In this document: positions 1 to 64,000 of the stretch, piece by piece
Layout: every line of letters begins with the position of its first letter
How positions within the stretch are numbered: position 1 is the stretch's first letter
From: Halorussus marinus
GTDB taxonomy: Archaea > Halobacteriota > Halobacteria > Halobacteriales > Haladaptataceae
Length of the DNA stretch: 64,000 bases
Reading direction: 5' to 3'
Assembly (NCBI RefSeq): GCF_004765795.1
Contig: NZ_SBIV01000003.1
Coordinates: forward strand, 310,001 to 374,000
The notes under the pieces: generated by a model
Told to the model about the DNA's origin: nothing
Database searches by the model: none
What the model saw: the letters and a program-made list of their open reading frames with translations, nothing else
Program-made: the position numbers and the translations under genes

Positions 1-631
1 CGCCGGTGACGGAGACGAACCCCTCCCGGGAGACGTTCGCGCCGTCCTCGTCGACGTCGAATTCGCTCGCCCGGTCGCCCTCGGCGTAGACCAGTTCGGT
101 CCCGCCCAGCGCCGCTTCGACGGCGAGACTCGACCCGTTCGGCTCGACCTCAACGCGCCGGGATTCGCGCCACTCCGAGTCTGGCGTCCAGGTCTGGACG
201 ACCAGCGCAACTCGGGTGACGTTCGCGCCCGCGGTCCAGTCGAGCGCGCCGGTGAGGTTCCCCGCGATGCGCTCGACCGCGCCGTCGTCGTTGCGTACCG
301 TCGGCGGGTCCGACGCCGAGAGCGCGAGCGTCGCGTTCGGCGCGACGGGGTCGGGCGCCGTGGTCGTCTCCGGGGTGGTCGTCGTCGCCGTCTCGGGATC
401 GAGCGCGGCCTCGTCGGCATCGCTCGCGTCGGTCGTCGCGGTCGACTCGGTCGCGGTGGTCGTCGCGGTCGGCTGAGTGGTCACGGTCGGGTCGGGCGGC
501 GCCGGCGTGGTGGTCGGGGTCGCGGTCTGCTCGTCGGCGCCGTCGGTGAGCGTCCCGACGAACCCGAACCCGGCGCCAGCGACGACGACCCCGGTGATGA
601 GTAACACGAGCGCCGTCTGCCGGACGCCCAT
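1..631 (-). CDS. Secreted or membrane-anchored protein with Thr-rich linker (runs off the left edge, 3' end missing)
   Basis: Not in the ORF track. ATG at 631 gives MGVRQTALVLLITGVVVAGAGFGFVG (hydrophobic N-terminus), a TPTTT-rich linker and an acidic domain, open to position 2. Confidence 0.75.
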   Translation of the reverse strand, partial: MGVRQTALVLLITGVVVAGAGFGFVGTLTDGADEQTATPTTTPAPPDPTVTTQPTATTTATESTATTDASDADEAALDPETATTTTPETTTAPDPVAPNATLALSASDPPTVRNDDGAVERIAGNLTGALDWTAGANVTRVALVVQTWTPDSEWRESRRVEVEPNGSSLAVEAALGGTELVYAEGDRASEFDVDEDGANVSREGFVSVTG

Positions 632-895
632 CTTCGTCAGGCGAGCGAGGAGTTCACGGAGCACCGCGATCACCCGCGGTTGCGAACGTCACGGCTACTC
701 GTTTCGAACGGCTGGAGGGCGTCTCTACTCGCGTATGAAGGAGTTGCATGCTGAAAATCGTGCTGTGAGACGAGAGAGTCGAGACTGTCGACCGACGGCG
801 AGCGTTCGAACGGCCGGTGTCCGACATGACTCGATAGGTGGTTCGCGGTTAGTTCTCGGTCGCTGCGGCGCAACGGATCGGCGGCGATCGCCGGA

Positions 896-1558
896 TTACT
901 GGCTGTCCTCCTGGTTCAGGTGGAACTTTGCGTCGATGACGACCCGGTCGCTCTGGATTTCATTGCCCGCGTCCTCGGGGATCCGGTACTCCGATTCGAT
1001 AGTCGCGTAGTCGCCAGCGTCGATCTGGACGTTCAGATCTCGCTCGCCGGTCGTCAGCGTCGACGCCTTGACCAGACCGTTCTTGTCGCCGATGAGATAC
1101 GCCGGGTCGGGATTCGCCTCGACGATGCGAGACCGAATCCAGAGGTTCTCGGCGAGCTCGCCGCTCTGGGGGCCGCCGCTGGACTCGCCCTCCGGATCGT
1201 CTTCCTCCGGCGACGCCGCTTCCGGGTCGTTCACGCCGTTCTCCTCGTCGCGGATCGAGACGATCTCGAAGTCCAGCGAGCCGTCAACGGTTCCCTCGTT
1301 CTTTATGATCGCGGTCTCCTGGTCGTCGCTCATTCCCGGGGCGGCCTCCTCGACGTGGATCAGCTGAAACTCCCCGGCGTTGCCGACTTCGAGGTCGAGT
1401 GTGCCCGCGGCGAGGGTGTTGTCACCGCTCGTCTCCGTGTCCTGGAACAGCGCCATCGTGCCCGCACCAGCGGCTGCCGACGCCGCGCCGATCGTCGCGA
1501 GTCCGCCGAGCACCCGTCGACGGGTGCGGCCGGCGGTACCGTCAGTTTCGTCGGACAC
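896..1558 (-). CDS. TasA/camelysin-like protein with SipW-class signal peptide
   Basis: RRRVLGG...GAGTMALFQDTETSGDNTLAAGTLDL N-terminus, IKNEGTVDGSL, AGNEIQSD..LNQ C-terminus; GTG start after a GGTGA SD-like motif. Confidence 0.85.
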   Translation of the reverse strand: MSDETDGTAGRTRRRVLGGLATIGAASAAAGAGTMALFQDTETSGDNTLAAGTLDLEVGNAGEFQLIHVEEAAPGMSDDQETAIIKNEGTVDGSLDFEIVSIRDEENGVNDPEAASPEEDDPEGESSGGPQSGELAENLWIRSRIVEANPDPAYLIGDKNGLVKASTLTTGERDLNVQIDAGDYATIESEYRIPEDAGNEIQSDRVVIDAKFHLNQEDSQ

Positions 1559-1572
1559 TTGCGGTCACCCGG

Positions 1573-2739
1573 TTACTGGGAGTCTTCCTGATTGAGTTCG
1601 GCGTCGATGTTGAAGGACACCGAGTCGCCCTGAACGGCGTTACCGACGTTCTTCGAGAGCTCGTACTCCACGATGACGTACTTCGTGCTACCGGACGGGA
1701 GGCTGACATTCGATTCCGCGTCGACCTTCGGCAGCCGGTTGACCTTGCCGGCGCTCACGAAGGTATCGTTGTTGCTTTTCTTCGAGTCGGAGCTGACGCG
1801 AACCGAAACGTCGAGCATGTCCGCGAGCGTCCGGAGCTGGCCGCGCTGAATCTCGACCATCTTGGTCGCGTGGCCGTCGAAGCTGCTGGTCCCCGCGATC
1901 GGGGGGTTGTTGTAGCCGAAGCCGGGGATGAACGGGATGGCGAGGTTCGAACCGGACGTCGAGGGGGTGTATGCTGCGAGGTTGGCCTGTCCGGTGATCG
2001 CGAACGGATCGGCGAGATCGCCGGCCGGAACCTTGACGACGAAGCGCTTGTTCCCGTTTTCGAGACGGACGTCGTAGCCGGAGGGAACCGACTCGTTCCG
2101 ATTACGCGAGCCGGATGGGAGGGTGCTTGCGTCGTCGTAGCCTCCTTCGAAATTACCGTCGTTGTCGTGGTCTCGAACAGCCAGTTGGAAGTCTTCGATC
2201 CCGTCGTTATCGGAATCGAAGGCGAAGACAGCTGAGTCGCCGCTCGGATCGAGAGCGTACGGGAGATCCGCCGTGATGACAACCGGGTCGGAACTCATGT
2301 CGATCTCGACATTTGCGACGCCTCCGAGTTCCGACTGTAGCGAAACCTGATTTCCGTCGTTGTCACTCCCGTAGTGGATGGTGAAGTTCCGCTTGCTCGT
2401 CCGGCTCTGTTCCGGCTCGGGATTGGCGTCGTTCGGCGTCACATCAGAGACGTTGACGTCGAGCGAGCCGCCGAGGCTACCAGCGTTGTTGACTTTGATC
2501 GCAGTGCGACCGGAGTCGCCGGGCGCAATGTCCGACACCGAAAGGGTGGAACTGTTGTTTCCACCGATCGTCAGGTCCAGCGTCCCCGCCTGAACCGTAT
2601 TATCGTTGCTCTCCTCGCTGTCACTGAACAGTGCCATCGTCCCCGCGCCCGTGGCTGCGGACGCAGCGCCGACAGTGAGAACGCCTCCGAGTACTTTACG
2701 CCGCGACAGGTCGAATCCGCTGTTGTCTTCGTCGGTCAT
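1573..2739 (-). CDS. TasA/camelysin-like protein with SipW-class signal peptide and a large internal insertion
   Basis: SRRKVLGG...GAGTMALFSDSEESNDNTVQAGTLDL, DIAPGDSG, VNNAGSLGG, VGNAVQGD..LNQEDSQ. Confidence 0.85.
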   Translation of the reverse strand: MTDEDNSGFDLSRRKVLGGVLTVGAASAATGAGTMALFSDSEESNDNTVQAGTLDLTIGGNNSSTLSVSDIAPGDSGRTAIKVNNAGSLGGSLDVNVSDVTPNDANPEPEQSRTSKRNFTIHYGSDNDGNQVSLQSELGGVANVEIDMSSDPVVITADLPYALDPSGDSAVFAFDSDNDGIEDFQLAVRDHDNDGNFEGGYDDASTLPSGSRNRNESVPSGYDVRLENGNKRFVVKVPAGDLADPFAITGQANLAAYTPSTSGSNLAIPFIPGFGYNNPPIAGTSSFDGHATKMVEIQRGQLRTLADMLDVSVRVSSDSKKSNNDTFVSAGKVNRLPKVDAESNVSLPSGSTKYVIVEYELSKNVGNAVQGDSVSFNIDAELNQEDSQ

Positions 2740-3000
2740 AGTTGTCTCACGACGGGTGTCCCGTCGTCACTCACAGCTTATACGACAACCATCCCATATA
2801 TTGGCTTGTTGACGGGAGTTCAGGGCGGGCCTGTAACCGTGCAAACAGTGTCAGAAAAACCGTCTTGGTCCGCATACAGGTCGTTCAAAGACTGTTTGAT
2901 ACGGCCGCCGTCTCCCGATTCGGTGCTCGGATCCGTTCCGGATCACGCTCTCGTTGAAACGTAGGATAAGCTTATGTGACGGTACGTTCAAATTATAAAT

Positions 3001-3624
3001 ATGTCAGCGGGTGCGAAATCGACACCGGCCTCCCAGCCGTCGGGGGCCGACTCGGGGGAGCCGTCGCGCGAGGAGATATTCGAGATCGTGAGCAACCAGC
3101 GTCGCCGACACGTCGTCCACTACCTGCACCAGCGGGACCGCCCCGTCGAACTCCGGGAGCTGTCGACCCATCTCTCGGCGTGGGAGAACGAGGAGGCGCC
3201 CGCGGAGGTCACCCACGACGAGCGCCGGCGGGTGTACACCGCGCTCCGCCAGACTCACCTCCCGAAGATGGACGAGGCCAACGTCGTCGAGTACGACGCC
3301 GACCGGAGCGTCATCGAGTCCAGCGACGGGATCGAGGACGTCGAACTCTACCTCGACGTGGTGCCCGACGCCGAGATCCCGCGCAGCGAGTACTACCTCG
3401 GGCTCGGGGCGGTGTGTGCGGCGCTCCTGACGGTCGCGTGGGTCGACATCGTCCCGTTCAACGCGCTCCCGGACATGGCGTGGGCGGGCCTGTGCATCGC
3501 GTCGGTGATCGTCTCGGCCGCGGTCGACACCTACTACGAGCGCAAGCGCCGGCTCGGTAGTGCCGGGTCGCCGCCCGACGTCCCGGAGATCGAGTCGGCC
3601 GACGAGACCGAATCGCGGTCATGA
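3001..3624 (+). CDS. Haloarchaeal winged-HTH (DUF7344-like) protein with two C-terminal TM helices
   Basis: IFEIVSNQRRRHVVHYL, RRRVYTALRQTHLPKMDEANVVEYD, then two hydrophobic segments. Confidence 0.8.
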   Translation: MSAGAKSTPASQPSGADSGEPSREEIFEIVSNQRRRHVVHYLHQRDRPVELRELSTHLSAWENEEAPAEVTHDERRRVYTALRQTHLPKMDEANVVEYDADRSVIESSDGIEDVELYLDVVPDAEIPRSEYYLGLGAVCAALLTVAWVDIVPFNALPDMAWAGLCIASVIVSAAVDTYYERKRRLGSAGSPPDVPEIESADETESRS

Positions 3625-3992
3625 GCCAGCAGTTACCGCCGGATCACCCGCTCTCGCTCGCCGCCGCCCCGACGACCCAGCGGGAGTTCGTCTGGCTGTG
3701 GATCGTCGCGACGACCGGCTACGGCGTCGGCGACGTGGTCACGACGATCGCGCTCGTGAACTACCACCCCGCGGTCACCGAGGGGAACCCGCTGCTCGCG
3801 CGCACGATGGAAGCGCTCGGGCTCGGCGGGCTCGTGGCCGCGAAGCTGGTGGTGTTCGGGCTCTGTTTCGGGCTCAGCTACTACGCGATCCGGGTGTGGC
3901 GCGACCGGGTCATGTACTACTTCGCGCCCCTCGTCTTGCTGGTGTTCGGGGTGTTTTTCACCGTCTACAACGTCCGGCTGATGCTCGGCTGA
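3621..3992 (+). CDS. Small membrane protein (DUF5658-like)
   Basis: GDVVTT...EGNPL motif, 3-4 TM segments, ATGA overlap with the upstream gene. Confidence 0.75.
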   Translation: MSQQLPPDHPLSLAAAPTTQREFVWLWIVATTGYGVGDVVTTIALVNYHPAVTEGNPLLARTMEALGLGGLVAAKLVVFGLCFGLSYYAIRVWRDRVMYYFAPLVLLVFGVFFTVYNVRLMLG

Positions 3993-4089
3993 CGCGTCGA
4001 TCGGCGACCGAGCCGAACGGACGCGAGCCCCGCCGACCGAGGGGCGATCACGTCCGCCGGGGCGTCCGTCCGCTCGGAGCCAAGCGACC

Positions 4090-5127
4090 CTATCCGGTCG
4101 TCGTCTCGGCGCCGACGGTCGTCTCGTCGCCGTCCGCCCCGCGAACGACGACCTCCTCGATGGTGTCTTGGTCCCACATGAAGTGGACGAACGGCTGAGT
4201 CTCGCCGCTCGGGAGCTCGAACGCGGTCGGGACCGGACTCGTCTGAGGACCCTCCGGCGTCCCCTTGATCGGCGGCATGAACAGGTGCGTGTGATGGGGC
4301 CGGCCGAGGTAGCGCTCGTCTTCGGCCAGCGGGAGCTCCTCGTCGAGCGCCAGCGCGTAGCTGTCCGCCTTCCGGACGTTCTCGGATGTCATGAAGTGCA
4401 TGACTCGTCCCTCGTCGACGACCTCGCCGTTGATCCGGAGCGCCCCCAGCCCCCACAGCGCCGCGTAATTGAACATACGTGGCATTAACGGCGTGCCCGT
4501 TCCGGTGATCCCGTGGAGCCACGTTCCGGTCACCACGCCGCCTCCCGTCTCCCACGGCGGGAACGGCGGCTTGATGACGTGGTCGAGCACGGCCTCGTAC
4601 TCGTTTCCGGCCGGGTCCCCAAAGCGGGCGGTCACCGCCGCGGTGTCGCGGGTGTCGCCGGGCCCGCCCGGGGTGTCCCACGGCTGGCGGTCACTGTAGG
4701 TCAGGTCGAGTTCGCCCTCGGTGGGTTCGGCCGAATCGCTGTACCCGGTCAGGACGTCGGCGATCGTGTACGCCGATTCGTCCTCGTTCGTGCGTCGCTG
4801 TTCGAGCGGGAGCCCCACCTGAAACGTCTGTTCCTCCAGGACTGCTTTCACCGGTCCCTCCGCGACATCGACCCAGTGGCGGCCGGTCATCCGGGGGTTG
4901 TCGGGCGTCCCGAAGACGTACTCGCTCAACGCTCGCCGCCCGGGGAGCACCCAGTGGGCGGTGTTGCCCGGCGCCTGCGTGACCCGGACGTCGATGCCCG
5001 GCCACCCCGTCTCCCCGTCGGCGTCCTGTTCGAACCGGATCGGCACGTCGCCGAGGCCGTCGACGCCGAGTGCGCCGACGCCCGCGAGCGCGCCCAGTTG
5101 CAGAAACTCCCGTCTGTCGTGTGTCAT
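4090..5127 (-). CDS. Tat-exported hypothetical protein
   Basis: DRREFLQ twin-arginine motif plus hydrophobic stretch; acidic composition. Start ATG 5127 (alternative GTG 5136). Confidence 0.8.
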   Translation of the reverse strand: MTHDRREFLQLGALAGVGALGVDGLGDVPIRFEQDADGETGWPGIDVRVTQAPGNTAHWVLPGRRALSEYVFGTPDNPRMTGRHWVDVAEGPVKAVLEEQTFQVGLPLEQRRTNEDESAYTIADVLTGYSDSAEPTEGELDLTYSDRQPWDTPGGPGDTRDTAAVTARFGDPAGNEYEAVLDHVIKPPFPPWETGGGVVTGTWLHGITGTGTPLMPRMFNYAALWGLGALRINGEVVDEGRVMHFMTSENVRKADSYALALDEELPLAEDERYLGRPHHTHLFMPPIKGTPEGPQTSPVPTAFELPSGETQPFVHFMWDQDTIEEVVVRGADGDETTVGAETTTG

Positions 5128-5204
5128 TCTCTCCACCGAAGGTATCCACCACTCCGCCCCGAATAAGGGCTTGGCGGTTGTGCGCCCGACCCGCGAAACC
5201 GCCC

Positions 5205-5699
5205 CTAGAACTCGTCCAGCCCGACGTTCTCGCCCTGATACGAGCCGTCGTAGGTGCCGTCGTGGTCGGCTTCGGCGAGCACCAACTGGGCGATGCGCGC
5301 GCCGGTCTCGATCTCGATGTCGCGGTGGACTTCGAGCAGTCCCTCGCCTTTCCCCTCGTAGCCGGCGTCCCAGACCGCGGTGTTCAGCATACAGGAGTTA
5401 CGAAGGAGCGACGACCGCGGGTAGATGTAACCGACGTGACCCTCGGGGATCCGGACGGTCTCGGCGTACTGAACGACGTACCCGCCGGGCGTCAGGTAGT
5501 AGCTCTCGGGGGCGTCGTCTGCGACCTGCTCGGTTTCGAGTCGCTGTCGGGCCCCGATCTCCTTGCCCTCCCGGCCGATCCGGCCGGGTTCGCGCTGCTC
5601 GTACACCGCCGCCAGCGTGAGGTCGACGCCGTTTGGCTGGACCTGTTCGGCCGTCGTCTCCGAGACGTGTTCGGCCACGTAGGAACCGCTCTCGAACAT
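5205..5699 (-). CDS. dcd: dCTP deaminase/dUTPase family protein
   Basis: QPNGVDL, PRSSLLR, AVWDAGYEG and RIAQL motifs. Confidence 0.9.
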   Translation of the reverse strand: MFESGSYVAEHVSETTAEQVQPNGVDLTLAAVYEQREPGRIGREGKEIGARQRLETEQVADDAPESYYLTPGGYVVQYAETVRIPEGHVGYIYPRSSLLRNSCMLNTAVWDAGYEGKGEGLLEVHRDIEIETGARIAQLVLAEADHDGTYDGSYQGENVGLDEF

Positions 5700-5865
5700 A
5701 CGCGAGTGGAATTCTCGGCGGCGTATATCGGTGCCGGAGTCCGATCGGTGTGTCAGAGGCCGACGGTTCGCGTAACAATTACCGGCCGACGTGCGGATTT
5801 ACGACTGTCCGAATGAACAGAAACACGCGGGATTTATACCCGAGGAGAGTCGATATTCGTGCGTT

Positions 5866-7842
5866 ATGGGACAAACGCTAACGGAGAAAATACTCGAAGA
5901 CCACCTCGTCGACGGTGAACTCGAAACCGGCGAGGAGATCGGAATCGAGATCGACCAGGTACTGACACAGGACACCACGGGCACCCTCGTGTGGCTCCAG
6001 TTCGAGGCGCTCGGCCTCGAAGAGGTCCAGACGGAGCTGGCGGCCCAGTACTGTGACCACCAGACCTACCAGTTCGACTTCAAGAACACCGACGACCACC
6101 GGTTCCTCCGGTCGGCGGCCGGAACCTACGGCGCGCACTTCTCGCGACCGGGCAACGGCATCTGTCACAACGTCCACAAGGAGAACTTCGCCGCGCCCGG
6201 CAAGACGATGCTCGGGTCCGACTCCCACACCCCGACGCCCGGCGGCCTCGGCGAGCTCGCGATCGGCTCGGGCGGCCTCGACGTGACCGTCGCGATGGGC
6301 GGGGGCCCCTACTACATCGAGATGCCCGAGGTCGTCAACGTCCGACTCGAAGGCGAGCTCCCCGAGTGGGCGACCGCCAAGGACGTCATCCTCGAGATGC
6401 TCCGGCGCCTCAGCGTGAAGGGCGGCGTCGGCAAGATCTTCGAGTACACGGGCCCGGGCGTCGAGAGCCTCTCGGTCCCCGAGCGGACGACCATCACCAA
6501 CATGGGCACCGAGCTCGGCGCCACCTCGTCGATCTTCCCGACCGACGAGAACACCAAAGACTACCTCGAACGGCTCGGCCGCGGCGAGGACTACGTCGAG
6601 GTTGGCCCCGACGAGGACGCCGAGTACGACGACGAGATCGTTCTCGACCTGAGCGACCTCGAACCGCTCATCGCCAAGCCGTCGATGCCCGACAACGTCG
6701 TGCCGGTCAGCGAGGTCGCGGGCACCGAGGTCGACCAGACCATCATCGGCTCGTGTACCAACGGCGCCTACGAGGACATCCTCCCGGCCGCCAAGATGCT
6801 GGAGGGCCGCGAGATCAACCGGACGACCGAGATGATCGTCGCGCCCGGTAGCAAGCAGGCCTCCGAGATGCTCGCCCGTCAGGGCTGGGTCGCCGAGATG
6901 ATGGCGGCCGGCGTCAACTTCTCCGAGGCCACCTGCGGGGCGTGTATCGGCATCGGTCACGTCCCGGCCAGCGACTCCGTCTCGCTCCGGACGTTCAACC
7001 GCAACTTCGAGGGTCGCTCGGGCATCGAGGACGACAACGTCTACCTCTGTTCGCCGGAGGTCGCCACCGCGGCGGCCATCAAGGGCGAGATCGTCGACCC
7101 GCGGGACCTCGCCGACGAACTCGGCGACCTCGAGGACCCCGGCTTCGAGCTCCCCGACGAGTATCTCGGTAGCAACGTCGACCTCATCAGCCCCGACGAG
7201 GCGCCCGACGACGAGCTCATCAAGGGCCCGAACATCGGCGACGTCCCGCTCAAAGACGAGCTCGACGCCCACCTCGAAGGCGAGGCCCTCCTGAAGATGG
7301 AGGACAACATCACGACCGACCACATCATCCCGGCGACCTCCGACATCCTGAAGTTCCGGTCGAACATCCCGAAGCTCTCGGAGTTCACCCTCTCGCGGGT
7401 CGACGACACGTTCGCCGACCGCGCGCTGGAGGCCGACGGCGGCTTCCTCGTCGCCGGCGAGAACTACGGACAGGGTAGCTCCCGCGAGCACGCGGCGCTG
7501 TGCCCGATGTACCTCGGCGTGGAGGGCGTGCTGGCCCAGAGCTTCGCCCGGATCCACAAGGCGAACCTCTTCAACTTCGGCCTCATCCCGCTCACCATCG
7601 ACGAGGAGACCTACGCGAAGATCGAGCAGGGCGACGACGTCGAGATCGTCGACGACGTGGCCGAGGCGGTCCGCTCCGGTCAGGAGGAGTTCACCGTCCG
7701 CATCAACGACGACTGGGAGGCGACGGCTCACCTCGACGCCTCCGAGCGCGAACGCGAGATTCTCGCCGACGGTGGCAAGCTCTCGCACACGAAAAAGCAG
7801 GCCGAGTCCGGCGGCGACTCGCCCGCGCCCGCGGACGACTGA
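5866..7842 (+). CDS. citB: Aconitate hydratase
   Basis: MGQTLTEKIL, GSDSHT, IGSCTN, CGACIG, NRNFEGR, ITTDHI, NYGQGSSREHA. Confidence 0.97.
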   Translation: MGQTLTEKILEDHLVDGELETGEEIGIEIDQVLTQDTTGTLVWLQFEALGLEEVQTELAAQYCDHQTYQFDFKNTDDHRFLRSAAGTYGAHFSRPGNGICHNVHKENFAAPGKTMLGSDSHTPTPGGLGELAIGSGGLDVTVAMGGGPYYIEMPEVVNVRLEGELPEWATAKDVILEMLRRLSVKGGVGKIFEYTGPGVESLSVPERTTITNMGTELGATSSIFPTDENTKDYLERLGRGEDYVEVGPDEDAEYDDEIVLDLSDLEPLIAKPSMPDNVVPVSEVAGTEVDQTIIGSCTNGAYEDILPAAKMLEGREINRTTEMIVAPGSKQASEMLARQGWVAEMMAAGVNFSEATCGACIGIGHVPASDSVSLRTFNRNFEGRSGIEDDNVYLCSPEVATAAAIKGEIVDPRDLADELGDLEDPGFELPDEYLGSNVDLISPDEAPDDELIKGPNIGDVPLKDELDAHLEGEALLKMEDNITTDHIIPATSDILKFRSNIPKLSEFTLSRVDDTFADRALEADGGFLVAGENYGQGSSREHAALCPMYLGVEGVLAQSFARIHKANLFNFGLIPLTIDEETYAKIEQGDDVEIVDDVAEAVRSGQEEFTVRINDDWEATAHLDASEREREILADGGKLSHTKKQAESGGDSPAPADD

Positions 7843-7860
7843 GCCGATAGCCACACTGCG

Positions 7861-7870
7861 TTTTTTCTTT
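7861..7870 (+). terminator. Oligo-T archaeal terminator after aconitase
   Basis: TTTTTTCTTT 18 nt after the stop codon. Confidence 0.55.
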
Positions 7871-8164
7871 CGTCGCGCTCGGAGCGACTGGTGTCGCGAG
7901 CGCCGCCGCTCGGAGATCACAATTGGAGCGCTTCAGACCCTCGAATAGCGACGCCGGCGAAACGTTTTTATCGCTGGACGGTGAATTATTACACGAAAGA
8001 GAAAAAGAATATAAATCGGTGTCTTTTTCTATCATTTCCGCGTAGCTACTGTTCCCGCGCTCGAACCCGCCGACGCGGACGCTCAGAACCGTGACTCGAA
8101 GCGAGCGCTCGACGACGCGGCCCGACCCCGAACCGACCTGTAAACCGCGACACCGAACCCATAT

Positions 8165-8695
8165 ATGCCAGACCAACCCACACCGGACGCCGCCGACGTA
8201 CCGATAGACTCCGACCCCGACGCGCTCCGCGCCCGCGAGGGCGTCGACGTCCGCGAGGAGACCAGAGTCCACGACGACCGCGACCACTGCGCGGCCGACG
8301 GCGAGGGCCGGGTCGCGGTCGGAGTCACCGACGAGGCGGGGGCCGTCCTCGCGATCGTGCTGGACGACGGCTCGCGCGCGATGCTACCGAACGGGACGGC
8401 CGAGCCCGGCGACGACTGGGCCGCCGCCGGCCGCGAGCGCGTCGAGCACCTGACCGACCTCCGGGTCGAGATCGACGGCCCCGAACGCGTGCGGCGGGTC
8501 GAACACGTCGTCGAGGGGAGCCCAGACCCCCACGCCACGAGCTACGAGGTCGTTTTCGCGGCCTCGCCCGCCGACCCCCCGGACGAGCGCCGAGTCTCGG
8601 ACGGCTGTGACTGGCGCGCCGAGTGGCTCGACGAACTCCCGGACGCCGTCGAGGACGGTCCCGCCGCCGAGGACGTTCGGCTGTTCGCGGACTGA
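8165..8695 (+). CDS. NUDIX-fold-like hypothetical protein
   Basis: LPNGTAEPGDDWAAAGRERVEHLT resembles a degenerate Nudix box; acidic composition. Confidence 0.65.
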   Translation: MPDQPTPDAADVPIDSDPDALRAREGVDVREETRVHDDRDHCAADGEGRVAVGVTDEAGAVLAIVLDDGSRAMLPNGTAEPGDDWAAAGRERVEHLTDLRVEIDGPERVRRVEHVVEGSPDPHATSYEVVFAASPADPPDERRVSDGCDWRAEWLDELPDAVEDGPAAEDVRLFAD

Positions 8696-8744
8696 GTCGG
8701 CCCTTTTTGAAACCTATTTCATCGCTTTGCCCGTTCGCGAGTCC

Positions 8745-9004
8745 GTCTCCGGGGCGACGGTGAACGTTGCTGGCCCGCGAGCGACGAGCGAAGTCGTTCG
8801 AAAGGCATCGCCTTTCGTGATGACGAGAGAGATTCGCTCTCTCGGACCACGAGGAGCGAGCGGGCCAAGCGAGGACCGCCGGAAGAGCGAAGCTCTTCCG
8901 AGCCCACGTTCGCTTCGCTCACGGGGACGATGGGACGAGCGCAGGCTTTTCATCAACGTTTTGCAAGCGAGCGCCGCTCGGGGCGCGAGCACAGCAAAAG
9001 GTTG
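8745..9004. repeat. Composite multi-hairpin intergenic element
   Basis: Perfect stems at 8799-8817, 8824-8844 and 8880-8900, plus CAACGTTTTGC..GCAAAAGGTTG at 8954-9004. Confidence 0.7.
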
Positions 9005-9133
9005 TGGGGGAGAGTTCGGGAGCTTGCACCTCCGGCCGGAGAGTGCGTTCGATTCTACCGTTCGGCCTCACTAAAAAATTACGAGTGTCCACCGGGCATG
9101 ACACTCTTAAGGGTCGGGCGCAAACCACCGGAC

Positions 9134-9622
9134 GTGACAACCGCTGGCGTGGGTGACGAAACCGACGTGCAGGTCCGCCAGGCCGTGCAGGCAGACCTGC
9201 TCGCGGTGTTGCGAATCGAGCGCAAGTCGTTCCCCCAGCCGTGGCCGTTCTCGGCGTTCGAGCGCTACCTCGGCGAACCCGGCTTTCTGGTGGCGGTCGA
9301 CGACGCCCGGGACGACGAGAGCGTCGTGGGGTTCGTGGTCGCCGACCTCGTGCCGAACCACGGCCGGCCGCTCGGCCACGTCAAGGACATCGCGGTCCAC
9401 CCCGACTGTCGCGGGCGGGGGCTCGGCAGGACGTTGCTCGCCCGCGCGCTCGCCGTCCTGGGCGAGCACGGCGCGCACACGGTGAAACTCGAAGTCCGGG
9501 AGAGCAACGACGTCGCCCGGTCGCTGTACGAGGAGTTCGGCTTCGAACACCTCCGGAGGTTGCCGCGGTACTACGACGACGGCGAGGACGCGCTGATTCT
9601 GGTCGTCGAGGTCGACGAGTAG
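9134..9622 (+). CDS. rimI: RimI-type N-acetyltransferase
   Basis: IERKSFPQPW, DIAVHP..RGRGLG, LEVRESN, RYYDDGEDA; GTG start about 26 nt after CTTAAG. Confidence 0.92.
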   Translation: MTTAGVGDETDVQVRQAVQADLLAVLRIERKSFPQPWPFSAFERYLGEPGFLVAVDDARDDESVVGFVVADLVPNHGRPLGHVKDIAVHPDCRGRGLGRTLLARALAVLGEHGAHTVKLEVRESNDVARSLYEEFGFEHLRRLPRYYDDGEDALILVVEVDE

Positions 9623-9669
9623 CGTTCGCGAGCGTGGCGCTTTTGCGGGCCCGGAACGTACCCCGGCCC

Positions 9670-10125
9670 ATGGGACACGCCTGCCCGGTCTGCGAGACGC
9701 CCCATCCCGACCCCGAGCACCTCGCCAACCACCTCGCGTTCACCGCGATGCTCGGCGACGAGGCCCACGAGGCGTGGCTCGACGAGCACGCTCCGGGGTG
9801 GCACGAGCAGGGCGAGGACGAACTCGCCGAACGCGTCGCCGAGTACGGCGGCGAGGTCGGCTTCCCGCAGGTCTTCGACGACACGACCCACGACCACGAT
9901 CACGGCGACGAACCCCGCGCGGGCGACCTCTTCGAGGACGAACTCGAACGCGCCAACGGCCGCGGCCGCGGATCGGCGGCCGGCGGCACCGGCGCGGGCG
10001 CGCTCGACGGCGAGGCCCAACAGATCCTCCGGGAGGCCCAGGAGATGACCGAACAGTTGCTCGACGAGGGCGACGAGAGCGACGGTGGGAGCGTCGAGGA
10101 CGACGGCGCGGACGAAAGCGAGTAG
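9670..10125 (+). CDS. Conserved haloarchaeal protein with N-terminal CPxC/His zinc site (DUF5810-like)
   Basis: MGHACPVCETPHPDPEHLANHLAFTAML. Confidence 0.8.
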   Translation: MGHACPVCETPHPDPEHLANHLAFTAMLGDEAHEAWLDEHAPGWHEQGEDELAERVAEYGGEVGFPQVFDDTTHDHDHGDEPRAGDLFEDELERANGRGRGSAAGGTGAGALDGEAQQILREAQEMTEQLLDEGDESDGGSVEDDGADESE

Positions 10126-10149
10126 TTCCCCGGGTCCGAACGCCCGCGC

Positions 10150-10572
10150 ATGGAGACTCACGGGTTTCTCGCACCCGAGACCGAAGCTGCGGCCCGCGAC
10201 CGCTACGAGGCGGTCGGGCCGGCGGCCCAGACCGTCGTCAAGGAGACCGCCAAGGCGATGGCGTTCGACCGCGAGGAGTACGACGAGCGCGTGACCGGCG
10301 AGGTGATCGAGACCGCCCGCGACGCGCTGTTCGCGTCGCTGCTGGCGGTCCACACCGGCGACCGCGAGGAGTACGAGTCGTGGCTCGCCGACCGCGACCG
10401 AGAGGTGACCGAGCGGGGAAGCGAACACGTCTCGCGGGTCGCGTGGCACGACGCCCTCGGCGAGACGGTCGTCGCCGCCACCTACGAGACCGAGACCGAC
10501 GCGGCGGTGGCGACCCTCCGGCGACAGGCCTACGGGAGCGTCTACCGGGAGCGACTGGCGGCTCCGGAGTAA
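10150..10572 (+). CDS. Conserved haloarchaeal protein (DUF5809-like)
   Basis: Acidic 140-aa ORF ending in ATLRRQAYGSVYR, directly after the previous gene. Confidence 0.8.
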   Translation: METHGFLAPETEAAARDRYEAVGPAAQTVVKETAKAMAFDREEYDERVTGEVIETARDALFASLLAVHTGDREEYESWLADRDREVTERGSEHVSRVAWHDALGETVVAATYETETDAAVATLRRQAYGSVYRERLAAPE

Positions 10573-10604
10573 CGCTTTTTCTCCGGCGGGACGAAGTATC
10601 GAGT

Positions 10605-10757
10605 ATGACCGAAATAGCAGTGCGGAAACTCGGCGTGCTGGGCGTGCTCGGCGTGTTGGGCGTCTGGACGGGCGAGCCTGCGCTGTTCGGTCTGTTCGCG
10701 CTGTTCGCGCTGTTCGGGTCCGACCGGACGATCGAACTCCCGACCGCCGGGAGCTAA
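10605..10757 (+). CDS. 50-aa membrane micro-protein with LGV and LFx repeats
   Basis: MTEIAVRKLGVLGVLGVLGVWTGEPALFGLFALFALFG; ATG about 27 nt after CTTTTT. Confidence 0.65.
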   Translation: MTEIAVRKLGVLGVLGVLGVWTGEPALFGLFALFALFGSDRTIELPTAGS

Positions 10758-11212
10758 GGCTCCGGTCCGCTCGGCGCCTCCCGCACCTCGTCGGTGCAGG
10801 CGGCGTACTCGTCGCGGGGGGCGTTGCACTGCCCGTCGCACGGGTGGTCGACCAGCGCCCTGAGCCGGTCGATCGCCTCGGGCGACAGCTCCTGTCCGAA
10901 CGCGCGCGGGTCGTCGTCGAACGCCGCCGGATCGAGCCCGAGGTCGTCTTCGAGGAAGTTCTCGGCCACACACCGCCGCCAGAGGAACTCCCGTGCGGTC
11001 GCCTCGCCAGCGTCGGTGAGCGCGACCCCCTCGTACTTCTCGTAGTCGGCGAGCCCGCGCTCGTCGAGCCCGCGGAGCATCTCCGTGACGCTCGCGGCGC
11101 TCACGTCGAGCTCCGTGGCGAGCTCGCCGGTGCCCGCCCGGCGGTCCGACCGCGCGGTGAGCAGGTGGACGTGGCTCAGGTACCGCCCCACGCTCTCGGA
11201 GACGTCGCTCAT
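10754..11212 (-). CDS. DtxR/MntR-family transcriptional regulator (divergent)
   Basis: GELATELDVSAASVTEMLRGLDERGLADYEKYEGVALTDAG. Confidence 0.85.
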   Translation of the reverse strand: MSDVSESVGRYLSHVHLLTARSDRRAGTGELATELDVSAASVTEMLRGLDERGLADYEKYEGVALTDAGEATAREFLWRRCVAENFLEDDLGLDPAAFDDDPRAFGQELSPEAIDRLRALVDHPCDGQCNAPRDEYAACTDEVREAPSGPEP

Positions 11213-11323
11213 CGTTTTCTGACTCGCCGCGAACGATAATAAGCCTACTCCCGACGGTGTGGGGCCGGCGCCCGACGGCCGGCGATGGTCATGCTTTACC
11301 CGGCGGGAGCCGACCGACCTCAC

Positions 11324-11854
11324 ATGGGAGACGACTGGCGCGTCATCGAGTCGGTCGCGGAGTACGAGACCGGCTGGTACACCGGCGGCTACGATCTGGT
11401 CGAACAGCCCGACGGCTCGACGAAGCAGTACTACTGGGCCGAACTGCCGCCCGCGGTGGTCGTCCTCGCGGTGACCGACGACCGCGTCGTCTTCGTCGAG
11501 CAGTACCGGCCGACGATCGCCGAGACGTGTCTGGAGTGTCCGGCCGGCATCGTCGAGGACGGCGAGTCGTACACGACCGCCGGCGCCCGGGAACTCCGCG
11601 AGGAGACCGGCTTCGACCCCGCGGGCGTCAGCCTGCTGGAGGACTTTTACTGTTCGACGGGCGTCCTCCGCCACGAGCGGGGGATCGTCTTCGCGGAGGG
11701 ACTGGCGCCGGTCGAGCAGGACCTCGACGACAACGAGTTCCTCTCGGTCCGATCGATACCGGTCGCGGAGGCGCTCGACGCCGCCCGCGAGGCCCCCGCC
11801 AACGACGCCACCATCGAGGCGCTGTTGCTCGCCGAAGCCGAGGGACTCCTCTGA
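11324..11854 (+). CDS. NUDIX hydrolase (ADP-ribose pyrophosphatase-like)
   Basis: EQYRP, PAGIVEDGESYTTAGARELREETG. Confidence 0.92.
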   Translation: MGDDWRVIESVAEYETGWYTGGYDLVEQPDGSTKQYYWAELPPAVVVLAVTDDRVVFVEQYRPTIAETCLECPAGIVEDGESYTTAGARELREETGFDPAGVSLLEDFYCSTGVLRHERGIVFAEGLAPVEQDLDDNEFLSVRSIPVAEALDAAREAPANDATIEALLLAEAEGLL

Positions 11855-11883
11855 GCCGGGGCGGGGCCGAGGCGCGCTCGGGG

Positions 11884-14589
11884 CTACGTCTCGACCCGGA
11901 CGCTCGGGTCGTACCCCAGCGCGTTCGCGAGCAATCTCGTCCCGAGGTGCGAGACCGAGTACTCGTTGAGCCCGAACGGGTGGAGGAAGTCCTGGGTCGC
12001 CGGCGGGAGGAGTCCGCCGACGACGTGGACAGCGCCCTCGCCCGCGCCCGCGATCGACCCCGCCGCGACCCCGGGCTCTATCTGAGTGTACTCGCCGGCG
12101 GTAGTCGCCGCGACCGTGCCCCCGGCGTCGGTGAACGCCTCGGGGTCGACCAGCGTCATCGGCGCGTCGTCGCCGATGCTGTACCCCAGCGGGACGAACT
12201 TCCCGATCTCTCTGGCGTTGGGGTCGGTCCCCGCGAGCAACGGGTGGTCGTCGTTGCGGTCCCCGAGGAAGGCGGTGAACAGCGTCTCGTCTCTGATGTC
12301 GTCGGGCCCGACCTCCGCGACGGGATCGGCGTCCATCGCGCCGAGCAGATGGACGCCCCGGTCGGTGAGCACGAGCGTCCCGCCGGCCTCGACGTACCGA
12401 TCGAGTTCGGCGACGTACGTCTCGTCGTCGCGCCCGTCGGCGTGGATCGCGACGAGGTTCTCGACCGCCGGGGCGTCGCCGTCGACGAGCCCGCCGCTCG
12501 CGACTTCGTCGACGGTGACAGCTCGCGTACTCCCGCCGCCGCCGAGCGACGCCTCGAGGTCCTCGAAGAACGCGAACGGGCTCACCTCGTAGGACCGCTG
12601 GTCGAACCCGAGCACGTCGCTGGGGTTCGGGCTCTCGCTCTCAGCGCGGAGCACGCCGACCTCGACGTCGAACTCCAGGAGCTCCCCGCCGTCGTGTTCG
12701 AGGACTACCGACCACTCGCCCGCGGCCGGCGACGCGACGACTAGCTCCTCGGGCCGGTCGGCGCCCTCGGCGAGCCCCCGGCCGGCGATGCGGTCGCCCG
12801 TCGGCCCGTCGAGCCGGACGCTCACGCCCGGAAGCGCGGGCACGGTGACCGCGAGCTGGGCGGCGTCCTCGGTGGCCGCCACCGGTACTCGCTCGGTTCC
12901 GCCGCCGTCGAGGGTGACGCCCACTCGCTCGGTCTCGTAGCGGGTCTCGCCGCCGTCGCCGTACGGGAGGTCCTCCGAGCGGCGCGTGAGCGAGTCGGTC
13001 TCCACGTACGCGGTCGACGCCCCGCCGGTTTCGACGCTCGCGCTCACGTCACCCGCGGCGTGCTCGGCGACCGCCCGGATCACGGTCGCGTTCCCGACGA
13101 CCCACGCGTCGACGAGGTCGGGGACGAACTCGCCGACCGAGTAGACGGTCTCGGTGGCGAACGTCTTGACGTCGCCGAGCCCGCCGTTCTCGCGCGACGC
13201 CGACAGCCAGCTTATCGTGTCCCCGCTGGTCGAGTAGCCGAGAATGTCGAACAGCGTCCCGTACTGGTAGGTGTCTTCGGGCGTCGGCGGCGACTCGCCG
13301 TCGTCGCTCACCCGGTCGTTGAACCGTTCGAACACCGACTGGAGTTCGTCGCTGGCGATCAGTTGGCCGAGCGCCGACTCCTCGAGCGCCTCGTCGACGG
13401 ACCGCTGGAGCGCGTACAGGTCCGCGAGGTCCTCGAAGTCGTAGTCGCCGTTCAGGGGGAAGCCTTCGAGGAACGACTCGGAGCTGTAAAACCCGTGGAG
13501 GTCGAGGCCGTACTCCAGATTCTCGTAGTCGCGGGTCCGGAAGTACTCCGCGATGTCGAGTTCGCCCGGCACCGACTCCGCGATCTCGGGCGGGACGTCC
13601 CGGTCGACGCCCGAGCGGTCGTCGTCGAGGTCCGCCCCGTGCGGTTCGGCGGGGACGTGGCCCGGGTCGATGTACCCCGGCGTGGGGTACGATCGGTTCG
13701 GATCGGCGCCGGTCGGGAGGAGCGTCCTGTACTCGTTGGTCCGGACGACCTGCTCGGGGGTGACCTCCTCGCCGCTGTAGTAGTAGGTGTGGTTCGCCAC
13801 CCACCCCGAGGGGTTCGCGATCAGGAACACGAGCGCGATGTCGTCGAGCAGGCGTTCGACCCTCGGCTCGTCGCCTTCGAGCAGGTCTTCGAGGAACCGG
13901 AACATCGCCTCGGGCCCCTGTCGCTCGCTGCTGTCCTGATTGAACACCAGCACCTTCTCCTTCTGTTCGAAGCGCTCGGCGTCGTTCACGTCGTTGGTGA
14001 TCTCGGCGAGCCAGATGTCCTGGGGCTCGGTCTCCCGGGTGACGAAGTTGTACCAGCCGGCGGTCTGACCGATCGTCCGGAGAGCGAGCCGATCGGGGTG
14101 TCGGGCTTCGAGGTGCTGGATCCCCTGTACCATCTCCTCGAAGGAGATGAAGCCGACGCTGTCGTTGGCGGGCGGAAAGACCCCCTCCGAGTAGTCGCCG
14201 AGCCGCCAGAACGCGTTCGCGCCCGGCGAGAAAAGCAGGCGCTCGACGGCGTCGAGTTCGACCAACTCCTCGACCTGCTCGGGCGTCGGACGGGCGTACG
14301 CGGCGGTCGTCGGGTCCCGGGTCGTTCGCACGTCGAAGTCGAACGACTCGATCCGGTCGAGCCCGGACGCGTCGGCCACCTCGAGTAGCGTCTGTATCCG
14401 GTCGCCGGTCGGCGTGTGGTTGGCGACGAACCGGTACGTGTCGGTCATCTTCTCCGATTCGACCTGCGCGGTCGCGGCCCCCGGGAGCGCGAGCGTCCCG
14501 GCCGTCGCGGTCGTCAGTCGAAGGAACGTCCGCCTGTCGACGCGCGCGTCCGCGAACGTCCCGTCGGTCGGATCGTCGTTTCGTGTCAT
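11884..14589 (-). CDS. Tat-exported M14 zinc-carboxypeptidase-like protein
   Basis: DRRTFLR signal, ANPSGW, DPNRSYP, LDLHG, C-terminal beta-rich domains. Confidence 0.8.
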   Translation of the reverse strand: MTRNDDPTDGTFADARVDRRTFLRLTTATAGTLALPGAATAQVESEKMTDTYRFVANHTPTGDRIQTLLEVADASGLDRIESFDFDVRTTRDPTTAAYARPTPEQVEELVELDAVERLLFSPGANAFWRLGDYSEGVFPPANDSVGFISFEEMVQGIQHLEARHPDRLALRTIGQTAGWYNFVTRETEPQDIWLAEITNDVNDAERFEQKEKVLVFNQDSSERQGPEAMFRFLEDLLEGDEPRVERLLDDIALVFLIANPSGWVANHTYYYSGEEVTPEQVVRTNEYRTLLPTGADPNRSYPTPGYIDPGHVPAEPHGADLDDDRSGVDRDVPPEIAESVPGELDIAEYFRTRDYENLEYGLDLHGFYSSESFLEGFPLNGDYDFEDLADLYALQRSVDEALEESALGQLIASDELQSVFERFNDRVSDDGESPPTPEDTYQYGTLFDILGYSTSGDTISWLSASRENGGLGDVKTFATETVYSVGEFVPDLVDAWVVGNATVIRAVAEHAAGDVSASVETGGASTAYVETDSLTRRSEDLPYGDGGETRYETERVGVTLDGGGTERVPVAATEDAAQLAVTVPALPGVSVRLDGPTGDRIAGRGLAEGADRPEELVVASPAAGEWSVVLEHDGGELLEFDVEVGVLRAESESPNPSDVLGFDQRSYEVSPFAFFEDLEASLGGGGSTRAVTVDEVASGGLVDGDAPAVENLVAIHADGRDDETYVAELDRYVEAGGTLVLTDRGVHLLGAMDADPVAEVGPDDIRDETLFTAFLGDRNDDHPLLAGTDPNAREIGKFVPLGYSIGDDAPMTLVDPEAFTDAGGTVAATTAGEYTQIEPGVAAGSIAGAGEGAVHVVGGLLPPATQDFLHPFGLNEYSVSHLGTRLLANALGYDPSVRVET

Positions 14590-14676
14590 CTCGTTGTCCT
14601 CCCTTCGAGACACGCTGTGCGACGGTCCAAACGATAACAATTCGCATCCGTTCCCCGACACCTCTCCGGGGAACTA

Positions 14677-15345
14677 TCACCGGCGGGCCGCGATCCGGGC
14701 CCGGATCGCCTCGACGTACGTCTCGCGGTCGTAGCCGAGTCGGGGGAGCCAGACGTTCTGGTAGGAGGGGTGGACCAGCGGGAGGACGGCGGCGTCGAAG
14801 TCCTCGGATTCGACCGGATCGAGCACCCCGTCGAGAAACGACTCCGGGGCGTCGTCGCCGAGCACCGACAGGGTCGCGTGCTTGCCGGTAGTCGCGATCA
14901 CGGCGGGGTCGATCCGCTCGATCTCTGTTCGGAGGTGGGTCCGGCAGTTCGCGCGCTCGTCGGCGGTCGGCTCGCGGTTCGACCCGTCCTCGCCCTCCGG
15001 AAAACACTTCACCGCGTTCGTGACGTACAGCTCCTCGGGACCGAGGCCGGCGTCGGCGAACAGTTCCCGGACCGTCCGCCCGGAGTGACGGGAGGTGTAG
15101 GCCTTCCCGGTCCAGTTGCCGCCCCGCCACCGGTCGGCGTCCGAGTCGCCGTCTCTCGGCGAGGCGCCGCTCGAGTGATCGGTCGAGCGCGGCTCGACGC
15201 CTGCCGCCGGCGCCTCGCCGACCACCACCACCGCGGCGTCGAACGAGCCGTTGCCCCACGCGATCCGCTCGCGCGACTCGACCAGCGCCGGACACCGCGA
15301 ACACCCGGGTTCGAGGACGTGCTTCGAGTCGGGGAACTGGGCCAC
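14677..15345 (-). CDS. udg: Uracil-DNA glycosylase family 4/5-like
   Basis: CSRCPAL, VGEAP, TNAVKC, NREPT...C, HPS. Confidence 0.9.
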   Translation of the reverse strand: MAQFPDSKHVLEPGCSRCPALVESRERIAWGNGSFDAAVVVVGEAPAAGVEPRSTDHSSGASPRDGDSDADRWRGGNWTGKAYTSRHSGRTVRELFADAGLGPEELYVTNAVKCFPEGEDGSNREPTADERANCRTHLRTEIERIDPAVIATTGKHATLSVLGDDAPESFLDGVLDPVESEDFDAAVLPLVHPSYQNVWLPRLGYDRETYVEAIRARIAARR

Positions 15346-15448
15346 GAGCGACGTTCGCGCTCGGCGGTTCTGAACGCTTCGCTCCGAACGTGAGCCGAGT
15401 TCACACGCCCGCCGAACCTATTTGGGGTCGCGCGACCGTCTCGAGTAC

Positions 15449-15952
15449 GTGACTCTCGACGTTCGCGTCGCGGTCCCCGACGACGCGCCGGCGGTCCGGC
15501 GGGTCGCCCGCGCCTCGTGGCTGGCCGCGTACGACGATGTCGTCGCCGAGGAGACGATCGAGGCCGCGATCGCAGACTGGTACGACGTCGCCGACCTCCG
15601 GGCGTCGATCGGGCGGGCCGACGCCCGGATGCTGATCGCCGAGCGCGGCGACGAGGTCGTCGGCTTCGGGCAGGCGCTGGTCGCCGAGCCGACCGACGAG
15701 GCGGGAGCCGAACTCGCGCGCCTCTACGTCCACCCCGACCGCTGGAACGAGGGGATCGGGTCGACGCTCCTCGACCGACTCGAAGACTGGCTCCGCGAGC
15801 GCGGCGCCGACGGCGTGCGGCTGGCGGTGCTGGCGGACAACGACGCGGCCAACGCCTTCTACGAGAGCCGTGGCTACCGGCGCGTCGACTCGCGCGAGAT
15901 GGACCTGAAGGGCGAGACCGTCGACGACTACGTCCGAGAGAAAGGCCTCTAG
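15449..15952 (+). CDS. GNAT acetyltransferase
   Basis: RLYVHPDRWNEGIG, N..ANAFYESRGY. Confidence 0.9.
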   Translation: MTLDVRVAVPDDAPAVRRVARASWLAAYDDVVAEETIEAAIADWYDVADLRASIGRADARMLIAERGDEVVGFGQALVAEPTDEAGAELARLYVHPDRWNEGIGSTLLDRLEDWLRERGADGVRLAVLADNDAANAFYESRGYRRVDSREMDLKGETVDDYVREKGL

Positions 15953-17256
15953 TCTTCGACGACCTCGATGCCGCGGTTGTTGACCGCCGCGGGGTCGAGC
16001 CCGACCTCTTCGAGAAACTGCTTGTACTCGCGCTCGCAGGCCTCGGCGTCGGCCTGCTTGTCGCTGGCGCGGTCACAGAGCGCCACCAGATCCTCGGGCA
16101 CGTCGTTGGTGTAGACGATCCAGTGGTTGATGAGGTCGCTGAGCCGCCGGATCGGGCTGGTGAAGTGGCCGTAGATCTCGAAGTTCAGCGCGTGGTGGCC
16201 GCCGAACGGGTCGTTCATGTACTTCGCGCGCGGCATCACCTTCATCACCGCCCACTGGATCTTGTCGAGCTGGCGCTTCGGGGCGTCTTCGAGGGTCGCG
16301 TTGACCGCCTTTCGGGGCTCGTCCCACGCCTCGCCCGGGATCGAGACGCCGTCGAGCTCCTGGATCTCCTGGAGGGCTTCGCCCCACTCGTCGGGGCTCG
16401 GCTGAGGGTGGACCCGGTACATCGCCTCGACGCCGCGGTCCCACATCAGCTTGTGGGTCACCGCCTTGTTGGCCTTCAGCATGCACTCCTCGATGATGGT
16501 GTGGGCGCGGTCCCGCCGGGGGTTCAACACGAGGCTCCCCTCCTCCTTGCGGAGTTCGTGCATCCGGTCGGCGAGCTCCCAGACCAGCTCGCACTTCTCG
16601 GCGAGGTCGACCTCGGTGTCTTCGAGGAGGTCGTCGGCGGTCTCGGGCTCGTCGAGCAGTCGCTCGGCCTCGGTGTAGGTGAGCCGGGCGTCGCTCTCGA
16701 TGACCGACTTGTAGATCTCGATGCTCTCGTAGCCGAGGTTCTCCTTGTCGAGGTGCATCTCGACGGTGTGGGCGAGTCGGTCCTCGTTGGCCACCAGCGA
16801 GCAGACCGTCTCGGCCAGCACCGGCGGGAGCATGTGGATGGTGTAGGCGGGCAGGTAGACGGTGTTGGCCCGCTCGACGGCCTCCTCCCACATGTTCGAC
16901 TCGGGGTCGACGTAGTGGGTCACGTCCGCGATGTGGACCCACAGGACGTACTCGTCGTCGCGCTCCTCGACCGACAGCGCGTCGTCGAAGTCCTGGGCGT
17001 CGATCGGGTCGGTCGTCCAGGTGGTCATGTCCCGGAGGTCGCGGCGCTCGTCGACCTCGTCTCGTATCTCCTGTTGGATGTCCTCGGTTCGCTTTTCGGC
17101 CTCGGTGAGCACCGACTGGGGGAACTCGTCGCGGATCTCGAACTTCTCGAACAGCTCCTCGCGGTGGGCTTCGAGTCTGTCGGCCAGTTCCGGAGAGATC
17201 TCGACCGGGCCCTGTCCCTCGGGGGTGCCGGCCTCGGCCTGGGCGTCGCTTGTCAT
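15949..17256 (-). CDS. rnr: RNase R / RNB-domain exoribonuclease
   Basis: TTDPIDAQDFDDA, VHIADV, HFTSPIRRLSDL. Confidence 0.95.
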   Translation of the reverse strand: MTSDAQAEAGTPEGQGPVEISPELADRLEAHREELFEKFEIRDEFPQSVLTEAEKRTEDIQQEIRDEVDERRDLRDMTTWTTDPIDAQDFDDALSVEERDDEYVLWVHIADVTHYVDPESNMWEEAVERANTVYLPAYTIHMLPPVLAETVCSLVANEDRLAHTVEMHLDKENLGYESIEIYKSVIESDARLTYTEAERLLDEPETADDLLEDTEVDLAEKCELVWELADRMHELRKEEGSLVLNPRRDRAHTIIEECMLKANKAVTHKLMWDRGVEAMYRVHPQPSPDEWGEALQEIQELDGVSIPGEAWDEPRKAVNATLEDAPKRQLDKIQWAVMKVMPRAKYMNDPFGGHHALNFEIYGHFTSPIRRLSDLINHWIVYTNDVPEDLVALCDRASDKQADAEACEREYKQFLEEVGLDPAAVNNRGIEVVED

Positions 17257-17369
17257 ACCGAACGGTTACGGGGACGAGTAGTTAGGCGTGTCGGAGCGTA
17301 CGCCCGTTTCGGCGAGCGCTCTCGCCCGAGCCGGGGGTCTCGGCGCCGTGCCCCTCGGGTCGGGCCGCG

Positions 17370-17669
17370 CTATCGCTCGTGGTCGAGCGGCCCGTATCGC
17401 TCCTCGACCGCCCGCGCGTAGCGGTCGAGAAACTCGATCTCGCTCAGCTCGCCGGCGTCGATCTCCACCAACAGCTCCTCGAGTTCGTCTCGGGGCTGGT
17501 GACAGAGGCCGGTGTGACACTCCTTGCAGAGATGTTCGAACGTCTTTCCCTTCCGGTCCCACCGGTCGCCCTCCTTGTCGTACTCGCGGGCGGCCGACCG
17601 GGTGACGGTCTCGCCGCAGGCGATGCAGTCGACCGAGTCGTTCCCCCGGCTACTCCGGGTGCCCCACAT
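17370..17669 (-). CDS. Small Cys-cluster (zinc-finger) haloarchaeal protein
   Basis: CIACG...REYDKEGDRW...HLCKECH. Confidence 0.8.
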   Translation of the reverse strand: MWGTRSSRGNDSVDCIACGETVTRSAAREYDKEGDRWDRKGKTFEHLCKECHTGLCHQPRDELEELLVEIDAGELSEIEFLDRYARAVEERYGPLDHER

Positions 17670-17829
17670 ACTACCGACCACGCGCCGCCGTTACTTGCGG
17701 TTTTCGGTCAGCGATTCGACGAGATCCCGCGAGCGTAACGAGAGCTTACCGGGCGCCGACCCGGTCCGAGCGCCCTGCGACGCCGTCCCACCGCGGGGCT
17801 TATTCGGATCCGCCCACAACCTCGATCCG

Positions 17830-18189
17830 ATGGACGCCGAAATCTCTCCCGACGAACTCGCCGACCTCCTCGACGCCGACGCGGACGTCTGCATCGTCGA
17901 CATCCGGCCCGCGGCGCAGTTCGACCGCGGTCACATCCCGGACAGCGAGAACGTCCCGTTTCACGCGCTCGCCGACGAGATCGAGCGCCTCGACGGCGAG
18001 GAACGCATCGTTACCGTCTGTCCGCACGGCAAATCGAGCGTGCAGGCCGCACGGCTCATCGCCTCCTACGAGGGCGTGTCCGACGCCGCCCGAGTCGAGA
18101 GCCTCGCCGGCGGTCTCGACGCGTGGGACGGCGACCTCGAAGCCGCCGAGCCGTCCCCGACCGACGAAGGACCCGAGAGCCCGTTCTGA
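17830..18189 (+). CDS. Rhodanese-domain protein
   Basis: IVDIR...GHIP, VCPHGKSS, LAGGLDAW. Confidence 0.9.
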   Translation: MDAEISPDELADLLDADADVCIVDIRPAAQFDRGHIPDSENVPFHALADEIERLDGEERIVTVCPHGKSSVQAARLIASYEGVSDAARVESLAGGLDAWDGDLEAAEPSPTDEGPESPF

Positions 18190-18257
18190 CGGCCGAAGGC
18201 GAAAAATATCCGTAGTGGCGCCACTGCGCCCCGCTCCGCACAGCCTACCGCGCGGGG

Positions 18258-18557
<300 letters not shown>

Positions 18558-18648
18558 TTAGGGATTGATTGTCGGGGTACAAAACAGTGTCGCTACCTGC
18601 GCCTTTCGGCGGCGTCGAGCGCCGGGCTCGGGGCCTCCTCGCCGGTCG

Positions 18649-20892
18649 TTACCGCCCGAGCCCGCGCCGCTCGCGCACCAACTCGTCGACGAGCGCCACC
18701 GCCTGATCCGCGAGCAGTCGGTCGGACTCGCCGGCGTACCGGACCCGCTCGTAGATCTCGCCCACGCGCTCGGCCCGGCGGTCGATCCCCCGGATCGCGT
18801 CGAGGTACTCCCGCGGGGTTTCGCCCGGCCGGCGCTCGCGGAACCGATCCGCGAGGAGGTGTTCGAGCCGGGCGAACGCCCGCTCGACGTCGGTGTCGGG
18901 GTCGCGTCGGGGCTGCCAGTAGAGCCACGCCGTCCGCCTGAGGCGGGCGAGCGCGCCCGTCCGGCGGGCGGCCGCGAGCAGGCCAACGACCACCAGCCCG
19001 CCGAGCGCCGCCTCCTCGGGCGACGGCGGCCGGATCGGCACGTCGCCGGCGCCGTCCTCGGCTTCGGTGGTGGCGACTCCGATCTCCGGCGCCGAGTCGG
19101 TCCGGCCCACCTCCCGATCGGGCGCGAGCTGGGGTCGCTGGCCCGGTCCCGACTCCGCGACGGCGGTCAGGTTCTCGCTCCCGGTCCCGTCGTCGGTCGT
19201 CTCTGTTCCGGTCTCGTCCTCGGGCTGGGTCGTCGTCGGGGTCCACGTCCCGTTCTGGCTGTCGTCGGTGTCGACGTTCGAGACGTTGCGCTCGCGGGCC
19301 TGCTGGACGCGCTGGCTCTCGGTGTCCGCGCGGGGCCCGCCGGGCGTCGGGTCGAACTTCACCCAGCCGATTTCGGGGAAATACACCTCGACCCACGCGT
19401 GGGAGTCGAGCCCGCGGACGACCCACTCGTTCTCGGCGACCCGCTGGCCCGGCGTGTACCCCACCGCGAACCGGGCGGGCACGTCCTGCGAGCGGAGCAT
19501 CGCGACCATCGCGGTCGCGTAGTAGGTGCAGTAGCCCCGCTCCATGTCGAAGATGAAGCTCTCGGCGACGTTGCCGTCGGGCCGATCGACGTCGAGCGAG
19601 TACGCCTTGTTGGCTTCGAGCCAGTTCTCGATCGCGACCGCGGTCGCGTACGGCGTCTCGGCGCCCGCCGCGATCTCGTCGGTGCGCTCGCGGATCCGGT
19701 CGGCGCTGCTCGCCGGGAGCTGGCGGTACCGCTCGGCGATTTCCTCGGGGTAGTCGGTCCCGGCGGTCCGAAGCTCCGACTCGCTCGGGTCCGGGACCTC
19801 GCTGAGGACCGTGTACTGTTCGCCCTCGCGGAGCGCGCCGATCGGATCGAACGACCCCTCGGAGGTGACACGCGCGTTGTCGGCCCCCGTCCGGAGCCGG
19901 ACCGGCCGCCACGCCGCGGGCATCGCGCCGAGCCGATCGGCCTCTACCGTCACCGTCTGATCGAGGGTCCGACTCGGGCCGGGCGGGGCCGACTGGGCCC
20001 GGTAATCGGTCGCCTCGCCGGTCCGAATCCAGCCGTCGCCGTCGTAGCGGTCGTACGCGCCGACCCGCCAGTACCCCCGCCGTTCGGCCTCGACCGAGAA
20101 CCTGACGGTCGGCGAGAGCTCGATGGAGCCGACGATGTTGGTCCGCTCGTCGTTGTTGACCACGCTCCCCTCGACGGTCTGGGGACCGGCCGAGCCGCCG
20201 GGCAGGATCGGGCTCGCGGTGCCGCCCGGGACGACGCTGATCGCCGACGACACCACCACCATCGCCACCAGCGCGATGGCGATGGCGTCGACCTGCGCGG
20301 CGGTCCCGCCCCGGCGGGCCAGCGTGCCGAACCCGAGCGCGCTCGCGGCCGCGAGCGACCCGACCAGCGTGACGAAGCTCCCGGCGTCGCCCGTCAGGAC
20401 GAAAAAAGTGAGCGCGACGCCGCCGGCGGCGACCGCGAGCGCGTAGCGTCGCCGGAGCACGAGATACCACGGCCCGAACGACAGCGCCGGGGCGACCCCG
20501 AGCGCCCACGCGCCGACCTCCGTCATCCGCAGGACCGACAGCCCGGTCAGCAGGGCGACGTTGTCCGCGAGTATCTGGCCCGTCGAGGTCGCCACGAGGT
20601 ACGGGCTCGGCACCGACAGGTAGTAGCCGCCAAGCCCCGCGCCGAGCAGACCCACGACCAGCGCGGCGGCGTAACTGACCGGGAGGTGGCGGGCGGCGAG
20701 CGTCGCGGCGACCAACGTCGCGACGACCAGCGCGGTCAACGCGGCGGTCCCGCCCACGATGTCGGTGACGTGGTAGAGCACGCTCAGGTACGTCGCCATC
20801 AGAACGCCCGTCGAGCCGACCGCGAGCCAGTGGTACGGGACCGCGACGTCGCCGAGTTCGAGTTCGCGACCCACCGCGGCGTCGGCGCTCAC
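18649..20892 (-). CDS. Membrane-anchored transglutaminase-like (TgpA-type) protein
   Basis: N-terminal TM region; YWRVGAYD, GYCTYYA (Cys), HAWVE (His), FDPT (Asp); GETPREY C-terminal domain. Confidence 0.92.
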   Translation of the reverse strand: MSADAAVGRELELGDVAVPYHWLAVGSTGVLMATYLSVLYHVTDIVGGTAALTALVVATLVAATLAARHLPVSYAAALVVGLLGAGLGGYYLSVPSPYLVATSTGQILADNVALLTGLSVLRMTEVGAWALGVAPALSFGPWYLVLRRRYALAVAAGGVALTFFVLTGDAGSFVTLVGSLAAASALGFGTLARRGGTAAQVDAIAIALVAMVVVSSAISVVPGGTASPILPGGSAGPQTVEGSVVNNDERTNIVGSIELSPTVRFSVEAERRGYWRVGAYDRYDGDGWIRTGEATDYRAQSAPPGPSRTLDQTVTVEADRLGAMPAAWRPVRLRTGADNARVTSEGSFDPIGALREGEQYTVLSEVPDPSESELRTAGTDYPEEIAERYRQLPASSADRIRERTDEIAAGAETPYATAVAIENWLEANKAYSLDVDRPDGNVAESFIFDMERGYCTYYATAMVAMLRSQDVPARFAVGYTPGQRVAENEWVVRGLDSHAWVEVYFPEIGWVKFDPTPGGPRADTESQRVQQARERNVSNVDTDDSQNGTWTPTTTQPEDETGTETTDDGTGSENLTAVAESGPGQRPQLAPDREVGRTDSAPEIGVATTEAEDGAGDVPIRPPSPEEAALGGLVVVGLLAAARRTGALARLRRTAWLYWQPRRDPDTDVERAFARLEHLLADRFRERRPGETPREYLDAIRGIDRRAERVGEIYERVRYAGESDRLLADQAVALVDELVRERRGLGR

Positions 20893-21929
20893 CGGTGCTC
20901 ACCTCCGTCGGTGACCGCGGCCCGTCCCGATCGCTCGGAACCCGGGGACACCGCGGGCTCGGCCGGCGGGCCCGCCAGCCGCGCGAACTCGACGCTCCGG
21001 CCGGCCGCGGCGACTCGGACCGCCTCGCCCTCGAACCCCTCGACGGCGACGTCCGGGTTGCCCCGACGCGAGTCGACGACGGTGCCGGCCGAGAGCCGGG
21101 CCAGCGCCGCGTACACCGCGATCCGGTGGGCGGGGCCCGTTCCGGGCTCGATCCGGTCGCTGGGGAGGGTGAGTCCGACCGCCACGCCGGCGTCGAGCAG
21201 GTAGCCCGCGACGCTCGCGGCGGCCTCGGCCGTCTCGTCGGCCCGGCCGGGGTCGGCCTCCGCGAGGAGTTCGATCCGCCCGCGCCGGTCGTCGGCCTCG
21301 TACTCCATCACGACGAGGTCGTCGGTCCGCTTGGCGCTCGTCTTCCAGTGGACGTCCCGGAGCGAGTCGCCCCGTTCGTACTCCCGGAGCTGGTCGAACC
21401 GGTCGCGGCCGTCGATCCCGAGGGTCCTGTCGAGCGCCGCGAGCTCGTTGGCGTCGGTCAGTCGCCGCCGCCGCGGGAACACCGTCACGTCCCGGCGGAT
21501 CGAGTACCGGTGGGTCGCGGTCCAGAGGCCGAACACGTCCTCGACGCGGAGCTCGACCGGCCCGACGGCGCCGACGCCGCGCTCGCGCAGTTCGAGCCCG
21601 AACGCGATCGGCTCGTCGGTGACGGTCGTCTCGACCGAGTCGCCCGCGAGGGCGAGCGGGCCCCGCGCGGTGAGCTCGACCGCTCCCGCGAGGGGCGTCT
21701 CGGTGTCGAACGCCACCGCGACCTCGGCGGCGTCGCCCGCGAAGCCGTACTCGGGCGCCTCGACTCGGAGGTCGGGCCGGGGCGTGCGCCGGAGCTGAAC
21801 GTATCCGGCGGCGAGCGCGACCGCCGCGGGCGCGACGACGCCGTTCAGCGAGCGCGCGCCGAACCAGCCCGCCATCGCGACCGCGACCGCGGCGACGGCC
21901 GCGACCGCCCAGCCGCGTCTCGTCAGCAT
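20889..21929 (-). CDS. DUF58-domain protein
   Basis: LREYERGDSLRDVHWKTSAK; lies between MoxR and the transglutaminase. Confidence 0.92.
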   Translation of the reverse strand: MLTRRGWAVAAVAAVAVAMAGWFGARSLNGVVAPAAVALAAGYVQLRRTPRPDLRVEAPEYGFAGDAAEVAVAFDTETPLAGAVELTARGPLALAGDSVETTVTDEPIAFGLELRERGVGAVGPVELRVEDVFGLWTATHRYSIRRDVTVFPRRRRLTDANELAALDRTLGIDGRDRFDQLREYERGDSLRDVHWKTSAKRTDDLVVMEYEADDRRGRIELLAEADPGRADETAEAAASVAGYLLDAGVAVGLTLPSDRIEPGTGPAHRIAVYAALARLSAGTVVDSRRGNPDVAVEGFEGEAVRVAAAGRSVEFARLAGPPAEPAVSPGSERSGRAAVTDGGEHR

Positions 21930-21930
21930 C

Positions 21931-22920
21931 TCAGCTCACCGGCACGTTTTCGAGCGCCTCGGCTATCAGCGCCGCACCGCTCGCGCCGCCGGTCTCGGCT
22001 CCGGTGCGGACGCGGTGGCGCAGGACGGCCTCGGCCTCGGCCTGCACGTCGTCGGGAACCACGTAGTCGCGGCCGTCCAGCACCGCCCGGGCCTGTCCGG
22101 CCCGGAGGAGCGCGATCGACCCGCGGGGGCTGACCCCGAGGTCGGCCCGCTCGCGGGTGTAGTTCGCGAGCCGGGTGACGTACTCCCGGACGGCCGCCTC
22201 GGCGGTCACCCCCGCGACGGTCTCGCGAGCGCGACGGACTTCCTCGCCGGTCGCGACCGGGTCGAGCCCCTCGATCGGGTGGCGACCGGTGACTCGCCGG
22301 AGCACCTCCGACTCGTCTTCGGGCGAGGGGTAGCCGAGCGTGAGCTGTTTCATGAACCGGTCGATCTCGGCGATGGGAAGCTCGTAGGTCCGGTCGCCGC
22401 CGACGTCGTTCTGGGTGGCGATGACGGTGAACGGCTGGTCGAGCCGATAGGTCTCGCCGTCGACGGTGACCTGGGACTCCTCCATGGCTTCGAGCAGCGC
22501 CGACTGGGTCTTCGGGGGGGCGCGGTTGATCTCGTCGGCGAGCACGACGTTGCCGAACACCGGTCCCGGCCGGAACTCGAACTCCCGGCTTCGCTCGTCG
22601 AAGACGTTCACGCCGGTCACGTCGGTCGGCATCAGATCGGGGGTGAACTGGACCCGCTTGAACTCGCAGTCGATCGAGCGTGCGAGCGACCGCGCCAGCA
22701 TCGTCTTGCCGACGCCCGGCACGTCGTCTAACAGGAGATGGCCCCGGGCGAGAATAGCTGTCACGATGTGTTCGGTCACGTCGTGGTGGCCGACGATGAC
22801 CTCCTCGACGTTCTCGACGATGCGTCCGGCGAGCGACGCGGCCTCGTCGACCGGCAACGGGGTCGGCGAGTCGTCGCCTCGTCGGGATGGGGGTGTCGGA
22901 TTCGGGTTGGCGTCCGTCAT
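21931..22920 (-). CDS. moxR: MoxR-family AAA+ ATPase
   Basis: DVPGVGKT, QFTPDLMP, LADEINRAPPKTQSALLEAM, SPRGS. Confidence 0.95.
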   Translation of the reverse strand: MTDANPNPTPPSRRGDDSPTPLPVDEAASLAGRIVENVEEVIVGHHDVTEHIVTAILARGHLLLDDVPGVGKTMLARSLARSIDCEFKRVQFTPDLMPTDVTGVNVFDERSREFEFRPGPVFGNVVLADEINRAPPKTQSALLEAMEESQVTVDGETYRLDQPFTVIATQNDVGGDRTYELPIAEIDRFMKQLTLGYPSPEDESEVLRRVTGRHPIEGLDPVATGEEVRRARETVAGVTAEAAVREYVTRLANYTRERADLGVSPRGSIALLRAGQARAVLDGRDYVVPDDVQAEAEAVLRHRVRTGAETGGASGAALIAEALENVPVS

Positions 22921-23075
22921 GGGTTTGTGGGCGCGGGAAGGGGAGACGGGAACCGCATCGGTCGCCCCGGCGTGGGCCTGACACCCACACCTTACTTCCC
23001 CAGCTTTGAAACCTTTGTCCCGAGAGGCGGGCTTCGCCGGTTCGAGACGGCCCGAGGGCTCCGATTTCGCCCGCG

Positions 23076-23309
23076 TTACCACTCCTTGCAGTCGCCACAC
23101 ACCAGCGCGCCGTCGTCGCGCCACCGGCGCTCGACCGACTCGCCACAGTCGGCACACTCGCCGCCCCGGGGCGACCAGGCGTAGGTCGACCGCGCGGGCT
23201 CGACGCTCGGGGCGTCCGCGGCGGCGCTCGACTCGCCGTCGCTCGCGTCCGATCCCGCGTCGTCTTCGCCCGACGCGGCGAAGGCGTCGAGCGATGCGTC
23301 TTCGGTCAC
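23076..23309 (-). CDS. Small zinc-ribbon protein
   Basis: GTG start VTEDASLDAF; STYAWSP..CADCG..RRW..CGDCKEW. Confidence 0.8.
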   Translation of the reverse strand: MTEDASLDAFAASGEDDAGSDASDGESSAAADAPSVEPARSTYAWSPRGGECADCGESVERRWRDDGALVCGDCKEW

Positions 23310-23466
23310 GTCCCGGGCTACGCCCGCCGGCGTGGTAAGCGTAGCGAAGCCGTCGGGCGCGCTCGCGGCGAGTCGCCGCGAGAGGCGGTCGCGTCGTGTC
23401 GTCCAGTCGGCCGACCCGTCTCGCGCGAACGGAGCAAACAAGTACCCCCGCCACACACGTTCGCAC

Positions 23467-23673
23467 ATGGTCAACCTCGTGCAGAACGTCCTGGACATGA
23501 TCAGCCTGTTCACCGACGTGGCGCTCAACACGCCGGTCACGGCGCTGTTGCTGTTGGTCGGGTTCGTGTTCGTCGCCGGGTCGTCGCTGATGCTGGCGTA
23601 CCTCGTCGCGGGCGCGGTCGTCGACCTCCTCACTCCCGAGTCGCTCGGTCGCAGGCCGCCCCAGCAAGGCTGA
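23467..23673 (+). CDS. Small membrane protein
   Basis: MVNLVQNVLDMISLFTDVAL followed by a long hydrophobic segment. Confidence 0.75.
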   Translation: MVNLVQNVLDMISLFTDVALNTPVTALLLLVGFVFVAGSSLMLAYLVAGAVVDLLTPESLGRRPPQQG

Positions 23674-24616
23674 TCGCGTCCGCCGGATCGGGACCGAGCG
23701 GCGACCCCGCGACGAAGCTGTCGGCGTAGGTCAACACCTCGGCGATCCTGTCTGCGACCCCGTCGACGGTCCCGGCGATGCAGAAGGCGTCGATCATCGC
23801 GGGGGTCACCGCCTCGAACGCCGCCGAGAACTCGCCTGCCGCCACTTTCTCGCCGATCGCCTCCGCGCGCTCGGCGTCGATGTCGTGACGCTCCAACACC
23901 GGCGGGGCCGCCCCGCCGACGATGAACGCGACCGGCGGCCGGGCGGCCTCGCGGGCGTCGTCGTCGTCTTCGGCGACGCTCACGCTGGCGTAGGCCGCGA
24001 AGTCGAACGCGCCGCGGTCGTCGGGCCGGTCGTCGAGGCCGGCCGCGACCTGCTCGTCGGCCCACGCGAAGTCCTTCGGGTGGGCGGCGTTGACCAGCAC
24101 GCCGTCGGCGTGCTTGGCCGCCATCCGGATCATGTGTGGCCCCTGTGCGCCGACGTAGGCGGGGACGCGCCCGACGGCGTCTGGATAGTTCAGCGCGGCG
24201 TCGGTCGCCTCAAAGGTCCCGTCGTGGTCGACGCACTCGCCGGCCCAGAGCTTCTGGGAGACCTTCATCGCTTCGAGCACGCGCCGGAGCGGCCGCTCGC
24301 GGTCGTAGCCGAGGTTCCGGAGGGTCGAGCGGTCGCCCGCGCCGAGTCCACAGACCGCCCGGCCGTCGCTGGCCTCGTCGAGGGTGGCGATCCGCGAGGC
24401 GAGGGTCACCGGGTGGGTCTCGTAGGGGTTGGCGACGCCCGGGCCCACCCGGACCTCGTCGGTGGCGGCCGCGATCCGGTCGAGCACGACGAACGGATCG
24501 CGGTTGTTGTAGTGACAGCTCGCGAACACGGTGTCGAACCCCTCGCGCTCGGCGGTCCGGCCGAGTTCGGCGAGCTCCGAGATCGGGTGCTCGGGCGTGA
24601 TCTCAATGCCCCGCAA
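23630..24616 (-). CDS. mer: F420-dependent methylenetetrahydromethanopterin reductase-like (LLM) oxidoreductase
   Basis: GIEITPEHP, HYNNRD, GVANPY, GAQGP, ADGVLVN; TTG start overlapping cofE. Confidence 0.93.
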   Translation of the reverse strand: MRGIEITPEHPISELAELGRTAEREGFDTVFASCHYNNRDPFVVLDRIAAATDEVRVGPGVANPYETHPVTLASRIATLDEASDGRAVCGLGAGDRSTLRNLGYDRERPLRRVLEAMKVSQKLWAGECVDHDGTFEATDAALNYPDAVGRVPAYVGAQGPHMIRMAAKHADGVLVNAAHPKDFAWADEQVAAGLDDRPDDRGAFDFAAYASVSVAEDDDDAREAARPPVAFIVGGAAPPVLERHDIDAERAEAIGEKVAAGEFSAAFEAVTPAMIDAFCIAGTVDGVADRIAEVLTYADSFVAGSPLGPDPADAISLAGAACDRATRE

Positions 24617-25367
24617 ACTCCCACCCCCTGAGCGCCTGGCGCACGAAGTCCCCGTCGACGTCGCGGTAGAGGTTCTCGCTCCCGCCGTGGTCGCCGAACT
24701 CCCAGTCGCGGACCACCGCGACCGGGAGGCCGTCGTCGCCCTCGCCGGTGACGAGGTTCGCGGCCGAGGCGAGTTCGTCGACGACCGACTCGACCGTGAC
24801 CGCGAGTTCGTGGCCGTCGCGGTCGGTCTCCCCGCGCCAGTCCCGGGAGGCCGGCACGCCGTCCCACCCGATCGCGACCCCGCGCTGGCCGTGGCGGAAC
24901 GGCCGCCCGCAGGTGTCGGTCACCACGACGCCGGGGTCGGCCCGGAGGGCCTCCCGGATGCGGGCGGCGCTCTCGCTTGGGCGCTCGGGCAACAACAGCA
25001 GGTCGGCGTCGCCGCCGACGTTCGACCGGTCGATCCCGGCGTTGACCCCGATGTGGCCGAACTTCGTGGCGGTGAGCAGAAACGGCGCCTCCATCAGGAG
25101 CTCGGTGCTCTCTTCGAGGACGGCCTGTGCGAACCGGGGGTCTTTCTCGTCGCCGGAGATCGACGCGAGTCGGTCGGCGATCTCCCGGGCTCTGGGGCCG
25201 GCCGGAAAGTCCTCGAGGTCGGCGAGCCGCCCCTCCGCCTTCGAGACCACCGTGCTCGCCACTACCAGTACGTCGTCGTCCCGGAGGTCGGTCCGCTCCT
25301 TGACGAGGGCCGCGAGGTCGTCGCCCGGCCGGACCTCGGGCAGGCCCGGCACTGCGAACACGTCCAT
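24603..25367 (-). CDS. cofE: Coenzyme F420-0:L-glutamate ligase
   Basis: LPEVRPGDDL, STVVSKAEG, NAGIDRSN, TDTCGRPFR, DELASAANL. Confidence 0.95.
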   Translation of the reverse strand: MDVFAVPGLPEVRPGDDLAALVKERTDLRDDDVLVVASTVVSKAEGRLADLEDFPAGPRAREIADRLASISGDEKDPRFAQAVLEESTELLMEAPFLLTATKFGHIGVNAGIDRSNVGGDADLLLLPERPSESAARIREALRADPGVVVTDTCGRPFRHGQRGVAIGWDGVPASRDWRGETDRDGHELAVTVESVVDELASAANLVTGEGDDGLPVAVVRDWEFGDHGGSENLYRDVDGDFVRQALRGWEFAGH

Positions 25368-25526
25368 GACCGGACGTTGGGCCGTCGGCGATAAAAACCC
25401 GCCCGAAACGGGCAAGGCCTACCCCTCCCACGCCCTCGACCGGATTCGAGCCGTCCGCGACGCCGACGGCCGGGGCTCGTCGCGGACACCCAACGGTTCA
25501 AACCTCTCGGGGCCGAACGCCCGCGC

Positions 25527-26798
25527 ATGGACGAGACCAGCGTCGTCACCTGCTTTCTCCGGAATCGCGGGGAAGTCCTCCTGCTCAAGCGCTCGGCCGA
25601 GGTCGGCTCGTACGCGGGATTGTGGGGCGGCGTCGCGGGCCACGTCGGGGGCGAGTCCGACGATAGCGCGGACGCCGCGGCCCGCGAGGAGATCGCCGAG
25701 GAGACCGGGCTCCTCGACGCCTGCGAGCTCGCGCGGAGGGGCGTCACCTTCGAGTTCACCGACGAGGACCTCGACACCCGGTGGGTCGTCCACCCGTACC
25801 TCTTCGACTGCGAGCGCCGCGACGTCGACCCCAACTGGGAGACGGCCGAGACCGAGTGGGCCCACCCCACCGAGATCCTGCGGCGCGAGACGGTCCCACA
25901 GCTCTGGACGTCGTACTCGCGGGTCGCTCCGACCGTCGATGCGGTCGCCGAGGACGCCGAACGCGGCTCGGCGATCCTCTCGGTCCGCGCGCTCGAAGTC
26001 CTGCGCGACCGTGCGGGGTCGTTCGCCGCGCGCGACTCGACGGACCTCGAAGCCGGCGGCTGGCCCGCGCTGGTCGCCATCGCCGAGCGACTGTGCGAGG
26101 CCCGACCGAGCATGGCGGCGGTCCCGAACCGCGTCGACCGCGCGATGGCGGCCGCGGCCGACGACCGGACGCCGGCGGCGCTCGAGGCGGCGGCCCGCGA
26201 GGGGATCGCCCGGGCGTTTCGGGTCGACGAGGACGCCGCCGCCCGCGCCGCCGAGGAGATTCGGGACGGGACGGCGCTCACCATCTCTCGGTCGGGCACC
26301 GTCCGGGCGGCGCTCCCCGCGGCCGACCGCGTGTTCGTCGCCGAGTCGCGTCCCGCCCGCGAGGGGGTCGGCGTCGCGGAGGCGCTGGCCGGCGACGCCG
26401 AGGTCACCCTCCACACCGACGCCGCGGTCGCGTACGTGCTGGCGACCGAGTCGGTCGACGCCCTCGTGGTCGGAGCGGACGCGGTGTTGCCCGACGGGAC
26501 GGTCGTCAACAAGACCGGCACGCGCCCGGCGGCGCTCGCGGCCGACCGGGAGGACGTTCCGGTGTACGCGGTCGCCTCGACCGACAAGGTCCGCACCGAC
26601 GACGCCGTCCGGCTCGAGGACGGCGATCCGACCGCGGTCTACGACGGCGCCGCCGACGTCTCGGCGCTGAATCCGACGTTCGACGCGACGCCAGCCGACC
26701 TCGTCTCGGCGATTCTCACCGAGCGGGGCGCGCTGGCGCCCGCCGAGGTGTCGGCCGTCGCCGAGGAGCTCCGGGCGCTGTCGGCGTGGCGCGAGTGA
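25527..26798 (+). CDS. NUDIX / eIF2B-like (ribose-1,5-bisphosphate isomerase fold) fusion
   Basis: N-terminal WGGVAG..AREEIAEETG; C-terminal RPSMA, ESRP..EG, VGAD, NKTGT, NPTFD.TP, ILTERG. Confidence 0.88.
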   Translation: MDETSVVTCFLRNRGEVLLLKRSAEVGSYAGLWGGVAGHVGGESDDSADAAAREEIAEETGLLDACELARRGVTFEFTDEDLDTRWVVHPYLFDCERRDVDPNWETAETEWAHPTEILRRETVPQLWTSYSRVAPTVDAVAEDAERGSAILSVRALEVLRDRAGSFAARDSTDLEAGGWPALVAIAERLCEARPSMAAVPNRVDRAMAAAADDRTPAALEAAAREGIARAFRVDEDAAARAAEEIRDGTALTISRSGTVRAALPAADRVFVAESRPAREGVGVAEALAGDAEVTLHTDAAVAYVLATESVDALVVGADAVLPDGTVVNKTGTRPAALAADREDVPVYAVASTDKVRTDDAVRLEDGDPTAVYDGAADVSALNPTFDATPADLVSAILTERGALAPAEVSAVAEELRALSAWRE

Positions 26799-26825
26799 GT
26801 TCGCGGGCGACGTCGACCGGGTCGC

Positions 26826-27002
26826 TCACCCGCTCCAGCCGCCGCCGACGTCGCCGCCGACGCGGTCGCGCCACGCGTCGAAGCGGTCCTCGCACTCGGG
26901 CGCCTCCGCGACGTGTGCGAGGAAGCCGGCGCCGGGCGACGCGAGCGCGTCGCCACAGAACGGACAGCGGTTCGGGTCGTCCCAGGTTTCGCTCGTTGCC
27001 AT
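26826..27002 (-). CDS. Small CPxCG zinc-finger protein
   Basis: WDDPNRCPFCG..PGAGFLAH...C...GGWSG. Confidence 0.8.
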   Translation of the reverse strand: MATSETWDDPNRCPFCGDALASPGAGFLAHVAEAPECEDRFDAWRDRVGGDVGGGWSG

Positions 27003-27244
27003 AGCCGACACGGGGGCGACCAGACGTATGAATCCTTTCGACAAACACTATATTGAAATTCATGTGATTATATCACCCTAATATGCTTCGTCGAGATTAT
27101 CGCATTCCGGATAACTCATCAGCTATGCTCCACAGTCTCCGAAAACGTCGAGAAATGATCGTTACAGTCGTCTCTATACGTCCTTATATTCTACAGCCAG
27201 AATTATAACAACCTTCTTATCCGCCGGCGCGCTGGACTCGCCTA

Positions 27245-27373
27245 ATGGCAACGACCCCTCCGACCACCGCCGAAACGTACCGCTGTCCCGAATGTCGCGG
27301 CGTCCTCTCGTTCGACGCCGGCTCGTGGGGCTGTACCGACTGTAGCTACGTCCCGCCCCACAGCGCGGACTGA
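27245..27373 (+). CDS. 42-aa CPxC zinc-finger micro-protein
   Basis: Not in the ORF track: MATTPPTTAETYRCPECRGVLSFDAGSWGCTDCSYVPPHSAD; CTTAT about 28 nt upstream. Confidence 0.75.
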   Translation: MATTPPTTAETYRCPECRGVLSFDAGSWGCTDCSYVPPHSAD

Positions 27374-27391
27374 CCGACTGCTCTTTTCGAC

Positions 27392-28660
27392 TCAATCGTC
27401 GCCGTTCGCGGCCGCCGGCCCCGCCCCGGGCGCGGCGGTGTCGCCGTACAGCGTCCGGGCCGCGAGCGCGCCGGCGACCCCGACGAGGCCGACGCACGCC
27501 AGATACTCGACCGTGAACCCGAACGCGGTCGCGAACGGGAGCGCCACCAGCGGGCCCAGCGTCGACCCGAGGTCGCCGAACACGTTGTAGACGCCCCCGA
27601 GCTTGCCGACGTCGTCGTCGGGGCTGATGTCGCCGAGATACGCGAGCAACGGCGGGTTCGTCCCGCCGACGCCGATCCCGATGAGCGCGACCCCGATCAG
27701 CGTCGATTCGAGCGTCTGGACCAGCGCGAGCACCGCGAACCCGGCGGCGAAGACGGCGAGCGCGGGGAGGCTGAGCGCCGCCCGGTTCGAGAGCCGGTCG
27801 GAGTAGCGCCCGACCACGAGCGTGGTCAGGCTCGATCCCAGCACGCTGACCGCCATCACGAGCCCGCTCGCGCCGACGCCCGACAGCGATCCGATGCCGA
27901 TGCCGTACTCCTCGGCGTACAGCACGACGGTCGACAGCAACACCCCCGCGAACAGGAACCGGACGACGAAGTTGATCGCCCCGACGGTGAAGATGCGGCT
28001 GTCTGCGCCCACCAGCGCCGGGAGGTCTCGGAGACTGCTCGTGGCCGACACGTCGGCGTTGACGTCCGGGAGCACGAGCGCCGCGACGACCGCGGCGAAC
28101 ATGGCCGCGACGCCCGCGGTCAGGAACGCCTCGGTGTAGCCGAACGCGTCGGTGACCAGTCCCCCGACGACGAGCCCCGCCGGGAAGCCGAGGCTCTGGC
28201 CGCCCCGCATGTAGCCGACCCACTTGCCGCGGTTCTCGGGGGTCGTGATGTGGGTGATGGTGCTGAACGCCCCGACGAAGACGAACGCCGACCCGAGCCC
28301 CCACGTCGCCCGCGAGACGAGGAAGATGGTGGCGCTGTCGAGCGGGATCGGGCCGGGATTGAGCCCGAGCACGTAGCCGAACGGGACCAGCCCCTGGACG
28401 AAGAAGCCGAGGATCATCGGGCGTCTGGTCCCCATCCTGTCGAGAATCTGGCCCGCGGGGGTGTTGAACAGCAGTCGCGTGAACCGGTTGATCGAGAGGA
28501 TGACGCCCACGAGGAACGGCGAGATGCCGATGATCGGACCGAGCGACGGGATTGTCGGGAACGCGACCCCGCCGCCGAGCCCGCCGAGGAACACGCCCGC
28601 GATGAGGCTCCCGACGACGTACGGGACGCTCGGGTCTTCGGCGCCGAACAGCCGGCTCAT
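27392..28660 (-). CDS. MFS transporter
   Basis: About 12 TM segments; GQILDRMGTRR and GRYSDRL motif-A loops. Confidence 0.92.
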   Translation of the reverse strand: MSRLFGAEDPSVPYVVGSLIAGVFLGGLGGGVAFPTIPSLGPIIGISPFLVGVILSINRFTRLLFNTPAGQILDRMGTRRPMILGFFVQGLVPFGYVLGLNPGPIPLDSATIFLVSRATWGLGSAFVFVGAFSTITHITTPENRGKWVGYMRGGQSLGFPAGLVVGGLVTDAFGYTEAFLTAGVAAMFAAVVAALVLPDVNADVSATSSLRDLPALVGADSRIFTVGAINFVVRFLFAGVLLSTVVLYAEEYGIGIGSLSGVGASGLVMAVSVLGSSLTTLVVGRYSDRLSNRAALSLPALAVFAAGFAVLALVQTLESTLIGVALIGIGVGGTNPPLLAYLGDISPDDDVGKLGGVYNVFGDLGSTLGPLVALPFATAFGFTVEYLACVGLVGVAGALAARTLYGDTAAPGAGPAAANGDD

Positions 28661-29268
28661 TCGGCCTCCCGGAGCCACGGAATCCAGTCGTGGACGACGA
28701 AGTCCCGCACGTCCTCGGCCACGTCGGCGTCCAGCGTGACCTGGTGGAGCCGCGCGCCGTTGATGGTCGCCAACAGCCACGTCGCGGTCCGGTCGGGGTC
28801 CACCGATCGGAACGTCCCGCGCTCGACGCCGTCCTCGATCACCGTCCGTACGGTGTCGGCGACGAAGCGGTAGTTGGTGGTGAGCTGTTCGCGGAAGGCG
28901 TCGTTGCGCGAGGCCTGAGCCCGAATCTCCAGCAGTGCGGTGTGAAACTCCCAGTGGTCGGTCCCAGACCGGCCTTGGTGGGCGCCGAGCAACAGCGCGT
29001 CGACCAGCGCCACGAGGCGCTCCTCGGGGTCGTCGCCGGTCTCGGCCTCGACGGCGTCGAGGAACCGATCGAGCAGGAAGTCGAGGAACGCGACCAGCAG
29101 GTCCTCTTTGGTGTCGTAGTGGTAGTGCAACACGGCTTTGGTCTTGTCGAACTCGTCGGCGATGTCCTGCATCGTGAGGTCGGCGTACCCGTGCTCGCAG
29201 ACCGCATCGTAGGTGGCCTCCATGATCGCGGTCCGGGTGTCGGGGGGCGCTCGGTCGTCGTCGCTCAT
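28657..29268 (-). CDS. TetR/AcrR-family regulator
   Basis: IMEATY...GYADLTMQDIA...LHYHYDTKEDL. Confidence 0.93.
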   Translation of the reverse strand: MSDDDRAPPDTRTAIMEATYDAVCEHGYADLTMQDIADEFDKTKAVLHYHYDTKEDLLVAFLDFLLDRFLDAVEAETGDDPEERLVALVDALLLGAHQGRSGTDHWEFHTALLEIRAQASRNDAFREQLTTNYRFVADTVRTVIEDGVERGTFRSVDPDRTATWLLATINGARLHQVTLDADVAEDVRDFVVHDWIPWLREAE

Positions 29269-29282
29269 ACTGACTAGTTAGT
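29269..29282. promoter_or_regulatory. Candidate TetR operator
   Basis: ACTGAC-TA-GTTAGT near-palindrome directly abutting the TetR start codon. Confidence 0.55.
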
Positions 29283-30033
29283 TAACCCATCGTAGAAAGG
29301 TGTTCGCGTTCGCGCTCGCGGTCTGCGCGGTCGCTCCGCCGTCCGGTCGCCGGCCCACCGGTCCCGGCGCTCGCGTGCGCGGCGATCGGCCGTCTCTTCG
29401 GAGGGGCGCCGAGTCGCAAACGCGGTGAAAACGAGGCGGTCGGTACGCGAGCGGACGAACGCGGCCGTTCGAGGCGACGGCCGCGCTCGTCCGTCGGCCG
29501 ACTCGTGGCGGGTTCACCTCGGTGGCGCTTCCGAACCGGGCCGCGCGATGACGGTCGCGGCCTGGACCACCGAGCGGCGGATGGTTCCGTCGGTTGCCGT
29601 GAGTCCGGTTCGATCAGACGGGACGCCGGACGGGTTCCGAACCGTGTGTCGGGTCACCTCCGTACCCAATCCGTTCGGCGCGCCCCTACAAAACCGTTTC
29701 TTCAAACACGGTAGTACACTCGGTGTTTGCTAGCAGTGTATGAACAATACAAGGAGAGACGAGCCTGATCGTCCAGCAATCGCTCGAAAGGCATCCGTAT
29801 CGTAGTCCGAGGGGTCGCGCCGGGGCGTCGGGAGTCGGACGGGGACGTCAGGCGCCGTCGGGGCCGCCGCGCGGGACGGCGGCTCGCACTGCGTGAGCCT
29901 TTTCACGTCGAGCGTTCTACTCGCTGTCGGCGGCAGTGACGAGGGTTACCCCCACCGAGCCCCTTGTGACGAGGCCTTTTCATCCGAGCCGCCTTCCGTG
30001 ACCCGAAGCTTGAATCCCCGGTGGGGTCGATGA

Positions 30034-30972
<939 letters not shown>

Positions 30973-30990
30973 CCGCCAGCGCCGACGCCC

Positions 30991-31792
30991 TCACTCCTCG
31001 GGGTCGCGGGTCGCGAGCAGTCCGGTCGCCATCAGCCGCCGCGTGATGATCACCAGCCCGTTCTTGAACCCCCGACCGAAGATGGCCTTCTCCTCGCGGC
31101 TCTCCTCCTCGAACGAGCTCAGCAGGATCGTGCTCTGGTCGACCAGCAACATCCGACCGATCGCCACTCCGCTCTCGGCGTCGGCGTGGAGCCACTCCAG
31201 CTCCGAACGGAAGATTTCGGCGTCGGGGACGCGCTCGGCCAGTTCCTCCCGCAGTGATTCGGTCACCGTCCCGATGAGGACGTCGACGCCGCGGGCGGCG
31301 GCGTCGGCCAGCGCCTCGACCGTCTCGTCGGTCGCGAGCGACTCCTCGCTGGCGATGAACACGACCTCGTTTTCGGCGTCTTCGAGCAACTGGAGGGTCC
31401 GGCTCGTGATCCCGCCGGTCCCCGACAGCGACCACACCTCGTGGGGTCACCGACTCGTCGCTGATCTCGGCCGGCTCGATCGTCTCCAACGCGTCTTGGA
31501 GTTCGTCGACGCGGGACTGGTACTGGCGACGGAGCGTCTGGGCGGCCTCCTCGAGGCTCACGGCCCGGTACTGGCGCGGGTTCGTGTGCTGTATCTCGAC
31601 GAGTCCCTGCGCTTCTAGGACCCGTATCGCGTCGTAGACTCGGGTCCGGGGCACGTCGGTGATGTCGCTGATCTCTTTTGCCGTCGCCTTCTCCATCCGC
31701 GTCAGGGCGACGAAACACTTCGCTTCGTACTCTTTGAGGCCGAGTTGCTGGAGCAGTCCAGCGGCCTCCGCTTGTCTATCGGTTTCAGCCAT
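30991..31792 (-). pseudogene. TrmB-family regulator split by a +1 frameshift (or sequencing error)
   Basis: N-terminal TrmB HTH (LGLKEYEA, VPRTRVYD) and C-terminal domain (VWSLSG..GRMLLVD) lie in different frames; the break is at the G4 run 31443-31446. Confidence 0.8.
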
Positions 31793-32352
31793 AGTGTCCC
31801 AACCACCGGGGCTGTCCCGGAGATAGCGGATGTATACTCCCGTGACGTTTAGTCTTGTTCTTCTTTCGGGTTTTCGGCGGCTGGAACGGAGCGGACGGCC
31901 GATATCGGTCGCCCGACTCGTGTGACGGGCGTCGGAACTCGCCGAGAATAGATTAACTCAGTTAATCACACAAACTACATAGGTTCGCGGGCTGAATCGG
32001 TAATCAGCGCGCGGGTAGCAGTGTCCCAACCACCGCGTACCGCGCGCTACCTGCCACTCCGTGGCAGGTTTCTGCGGAGCGGCCTGAGCCCTGCCTGCGA
32101 CGTCCGAGCGACCGCTACCACCGAGCGACGGCCTACGGGCGCGCCGGTCCGGTGGCGAGGACCCGTACGCCACATCTGTGTGAGTAATCGAGTAACAGTG
32201 CGAACGACGGTGTAGAGCGTGTTACGACGTCGATACAGGACTCGAGAGTCGACGAAGCACGTTTGTGTACGAACGCGGAGTAAAACCACCTATTTGGGTC
32301 AGGGACTCCTCCGCGGACGAACGAGCAGTGATTCACCGCTCGGAGGGCGCAC

Positions 32353-32685
32353 ATGAGTAACGGCTCCGACCGCACAGAACGCGAACTGAAAGCGCTTGCC
32401 AGCCGGGAGCGGCGCGCGGTGCTCGAACACTTCGTCGCGACCGAGACGGCGGTCGCGGACATCGAAGTACTGTGCTGTAAGGTCGCCAGTGCGCGGGCCG
32501 ACGGCGGCGGGGAGTCGCCGTCGACCGATCCTGCCAGAGTCGAACTCCACCACGTCCACCTGCCGACGCTGGCCGACTGCGATCTGGTCGAGTACGACTC
32601 CCGGTCGGGAACGGTGCGATACAAGGCCGACGAGTCGGTCGAGGAACTGCTGGCGGCGCTGGCGACGTTCGAGGCCGAACGGTGA
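32353..32685 (+). CDS. Haloarchaeal winged-HTH (DUF7344-like) protein
   Basis: LASRERRAVL, LHHVHLPTLADCDLVEYD. Confidence 0.8.
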   Translation: MSNGSDRTERELKALASRERRAVLEHFVATETAVADIEVLCCKVASARADGGGESPSTDPARVELHHVHLPTLADCDLVEYDSRSGTVRYKADESVEELLAALATFEAER

Positions 32686-32737
32686 CACGATCGCGGGATA
32701 GAGCCGGCCGTCCGGGTCGGGCGAGCGACCGGCGCGC

Positions 32738-33358
32738 TCAGGAGAAGAACTTCAGCAGGTCGTCGCGCTTGTGCTCGTGGAGCTGGGTCTTCACGGCCTC
32801 GTTCAGCGCGTCGACGTTTCCGCGCTTCGCCGAGATGGGCGCGATCGTGTCCCGCCACTGCTTCCACGGCGGGTGGAGCCCGAGCCGGTCACAGAGCTCG
32901 TTCAGCCGCTCGTCGTCGTCGTCGACCTTGTCCATCTTGTTGACCGCGACGACGACCGGGATCCCGACGTCCCGGAGGAAGTAGAACATCTCGACGTCGT
33001 AAGGCACCTCCTCGCCGCCCGAGTGGCGGTCGATGATGTCGACGGCGCTCTTGGCGTCGACCACGAGCACCCCGACCAGAATCTCGTCGGCGTTGTCCTC
33101 GACGTACCGGACGATGTCGGTCTTGATCTCCTCGCGGCGCTCCTCGGAGACCCCCGACATGAACCCGAACCCCGGGAGGTCGGTGAGCACGAAGTCCTCG
33201 CTGGCCCAGTCGTAGTGGTTCGGCGAGCGGGTCACCCCCGGCTTGCCGCCCGTGTCGAAGCTGTGACCGGTCAGCTCGCGCATCAGTGTCGACTTGCCGA
33301 CGTTCGACCGCCCGACGAAGACCACCTCGGCTCCCCGGTCCGGTCGGCTCTCGAACAT
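32738..33358 (-). CDS. engB: GTP-binding protein EngB/YihA
   Basis: [24 protein letters not shown]. Confidence 0.96.
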
Positions 33359-33540
33359 ACCTTCGCTTCGGGTCGGCGAGGTTTAACGGGCGCGGTTCCC
33401 GCGGAAGGCGTCCCCGATCGGACGGTCCTCGCGGACGCTGAGCCGGCGCCCGCGAACGGACGTTCCGGCCGCGAACGGTCGGCCGAGCCCCGTTCGATCG
33501 CTTTCCGGGCTTATTTATCGACGCCGTGCCACCTGTGGGT

Positions 33541-34833
33541 ATGCGGCTCGTACAGGTCTCGATCCCCGCCGGCAAGCGCGATACGGTCATCGAGGTCCTC
33601 GACGACGAAGGCGTCGACTACATGCTGACCGACGAGACCAGCGGCCGGGAGTACACCGACATCGCGTACTTCCCCCTGCCGACCAAGGCGGTCCAGCCGA
33701 TCCTCGACGAGCTCCGGGACGCGGGACTCGGCGACGACGCCCACGCGGTCATCATCGACGCCGAGACCGACACGTCTCGTCGTTACGAGCAGCTCGAAGC
33801 GAAGTTCGACGAGCAGAACGACGAGACCGAACGCATCGCCCGCGAGGAGATGCGGACGACGGCCCACGAGATGTCCCCGGAGTTCACCACGTTCGTCGCG
33901 ATGACGATCATCAGCGCGGTGGTCGCGGCCGCCGGCCTCCTGCTCGATTCGCCGGCGGTCGTGGTGGGGTCGATGGTGATCGCGCCGCTCATCGGCCCGG
34001 CGATGGAGACCAGCGTCGGAACCGTGCTGGGCGACCGCGAGCTGTTCCGGGGCGGGCTGAAGCTCCAGATCATCGGCGGCGTCCTCACCATCGCGAGCGC
34101 GACCGCCTTCGCGCTCGCGGTCAAGGTGGGGTTTCTGGTCCCGCCGGGAACCGACGTCACCGCCATCTCCCAGATCAGCGGTCGGCTCACCCCCGATTTC
34201 CTCTCGCTGGTGGTCGCGCTCGGGGCGGGCGCCGCGGGCGCGCTCAGCATCGCGTCGGGCGTCTCGGTCGCGCTTGTCGGGGTCATGATCGCCGCGGCGC
34301 TGGTGCCGCCGGCCGCCGCGGTCGGCATCTCGCTCGCGTGGGGTCACCCGATGGCCGCGATCAGCTCGGCGGTCCTCGTGCTCGTGAACATCCTCTCGAT
34401 CAACCTCTCGGGGCTGGTCGTGCTCTGGTACATGGGCTACCGGCCGAAAAACTGGTTCGAGCTCGACGAGACCCGGTCGGCGCTTGCCAAGCGCGCCGGG
34501 GTCCTCCTCGCGGCCATCCTCGTGCTCTCGGTGTTCCTCGGGGGCGTGACCTACACCACCGTCCAGTCGGCCGGGTTCCAGCAGGACGCCCGCGAAGACG
34601 TCGCGGCGGTCCTCAACGACACCGAGGGCGCCCAGTTGCTCGACGTCGCGTTCGAGACCGCCGGGACGCCCCCGTTCACCAGCCACCAGCGCGTGGTGGT
34701 CACGGTCGGCCGGCCCGCGGACGCCGCGTATCCGGGACTCGCCGACCGGCTCAGCCGGCGGATCAACGAGAGCGCACGAACCCCCGTCGAGGTGCAGGTC
34801 CGCTACGTCGAGACCGACACCGCCGGCGCGTAG
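33541..34833 (+). CDS. TIGR00341/DUF389 membrane protein
   Basis: DSPAVVVGSMVIAPL, VGVMIAAALVPP. Confidence 0.9.
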   Translation: MRLVQVSIPAGKRDTVIEVLDDEGVDYMLTDETSGREYTDIAYFPLPTKAVQPILDELRDAGLGDDAHAVIIDAETDTSRRYEQLEAKFDEQNDETERIAREEMRTTAHEMSPEFTTFVAMTIISAVVAAAGLLLDSPAVVVGSMVIAPLIGPAMETSVGTVLGDRELFRGGLKLQIIGGVLTIASATAFALAVKVGFLVPPGTDVTAISQISGRLTPDFLSLVVALGAGAAGALSIASGVSVALVGVMIAAALVPPAAAVGISLAWGHPMAAISSAVLVLVNILSINLSGLVVLWYMGYRPKNWFELDETRSALAKRAGVLLAAILVLSVFLGGVTYTTVQSAGFQQDAREDVAAVLNDTEGAQLLDVAFETAGTPPFTSHQRVVVTVGRPADAAYPGLADRLSRRINESARTPVEVQVRYVETDTAGA

Positions 34834-34887
34834 CGCCCGGCGGTCCGACACGAGCCTATTTGGGCGGCGGTGTCGTACCCGTTGGAG

Positions 34888-35622
34888 ATGTTCAGGGGAG
34901 CACTCACGGCGGTGGGGGTCGCCGCGCTCGTGGCGGTCGCCGGGTTCGCCGGCGCCGTCGGCCCCGCCGCGACGAACGCACAGCAAGCAGACGGCCCGAC
35001 CATCGACGTCGCGGCTTCGGGGCAGGCGCAGGCCGACCCCGATCGGGCCATCCTGCGGGTCGCGGTCGTCGCGACCGGCGACGACGCGAACGCGGTCCGC
35101 GAGCGCCTCGGGGCCAACGCCTCGCGGCTCCGGGCCGCGCTGGCGGAGAACGGCGTTCCGGACGATCGCGTTCGGACGGTCGCGTACACCGTCGACCGGC
35201 GATACGACCGCGAGACGACGACCGACCGGCCGCGGGGCTTCGAGGGGGTCCACGCCTTCGAGGTGACGCTCGCGAACGTCTCGCGGGCCGGCGAGATCGT
35301 CGACGTCGCGGTCGCGAACGGCGCCGACCGGGTCGATAGCGTCGAACTCACGCTCTCTCCCGACCGGCGTCGGGCGGTCCGGGCCGACGCGCTACGGGAC
35401 GCGATGGCCAACGCCCGGAGCGACGCCGAGGTGCTCGCCGAGAGCGCGGGTCTCTCGATCGCGGGCGTCCACACCGTCTCGACCGGCGACGCGAGCGTTC
35501 AGCCGTTCCGGACGGAGGCCTTCGACGCCGACGCGGGCGGCGAGGCCGCGACCGACATCGACGCCGGGCCGGTGACCGTCTCCGCGCAGGTGGCGGTGAC
35601 TTACAACGGGACCGACGCGTGA
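34888..35622 (+). CDS. SIMPL (DUF541) domain protein
   Basis: Signal peptide, IDVAASGQAQADPDRA, AMANARSDAEVLA, VSAQVAVTY. Confidence 0.9.
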   Translation: MFRGALTAVGVAALVAVAGFAGAVGPAATNAQQADGPTIDVAASGQAQADPDRAILRVAVVATGDDANAVRERLGANASRLRAALAENGVPDDRVRTVAYTVDRRYDRETTTDRPRGFEGVHAFEVTLANVSRAGEIVDVAVANGADRVDSVELTLSPDRRRAVRADALRDAMANARSDAEVLAESAGLSIAGVHTVSTGDASVQPFRTEAFDADAGGEAATDIDAGPVTVSAQVAVTYNGTDA

Positions 35623-35675
35623 TCGCCGAAACATCTTCCAAAATTGACTTTACCGGCCGGTGATCACCTCGGGGT

Positions 35676-36188
35676 ATGGTCGGTCCCCCATCCGCGACGT
35701 CCGATCTCCGCCCGTGGCATCGCCTCCTCGAGCACTACACGCCCGACGGGAGGCTCGGTCGCCTCCTGCTGGCGGCGCTCGCGGGAGGGGTCGGCGCCAC
35801 GTCGCTGTTGCTGGCGATCTGGTCCGCGGCGGCGTCGGTCGTTCTCTGGCCGCTCGTCGCGCTCGCGGCGACTGCGGCCGGACTCGGCGGCGTGGCGCTC
35901 GCGCTGATCGTCCTCTGGCCGGTCTACCTCTCGCTGATCGGCAACGTCGAGTCGGCGAGCGCGTACGCCGAGACGGGCGGGGCGGCGCCGTCGACCGCCG
36001 CCGGACCGTCCGACCCCGACGACGCGGTCGCGCTGTTGAAGCGCCGGTACGCGGCCGGCGAGATCTCGGAGACTGAGTTCGAGAGCCGCCTCGACGACCT
36101 GCTCGGGGTCGACGCCGCGCTCGCGGCCTCCCGGTCGGCCGAGCGCCGCGACGCCGAACGTCCCGACCGCGACGCCGAGCGCAACTGA
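35676..36188 (+). CDS. Membrane protein with C-terminal SHOCT domain
   Basis: TM segments, then LKRRYAAGEISETEFE. Confidence 0.85.
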   Translation: MVGPPSATSDLRPWHRLLEHYTPDGRLGRLLLAALAGGVGATSLLLAIWSAAASVVLWPLVALAATAAGLGGVALALIVLWPVYLSLIGNVESASAYAETGGAAPSTAAGPSDPDDAVALLKRRYAAGEISETEFESRLDDLLGVDAALAASRSAERRDAERPDRDAERN

Positions 36189-36251
36189 ACGGTCGCGTCG
36201 AACGCTCGCGCCGGCCTGAACGCTTTTGCGGCGCTACGGCGTTGATTCCCT

Positions 36252-37544
36252 GTGCGCCTGATACACGTCCTGGTCTCGGACGAGCAGCGCGACCCGGTGT
36301 TGAGCGCGCTCGACGACAGGAACGTCACCTACGTCGTCCTCGACGCCGAGGACGGCGGGGAGGGCGACCTGCTCGTCGAGTTCCCGCTTCCGAACGACGG
36401 CACGGGCGACGTGATGGACGCCCTCGGGGAGGCCGGTCTCGACGAGACGGCCTACACCGTGGTCGGCACGGCCGAGACCGCGACCACCGCGACCATGTCG
36501 GCGCTGGAGGACCGGTACTCCGGGGACTTCGACCCGCTCACCCGGCAGGCGCTCCGGTCGAAGGCGAAGGACATGTCCCACGACCTCCGGTCGTTCGTCT
36601 GGATGATCCTCCTGAGCGCGATCATCGCCACCGCCGGGCTGTTGGTCAACTCCCCGGCGGTCGTGGTGGGGTCGATGGTGATCGCGCCGATGGTCGGGCC
36701 CGTGCTCACCGCGAGCGTCGGGACGGTCACGGGCGACCGGGAGATGCTCGCCGACAGCGTCCGGCTTCAGGTGATCGGGCTCGTGGTCGCGGTGGTCACC
36801 GCGACCGCGTTCAGCTACGTTCTCAGGACGTTCAGTTTCGTGCCGATGCTGGAGATCAGCGCAATCGGCCAGATCAGCTCCCGGGTCGCGCCCAGTCTCC
36901 TCACGGTCGCGGTCGGCCTCGCCTCGGGGAGCGCCGCGGCGTTCGGGCTCACCACCAAGGGACCGACCTCGCTCATCGGCGTGATGATCGCGGCGGCGCT
37001 CATCCCCGCGGCGGGGACCGCCGGCATCGCGGTCGTCTGGGGGTATCCGACGATCGCGGTCGGGTCGCTGTTGTTGCTCGCGGTCTCGCTGGTCGCGATC
37101 AACGTCTCGTCGCTCGCCACGCTCTGGTATCTGGGCTATCGCCCCCGGCGGTCGGACTCCGGGCTGTTGACGTTCGAGAACGGCCGCCGGATCGCGACGT
37201 TCGCGGTCGGGGCGGTCGCGATCGCGCTCGTCGTCGGCGCCGCCGTGGTCGGGACCTACCAGCAGGTCGGCTACGAGCGTGCGATCAATCAGGAGATCGA
37301 GTCGGTGCTCGACGATCCCGAGTACGCCAACCTCACGCTGGTCCAGACCAGCATCGAGTACGGGTTCGTCGGCGAGCTGTTCGGCCCCGAGACCGTCACC
37401 GTCACGATCAGTCGGACCGCCGACGGGGAGTTCCCCGACCTCGCCGACCGCCTCCAGCGCCGGATCGCCGACCGGACGGGCCAGCGGCCCGCGCTCCGGG
37501 TCACCTTCGTGGACTACGAGGTCGCCGAGGCGCCGCCGGGGTGA
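36252..37544 (+). CDS. TIGR00341/DUF389 membrane protein (second paralog)
   Basis: NSPAVVVGSMVIAPM, IGVMIAAALIP. Confidence 0.9.
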   Translation: MRLIHVLVSDEQRDPVLSALDDRNVTYVVLDAEDGGEGDLLVEFPLPNDGTGDVMDALGEAGLDETAYTVVGTAETATTATMSALEDRYSGDFDPLTRQALRSKAKDMSHDLRSFVWMILLSAIIATAGLLVNSPAVVVGSMVIAPMVGPVLTASVGTVTGDREMLADSVRLQVIGLVVAVVTATAFSYVLRTFSFVPMLEISAIGQISSRVAPSLLTVAVGLASGSAAAFGLTTKGPTSLIGVMIAAALIPAAGTAGIAVVWGYPTIAVGSLLLLAVSLVAINVSSLATLWYLGYRPRRSDSGLLTFENGRRIATFAVGAVAIALVVGAAVVGTYQQVGYERAINQEIESVLDDPEYANLTLVQTSIEYGFVGELFGPETVTVTISRTADGEFPDLADRLQRRIADRTGQRPALRVTFVDYEVAEAPPG

Positions 37545-37554
37545 CCGGCGGCGC

Positions 37555-38514
37555 TCACTCCTCGAACGGGAGTTCGGGCTCGTAGCCGACCGCCTCGACC
37601 GCGGCGTCGAGCGTCTCCTCGACGTTGTCGCCGGTTTCGACGCTCATGTAGGCGTCGGCCTCCACGTCCGTCGAGAGGTCGGACTTGTTGCAGACGGTGA
37701 GCACGGGGACGTCGCCGAACTGTTCGGCCAGCGCGTCCCGGAGTTCGAGCTGGGCGTCGAGGGGGTAGCCGCAGTAGCCGCTTGCGTCCACCACGAACAG
37801 GACGGCGTCGGCGAGGTGTTCGAGCGCCGAGACCGCCTGATTCTCGATGTCGTTGCGCTCGTCGGCCGGCCGGTCGAGCAGGCCCGGCGTGTCGACGATC
37901 TGGTACCGGATGCGATCGCGGTCGAAGTGGCCGACGTGGACGCCCTTGGTCGTGAACGGGTACTCCGCGATCTCGTTGCGGGCGTTGGTGACGTCGTTGA
38001 CGAACGAGGACTTGCCCACGTTGGGGTAGCCCGCGACCACGACGGTCGGCTCGTCGGGGTCGATCTCGGGGAGGTCCCGGAGGGCGTTGCGCGCCTCGCC
38101 CACCCGTTCGAGGTCCGCCTCGACCTCCTCGACGACCGACGCGAGCCGGGCGAACCCCTGCTTGCGGAGCTTGCGGTCGGTTTCGAGGTCGCCGGTGAGC
38201 CGGCCCTGATACTCCCGGCCGATCTCTTTGGTCTTGTGGCTTGCCCACTGGACCTCCGAGAGGCTCTGGCGGAGTTCGTTCACGTCGACGATCGCGTCGG
38301 CGAGTTCGTAGTAGAACGGATCGACCTCGCGGAAATCGGGCCACTCGGTCGCGACGTTGCCCAGATTGTCGCTCAGGACGTTCGACGCCGTCTGGAGCAT
38401 CGACTGCTGGGCCTGAGTGCCGCTCTTGGCCCGTCCCGCACGCGCCGCCCGCGAGAACGCCTGGTCGATGAGTTCCTCCGACGTGGGCGTCGTCGGAAGG
38501 GATTCGAAAATCAT
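37555..38514 (-). CDS. Nog1-family GTP-binding protein
   Basis: AFSRA, GYPNVGKSS, YPFTTK, DTPGLLDR, NKSD. Confidence 0.94.
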   Translation of the reverse strand: MIFESLPTTPTSEELIDQAFSRAARAGRAKSGTQAQQSMLQTASNVLSDNLGNVATEWPDFREVDPFYYELADAIVDVNELRQSLSEVQWASHKTKEIGREYQGRLTGDLETDRKLRKQGFARLASVVEEVEADLERVGEARNALRDLPEIDPDEPTVVVAGYPNVGKSSFVNDVTNARNEIAEYPFTTKGVHVGHFDRDRIRYQIVDTPGLLDRPADERNDIENQAVSALEHLADAVLFVVDASGYCGYPLDAQLELRDALAEQFGDVPVLTVCNKSDLSTDVEADAYMSVETGDNVEETLDAAVEAVGYEPELPFEE

Positions 38515-38612
38515 GGACGTACGTAGCTCTCGCGGGCTTAAAAGGGCGTTCATACCGACGGCCGGCGCGCGATCACCCATCCCTAAGTACCACCAACTAC
38601 TACCACAAGCTA

Positions 38613-40001
38613 ATGAGTGACACCTCGACTCAGTTCACCCGACGACCGGCCCCGGTCTCGAAGCCAGCCGTCCTCACCGTCGCGGGGAGCGACTCGGGCG
38701 GCGGCGCCGGGATTCAGGCGGACCTGAAGACGATCGAGGCCCACGGCGGGTTCGGCGCGAGCGCGGTCACGGCGGTCACGGCCCAGCACACCCGCGGCGT
38801 CGAGTCGACCCACGTCCTGCCCGCCCGAGAGGTCGGGGCCCAGTTCGACGCGGTCGCCGCGGACCTCGACGTGCGGGCCGCCAAGACCGGCATGCTCGCC
38901 ACGGCCGAGAACGTCCGGACGGTGGCCGACCGGGCGGCGACCGCCGACTTCCCGGTCGTCGTCGACCCCGTGATGGTGGCGGCCTCGGGCGACCGCCTGC
39001 TCGATCCCGACGCCGAGGACGCCTACGAGGGTCTCCTCGCCGAGGCCGCGCTGGTGACGCCCAACGCCGAGGAGGCCCGAGTCCTCACCGGCATCGCGGT
39101 CGAGGACGCCGACTCCGCCGCCGCGGCGGGCGAGGCGCTCGTCGAGATGGGTGCGGACGCGGCGCTCCTCACGGGCGGGCACGTCTCGGGCGAGACGGTT
39201 CGGGACACGCTGGTCACGCCCGACCGGACCCGCACCGTCGACCACCCGCGGGTCGAGACCGACGCGACCCACGGCTCGGGGTGTGCGCTCTCGGCCGCGA
39301 TCGCCGCCCGACTCGCGCTCGGCGACGACCTCCCCGCCGCGGTCGAGGCCGGCGTCGAGTTCGTCGCGCGTGCGGTCCGTTACAACCTCGACGTCGGCGA
39401 GGGGCCGGGTGCGGTCCACCACGCGGTCGGACTCCGGAACCGCGCCGCCCGCGAACCCGCCGCGGAGGCCGTCAGCGAGGTCGTCGGGCGACTCGTCGAG
39501 GCGGACGTCTCGGCGGTCGTCCCCGAAGTGGGGACGAACGTCGTCGGCGCGACCCCCTACGCCGAATCGGTCGGCGAGACCGCGGCCGTCGAGGGCCGGA
39601 TCACCCGGACGCTCTCGGGCGTTCGGCCCACCCGCGGGGTTCGGTTCGGCGCGTCGAGCCACGTCGCGCGATTCCTGCTGGCCGCCCGGGAGTTCGACCC
39701 CGAACTCCGATTTGCCGCCAACTGCCGGTTCGACGCCGACGTGGAGGCCGCGCTCGACGACCTCGGCTGGCCGGTCGCCGAGTACGACCGCGACGCCGAG
39801 CCCGACGCCGTGAAAGAACCGGAGGGGTCGACGATGCAGTGGGGCGCGCGTCGGGCCTTCGAGGCGGCCGCGGGCACGCCGGTCGCGGTCGTGGACCGCG
39901 GCGAGGTCGGCAAGGAGGCGATGACGAAACTGGTCGCGTCCGATCCCGCGACGCTGGCCGACCGCGTCGTGGGGCTCGCCGAGGCGGTCGCGGGCGAGTA
40001 G
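38613..40001 (+). CDS. thiD: Bifunctional HMP(-P) kinase / ThiN thiamine-phosphate synthase (ThiDN)
   Basis: AGSDSGGGAGIQADLK, HGSGC; C-terminal VPEVGTN, FGASSHVAR, GKEAM. Confidence 0.94.
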   Translation: MSDTSTQFTRRPAPVSKPAVLTVAGSDSGGGAGIQADLKTIEAHGGFGASAVTAVTAQHTRGVESTHVLPAREVGAQFDAVAADLDVRAAKTGMLATAENVRTVADRAATADFPVVVDPVMVAASGDRLLDPDAEDAYEGLLAEAALVTPNAEEARVLTGIAVEDADSAAAAGEALVEMGADAALLTGGHVSGETVRDTLVTPDRTRTVDHPRVETDATHGSGCALSAAIAARLALGDDLPAAVEAGVEFVARAVRYNLDVGEGPGAVHHAVGLRNRAAREPAAEAVSEVVGRLVEADVSAVVPEVGTNVVGATPYAESVGETAAVEGRITRTLSGVRPTRGVRFGASSHVARFLLAAREFDPELRFAANCRFDADVEAALDDLGWPVAEYDRDAEPDAVKEPEGSTMQWGARRAFEAAAGTPVAVVDRGEVGKEAMTKLVASDPATLADRVVGLAEAVAGE

Positions 40002-40011
40002 CCGTCCGCGA

Positions 40012-41046
40012 TCACTCGCCGGCGTCGGCCGCGTTCGCCACGATCTGTCCGGCGTGGACGAAGTCGCGGTCGCGCTCGACCGGGTCGCTCTCGGGGGTGC
40101 GGGTCGCGACGTCGGCGAACCGGACCGGCAGTCCCATCCCGACGAAGAAGTTCGGGCGGTCCTGAACGTGGAAGTGGAGGTGGGGCTCGGTCGTGTTCCC
40201 CGAGTTGCCACACCGGCCGATCCGGTCGCCGCGCTCGACCCGGTCGCCGGCCGAGACCGCCACGCTCCCCCGTTTCAGGTGGGCCAGAACGCTGTACTCG
40301 CCGTCGGCGTGACGGATCGTCACGTAGTTGCCCCGGATGTCGCGCTGGCGCGGGTCGAGCCAGCCGTCGGTGCGGTGGTAGTCGCGGTGGCCGTCGCTGG
40401 CCGCGACCACCTCGCCGTCGGCGGGCGCGACGATCGGCTCGCCGAAACAGTAGTGGGCCTCGGGGCCCGACCGGTCGCCCGCGTGGGTGCGCCCCGACTC
40501 GTCGGTGATCACCAAGTCGTGGGCGTACCGCTGGGTCAAGATGCCCCACGAGTGGGAGTAGCGCCGGTCGGGACTGCCGTTGACCACCGTCCACTCGCCC
40601 TCGAACGGGAGCCGGTAGTCGACCGGGCTGTCGTGGCTGTCGGGATCGGGTAACCGACCGCGGTACCGCACGAGGATGGGGACGTGGCCCGCCAGTTGCA
40701 ACAGGCTGGTCACAAACACCGCCGGCTGGAACTGGAGCAGGAACATCCCGAGATACGCCCGGACGGTCGCGGCCCGGCCGCCGGTGTCGATCCAGTCGGT
40801 CGGCGCCGGCTGGTCGTCGTCGCCGGTCGTGGCCGAAGCGACGCCTTTGACGTACGGCCACAGCCCGAACAGGAAAAACAGCATGAAGTCTTCGAGGTGT
40901 TCGAAGCGCTCGAACGCGATCGCGGGCAGTCCGATGAACCCCAGCACCGAGAGCACCGTCGGATCGGGGATTCGGCCCAACAGCCGGTCGAGTCGCTCTC
41001 GTTTGGGCTTGCGCTCGGACGCGGCGGGGTGACGCGACTCCGTCAT
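40012..41046 (-). CDS. M23-family metallopeptidase with N-terminal membrane region
   Basis: APADGEV, GNYVTIRH, AHL, GNSGNTTEPHLHFH. Confidence 0.9.
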   Translation of the reverse strand: MTESRHPAASERKPKRERLDRLLGRIPDPTVLSVLGFIGLPAIAFERFEHLEDFMLFFLFGLWPYVKGVASATTGDDDQPAPTDWIDTGGRAATVRAYLGMFLLQFQPAVFVTSLLQLAGHVPILVRYRGRLPDPDSHDSPVDYRLPFEGEWTVVNGSPDRRYSHSWGILTQRYAHDLVITDESGRTHAGDRSGPEAHYCFGEPIVAPADGEVVAASDGHRDYHRTDGWLDPRQRDIRGNYVTIRHADGEYSVLAHLKRGSVAVSAGDRVERGDRIGRCGNSGNTTEPHLHFHVQDRPNFFVGMGLPVRFADVATRTPESDPVERDRDFVHAGQIVANAADAGE

Positions 41047-41111
41047 CGTCTACTCCGATCGCCGGGATCGGGCTTCAGTGTTTGGCGAACCGTTCTTCTA
41101 TTGGATTTCTG

Positions 41112-41993
41112 TCACTCTCGCTCGACGGACTCGACGTCGGTCGCGGTCACCCGCCCGCGGTCGTCGAGGGTAGCGCGGAGCGTCTCGTCGCCGACTCCGA
41201 CCGACATCCGGAGCGTCTCGTCGCCGTCGACCCGTTCGACTGGCGCATCGGCCCGCGCGAACTCCAGTTCCCACCAGTAGCCGTCGCGTATTGACCTGCC
41301 GTGGCGGCGGTAGAGCGCCTCGACCTCGGGGTGGCCGACCAGACAGCACCCCGCCGGCACGTCGAGGGTGCTCCCGCACGCTTCACACCGGGCGCGAAAG
41401 CGATACGGCTGGCCCGCGCCGTCGGTCGGTTCGAGGCGGGTCTCGACGCTCGCGTAGCAGTCCGGGCAGGTGCCCGCCCGGATGGTCTCGACCGTCTGGT
41501 AGAGGTCGAGGGTCGCGGTCCGAACCAGCTCCCGGAGGGTGGCGCCGCTGGCGGCGTTCGGCGGCAGGCTCCAGACGAACAGCCGGTGGTCGTTCGCACA
41601 CCGGACCGAGAGCACCCCGTCGTCGTAGCGCCCGACCGCCCCCGCCCCGCAGAGCTCGCAGTCGCTGTCGAGGTCGGTCGGCCCGAGGGTCGCTCGCTCG
41701 GTGTACGTGCCGGCGACGATGGCGGTCGCCACCTCGCTACCGGCGTACGTCAGCCGATAGCTTCCGTCGTCGGTCTGCTCGACGAACGGCCCGCGGAGCT
41801 TTTCGAGGTGGTACCGAAATCGACCGGAGTCCCTGACGCCGACCCGCTTTCGGAGCTCCGAGAACGCCAGCCCCGGCTCGTCGGGGTCGCTCCGGCGGTC
41901 GTCGGCGAGCGTTTCGAGCACCGCCACCCGGATCGGGTCGCCGAGCGCGGCGAACGCGGTCGCGGGCTCGATGGCCTCCTCGTCGGCGCTCAT
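41112..41993 (-). CDS. ArsR-like winged-HTH regulator with C-terminal Cys pairs
   Basis: AFAALGDPIR, FSELRKRVGVRDSGRFRYHL, CELCG, CPDC, CEACG. Confidence 0.85.
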   Translation of the reverse strand: MSADEEAIEPATAFAALGDPIRVAVLETLADDRRSDPDEPGLAFSELRKRVGVRDSGRFRYHLEKLRGPFVEQTDDGSYRLTYAGSEVATAIVAGTYTERATLGPTDLDSDCELCGAGAVGRYDDGVLSVRCANDHRLFVWSLPPNAASGATLRELVRTATLDLYQTVETIRAGTCPDCYASVETRLEPTDGAGQPYRFRARCEACGSTLDVPAGCCLVGHPEVEALYRRHGRSIRDGYWWELEFARADAPVERVDGDETLRMSVGVGDETLRATLDDRGRVTATDVESVERE

Positions 41994-42099
41994 CGTGAAT
42001 CGGTGCGTGGTACACCGGCCATCCGGAGAACCGTTACGGTCGACGAAGCGCCACGTCGCCGACCCCAGCACCCTTCGGGCGCCGGCCCGAAGGTCGAGT

Positions 42100-42426
42100 A
42101 TGGCAGACTCGACCGACGACGAACTCGCCGAACTCGCGGCGGACCTCCACGCCGCCCTCGAAGCGACGGCCGAACTCCCGGTCGAGGCGTCGGCGAGCCG
42201 GTGGCTCGGCGAGGCCGAAGCGGTCGCCGGCGACGCCGCGCGCGCCGCCCGCGAGGCCGACGCGGCGTCCGGAGCGGATCCGGACGGCCCCGAGGCGGTC
42301 GTCGAAGCGCGCGTCGAACAGGTCCGGATGCTCCTCTCGAACGTCGACGCGACCGGGAGCGAGGCGGCCGACCAGCGGGTCGGGACCGCCCGGGAGCTGG
42401 CCGCGGAAATCGACTCGCGGCTCTAG
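42100..42426 (+). CDS. Conserved haloarchaeal hypothetical protein
   Basis: LEATAELPV..ASRWLGEAEAVA; acidic. Confidence 0.75.
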   Translation: MADSTDDELAELAADLHAALEATAELPVEASASRWLGEAEAVAGDAARAAREADAASGADPDGPEAVVEARVEQVRMLLSNVDATGSEAADQRVGTARELAAEIDSRL

Positions 42427-42764
42427 GCCGCCATCTCCCGGCAGGTCCGGGCACACTCCTCCAGAACGTCCGCGCAGGTCTGGCAGTGATCGTGGTCGTG
42501 CTGGCGACACTCCTCGGCGCACTCCTCGCAGGCGTCCGCGCAGGTCTCGGCGAGGTCCTCGCTGTACTCGGAGTTGCGCGCCATGAACCGGGCGTGCATG
42601 CTGGCGACGTCCGCCACGTCCCGGCACAGCCGGATACACCGGGACATGTCCATCTCCTCGTCGAGACACTCGTCGGCGCACCACTCGCAGGCCTGGGTCG
42701 CCTCGAAGCAGTTGTCGATACACTCGTCCATCTCGTCGCTCACGTCGAGTTCTGACAGTGCCAT
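42423..42764 (-). CDS. Cys-rich four-helix-bundle copper-storage protein (Csp3/DUF326-like)
   Basis: Repeated CxxxC/CxxC motifs, HDHDHC, no signal peptide. Confidence 0.9.
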   Translation of the reverse strand: MALSELDVSDEMDECIDNCFEATQACEWCADECLDEEMDMSRCIRLCRDVADVASMHARFMARNSEYSEDLAETCADACEECAEECRQHDHDHCQTCADVLEECARTCREMAA

Positions 42765-42951
42765 CGCGGTCTCAGGCTCACGGCAATGACCGTCTTAGGG
42801 TCTGTGGCTAGCGGATCGGACGCTGTGGGGCCGTTAGCCCCACGCAGTCGAAAGACGCCCGGCGCTCGCTTTTGGTTCCGAGATCGAACGGCCGATTCGC
42901 CGAACGATCGAAGGCACAAACCCGAAAAAGGGGGACCGCCAAGGAACGGAC

Positions 42952-43149
42952 ATGGCGAACGAGATCACCGTCGAAGGGATGAGCTGTGGCGGCTGTGAGG
43001 AGACCGTCGAGGACGCGCTCTCGGACCTGCCGGGCGTGCGCGCCGCCGAGGCCGACAACGAGACCGACACCGTCGTCGTGGAGGGCGACGCCAGCGACTC
43101 GGACCTCGCGGCCGCAGTCGAGGACGCCGGCTACGAGCCAAAGCTCTGA
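42952..43149 (+). CDS. copZ: HMA-domain copper chaperone
   Basis: VEGMSCGGC...VEDAGY, 65 aa. Confidence 0.9.
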   Translation: MANEITVEGMSCGGCEETVEDALSDLPGVRAAEADNETDTVVVEGDASDSDLAAAVEDAGYEPKL

Positions 43150-43303
43150 GCCGCCCCGGCGCGTCCGCTATCGGTCACCGACACGCCGCGTGCGATCCGC
43201 GCCGAGGCGTCGACACGAGGTGGGGCGTCGGCGTCCCGTCGATGACTCGCTGTCGTATCAACACATCAATACTTATATTCGTGGGAGCCGGTCGTTCAAT
43301 CAC

Positions 43304-43756
43304 ATGACCGACAACCCGAACGACTGCGGCGTCGGCATTCGCGGCGTCGCGATGGGGATCGACTCGGTGGTCTGGTTCGGACTCCTGTTCGCGGCGATCT
43401 ATCCGATCGCCGCGCTCACCGGCGACATCGAGACCACCGCGACAGGGACCGACGCCGATCTCACGGGGACTCCCGCCACCGCGGCCTTCCTGCTGTGGCT
43501 CGGGCTCGGCGTCGGCTACCACACGCTGTTCGAGTGGCGCTCGGGCAAGACCCTCGGCAAGTACCTCGTCGGCATCCGGGCGGTCGAGGACGACGGCTCG
43601 CCCCTGACGCTCCGGTCGGCGGCGGTGCGCAACGTCTCGCGGCTCGTCGACGTGTTGCCGCTCTTCTACGTCGTCGGGATCGTCGCGGCGCTCCTCTCGG
43701 ACCGCTACAAGCGGGTGGGCGACCGACTCGCCGACACGGTGGTGGTCCGGACGTGA
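43304..43756 (+). CDS. RDD-family membrane protein
   Basis: R..A..ID, GKTLGK, RN..R..D, RVGDRLADTVVV. Confidence 0.9.
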   Translation: MTDNPNDCGVGIRGVAMGIDSVVWFGLLFAAIYPIAALTGDIETTATGTDADLTGTPATAAFLLWLGLGVGYHTLFEWRSGKTLGKYLVGIRAVEDDGSPLTLRSAAVRNVSRLVDVLPLFYVVGIVAALLSDRYKRVGDRLADTVVVRT

Positions 43757-43852
43757 CGGGAGTCGGTTCGCGGCGTGCCGAGACACCAACTGATAACTAC
43801 GCCGGTGCTAAACTGCCGGTATGACCAGTGAACTGGCCGCGAGGTGGTCCGC

Positions 43853-45526
43853 GTGAGCGACGAGAAACGGGGCGGAGACTACGTCTACGAGGCGCTTTTG
43901 GACGCCGGCGTCGATCTGCTGGTCGGCATCCCGGGGACCCAGACGCTCCCGCTCGACCGGACGGTCGTCGAGCGCGACGAGATGGAGTACCTGATGGCCC
44001 GCCACGAGACCGCCGTCCCCCACATCGCGTGGGGGTACTACGAGTCGGGCGGCGGCGTCGCCGCCACGCTCACGGTCCCGGGGCCGGGCGACACGAACGC
44101 GATGCACGGCCTGAAGAACGCCTCGGAGGACTGCGTGCCGATCCTCCACGTCTCGGCCGACGTCAACCCCGAGGACCGCGGGAAGGGCCCGATCCACGAG
44201 ATCGAGGCCGACACCTTCGACAACGCGGTGAAAGCGAACGTCGCCGTCGAGTCGGCGCTCGAACTCCCCGCGAAGCTGGCCGGCGGCATCGAGACCGCGC
44301 TCGAACCCCCGACCGGTCCCGTCCGGCTCGGGGTGCCGAGCCGCATCCTCGACGAGACGGTCGACGCGCCGGCCGCGACGGTCTCGCCCGAGCGGACGAC
44401 GTGGGACGCCGGCGACGACGCCGCGGCCGCCGCCGACCTGCTCGCCGACGCCGACCGACCCGTGGTGTATCTCGGCGGCGGCGCCCGCCGGTCGCCGGGC
44501 GCCACCGAGGCGGTCCGCGGGCTGGTCGAGGACCTCGACGCCCCCGTGGTCGCCTCCTACAAGGGGAAGGGCGTCTTCCCGGAGGACGACGACCGCTTCC
44601 TCGGCGTGACCGGCTCGCACCTGCCCGCGGGCGCCGAGCGCGTCCTCGATCGCGCGGACGTCGTGCTCGCGCTCGGGACCGACTTCGACGGCGTGACGAC
44701 CGCCCACTGGTCGCTCCCGATGGGCGAGCAACTGATTCACGTCACCCTCGACACGTCGGCGGTCGGCGCCTCCTACGAGCCTGAGGTGGCCGTCCTCTCG
44801 GACGTCGCCGACGCGGTCGACTCGATCCGCGAGGGCCTCGACGGCGCGGGCGCCGGCGGCTGGGACGGCGGCGCTGTCGGGTCCGCGGTCCGTTCGGAGT
44901 ACCGCGAGACCCTCGACGCCGCGGGGCTGTTCGAGGACGGCGCGCCGCTCAACACGCCCGGCGTGATCGACGCCGTCCGCGAGTCGACGCCCCGCGAGGC
45001 GCCGGTCGCGGTCGACGTCGGCGGCTTCCGGCTGTGGGCGATGCAGGCGTTCACGGCCTACGACCCCGAGCGGTACGTCGCCGCGGGCTCGTGGGCCGGG
45101 ATGGGCGTCGGCCTGCCGGCCGCCATCGGCGCGGCGTTCGCCAACCCCGACGAGCCGGTGGTCTGTCTCACCGGCGACGGCGGGCTGATGATGTGTATCC
45201 ACGAGCTCCACACCGCCGCCGAGTACGACCTCGACGTGACGGTCGTGGTCTCGAACAACGCCGACTACGGCGTCATCAGCAAGTCGCCGAAGATCGAACA
45301 GTACACCGAGGGCCACCAGTTCACCTGGGGGTCGCCCGACTTCGCGACCGTCGCCGAGGGGTTCGGCTGTCGGGGCACCCGCGCGGAGTCGCTCGGCGAA
45401 CTCCGCGAGGCCGTCGACGACGCGGTCGGCCGCGACGGGCCGGACCTGATCGACGTGCCGATCGAGACCGACGAGCAGTCCGCGGCCGAGGCGGCCGACT
45501 ACGAGTCGACGATCGACCTGCCGTAA
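43853..45526 (+). CDS. Thiamine-diphosphate-dependent enzyme (acetolactate synthase-like)
   Basis: GIPG, RHE, GPGDTN, GDGG...NN; GTG start with GAGGTG SD. Confidence 0.92.
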   Translation: MSDEKRGGDYVYEALLDAGVDLLVGIPGTQTLPLDRTVVERDEMEYLMARHETAVPHIAWGYYESGGGVAATLTVPGPGDTNAMHGLKNASEDCVPILHVSADVNPEDRGKGPIHEIEADTFDNAVKANVAVESALELPAKLAGGIETALEPPTGPVRLGVPSRILDETVDAPAATVSPERTTWDAGDDAAAAADLLADADRPVVYLGGGARRSPGATEAVRGLVEDLDAPVVASYKGKGVFPEDDDRFLGVTGSHLPAGAERVLDRADVVLALGTDFDGVTTAHWSLPMGEQLIHVTLDTSAVGASYEPEVAVLSDVADAVDSIREGLDGAGAGGWDGGAVGSAVRSEYRETLDAAGLFEDGAPLNTPGVIDAVRESTPREAPVAVDVGGFRLWAMQAFTAYDPERYVAAGSWAGMGVGLPAAIGAAFANPDEPVVCLTGDGGLMMCIHELHTAAEYDLDVTVVVSNNADYGVISKSPKIEQYTEGHQFTWGSPDFATVAEGFGCRGTRAESLGELREAVDDAVGRDGPDLIDVPIETDEQSAAEAADYESTIDLP

Positions 45527-45668
45527 GCCGCGGCTCCGACCGCCGACCCGCGTTCGGTCGCCGGCCGGTCGCGCGGCCCGACCGAACCCGCACGGTTTTA
45601 GTCGGCCTCGGCCCTGTGACCGAGTATGATTTCGAGCGCTCTCGTCAGTCCAGCGGGAGGTGGGTCCC

Positions 45669-48422
45669 GTGTCCGACCCTGACCCAGACACCATCGTCGG
45701 CGAGTTCTTCGCGCTGAAACGCGAGACCGACGCCGACTTCCTCGTGATGCAGGTCGGGGACTTCTACGAGTTCTTCGGCGAGGACGCCGAGACCGTCGCC
45801 GACCTCCTCGACCTCAAGGTGTCTCAGAAGTCCGCCCACGGCTCGGACTACCCGATGGCGGGCGTCCCGGTCGACAAGCTCACGCCCCACCTCAAGGCGC
45901 TGGTCGAGCGTGGCTACCGGGTGGCGGTCGCCGACCAGCGCGAGACCGCCGACGGCCACGAGCGGGCGATCACGCGTGTCGTGACCCCGGGCACGCTCCT
46001 CGAAACCTCCGACGCCGACGCCCAGTATCTCGTCGCGGTCGTCCGGACCGACGCCGGCTACGGGCTGGCGTTCGCGGACGTGACGACCGGACGATTCCTC
46101 GTGACCGCGGTCGGGGACGGGGACGCCGACGACGCGGCCGACCGCGTGTTCGCCGAACTCTACCGGTTCGATCCCGTCGAGATCCTCCCCGGGCCGTCGG
46201 TCCGCAACGACGACGCCTTCCTCGATCGGGTCCGCGAGCGCACCGACGCGACCGTCTCGGTCCACCGGGCCGAGGCGTTCGCGCCCGGCCGGGCGACCCA
46301 CTTGACGACCGAACAGTTCGGGCCGGAGGCCCTCGACAGCCTCGGCCTCGACGGCGGGCGCGACGACACCCCCGAGGTGCAGGCGGCGGGCGCGTTGCTC
46401 TCGTACGTCGAGGAGACCGGCACCGGCGTCGCGTCGTCGATGACCCGGCTCCGGCGCTACCGGGGCGACGACCACGTCGAACTCGATGCGACCACCCAGC
46501 GCAACCTCGAACTCACCGAGACCATGTCCGGAAGTACCGGCGGTACTTCGACACAGGGCGGCCGCGAGGGGTCGCTGTTCGCGACCATCGACCACACCGT
46601 CACGAGCCCGGGCAAGCGCCTGCTCGCGGAGTGGCTCAAGCGCCCCCGACAGGACCGCTCGACCCTCCGGACGCGCGCCGATGGCGTGGCGGCGTTCGCC
46701 GACGCCGCGCTGGCGCGCGAGGGCGTCCGAGAGTCGCTCGGCGACGCCTACGACCTCGAACGCCTCGCGAGCAAGGCCGCCTCGGGGAGCGCCGACGCCC
46801 GCGACCTCCTGCGGGTCCGCGAGACCCTCGCGCTCGTCCCGACGGTCGCCGACGCGATCGAGTCCGACCCCACACTCTCGGCGTCGCCGCTGGCCGACAT
46901 CGCCGCCCGCCCCGACCGGGAGGCGGCCGCCGACCTGCGCGAGCGACTCGACGCGCTGGTCGACGACCCGCCGGCCACGATCACCGAGGGCGGGCTGTTC
47001 CGGCGAGGCCACGACGACGACCTCGACGACCTCATCGACCGCCACGAGGCGGTCGAGGAGTGGCTCGACACGCTGGCCGACCGCGAGAAGCGCGAGACCG
47101 GCATCACCCACCTCCGGGTCGACCGCAACAAGACCGACGGCTACTACATCCAGGTGGGCAACTCCGAGACCGACGCGGTGCCCGACCGCTACGACCGGCT
47201 CAAGAGCCTGAAGAACTCCGAGCGCTACACCACCGACGCGCTCGACGAGCGCGAGCGCGAGATCCTCCGGCTCGAAGAGCGCCGCGGCGACCTGGAGTAC
47301 GAGCTGTTCGAGACGCTCCGGGAGGCGGTCGCGGCCCGCGCGGACCTGCTCCAGTCGGTCGGGCGCGCGCTCGCCGAACTCGACGCGCTGGCGTCGCTTT
47401 CGGTCCACGCCGTCGAGAACGACTGGGTCCGCCCCGAGCTCTGCGAGTCGGGCGGGATCGACGTCGAGGCCGGGCGCCACCCCGTCGTCGAGCGCACCAC
47501 CGAGTTCGTCCCCAACGACGCGCACCTCGGCGGCGACCGGCGGTTTCTCGTGGTGACCGGCCCGAACATGTCGGGGAAGTCGACGTACATGCGGCAGGTC
47601 GCGCTCGTCGTGCTCCTCGCTCAGATCGGGAGCTTCGTGCCGGCCGCCGCGGCCGAGATCGAACCGGTCGACGGCATCTACACTCGGGTCGGCGCGCTCG
47701 ACGAACTCGCGCAGGGCCGGTCGACGTTCATGGTCGAGATGCAAGAGCTGTCGAACATCCTCCACTCGGCCACCGAGGACTCGCTGGTGATCTTAGACGA
47801 GGTGGGCCGGGGCACCGCGACCTACGACGGCATCTCGATCGCGTGGGCCGCGACCGAGTACCTCCACAACGAGGTGCGCGCCAAGACCCTCTTTGCGACC
47901 CACTACCACGAGCTCACGACGCTCGCCGATCAGCTCGATCGGGTCCAGAACGTCCACGTCGCGGTCGACGGCGAGCCGCCCTCGTCCGACGGGGCGGCGT
48001 CGGGCTCGGCCGACGAGGGCGACGGCGACGTGACCTTCCTCCGGACCGTCGAGGACGGCCCGACTGACCGGTCGTACGGGATCCACGTCGCCGGACTCGC
48101 GGGTGTGCCCGACCCCGTGGTCGAGCGCTCGCGGGACGTGCTCGAGAAGCTCCGGGCCGAGGAGGCCATCGAGACCAAAGGCGGGGGGGCAGACGCCACC
48201 AAGCAGGTCGTCTTCGACGTCGGGTCGGGGCAGTTACAGACCCGCGACGACGGGGACGATGCGCCCGCGACCGGGGCCTCGGACGAGGACCCGGCCGGCG
48301 ACCGGCTCGACGAGGAGACGCGGGCGGTCCTCGACGAGCTGTCGGGCGTGGACCTGACCGGGACCTCGCCGGTCGAGCTCATGAACCGGGTCCAGGCGTG
48401 GAAGGAGCGACTCGACGAGTGA
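45669..48422 (+). CDS. mutS: DNA mismatch repair protein MutS1
   Basis: GDFYEFF, PMAGVP, RVVTPGT, TGPNMSGKS, STFMVEM, DEVGRGT, FATHYHEL. Confidence 0.97.
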   Translation: MSDPDPDTIVGEFFALKRETDADFLVMQVGDFYEFFGEDAETVADLLDLKVSQKSAHGSDYPMAGVPVDKLTPHLKALVERGYRVAVADQRETADGHERAITRVVTPGTLLETSDADAQYLVAVVRTDAGYGLAFADVTTGRFLVTAVGDGDADDAADRVFAELYRFDPVEILPGPSVRNDDAFLDRVRERTDATVSVHRAEAFAPGRATHLTTEQFGPEALDSLGLDGGRDDTPEVQAAGALLSYVEETGTGVASSMTRLRRYRGDDHVELDATTQRNLELTETMSGSTGGTSTQGGREGSLFATIDHTVTSPGKRLLAEWLKRPRQDRSTLRTRADGVAAFADAALAREGVRESLGDAYDLERLASKAASGSADARDLLRVRETLALVPTVADAIESDPTLSASPLADIAARPDREAAADLRERLDALVDDPPATITEGGLFRRGHDDDLDDLIDRHEAVEEWLDTLADREKRETGITHLRVDRNKTDGYYIQVGNSETDAVPDRYDRLKSLKNSERYTTDALDEREREILRLEERRGDLEYELFETLREAVAARADLLQSVGRALAELDALASLSVHAVENDWVRPELCESGGIDVEAGRHPVVERTTEFVPNDAHLGGDRRFLVVTGPNMSGKSTYMRQVALVVLLAQIGSFVPAAAAEIEPVDGIYTRVGALDELAQGRSTFMVEMQELSNILHSATEDSLVILDEVGRGTATYDGISIAWAATEYLHNEVRAKTLFATHYHELTTLADQLDRVQNVHVAVDGEPPSSDGAASGSADEGDGDVTFLRTVEDGPTDRSYGIHVAGLAGVPDPVVERSRDVLEKLRAEEAIETKGGGADATKQVVFDVGSGQLQTRDDGDDAPATGASDEDPAGDRLDEETRAVLDELSGVDLTGTSPVELMNRVQAWKERLDE

Positions 48423-48487
48423 GCGCGGCTCGCGGGCGACACTCGACGGGCGCGACCGAGCCGCGACGCCGCCGCCCGGCGCCTCGC

Positions 48488-49066
48488 TCACTCGCCGGAC
48501 TCGCCGACCGCGTCGAGGTCGTACGCGCCGGGGTACTCGGGGGGTTTCTCGCCGGCCTTGCCGCTCCACTCCGCGACGTCGAGTCGGTAGACGGCGGTCC
48601 GGTCGATCGACGCCTCGGTCATCTCCTCGTAGTCCTCTCCGGGAGTCAGGTGGGGCGCGAACTTCGCCATGAACCGTTCGAGGACCGCCCGCTTTGCCGC
48701 CGGGTCCGAGACCAGTCCGACGGTGCCGTACGCGACGACGCTGGTGTACTCGACCGTGAAGTTGACCGGCTCGTCGGCCGGGATGAATCGCCCCATCTCG
48801 CTGGTCGTAAAGCAGGCCGCCACGTCCTCGCCGTCCGCGACGATGCCGTGGGCGCGGCCGTCCCGCGCCCCGTGGAAGAAGATCGCGCCCGCCGTCTCGT
48901 CGTAGACGAACAGCTGGGTCACGAGGTGCGGTTCGCCGTCGTCGACCAGTCCGAGGACGCCGGATCGCTGGTCGTCGAGAAAGGCGGCGATCTCCTCGTC
49001 GTCGTCGACGGCCTTCCCCTGATACCGAATCGCGTCCGAGACGTTCTCTGGCGTGCGCTCGTCCAT
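48488..49066 (-). CDS. Pyridoxamine 5'-phosphate oxidase/NimA-like flavin-binding protein
   Basis: GVLGL..GEP, IFFHGA..G, YTSVVAYG, WSGK. Confidence 0.85.
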   Translation of the reverse strand: MDERTPENVSDAIRYQGKAVDDDEEIAAFLDDQRSGVLGLVDDGEPHLVTQLFVYDETAGAIFFHGARDGRAHGIVADGEDVAACFTTSEMGRFIPADEPVNFTVEYTSVVAYGTVGLVSDPAAKRAVLERFMAKFAPHLTPGEDYEEMTEASIDRTAVYRLDVAEWSGKAGEKPPEYPGAYDLDAVGESGE

Positions 49067-49123
49067 GCCACCGAGTAGCGCGACCGGATATCTAAACGTT
49101 CTGGTGGATTCGGCCCGTCGGGG

Positions 49124-50080
49124 CTACTCCGGGAAGATCCGCTGGGGGAGGTACGCCGAAACGACCCAGTTTGGCTTGTCGACGACCTCGTTGATCTTGA
49201 GGTCGACGATCGCCGAGCACAGCAGGTACGCCTCCGCGCCGGTCAGCCCGCGGTTCTCGCGGAGGTGATCGATCATGGCGCGGACCGCCTCCTTGGTCGC
49301 GTCCATCAGGTCGTCGCTGATGCCGGTCGTACCGTACGCCGGCTCGCCGGCGCCGTGGGCCGAGTAGGGACCGGTCGTCTCGAAGGTCGGCCGATCGACC
49401 GACCGGTCGGACGCGAGCCGGAGTCGGGCGGTCACCGTCATCGGCGCCTCGATGCCCGTGACACAGACCTCGCCGTCGCCCTGCGCGCCGTGGCAGTCGC
49501 CGACGCTGAACAGCGCGCCCGCGACCTCGACCGGCAGGTAGAGCGTCGAACCCGCGGTCAGGTGCTTCACGTCGAGGTTCCCGCCGACCCGGCGGGGCGG
49601 CGTGGTGCTGTGCGAGCCGTCCTCGCCGGGCGCGACCCCGAGGTTCCCCGGGAAGGGGTCGAGGGGAACCTCGATCCCGTTCGCGAAGCGGCCCACGTCG
49701 CCGTCGAGGTCCCAGACGTGGAGGCCGGCGTCCGGGAACTCCTCGGAGAGTAGTCCCCACTCCTCCGCGCCGGGGTAGAAGTACGAGTAGCCGATCCCCT
49801 CGTGTTCGAGGTCGAGCAGGTCGACCGCGAGCGTGTCGTCCGGCCGTGCGCCCTTGACCGCGACCGGGCCGGTCAGCGGGTGGCCGCCCCCGACGTCGAC
49901 CATCTCGACCACGTCCGCGACGGTCGAGTCCTCGTCGAGGTAGCCGTCGGTGGCGTCCCGACAGTCGAACTCCACGACCGCCCCCGGTTCGACCGTCCGC
50001 ACGGGGTCGTGGTCGTTGTCCCACGTCTGATGGACGTTGTCGTCGCTGGCGTCGATTCGGTAGTCCGGCGTGGCTGACAT
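49124..50080 (-). CDS. Acetamidase/formamidase family protein
   Basis: HPLTGPV, GGNLD, FSVGDCHGAQGDGEVC..GIE. Confidence 0.93.
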   Translation of the reverse strand: MSATPDYRIDASDDNVHQTWDNDHDPVRTVEPGAVVEFDCRDATDGYLDEDSTVADVVEMVDVGGGHPLTGPVAVKGARPDDTLAVDLLDLEHEGIGYSYFYPGAEEWGLLSEEFPDAGLHVWDLDGDVGRFANGIEVPLDPFPGNLGVAPGEDGSHSTTPPRRVGGNLDVKHLTAGSTLYLPVEVAGALFSVGDCHGAQGDGEVCVTGIEAPMTVTARLRLASDRSVDRPTFETTGPYSAHGAGEPAYGTTGISDDLMDATKEAVRAMIDHLRENRGLTGAEAYLLCSAIVDLKINEVVDKPNWVVSAYLPQRIFPE

Positions 50081-50237
50081 GGCGATGCACGTCACTCCGT
50101 GGCACAGCGGCTTAAACGTGGAGAACGCGGAACCGTGGATTGATAGTCGCCACCTCCGTGGTTGGGCGCATGACGGACGGTACCGACGGCTCGCGTCGGC
50201 GCGACGCGGCCGATCCGCGACACGGGAGGGCGAGGCC

Positions 50238-52466
50238 GTGAGCGACCGCATCGCGAAGCTCGACGACGCGACGATCCGGAAGATCGCGGCCGGCGAAGTG
50301 GTCGAGCGCCCCGCCTCGGTGGTGAAAGAGCTGGTCGAGAACAGCCTCGACGCCGACGCCGACCGCATCGACGTGACCGTCGAGGCCGGCGGCACCGACC
50401 GGGTCGTCGTCAGCGACGACGGCGTCGGGATGAGCGAGACCGACCTCCGGACCGCGGTCGAAGAACACACCACGAGCAAGATCAGCGACGCCGAGGACCT
50501 CGACTCGGGCGTGACGACGCTGGGGTTCCGCGGCGAGGCGCTCCACACCATCGGGGCGGTCGCCAGAGTGACCATCACCTCCAAGCCCCGGGGTGGCGAC
50601 CGCGCGACCGAGCTCCGACTGGAGGACGGCGAGGTCGAGTCGGTCGGTCCCGCGGGTCGGCCCGAGGGCACCACCGTCGAGGTCGCGGACCTCTTCTACA
50701 ACACGCCCGCCCGCCGGAAGTACCTCAAGACCGAGACCACGGAGTTCTCCCACGTCAACACGGTCGTGACCCGCTACGCGCTTGCGAACCCCGACGTGGC
50801 CGTCTCGCTGACCCACGACGACCGCGAGGTGTTCGCCACCTCGGGCCGCGGGGACCTCCAGTCGGCGCTCCTGTCGGTGTACGGCCGGGAGGTCGCCACG
50901 TCGATGATTCGGGTCGAGGGCGAGGCGGCCGGCGACGGCGTGTCGGTCTCGGGCTACGTCAGCGACCCCGAGACCACCCGGAGCACCCGCGAGTACCTCT
51001 CGACCTACGTCAACGGCCGGTACGTGAGTTCGGCGACCGTCCGGGACGCCGTGCTCTCGGCGTACGGCGGCCAGCTCTCGGCCGAACGGTACCCCTTCGC
51101 GGTCCTGTTCGTCGAGGTCCCGCCGGGCGAGGTCGACGTCAACGTCCACCCCCGCAAAATGGAGTGTCGCTGGGAGCACGAGCAGGCGGTCCGGGACGCG
51201 GTCGAGGCCGCGGTCGAATCGGCGCTACTCGACGCCGGCCTCGTCCGGTCGTCGGCGCCCCGCGGGGCGAGCGCCCCCGAGGAGGCGAGCGTCGATCCCG
51301 AACCGGACGCCGGCGAGCAGGCCGAACTGACCGAGCGGGGGGCCGCCGCCGACCGCGAGCAGTCGACGCTCGACGGGTCCGACCGGTCGGACGGATCGGC
51401 CCGCGGGACCGCCGACGGGCCGGCCCAAGCGGCCCGCGGGACCGCCGAAGCGACGGCCGACACCGCCGAGGAGACCGCGACGGCCGCCACCGAGGAGCGT
51501 TCGCGCGCGTCCGCGGAGTCGCCCGTTGAGTCCGGGACAGGGTCGTCCGCGAATGACCCCGCAGGCCGGCCCGCGGCCTCCCAATCGAGTGTGGAGGGGG
51601 CCGAATCGGGCGCGAGCGGTTCGGTGGACGGTCCCGGCTCGTCGGCGGACGCTTCGACCGCGCCGACTCGCGGCACCGGGGGCGACGCCGCCCGCCGCGA
51701 CCGCCCGGACGACGCCGACGGGTCGTCCGACGACGCCGTCGGTTCGACCACCGCCGAACCGGACGCGACCGGCGACCGGAAGTTCGCCGGCCCGACCGAC
51801 GCGGCGACACTCGACGGCGCGTCGCCCGACGATCCCGAGTTCGAGACCCTGCCGCGGATGCGGGTGCTCGGCCAACTCCACGACACTTACGTCGTCGCCG
51901 AGACGTCCGACGGGCTGGTGCTCGTCGATCAGCACGCCGCCGACGAGCGCATCAACTACGAGCGGCTCGTCGCCGAGTTCGAGGACGACGCGACCACCCA
52001 GATGCTGGCCGAACCGGTCGAGCTCGAACTCACCGCGGGCGAGGCCGCGGTGTTCGACGACCACCGCGAGGCGCTCGAACGGCTTGGGTTCCGGGCCGAG
52101 CGCGCGGACGGCGAGCGCACCGTCCGCGTCCGGACCGCGCCGACCGTCCTCGACGCCACGCTGGAGCCCGCGCTCCTCCGGGACGCGCTGGGGGAGTTCG
52201 TCTCGACCGACGCCGCCGACCGCGGCGACACCGTCGAGGCGGTCGCCGACGACCTGCTGGCGGATCTGGCGTGTTACCCGTCGATCACCGGAAACACGTC
52301 GCTCCGCGAGGGATCTGTCGTCGAACTGCTCTCGGCGCTCGACGACTGCGAGAACCCTTACGCCTGCCCGCACGGCCGCCCCGTGCTCATCGAGTTTTCG
52401 GAGGCGGAGATCGAAGACCGGTTCGAGCGCGACTACCCCGGCCACGCGGGCCGGCGCGCGGAGTAG
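50238..52466 (+). CDS. mutL: DNA mismatch repair protein MutL
   Basis: IAAGEVVERPASVVKELVENSLDA, LGFRGEAL, DVNVHP, DQHAADER, CPHGRP. Confidence 0.97.
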   Translation: MSDRIAKLDDATIRKIAAGEVVERPASVVKELVENSLDADADRIDVTVEAGGTDRVVVSDDGVGMSETDLRTAVEEHTTSKISDAEDLDSGVTTLGFRGEALHTIGAVARVTITSKPRGGDRATELRLEDGEVESVGPAGRPEGTTVEVADLFYNTPARRKYLKTETTEFSHVNTVVTRYALANPDVAVSLTHDDREVFATSGRGDLQSALLSVYGREVATSMIRVEGEAAGDGVSVSGYVSDPETTRSTREYLSTYVNGRYVSSATVRDAVLSAYGGQLSAERYPFAVLFVEVPPGEVDVNVHPRKMECRWEHEQAVRDAVEAAVESALLDAGLVRSSAPRGASAPEEASVDPEPDAGEQAELTERGAAADREQSTLDGSDRSDGSARGTADGPAQAARGTAEATADTAEETATAATEERSRASAESPVESGTGSSANDPAGRPAASQSSVEGAESGASGSVDGPGSSADASTAPTRGTGGDAARRDRPDDADGSSDDAVGSTTAEPDATGDRKFAGPTDAATLDGASPDDPEFETLPRMRVLGQLHDTYVVAETSDGLVLVDQHAADERINYERLVAEFEDDATTQMLAEPVELELTAGEAAVFDDHREALERLGFRAERADGERTVRVRTAPTVLDATLEPALLRDALGEFVSTDAADRGDTVEAVADDLLADLACYPSITGNTSLREGSVVELLSALDDCENPYACPHGRPVLIEFSEAEIEDRFERDYPGHAGRRAE

Positions 52467-52476
52467 TCCGGCGCCG

Positions 52477-53772
52477 CTACGCGCTCTCGGACGCCGCCGC
52501 GATGGCCTGATCGAGGTCCGCGACGATGTCCTCGACGTCTTCGATGCCCACCGACAGCCGGACGAGGTCGGGCGTGGTGCCGCTCGCGAGCTGTTCTTCC
52601 TCGGTGAGCTGTTGGTGGGTTGTGCTCGCGGGGTGGATGATCAGGGTCTTGGCGTCGCCGACGTTCGCGAGCAGGCTCGCGAGTTCGGTCTCCTCGGTGA
52701 CCGCGCGACCGGCCTCGTAGCCGCCCTCCAGCCCGAAGGTGATCATGCCGCCGTAGCCGCCCTCCAGGTACTCGCTGGCGTTGTCGTGGGTCTCGTGGCT
52801 CTCCAGCCCGGGGTAGTTGACCCACGCCACGTCGTCGTGGTCTTCGAGGTACTCCGCGACCGCCAGTGCGTTCTCGGAGTGGCGCTCGACTCTGAGCGGT
52901 AGGCTCTCCATCTTCTGGAGGGTGACCCACGCGTCGAACGGCGACTGCTGATTGCCGAGGTCGCGCAGACCGCGGGCGCGGGCGGTGTAGGCGAACGCGG
53001 CGTCGCCGAACCGCTCGCGGAAGTTCACGCCGTGGTAGGCCGGGTTCTCCTCGGCGATCTCGGGGTAGTCGGCCTCTTCCCACGGGAAGTTCCCGCCGTC
53101 GACGAGCGCCCCGCCGACCGTCGAGCCGCTACCGTGGATCCACTTGGTGGTCGAGTGCCAGACGATGTCGGCGCCGTGTTCGATCGGGTTGCAGAGGTAC
53201 GGCGTCGCGAACGTGTTGTCGACCACCAGCGGCACGTCGTGGTCGTGGGCGATGTCGGCGACCCGCTTGATGTCGGGCGTGACCAGCGCGGGGTTGCCGA
53301 CGGTTTCGAGGTGGACGTACGCGGTGTCCTCGTCGATGGCCTCGTCGTAGGCGTCGTAGTCGAGGGTGTCGACGAACTTCGCCTCGATCCCCCGCCGGGG
53401 CGCGGTGTGGGTGAAGTAGGTGTAGGTGCCGCCGTACAGCGACGAGGCGGTGACGACGTTGTCGCCCTGCTCGGCGAGCACGAAGGTGGCGAGGTTGAGC
53501 GCGCCCATTCCGCTCGCGGTCGCCAGCCCCGCGACCCCGCCTTCGAGGGTGGCGAGTCGCTCCTCTAAGGTCGCGTTCGTGGGGTTCATGATGCGGCTGT
53601 AGATGTTGCCCGGCTCTTCGAGCGCGAACAGCGACGCGGCGTGCTCGGCGTCGTCGAAGACGTACGAGGTGGTCTGGTAGATCGGCGGCGCGCGCGCGCC
53701 GGTCGCCGAGTCGGGCTCTTGGCCGGCGTGGACGCTCTCGGTGTGGAAACTGCGGTCGTCGGAGTCGGTCAT
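52477..53772 (-). CDS. metY: O-acetylhomoserine aminocarboxypropyltransferase
   Basis: [44 protein letters not shown]. Confidence 0.94.
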
Positions 53773-53941
53773 GACGGTCGGAGACACGCACGCCGACCGC
53801 TTATGTCGGCGGGTGTCAGCAAGTACTGCGGTTCGGACGCGGTATCGGCAATTGTCACCGCCGATCGGCTCGGACGACGGGACCCCGATCGCGACGCCGG
53901 CGACCGAGTCCGTTATGGCCCGCGGCCACGACGCCCGACAC

Positions 53942-54895
53942 ATGACCGATCTCGTGACGTTCGGAGAGACGATGCTTCGACTCTCGCCCCCGCGGGGCGA
54001 GCGCCTCGAAACCGCGACCGACCTCGAATTCCGGGCCGCCGGCGCCGAGAGCAACGTCGCGGTCGCGGCGAGCCGGCTCGATGCGGACGCCGTCTGGACC
54101 TCGAAGCTCCCCGACTCGCCGCTCGGCCGGCGCGTGGTCGCGGGCCTGCGGCGCCACGGCGTCGAAACCGACGTCGTCTGGAGCGACGAGGGCCGACAGG
54201 GGACCTACTACCTCGAACACGCCGGCACGCCCCGCGGGACGAACGTCGTCTACGACCGCGAGGGCGCGGCGGTCACCACCGCCGAGTTCGCGGAGTTGCC
54301 GGTTTCGCGGGTCGAAGACGCCGAGTACGTCTACACCAGCGGCATCACGCCCGCCCTCTCGGAGACGCTCGAAGCGACCACGGCCGAGTTGCTCGCGGCC
54401 GCGAGCGACGCCGGCGCGACCACCGCGTTCGACGTGAACTACCGGGGGAAGCTCTGGTCGCCGGCGGCGGCCCGCGAGAGCCTCGAAGCGCTGTTCCCCG
54501 ACGTCGACGTGCTCGTGACCGCCGAGCGCGACGCCCGGGAGGTGCTCGCCAGGACTGGCGACGCCGGAGCGATCGCGGCCGGGCTCGCCGAGGAGTTCGG
54601 CTTCGAGACGGTCGTCGTCACCCGCGGGGAGGACGGCGCGCTCGCCCGCCACGACGGCGCGGTCCACGAGCAGGCCGCCTTCGAGACCGACACCCTCGAC
54701 CCCATCGGGACCGGCGACGCCTTCGTCGGGGCGTTCCTCGCCCGCCGGCTCGCGGGCGACGGCGTGGCGACCGCCATGGAGTACGGCGCGGCGACCGCCG
54801 CGCTCAAGCGCACCATCCCCGGCGACGTGGCGGTCGTCACGCGCGAGGAGGTCGAGCGCGTGCTCGCGGAGGGAGGCGAGGAGATCAAGCGGTAG
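53942..54895 (+). CDS. kdgK: 2-keto-3-deoxygluconate kinase (PfkB family)
   Basis: [35 protein letters not shown]. Confidence 0.92.
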
Positions 54896-55005
54896 CTCCT
54901 CGCGGTGATCCGGAACGCGGTCCCGCGGTTCGGGCCGGCCGCAGACCCGCGTCCGCCCGGAGGCCAGAAAGCGTATAAGGTGACGATCGCTCACGCCCGA
55001 TCGGA

Positions 55006-56214
55006 ATGACACGACTCGCGATCGCCCTGCTGGTTCTCGTCGCCGCGGCGACCGCCGCGCCGATCGCGGCCGGCCAATCGTCGACCCGAACGTACGCCGG
55101 CACGCACGTCTCGTTCGACACCGCCGACGGCGCGGTGGTCGACTACGCGGTCGACGGCGAACCGATGCTCGACGCCGTGCGCGTCGAGTCACGGCGCGAC
55201 GTCGAGGACGGCGCGCTCGTCGACGCCGGCGCGTCGCTGTCGGCGGTGACCCGGATCGACGGGGCGGCGCTCGACCTCGAAGCCGACGCCGGGACCGGGG
55301 CTCGTCTCGCGGTCGGGAACGGCGCGACGGTGACCGCCCACGACGGCGGCCACGGCGTCCTCCTCGTCGAGTCGGGCGACCGGTCCGACTACGTGGTCGC
55401 GGACCTCCCGGCGGGCGCGACCGCCTCGGCCGAGAGCGACTCGCGGGTCGCGGTCACCACCGCCGACGGCACGAACGCCACCGTCCTCGTCGTCGGCGAG
55501 GGCACCCTCACGGTCAACGACGACGGCGGCGTGACCGCCCGCCTCGGCGAGGACGGCCGGCTCGCGTTCCGATCGTACCCGGCCGGCACGGACGCCGGCG
55601 ACGACCGACAGGAGCGACTCATCGCCGACGGGCGGGCCGCCGCCGAGACCTACGTCGCGTCGGCCGGCGCCGACCCCGCGATCGGGGCCGTGACCTACGA
55701 TCGGAACACCACCGTCGAGGCCGCCGACGCGACCGACAGCGCGGTGACCGTCACGGTGACTCGGACGACCGACGGGGGGACGGTGTTGCTCACCGGCCTT
55801 CCCGGACGGGCGCCGGACGCGACCGACGACCTGACCGTGACGGTGGACGGCGAGGCCGCCGCCGAGGCCGCCGCGTACACCCAACTGGAGAGCGCGCTCG
55901 GGAGCGAGCAGTCCCGGTACATGGTCGAGAGCGGCGCCGAGGCGTCGGCCGGCGCCGACGTGGTGGTCGCGGTCAATCGCTTCTCGGCGCGGACGGTCAC
56001 GGTGGTGTCGGACGACGCGGCCGACGGCGTCGCGACGGCCGAGACGACGGCCGGAGCCGACGCCGCGAACGGGGAGCCGTCGACCGGGACCGCCACCGAC
56101 GGCACGGACGCCGACGCCACCGCGCCCGGCGGCGACGGCGGCGTCTCCGGGTTCACCGCGACGATCGCGGCCGTCGCGCTCGCGGGGGCCGCGCTCGTCG
56201 CCCGGCGCCGATAG
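55006..56214 (+). CDS. Secreted surface protein with PGF-CTERM-like anchor
   Basis: Signal peptide, Thr/Asp-rich linker, VSGF + TM helix + RRR C-terminus. Confidence 0.8.
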   Translation: MTRLAIALLVLVAAATAAPIAAGQSSTRTYAGTHVSFDTADGAVVDYAVDGEPMLDAVRVESRRDVEDGALVDAGASLSAVTRIDGAALDLEADAGTGARLAVGNGATVTAHDGGHGVLLVESGDRSDYVVADLPAGATASAESDSRVAVTTADGTNATVLVVGEGTLTVNDDGGVTARLGEDGRLAFRSYPAGTDAGDDRQERLIADGRAAAETYVASAGADPAIGAVTYDRNTTVEAADATDSAVTVTVTRTTDGGTVLLTGLPGRAPDATDDLTVTVDGEAAAEAAAYTQLESALGSEQSRYMVESGAEASAGADVVVAVNRFSARTVTVVSDDAADGVATAETTAGADAANGEPSTGTATDGTDADATAPGGDGGVSGFTATIAAVALAGAALVARRR

Positions 56215-56297
56215 CTCGGGGTCGGCGCCGGTCCGACCCGCCGGTCGGAGCGCCGCGGGCCGAACGACTAAATCCGCGGGCCGACGTTGTTCGATAC

Positions 56298-57710
56298 ATG
56301 ACTACTCGCGTCGTCGTCGTCGGCGCCTACGGGAGCGCCGGGGTCGCGGTCGCACAGGAACTGGTCGAGGCGGACGATCTGGAGCTCACGCTCGTCGACG
56401 ACGGCGAGCCCGGCGGCGGGCTCTGCATCCTCCGGGGATGCATGCCCTCGAAGGAGGTGCTGTCGGCGGCCGAACACCGGTTTCAGGCGCGCCACGACCA
56501 CCGGACCGAGGGGGTCCCGACGGTCGACCTCGACGCGGTCGTCGAGACCAAAGACGAACACATCGGCAACTTCGCGGCCCACCGGCGGGCCGCGGTCCAC
56601 GCGCTCGCCGAGCGCGACGGCGTCGAGTTCCTCGACGAGACCGCCGCGTTCGTCGACGACCACACGGTGGCGGTCGGCGACCGGGAGATCGAGGCCGACT
56701 ACGTGGTGATCGCGACGGGCTCTACGCTCAACGTGCCCGACCTGCCCGGCCTCGACGACGTCGAGTACGCGACCAGCGCCGACGTGCTCGACGCGACCTC
56801 GTTTCCCGACTCGGGGGTCGTGATGGGCTTCGGTTACGTCGGACTCGAACTCGCGCCGTACCTCTCGGAGGCCGCCGAGATGGACCTCACCGTGATCGAA
56901 CACGACGACGCGCCCCTCGACGAGGCCGACGATCGCTTCGGGGCGGAACTGCTCGACATCTACCGCGACGCGTTCGGAATCGAGGTGCTGACCAACGCCA
57001 CCGAGCGATCGGTCGAGCCGACCGACGACGGCGGGGTGCGACTCCGCGTCGAACGCGAGACCGACGCCGGGACCGAGGCCGAGGCGGTCGAGGCCGACCG
57101 GCTGTTCCTGTTCACCGGTCGTCGTCCCGCGCTCGACGGCCTCGGCCTCGAACAGACCGCGCTCGACCCCGGCGCGGGGTGGGTCGACGCGACCATGCAG
57201 GCCCGCGACGACGACCGGGTGTTCGTGGTCGGGGACGCCAACGGCCGCGAGCCCATCCTCCACGTCGCCAAAGAGCAGGGGTTCCGCGCCGCCGAGAACA
57301 TCCTCGCCCACCGCGAGGGTCGGGAACCGGAGCCGTACCGCAACGTCCACCACCACGTCGTGTTCTCGGGCGCGGGCGTCTACCCGTTCGCCCGCGTCGG
57401 CGTCTCGGAGGCGGCCGCCGCGGCCGGGGAGTGTGACTACGTGGCGGTCACCCGCGAGGCAAGCGACGACGGCGTGTTCAAGACCAAGGCGGTCCCGGAG
57501 GGGTTCGCGAAGCTCGTGGTCGACGCCGACGACGGCACCGTCTTGGGGTATCAGGGGCTCCACTACCACGCCGACGCGATGGCCAAGACGATGCAGATTC
57601 TCGTCGAAAACGAGGTCGACGTCCGGGAGGTCCCCGACCGGGCCTACCATCCCACGACCCCGGAGATACTCGACGGCCTGTTCCGGGACGCGACCCAGCG
57701 GCTGGACTAA
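56298..57710 (+). CDS. Dihydrolipoamide dehydrogenase-family flavoprotein disulfide reductase
   Basis: GGLCILRGCMPSK, IATGS, GFGYVG, VVGD, HPTTPE. Confidence 0.9.
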   Translation: MTTRVVVVGAYGSAGVAVAQELVEADDLELTLVDDGEPGGGLCILRGCMPSKEVLSAAEHRFQARHDHRTEGVPTVDLDAVVETKDEHIGNFAAHRRAAVHALAERDGVEFLDETAAFVDDHTVAVGDREIEADYVVIATGSTLNVPDLPGLDDVEYATSADVLDATSFPDSGVVMGFGYVGLELAPYLSEAAEMDLTVIEHDDAPLDEADDRFGAELLDIYRDAFGIEVLTNATERSVEPTDDGGVRLRVERETDAGTEAEAVEADRLFLFTGRRPALDGLGLEQTALDPGAGWVDATMQARDDDRVFVVGDANGREPILHVAKEQGFRAAENILAHREGREPEPYRNVHHHVVFSGAGVYPFARVGVSEAAAAAGECDYVAVTREASDDGVFKTKAVPEGFAKLVVDADDGTVLGYQGLHYHADAMAKTMQILVENEVDVREVPDRAYHPTTPEILDGLFRDATQRLD

Positions 57711-57883
57711 TCGACGTACTCCTCGGGGTTCTCCGCGAACGCTTCGCGGTGGGCCTCGCTACAGAACGCGTAGCTCTCCCCGTCGTACTCGGCGGTCGCG
57801 GGCGCGTAGCTCTCCTCGCGGTAGTCGGTCTCCTCTGGCGCGGTCACGTCGACGTCCATGCCGCAGACCGGACACGTTGGCAT
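57707..57883 (-). CDS. YHS/TRASH-domain small protein
   Basis: CPVCGM...YDGESYAFCS...FAENPEEY. Confidence 0.88.
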   Translation of the reverse strand: MPTCPVCGMDVDVTAPEETDYREESYAPATAEYDGESYAFCSEAHREAFAENPEEYVD

Positions 57884-58000
57884 CGTCGCGCGTACGACCG
57901 TGGCCGGCGAGTAGTTTGTGGCCCGGCGGGTCGGAGACGCGTCCGCGATCTCGCCGGGGGAGCCCCAATGTATACCCGTTCGCCCGACGAAGGTCTCGCC

Positions 58001-58384
58001 ATGGCGCTCGTCGAAATCAACCTCAGCAAGCCCGCGCTCGTCGAAGAGATCCCGGAGCCAGCCACCGAAACCGCCCGCGACCGAGCCGGCTCGTCCGACG
58101 GGTCGGGCTCGGCCCCGGCCGATCGATCCGAGGACGGCGGGTCCTCGGGCGGGAAGCTCAAGCTCGTCGGCCTGCTCGCGGCGGTCGCCGCGGTCGGGGC
58201 CGCGGTCGTCAAACTCAAAGGTCGGGGCACCGACGCCGATCGGTCTGCAGAGTACGACCACGGCTCCGAGCCCGAGATCGGCGGCGACGAATCGGGCGGT
58301 CGGATGCGCAAGCTCGCGGGCGTCGTCGGTCTCGTGGCCGCGGTCGCGAGCACCCTCCTCATCGCGCGCAAGCGTCGGAACTGA
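58001..58384 (+). CDS. Hypothetical membrane protein
   Basis: Two similar units of GGK/R + hydrophobic helix + basic tail. Confidence 0.75.
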   Translation: MALVEINLSKPALVEEIPEPATETARDRAGSSDGSGSAPADRSEDGGSSGGKLKLVGLLAAVAAVGAAVVKLKGRGTDADRSAEYDHGSEPEIGGDESGGRMRKLAGVVGLVAAVASTLLIARKRRN

Positions 58385-58455
58385 CCCGTTTCTGGCGGCG
58401 CTCGGCACAAAAACTTAAATGTGATGTGCGAGTTAGCCGAAACTACCCGATCACT

Positions 58456-58935
58456 ATGTCGACGAATCCCGGAGCCTACGACCTGCGCGACCTGCGGTGC
58501 CTCGCGGACCCGAACCGGGAGACGCCCGACGCGTTCGCCGACGCCGACCTCCCCGCCTCGCCCGACGAGGTGCTCAGACACACCCAGCGCGACGAACTGG
58601 TCCGGCTCCAGAGCCAGTTCTCGGCGGTCGGAGCGCTCCCGGACAAGCCATATCTCGCGGGGCTCCCCGACCGGTACGGCGCGGAGGTCGTCGTCTTCGA
58701 GTGGCTCGATTTCCTCATCAACAAGGCCGGCTTCGAGAACACCGGCAACGCGCTCGACTACTACGAGGAGGTCGGCTGGATCACCGACGAGACCCGAGGC
58801 GAACTCCGGGAGTACATGCGCGGGTTCTCGGAGGTCCAGAGCTTCGATCCCGACCGGCCCGGCCCGGCGGACCTCGACGTCGACGACCACGTCATGAGTC
58901 TGGTGTACATCGCGCGCCTCTCGTCGGTGCGCTGA
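58456..58935 (+). CDS. Stand-alone ArlD/E (FlaD/E) C-terminal-domain protein
   Basis: KPYLAGLP, FEWLDFL, ALDYYEEVGWI, DHVMSLVYI. Confidence 0.85.
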   Translation: MSTNPGAYDLRDLRCLADPNRETPDAFADADLPASPDEVLRHTQRDELVRLQSQFSAVGALPDKPYLAGLPDRYGAEVVVFEWLDFLINKAGFENTGNALDYYEEVGWITDETRGELREYMRGFSEVQSFDPDRPGPADLDVDDHVMSLVYIARLSSVR

Positions 58936-59034
58936 GCGCCCGCGCGACGCGACCGCCTCGCGCGCCGACTCGTCCGGCCGGACCGCCCGGTCGGCGGCAG
59001 AAGAGCAAAGTACCATGACACCGTATACCACGGT

Positions 59035-59319
59035 ATGGGCGTGTGGGGCTGGATCGTCCTGTACGTGCTGGTGTTCTCGTTGCTCCAGTTGTTCGTCTAC
59101 CGCTACCTCCGGCGCGACGGCGACGCGAACGCCGACCACGCGCTGTTCCGCGCGACGCCGCCAAACGCCGAGTCGGCCGGCGTCGACGAGCCCGCGGAGT
59201 TCGACGACCTCCCCCGGAACGACGACCCCTCGGTCGTGGTCTGTCCGGGCTGTGGCGCCGAAAACGAGGCGGGCTACACCTACTGCTGGAACTGCGTGAA
59301 CCCGATCACCGCGCGGTGA
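59035..59319 (+). CDS. Membrane-anchored zinc-ribbon protein
   Basis: N-terminal TM, CPGCGAEN..YTYCWNC. Confidence 0.82.
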   Translation: MGVWGWIVLYVLVFSLLQLFVYRYLRRDGDANADHALFRATPPNAESAGVDEPAEFDDLPRNDDPSVVVCPGCGAENEAGYTYCWNCVNPITAR

Positions 59320-59365
59320 CCCGGCGAAGCGCGGACTTTTGGTCTCCGAGCCCGGACCGGCGGGT

Positions 59366-60088
59366 ATGCCCCGCGCCGTCGCCATCAACGTCGGAGCCAA
59401 CACGAACGCGCCCGGGAGACGCGGGCCCATCTACCCCGACGGCTCGTTCGAGTTCGTCCCGATCCCCGAGTCCGAACCCGTCCGCGAGTCGGCTTCGGTG
59501 CCGACCTACGCCGATCTGGATCTCGACGCCGACGTCCCCGAAGGTGCCCTCGACGAGCCGGTCCACCTCGACCCGGAGTTCGCCGAGTACCCCGAGTGTG
59601 AGGCCTACACCTACGGCGACCCCCACGGCGTGAAGGCCCGGCCGCTGTCGGAGCTGTCGGCCGGCGACTACGTCTTCTTCTACGCCACTCTGACCGCACG
59701 GGGCGACCCCGACCGCGGGTGGATCGCGCCCGACTGGGGGGCGTACCTCGTCGGGCAGTTCCGGCTGGCTCGGGACCCCGTTTCGGGCGAGGCGTACGCC
59801 GACCTGCCGGCCGACGACCGGGCGGCGTTCGCGACCAACGCCCACTGCAAGCGCGCCGAGTTCGACGCCGCGGTGTTGCTGGCCGGCGAACAGGCGGCGT
59901 CGGGCCTCTACGAGACGGCGGTCCCGCTGAGCTCGGCGCGAGCCGGCGCCGAGGCGAATCGGATCGTGACCGAACTGTCGAGCGACTCCGGGAAGGGGCC
60001 GTGGTGGCGCCGCCCGATGCGGTTCGGACCCGCCGAGACCGCCGACGTGCTGGCGCTGATCGAGGACGGCTACGAGCCTCCGGCGTGA
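59366..60088 (+). CDS. Nmad3-like putative nucleotide-modification-associated protein
   Basis: GPIYPDGSFEFVPIPE, HLDPEF, TYGD, GDYVFFY, NAH. Confidence 0.75.
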   Translation: MPRAVAINVGANTNAPGRRGPIYPDGSFEFVPIPESEPVRESASVPTYADLDLDADVPEGALDEPVHLDPEFAEYPECEAYTYGDPHGVKARPLSELSAGDYVFFYATLTARGDPDRGWIAPDWGAYLVGQFRLARDPVSGEAYADLPADDRAAFATNAHCKRAEFDAAVLLAGEQAASGLYETAVPLSSARAGAEANRIVTELSSDSGKGPWWRRPMRFGPAETADVLALIEDGYEPPA

Positions 60089-60209
60089 CCCGACGGGTGG
60101 CCGCCGGGATGACCACGTCAAGACGGTCGCTCACTGTGTCTCCCGTCCTTCGACTTTCGGTGGCGATTTCACTGGAAATCCGGAAACCGACTGGAGAAAG
60201 ACTGTGGAG

Positions 60210-60282
60210 TGGGCCGGCCGGGAATCGAACCCGATGCCAGACCTCACTTCGTTCGGTCTGGCATCGGGTTCGATCTCTGGCC
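60210..60282. repeat. tRNA-3'-end-derived long hairpin
   Basis: 60210-60233 matches 60310-60333 at 22/24 nt; perfect 20-bp inverted repeat 60224-60243 / 60255-60274. Confidence 0.8.
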
Positions 60283-60309
60283 TGCTCGTTCGCTCGCACG
60301 CTCGCTCAC

Positions 60310-60366
60310 TGCGCCGGCCGGGAATTGAACCCGGGCTATGAGCTTGGGAAGCTCATGTCCTACCAC
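60310..60366 (-). tRNA. tRNA-Gly(CCC) 3' fragment (57 nt), probable att site; not an intact tRNA
   Basis: Minus strand GTGGTAGGAC-ATGAG-CTTCCCAAG-CTCAT-AGC-CCGGGTTCAATTCCCGG-CCGGCGCA: intact anticodon and T arms, but no 5' D-stem strand. Confidence 0.88.
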
Positions 60367-60617
60367 CAATCGGCCTGCGCCGATTGTACTGTTTTCGGCG
60401 TCTTCTTGCTGTTTTCTACGTTCCGTACTTAGATTGAATGAGGTGTACTCCTATAAATCCCCGGTCTATTAGCTACTGGCTTATTCAAATTCAATGAGGG
60501 ACCTACTAACTCAGGCAGGAAGGGGAAATCAAAAAGTATGCTCGATAAACAATGGTTTTTCGTATATCACTAATCTAAACGATAATTCAATTGAGATGGC
60601 GGCGACTCCGTTAGTCC

Positions 60618-61262
60618 TTAGACGAGGATTCCAATTATGCCAAGAACAACTACAAGGATGAACCAAAAAATGGCTAAGCCGGCTGCAATTAGATAGCCCT
60701 TTTCAAGTGGACCGTCTGCTTTCCGCCATCTTCTTACAGCAATATTATCGCTTCTATCGGTGTTCTGGTTACTCTGTACTTTTCCAGTATCAGATGGCCC
60801 TTGTGACTTTGCCTCGACTTCCACATTCGGTTCTTCCTTTATTTCATATCCTTCACTGACACAACGTGATTTGAACCGTTCTATTGCTACTTCAACATTA
60901 TCTGTATGAACGGGGAGGACCAGTGTAGTGGTTTCTCCAGTTTCTAAATCAACCACCTCACTGCTGGCTCGCAAAACGGTATCACTTTTTCTACCGGATG
61001 CACTGTCACTAAATCCTGTATTGTAACCCATTACACCTCCGATGAGAACAAGTAGGATTCCAAATCCAATGGTTGGTGCTTTTGTAGGATTCGAGGTAGT
61101 GACTTTCGTGGTTGATTCTATCCCTGAACAGTGTCCATCACCCGGAATATCTCGTTCACCCGATACACATCCTTCTACAGTGCTTGTCTGAGTTGAAGGC
61201 ATAGCAATCCCGGCAAGAACGACTAACAATCCAATAAGGACGACGACTGATGTGCCTTTCAT
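60618..61262 (-). CDS. Hypothetical membrane protein (three hydrophobic segments)
   Basis: 214-aa ORF in AT-rich DNA; TATA-like TATATA about 30 nt upstream. Confidence 0.75.
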   Translation of the reverse strand: MKGTSVVVLIGLLVVLAGIAMPSTQTSTVEGCVSGERDIPGDGHCSGIESTTKVTTSNPTKAPTIGFGILLVLIGGVMGYNTGFSDSASGRKSDTVLRASSEVVDLETGETTTLVLPVHTDNVEVAIERFKSRCVSEGYEIKEEPNVEVEAKSQGPSDTGKVQSNQNTDRSDNIAVRRWRKADGPLEKGYLIAAGLAIFWFILVVVLGIIGILV

Positions 61263-61367
61263 ATCTTATCATTTCCGAAGATAGTACATATACTATATAT
61301 TACTTTCCTACTGATGGTAGTTGGATGCCAGAGTCCGGCAGAGGGAGTTTGACGCTATGCCTGAAAA

Positions 61368-62256
61368 CAGGCTGGAAGGGGGACGCAGAGTAGTCCTGAG
61401 CAAGGTTCACTGATACGAACTGGAAGGAAGTGAGACCAGTTGTTCCGCCTTTAATTTGATGCAGAACTGCTGTGGCCTCTCGCTTTCCTACCTAAGTTGA
61501 GAACTGGGGCTTGATTTACAGTTATAGAGAACGGGCTACCAGTGTCCTTGGCTCAGGCGGGAAGGCATCCCATCAAGGATAATTGGACATTTGTAAAGTT
61601 TTGTGGGTCTGTGGTACTCTCTGCCCCCTTTCGTACCCTTCTAACTCAGAGCTTCATATGGAGTATAACAGGGCCAAGAGCTATTTTGTAGGACTCTGAC
61701 CTACCACGTCTTCAATAACACTCCTTCCAGCCTGTCCCAATGTACTCCGTACCAGTAGTAAACCTGTATCAGTAGTATCCCTAAGAACTACTGTTAACAC
61801 TCCTTCCAGCCTGTTACAGTAGTCCCCTGTTATATTAGTAACTGTATTAGTAGTATCAGTGCCCTTGTACCAGTGCCCCTTTCCAGAAGGATTTTGCGCT
61901 CACTTGGAAATTTGAGCGAAAGTCCTCCCCCACAAATCCATTTTAAGGCCTCTGACGGGCCGTCAAATCCATTTATTTTCTCTCCAAGTGTCTTCCGTCT
62001 TCTTCGAGAAAAGAATCGGTTAGAACGGCACTCAGGGCCGTATGGATAATACAAGTTTGATATAGAAATAATTCTCATAGGAATAGGGTTGGTATCTGAT
62101 GAGGACAAAGGAATTTTACAAATGTCCAATTCTGGTCCTCGTGGGGTTGGAACATCAGAGCCATCCCCCGGGGTGTGATATAAACGTAACCCGGCGAGAT
62201 GAGATAACGAAATTTGGCTATAGAAGGGGGCGAAGTGCCTCCGCCTTCCCGCCTGA
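61368..62256. repeat. Repeat-dense non-coding region (12-bp motif family, nested inverted repeats, about 79-bp tandem unit)
   Basis: CCTTCCNGCCTG five times here (plus once at 60512); 17-bp IR 61581/62115; 14-bp IR 61553/62243; 20-bp DR 61716/61795. Confidence 0.85.
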
Positions 62257-62273
62257 CTACGAGCTACTACTGT

Positions 62274-62948
62274 CTAAGCTCCTTCTGAGTTCAATAAGTA
62301 ATCTGGATAAAGGTCAGAAGCGAGATTGATGAGATTGTATTCAAGGGATTCAAGGTTCGTCTTAAAGTCATAGAAGGGGCCAGTATCGTCAACACACCAT
62401 GCCTTAGTCCAGAAATAGACTGGTTCGCGTAATCGCCTCGTTCCAGACACAAAGAGTTCGTCAGCCCACTTCTGGTACTTTCCTTTTGGTCCTTTGTCTC
62501 GACTAACGCTATCGTCCTTGTGATGGCTCAGCACTGCGGCACTGAGTTCACCAATATGATATGCATATCCGTCACCCCAACGAGCAAGCTTCGTATTGTT
62601 AGTGCGGATATTTTCGAGATTAGCACTCAAGGTCTGCCCGTCTCGGCCATATTTCCCTGCTTTTCCGAGGTAGCGAGGCACAATACATTCTCCATCAAGA
62701 GTGTACATTAGATAGATAAGTCCCTCATATGTATCGTCAGTATCTTTCCAGTCTTGTACGACTTTCCATCCTTCCGTTCGCAGTAACTCTTCCATTTGGC
62801 GACTTCGGCGAAGAATAAGGCGGTTATCTCGCCCATACCGTTTTGTCTTTACTTCTCTTTCTTCTTTGGTCTCGAAAAGAGGGACTGGTTGTTCATTCTC
62901 TACATTTTCTGCTAACCATTGGTCCCAGACTTCACGCTTTGTCGGCAT
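62274..62948 (-). CDS. Hypothetical protein, GIY-YIG nuclease-like
   Basis: GLIYLMY-x10-YLGKA, downstream ARW and C-terminal LESLEYNLI. Confidence 0.7.
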   Translation of the reverse strand: MPTKREVWDQWLAENVENEQPVPLFETKEEREVKTKRYGRDNRLILRRSRQMEELLRTEGWKVVQDWKDTDDTYEGLIYLMYTLDGECIVPRYLGKAGKYGRDGQTLSANLENIRTNNTKLARWGDGYAYHIGELSAAVLSHHKDDSVSRDKGPKGKYQKWADELFVSGTRRLREPVYFWTKAWCVDDTGPFYDFKTNLESLEYNLINLASDLYPDYLLNSEGA

Positions 62949-63169
62949 TGATAGTCAACAGTACCCTGAAAGAAAAGTTAGTCATATGTACTTTACCTTT
63001 CCCCCTTTTAGCCTGAATGAGAACTACTACAGTTGGGATAAAGGATTCGTCTTCGATTTTCCTCATCCCACACATATAATTAAACAATAATTATAACAAT
63101 TGAAGAAGTACATGGCTGTATAATCGAATTTCATTAAACCTATGTTAGAGCTTTGCAACAGTGATTCTT

Positions 63170-64000
63170 ATGAGAATCCTTTCCAAAGGCAGTGAATTGC
63201 CTTTTGTTCACGAATCAGTGGGTTGGGATGAGCATGAAAATTTCAAAGATTACGATGTTATTTTTATCAATTTAAAAACCCTAGAACAACATTCGGGGAA
63301 TTACGACCATCCCTACAACGAATCAGAAAATTCCCCAGTTGTCTTTGAAGGCTCCAATATTACGGAATTCGTTAAAACAGGGGGATATATGGTTGTATAC
63401 TTGCCTAATTCGCTAAAAGTAGAAATGGGAGGAACAACCACTAAGCAAAATCAGAATGGAGTGAGTCCAACTACCTTGTCTCCTCGCAGAAAACAGGGTA
63501 CAGAGGATGTTGAACCTTATAGTGAGTATGAACTGTTAGACTGGCTTCCGCTCTCATTAAGGATAAATACGAATGAATCAGGGGATTCCATAGGAGAGGT
63601 TGAGTCAGAGTGGGAGTGGTATTTTGGAAACCGGTTTAGCTGGGAGAAAACTGGTTTCAAATCTGATAGTAATAGCTACTCAATAAAATCAATTGCTGAG
63701 AATTCCTACTCAAAAAATATAGCTGGTAAAGCTTTGTACGATTATGGCTCATCAGAAGGCTATATCTCTCTAATACCCCCGGATGATGGGATTGCATATT
63801 CTGAATTCGTGAAAAATACTCTTCAAAAGGTATTTGATATAGATTTAAATATAGAAGGTCGTGCCCCACCGTCGTGGTTATCAGATTATACTGTTCCCAA
63901 TGAAGAGTGCATAGAAGAAGAGATTGAAGAAAAGAAAGAGCAAATAAATGAGTTACAAGAAGAATTAGAATCCATAACTAGATTCAAGGATTTATTGTAT
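63170..64000 (+). CDS. Hypothetical protein, partial (runs off the right edge)
   Basis: Not in the ORF track: 277 open codons MRILSKGSELPF...PPSWLSDY...coiled coil...FKDLLY. Confidence 0.85.
   Translation, partial: MRILSKGSELPFVHESVGWDEHENFKDYDVIFINLKTLEQHSGNYDHPYNESENSPVVFEGSNITEFVKTGGYMVVYLPNSLKVEMGGTTTKQNQNGVSPTTLSPRRKQGTEDVEPYSEYELLDWLPLSLRINTNESGDSIGEVESEWEWYFGNRFSWEKTGFKSDSNSYSIKSIAENSYSKNIAGKALYDYGSSEGYISLIPPDDGIAYSEFVKNTLQKVFDIDLNIEGRAPPSWLSDYTVPNEECIEEEIEEKKEQINELQEELESITRFKDLLY

Follow-up and report, generated by a model that had tools for sequence, protein, structure and literature searches.

The ~1-kb non-coding locus described in this study appears to mimic the terminus of a helper-virus genome, which would make the integrated element that contains it a minimal satellite of an archaeal virus of the head-tailed kind, an interpretation to which we assign a probability of about 0.6. 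The 12-mer that recurs in the locus would in this case be a putative helper-specific site for packaging or end processing, and the element would probably hitch-hike on an HF2-like virus rather than copy itself. The helper is predicted to be of the HF2 type, belonging to the Hafunaviridae or their kin, and the Rep-less element, which was integrated at tRNA-Gly by its own integrase as evident from its sequence, would present a copy of the cis-acting signals found at the end of the helper genome. Among these signals, a segment termed block B would correspond to the border of the terminal repeat, the place where viral concatemers are cut, and the 12-mer to an oriented site predicted to be bound by a helper protein, which would most likely belong to the machinery of the terminase or of end processing. 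When a matching helper infects the host, the element would be excised and amplified and, once cut at block B, be packaged together with its defence cargo. An earlier sequence-only reading of the window, the stretch of 64,000 nucleotides that was analysed, had interpreted the 12-mers as polarised binding sites for an initiator, partition or relaxase protein centred on an origin-like locus. From this proposal, we retain the element-specific polarised sites, the conserved cis-acting locus and the need for a protein provided in trans, but the genes that would encode such proteins are lacking in the element, and the conserved sequence resembles the end of a hafunavirus genome rather than an origin.

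The integrated element and its oriented 12-mer

The element comprises 5512 bp and is inserted at tRNA-Gly(CCC) between two copies of a ~50-bp direct repeat, the second of which is located beyond the window at the window-equivalent position 65830-65880 (Table 1). Its tyrosine integrase shares 51% identity with the integrases of HSTV-2 and HRTV-7 over 97% of its length, contains the tetrad R..YxxR..Y, has Glu at site I, and by pairwise identities belongs with the integrases of the HSTV-2 group; an HSTV2-like integrase family is named in PMC8371274. Integrase and att repeat are both intact and the element contains no capsid genes. Within the cargo, the GIY-YIG-like gene likely plays a role in defence. 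The sequence-only reading had expected a Rep, primase, ParB or HTH gene in the remaining part of the island, but none is encoded in the complete 5.5-kb element, nor is a relaxase or an alpA-type regulator, and any protein binding to the 12-mer, except for the integrase, must act in trans. A description of the locus as a MITE was rejected, since no target duplication was seen at its 20-bp inverted repeat. Searches for structured RNA with Rfam returned the tRNA alone, and neither a consensus fold nor a conserved RNA fold of blocks A and B was found; the DNA fold of the whole region (z=-2.4) reflects the inverted motif copies. Just outside the att repeat, a second partial copy of the tRNA end, which forms a 31-bp inverted repeat (60210-60285), is possibly the scar of an earlier insertion, and the host-like DNA adjoining the insertion site harbours a gene with an Nmad3 domain (59366-60088, + strand), which is also found beside the related locus L082.

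Table 1. Features of the element and its insertion site, in window coordinates or their equivalents beyond the window.
Feature	Position	Strand	Remark
att direct repeat, copy of the 3' part of tRNA-Gly(CCC)	60318..60368	-	left element boundary
att-proximal arm	60395..60503	.	conserved (E=4e-4) in L082, the locus with the most similar integrase, which lacks the 12-mer
Motif copy CAGGCAGGAAGG	60512..60523	+	exact match; G-rich end rightward
Cargo ORF, 214 aa	60618..61262	-	two hydrophobic stretches, no family
Stretch around copy 61368	61355..61401	+	75% match to HF2 left non-coding nt 1576-1624; weak, E=0.022
Motif copy CAGGCTGGAAGG	61368..61379	+	exact match
Motif copy CAGGCGGGAAGG	61554..61565	+	-591 from block B; L192 counterpart -571
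20-bp inverted repeat, left arm	61581..61600	+	same pair, ~530 bp apart, in L192
Motif copy	61723..61734	-	-422 from block B; sister-type site of HF2 at ~-417
Motif copy	61802..61813	-	-343 from block B; within 79-bp tandem duplication
Block A, conserved non-coding	61908..62058	+	
20-bp inverted repeat, right arm	62112..62131	-	inside 20/21 match to L192 just before its block B
Block B, putative divergent copy of hafunavirus terminal-repeat border	62145..62225	+	first box GTTGGAACAT at 62146
Predicted cut GT^AA	after 62187		within block B
Motif copy	62244..62255	-	+99 from block B; opens 34-bp direct repeat
Cargo ORF, 224 aa	62274..62948	-	GIY-YIG-like nuclease
Degenerate motif copy	63004..63015	-	2 mismatches
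Cargo ORF, 434 aa	63161..64000, on to window-equivalent 64465	+	no family
HSTV2-like integrase	window-equivalent 64527-65648	-	holds seventh motif copy at 65413
Intact tRNA-Gly(CCC)	window-equivalent 65822-65892		beyond window

The six exact copies of the 12-mer in the window are found at the positions and on the strands originally reported, all of them outside the four accepted open reading frames, and their clustering is indeed far beyond chance, with six matches compared to 0.01 expected in the window and none of 100 shuffles reaching this number. Similarly, when the element was simulated 40 times with a third-order Markov model, no gapped 11-mer attained four copies. A seventh exact copy (contig C3:375413 of the genome, + strand) is contained in the integrase gene. 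As claimed, only the central base varies, with eleven positions being constant in the seven copies amid unrelated flanks, and the length of the site amounts to 13 bases, since an A or T adjoins the CAG end in all seven and in the copy at 63004. The copy at 61723 and its counterpart in the integrase gene are identical in 19 of 20 bases (61723-61742 and C3:375413-375432), which may point to antisense pairing, to a site of greater length or to a copying event. Not every detail of the sequence-only reading was preserved: the partial copies at 63004 and at 61415-61427 (three mismatches, noted as 61420) were recovered, but the one at 61879 exceeds three mismatches, and the island described as AT-rich has a low G+C content for its host (~45% vs ~69%) but is not AT-rich in absolute terms. 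Within the element, the CCTTCC core follows the described polarity wherever it occurs (11 of 11). Because the 79-bp tandem duplication and the direct repeat of 34 bp make some of these occurrences duplicates of each other, with two pairs being local duplications, the polarity flip is less significant than the cluster.

Rather than being equally frequent throughout the genome, the 12-mer is concentrated in the element, which holds seven of the eight exact copies in 3.76 Mb of a genome that is haloarchaeal in its gene content, with one residing elsewhere. In the same genome, a separate provirus-like region (C3:417780-439317) encodes a 1255-aa primase-helicase-like protein together with terminase- and portal-like genes and lacks the 12-mer, and ORB-like arrays, each with its own box, are located beside three cdc6 genes (C7:25652-27608, C7:51073-53600 and C18:2006-2218). 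A genome-wide or lineage-wide motif could be dismissed, since counts in other haloarchaea are at background level, with at most four copies per genome in 400 other genomes of the class (147 matches being known without their place) and at most five scattered copies per genome in 34 genomes of the family. The cluster is absent from every virus and all other genomes searched. Taken literally, it is also absent from homologous elements, as none of 145 other loci of the same integrase family, a set that includes some duplicates and some loci without second att, contains two copies at one mismatch or less, but the sisters described below keep the layout with another motif. No close relative was identified by blastn of the non-coding DNA against the 34 family genomes, plasmids and phages, and blastn of blocks A and B against plasmids gave nothing convincing. 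In IMG/VR, scans for motif pairs retrieved three unrelated tandem repeats and otherwise nothing, and scans for single boxes and sister pairs yielded 62 and 108 loci with no block match at E<0.01; integrase scans provided three, three and zero loci, none of them with the 12-mer. When 55 att-bounded elements were compared at a cut-off of log10 E = -3, 21 of them proved to be enriched in a motif specific to themselves, three of which were set aside as tandem arrays or duplication, and the enrichment is strongest in the present element.

Sister elements and the ends of hafunavirus genomes

Sister elements in several genera have the polar motif GCATCGAGG in common; five hosts together contain 19 strict copies of it, of which 15 are located inside the elements. 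Both this motif and the 12-mer match GC-N4-AGG, their equivalence in orientation being assigned by equating the G-rich ends, and we propose that the two differ because the helper differs. The sister motif tracks neither the winged-helix domain of Rep nor a single integrase clade, as the integrases of its elements are 48-62% identical between clades in pairwise comparisons, and a co-variation of Rep winged helix and sister motif was not supported. Relative to block B, motif copies of the present element are located at -591 (rightward) and at -422, -343 and +99 (leftward), and those of L192 at -571 (rightward) and at -367, -286 and +139 (leftward). L192 further displays a 20/21 match to the present element, the inverted-repeat partner ~530 bp upstream and the same first box. 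In nine of ten elements with block B, the first motif copy points rightward and the last leftward, with the tenth having no intergenic copy, and the orientation flips between one and five times per element. The convergence of the motif is general among sisters, whereas the single flip emphasized in the sequence-only reading is not. An over-represented motif is present in 9 of 17 elements with block A or B compared to 8 of 37 without (p=0.03, with related elements being non-independent). Block A recurs in eight sisters, and its profile, built without the present element, detects it as the sole match in the genome with E=1.8e-10; it has no match in the viral DNA searched. The block-A elements L161, L183, L184, L134 and L158 share an operon of small genes that belong to no Pfam or PHROG family. 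The single-sequence fold of a 271-aa sister protein has a pLDDT of 37.5, too low to be of use.

The relationship to viruses is most apparent in block B, which is carried by L064, L192, L136, L140, L171, L058, L056, L124, L147 and L194. A block-B profile of ten sister loci, with the present element excluded, recognizes the border of the repeat in VOLN27B (E=1.7e-11) and in HF2 (2.7e-11) in a search covering ~100 kb of DNA from three viruses, repeat borders included, and the single match of the block-B profile in the 93 kb of HF2 and HSTV-2 DNA is the extreme end of the HF2 genome. In HF2, VOLN27B and HSTV-2, a distance of 39-40 bases separates the first box from the GT^AA at which the genome or its terminal repeat ends. 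The HF2 records annotate this border site as 'putative nick site in genome replication', and PMC7230728 refers to concatemers and to a nick sequence located where the repeat borders. When block B of L136 was compared by blastn to 50,697 phage records, the best six matches were hafunavirus records (nt 257-325, E=0.1), and the best 15 of 18 matches consisted of these six and nine Microbacterium phages at E=2. A GCATCGAGG-type site in HF2 (436-455), which is positioned ~-417 from B and faces away from it, as do the 12-mers at -422 and -343 in the present element, matches L140 in 22 of 23 bases, and in HF2 and VOLN27B copies of this motif flank the gene before TerS on both sides. Beyond the cut, L064 matches HF2 in 32 of 34 bases, and L192 matches the region upstream of the viral TerS in 32 of 33. 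The element L037 encodes a TerS homologue (7097-7807, - strand) with 38% identity to gene 2 of VOLN27B, and a CxxC gene and a methyltransferase are also common to sisters and these viruses; the GT at the cut position is altered in 2 of 13 sisters. At the level of sequence, these comparisons establish that sisters mimic or have captured hafunavirus ends, and we infer that the respective sequence is used in packaging. Islands bearing such a border are the clearest candidate satellites of cultured viruses. The TerS gene of L037, a 14.8-kb tRNA-Gly element, is located ~800 bp downstream of block A. No fewer than 13 islands integrated at tRNA genes of haloarchaea carry the hafunavirus border, many of them with restriction-modification genes as cargo, and a variant of the HSTV-2 type is carried by L113, L182, L175 and L189.

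The correspondence of the present element to a viral end is less close. Its first box occurs five times in the genome and is followed by the second box, GT-RRS, only at block B, in a test whose spacing range was chosen knowing this copy; the distance from the first box to GT^AA is 42 bases compared to 39-40 in the viruses. With the sister-only profile, its block B ranks first in the genome but with E=3.4, it is missed at E<=10 by a profile combining viruses and sisters, and its comparison to phages by blastn revealed no halovirus. A homologue of the hafunavirus TerS was not found in this genome assembly. A block B of similar type, with 41 bases, is contained in L045, a small Rep-less element of 5.6 kb, which suggests a second helper class. 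The non-coding DNA of L045 (4130-6760 in integrase orientation) contains many AGCCAA words.

Alternative interpretations of the repeated motif

As an alternative to a mimicked virus end, the motif copies could constitute the iteron or ORB-like array of an origin that has lost its initiator gene or is served by one on another element, which we consider unlikely. Apart from a repeat of the tRNA type and a scattered word rich in GC, the other clusters of this genome in which at least four 11-mers are dispersed, and not in tandem, within low-GC windows are located beside or ahead of cdc6 genes, and the relatives of the element encode Cdc6, primase-helicase or rolling-circle Reps, some of them flanked by a motif of their own. 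Moreover, the terminal repeat of HF2 is linked to replication and concatemer processing in PMC7230728, and the origin and the satellite interpretations can overlap because hafunavirus terminal repeats are tied to replication. However, no Rep remnant was detected in the locus by blastx against proteins of related elements. The sister motif is common to elements whose Rep winged-helix domains are 10-16% identical or which lack such a Rep, but it is absent from L179, whose Rep is 42-43% identical to those of two elements with the motif. Finally, the 12-mer differs from the boxes flanking the cdc6 genes of its own genome, which is in line with the original statement that it does not match ORB. It is still less probable that the copies mark the boundaries of exchangeable gene cassettes, as sites or scars of recombination. 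Although the motif-bearing 34-bp direct repeat (62240-62273 and 63000-63033, 74% identity) flanks the GIY-YIG gene and abuts its stop codon, and direct motif copies flank the 214-aa gene as they do restriction-modification genes in sisters, homologues of all three cargo genes elsewhere have no copy of the 12-mer, in contrast to what an integron-like cassette site would show. The 12-mer is also not palindromic, and the sister motif is found at viral ends.

There is in our view a similarly slim chance that the element is the decayed relic of a satellite or provirus that can no longer be mobilised, with some of its motif copies being neutral duplications. The intact integrase and att repeat and the eleven positions that remain constant in seven copies with unrelated flanks argue against such decay, even though block B is divergent, the tandem duplication and the 34-bp repeat explain some motif copies, and a close relative is absent from the collections searched. 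That the 12-mers serve the integrase of the element, be it as arm-type sites or in regulation, is very improbable. One copy is located 145 bp from the att repeat and another in the integrase gene, the latter with its extended identity to the copy at 61723, but the att arms are formed by a different inverted pair, which is kept in L082. Since this locus, with a 76% identical integrase, the same tRNA and common att arms, does not contain the 12-mer, the 12-mer is not an arm site. The sister motif moreover spans the divergent integrase clades described above, and no integrase-conserved clusters corresponding to Lambda-type arm sites were found to flank the att core.

Implications and relation to known systems

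Extending the satellite interpretation from the present element to its relatives, we regard it as an even bet that widespread tRNA-integrated defence islands of haloarchaea are hafunavirus satellites that hijack packaging, copying the long-terminal-repeat border together with an oriented site for a helper protein. The present element would be a minimal member of this family for a not-yet-isolated helper, whose end motif would be predicted by the 12-mer. If true, this would explain the spread of Rep-less haloarchaeal defence islands encoding restriction-modification or GIY-YIG proteins and offer testable pairs with cultured viruses, such as an HF2-type virus with elements of the L064 or L192 type. 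It would also define the long-terminal-repeat processing signals of HF2-like viruses, so far annotated by a putative nick site alone, with the island family revealing the cut signal that is conserved and the accessory sites that are used when hafunavirus ends are processed. According to a 2025 preprint (10.1101/2025.02.15.638363), only two archaeal satellites were described before, both of spindle-shaped viruses, to which it adds more such elements. In the open-access literature searched, we found neither such end mimicry nor any satellite of a head-tailed virus of archaea described.

As portrayed in this preprint (10.1101/2025.02.15.638363), pSSVx, pSSVi and SRCEs/PL6 are parasites of spindle-shaped viruses and, like the present element, small and thought to exploit the morphogenesis machinery of a helper. 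They encode a Rep plus a capsid protein or ATPase, whereas the present element has neither and points to head-tailed viruses. With SNJ2-type integrative elements, as characterized in PMC5861418, it shares the integration at tRNA genes of haloarchaea, but its integrase lacks their R..HxxR..Y tetrad and the Gly/Ala at site I, and Orf2 and Orf3 are absent. The haloarchaeal origins adjacent to orc/cdc6 with ORB and G-string, as presented in PMC3528665, resemble the locus in their dispersed oriented boxes with a purine-rich end and in their occurrence in mobile DNA, but the locus has no adjacent cdc6 gene and its sequence differs from the cdc6 boxes of its own genome. The GCCCA interruptions of HRPV-3, as described in PMC3384331, are a different motif in a different virus type. 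With the Hafunaviridae (HF1, HF2, VOLN27B and HSTV-2, as covered in PMC7230728), the element shares a first box of the form GTT[AG]G[AC]ACA followed by GT^AA ~40 bases on, an oriented motif ~420 bp from the end, which in the element is a predicted one, and a related integrase. In contrast to these viruses, the present element has no virion or polymerase genes, its spacing is 42, a second repeat border was not identified, and its motif is CAGGCNGGAAGG instead of GCATCGAGG.

Copying of the packaging signal of a helper is familiar from bacterial phage satellites, namely cos-type PICIs, P4-like satellites and minimalist PICMIs. As in these systems, the present element is a small integrase island at a tRNA gene that carries defence-like cargo but no capsid genes, and it would have a cis-acting signal in common with a tailed candidate helper virus, with some of its sisters carrying TerS. 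Strictly speaking, it falls outside the PICIs and PICMIs because it lacks alpA and a primase or Rep of its own, and it further differs from the bacterial satellites in its archaeal host and in its signal, which would be the border of a long terminal direct repeat rather than a cos or pac site.
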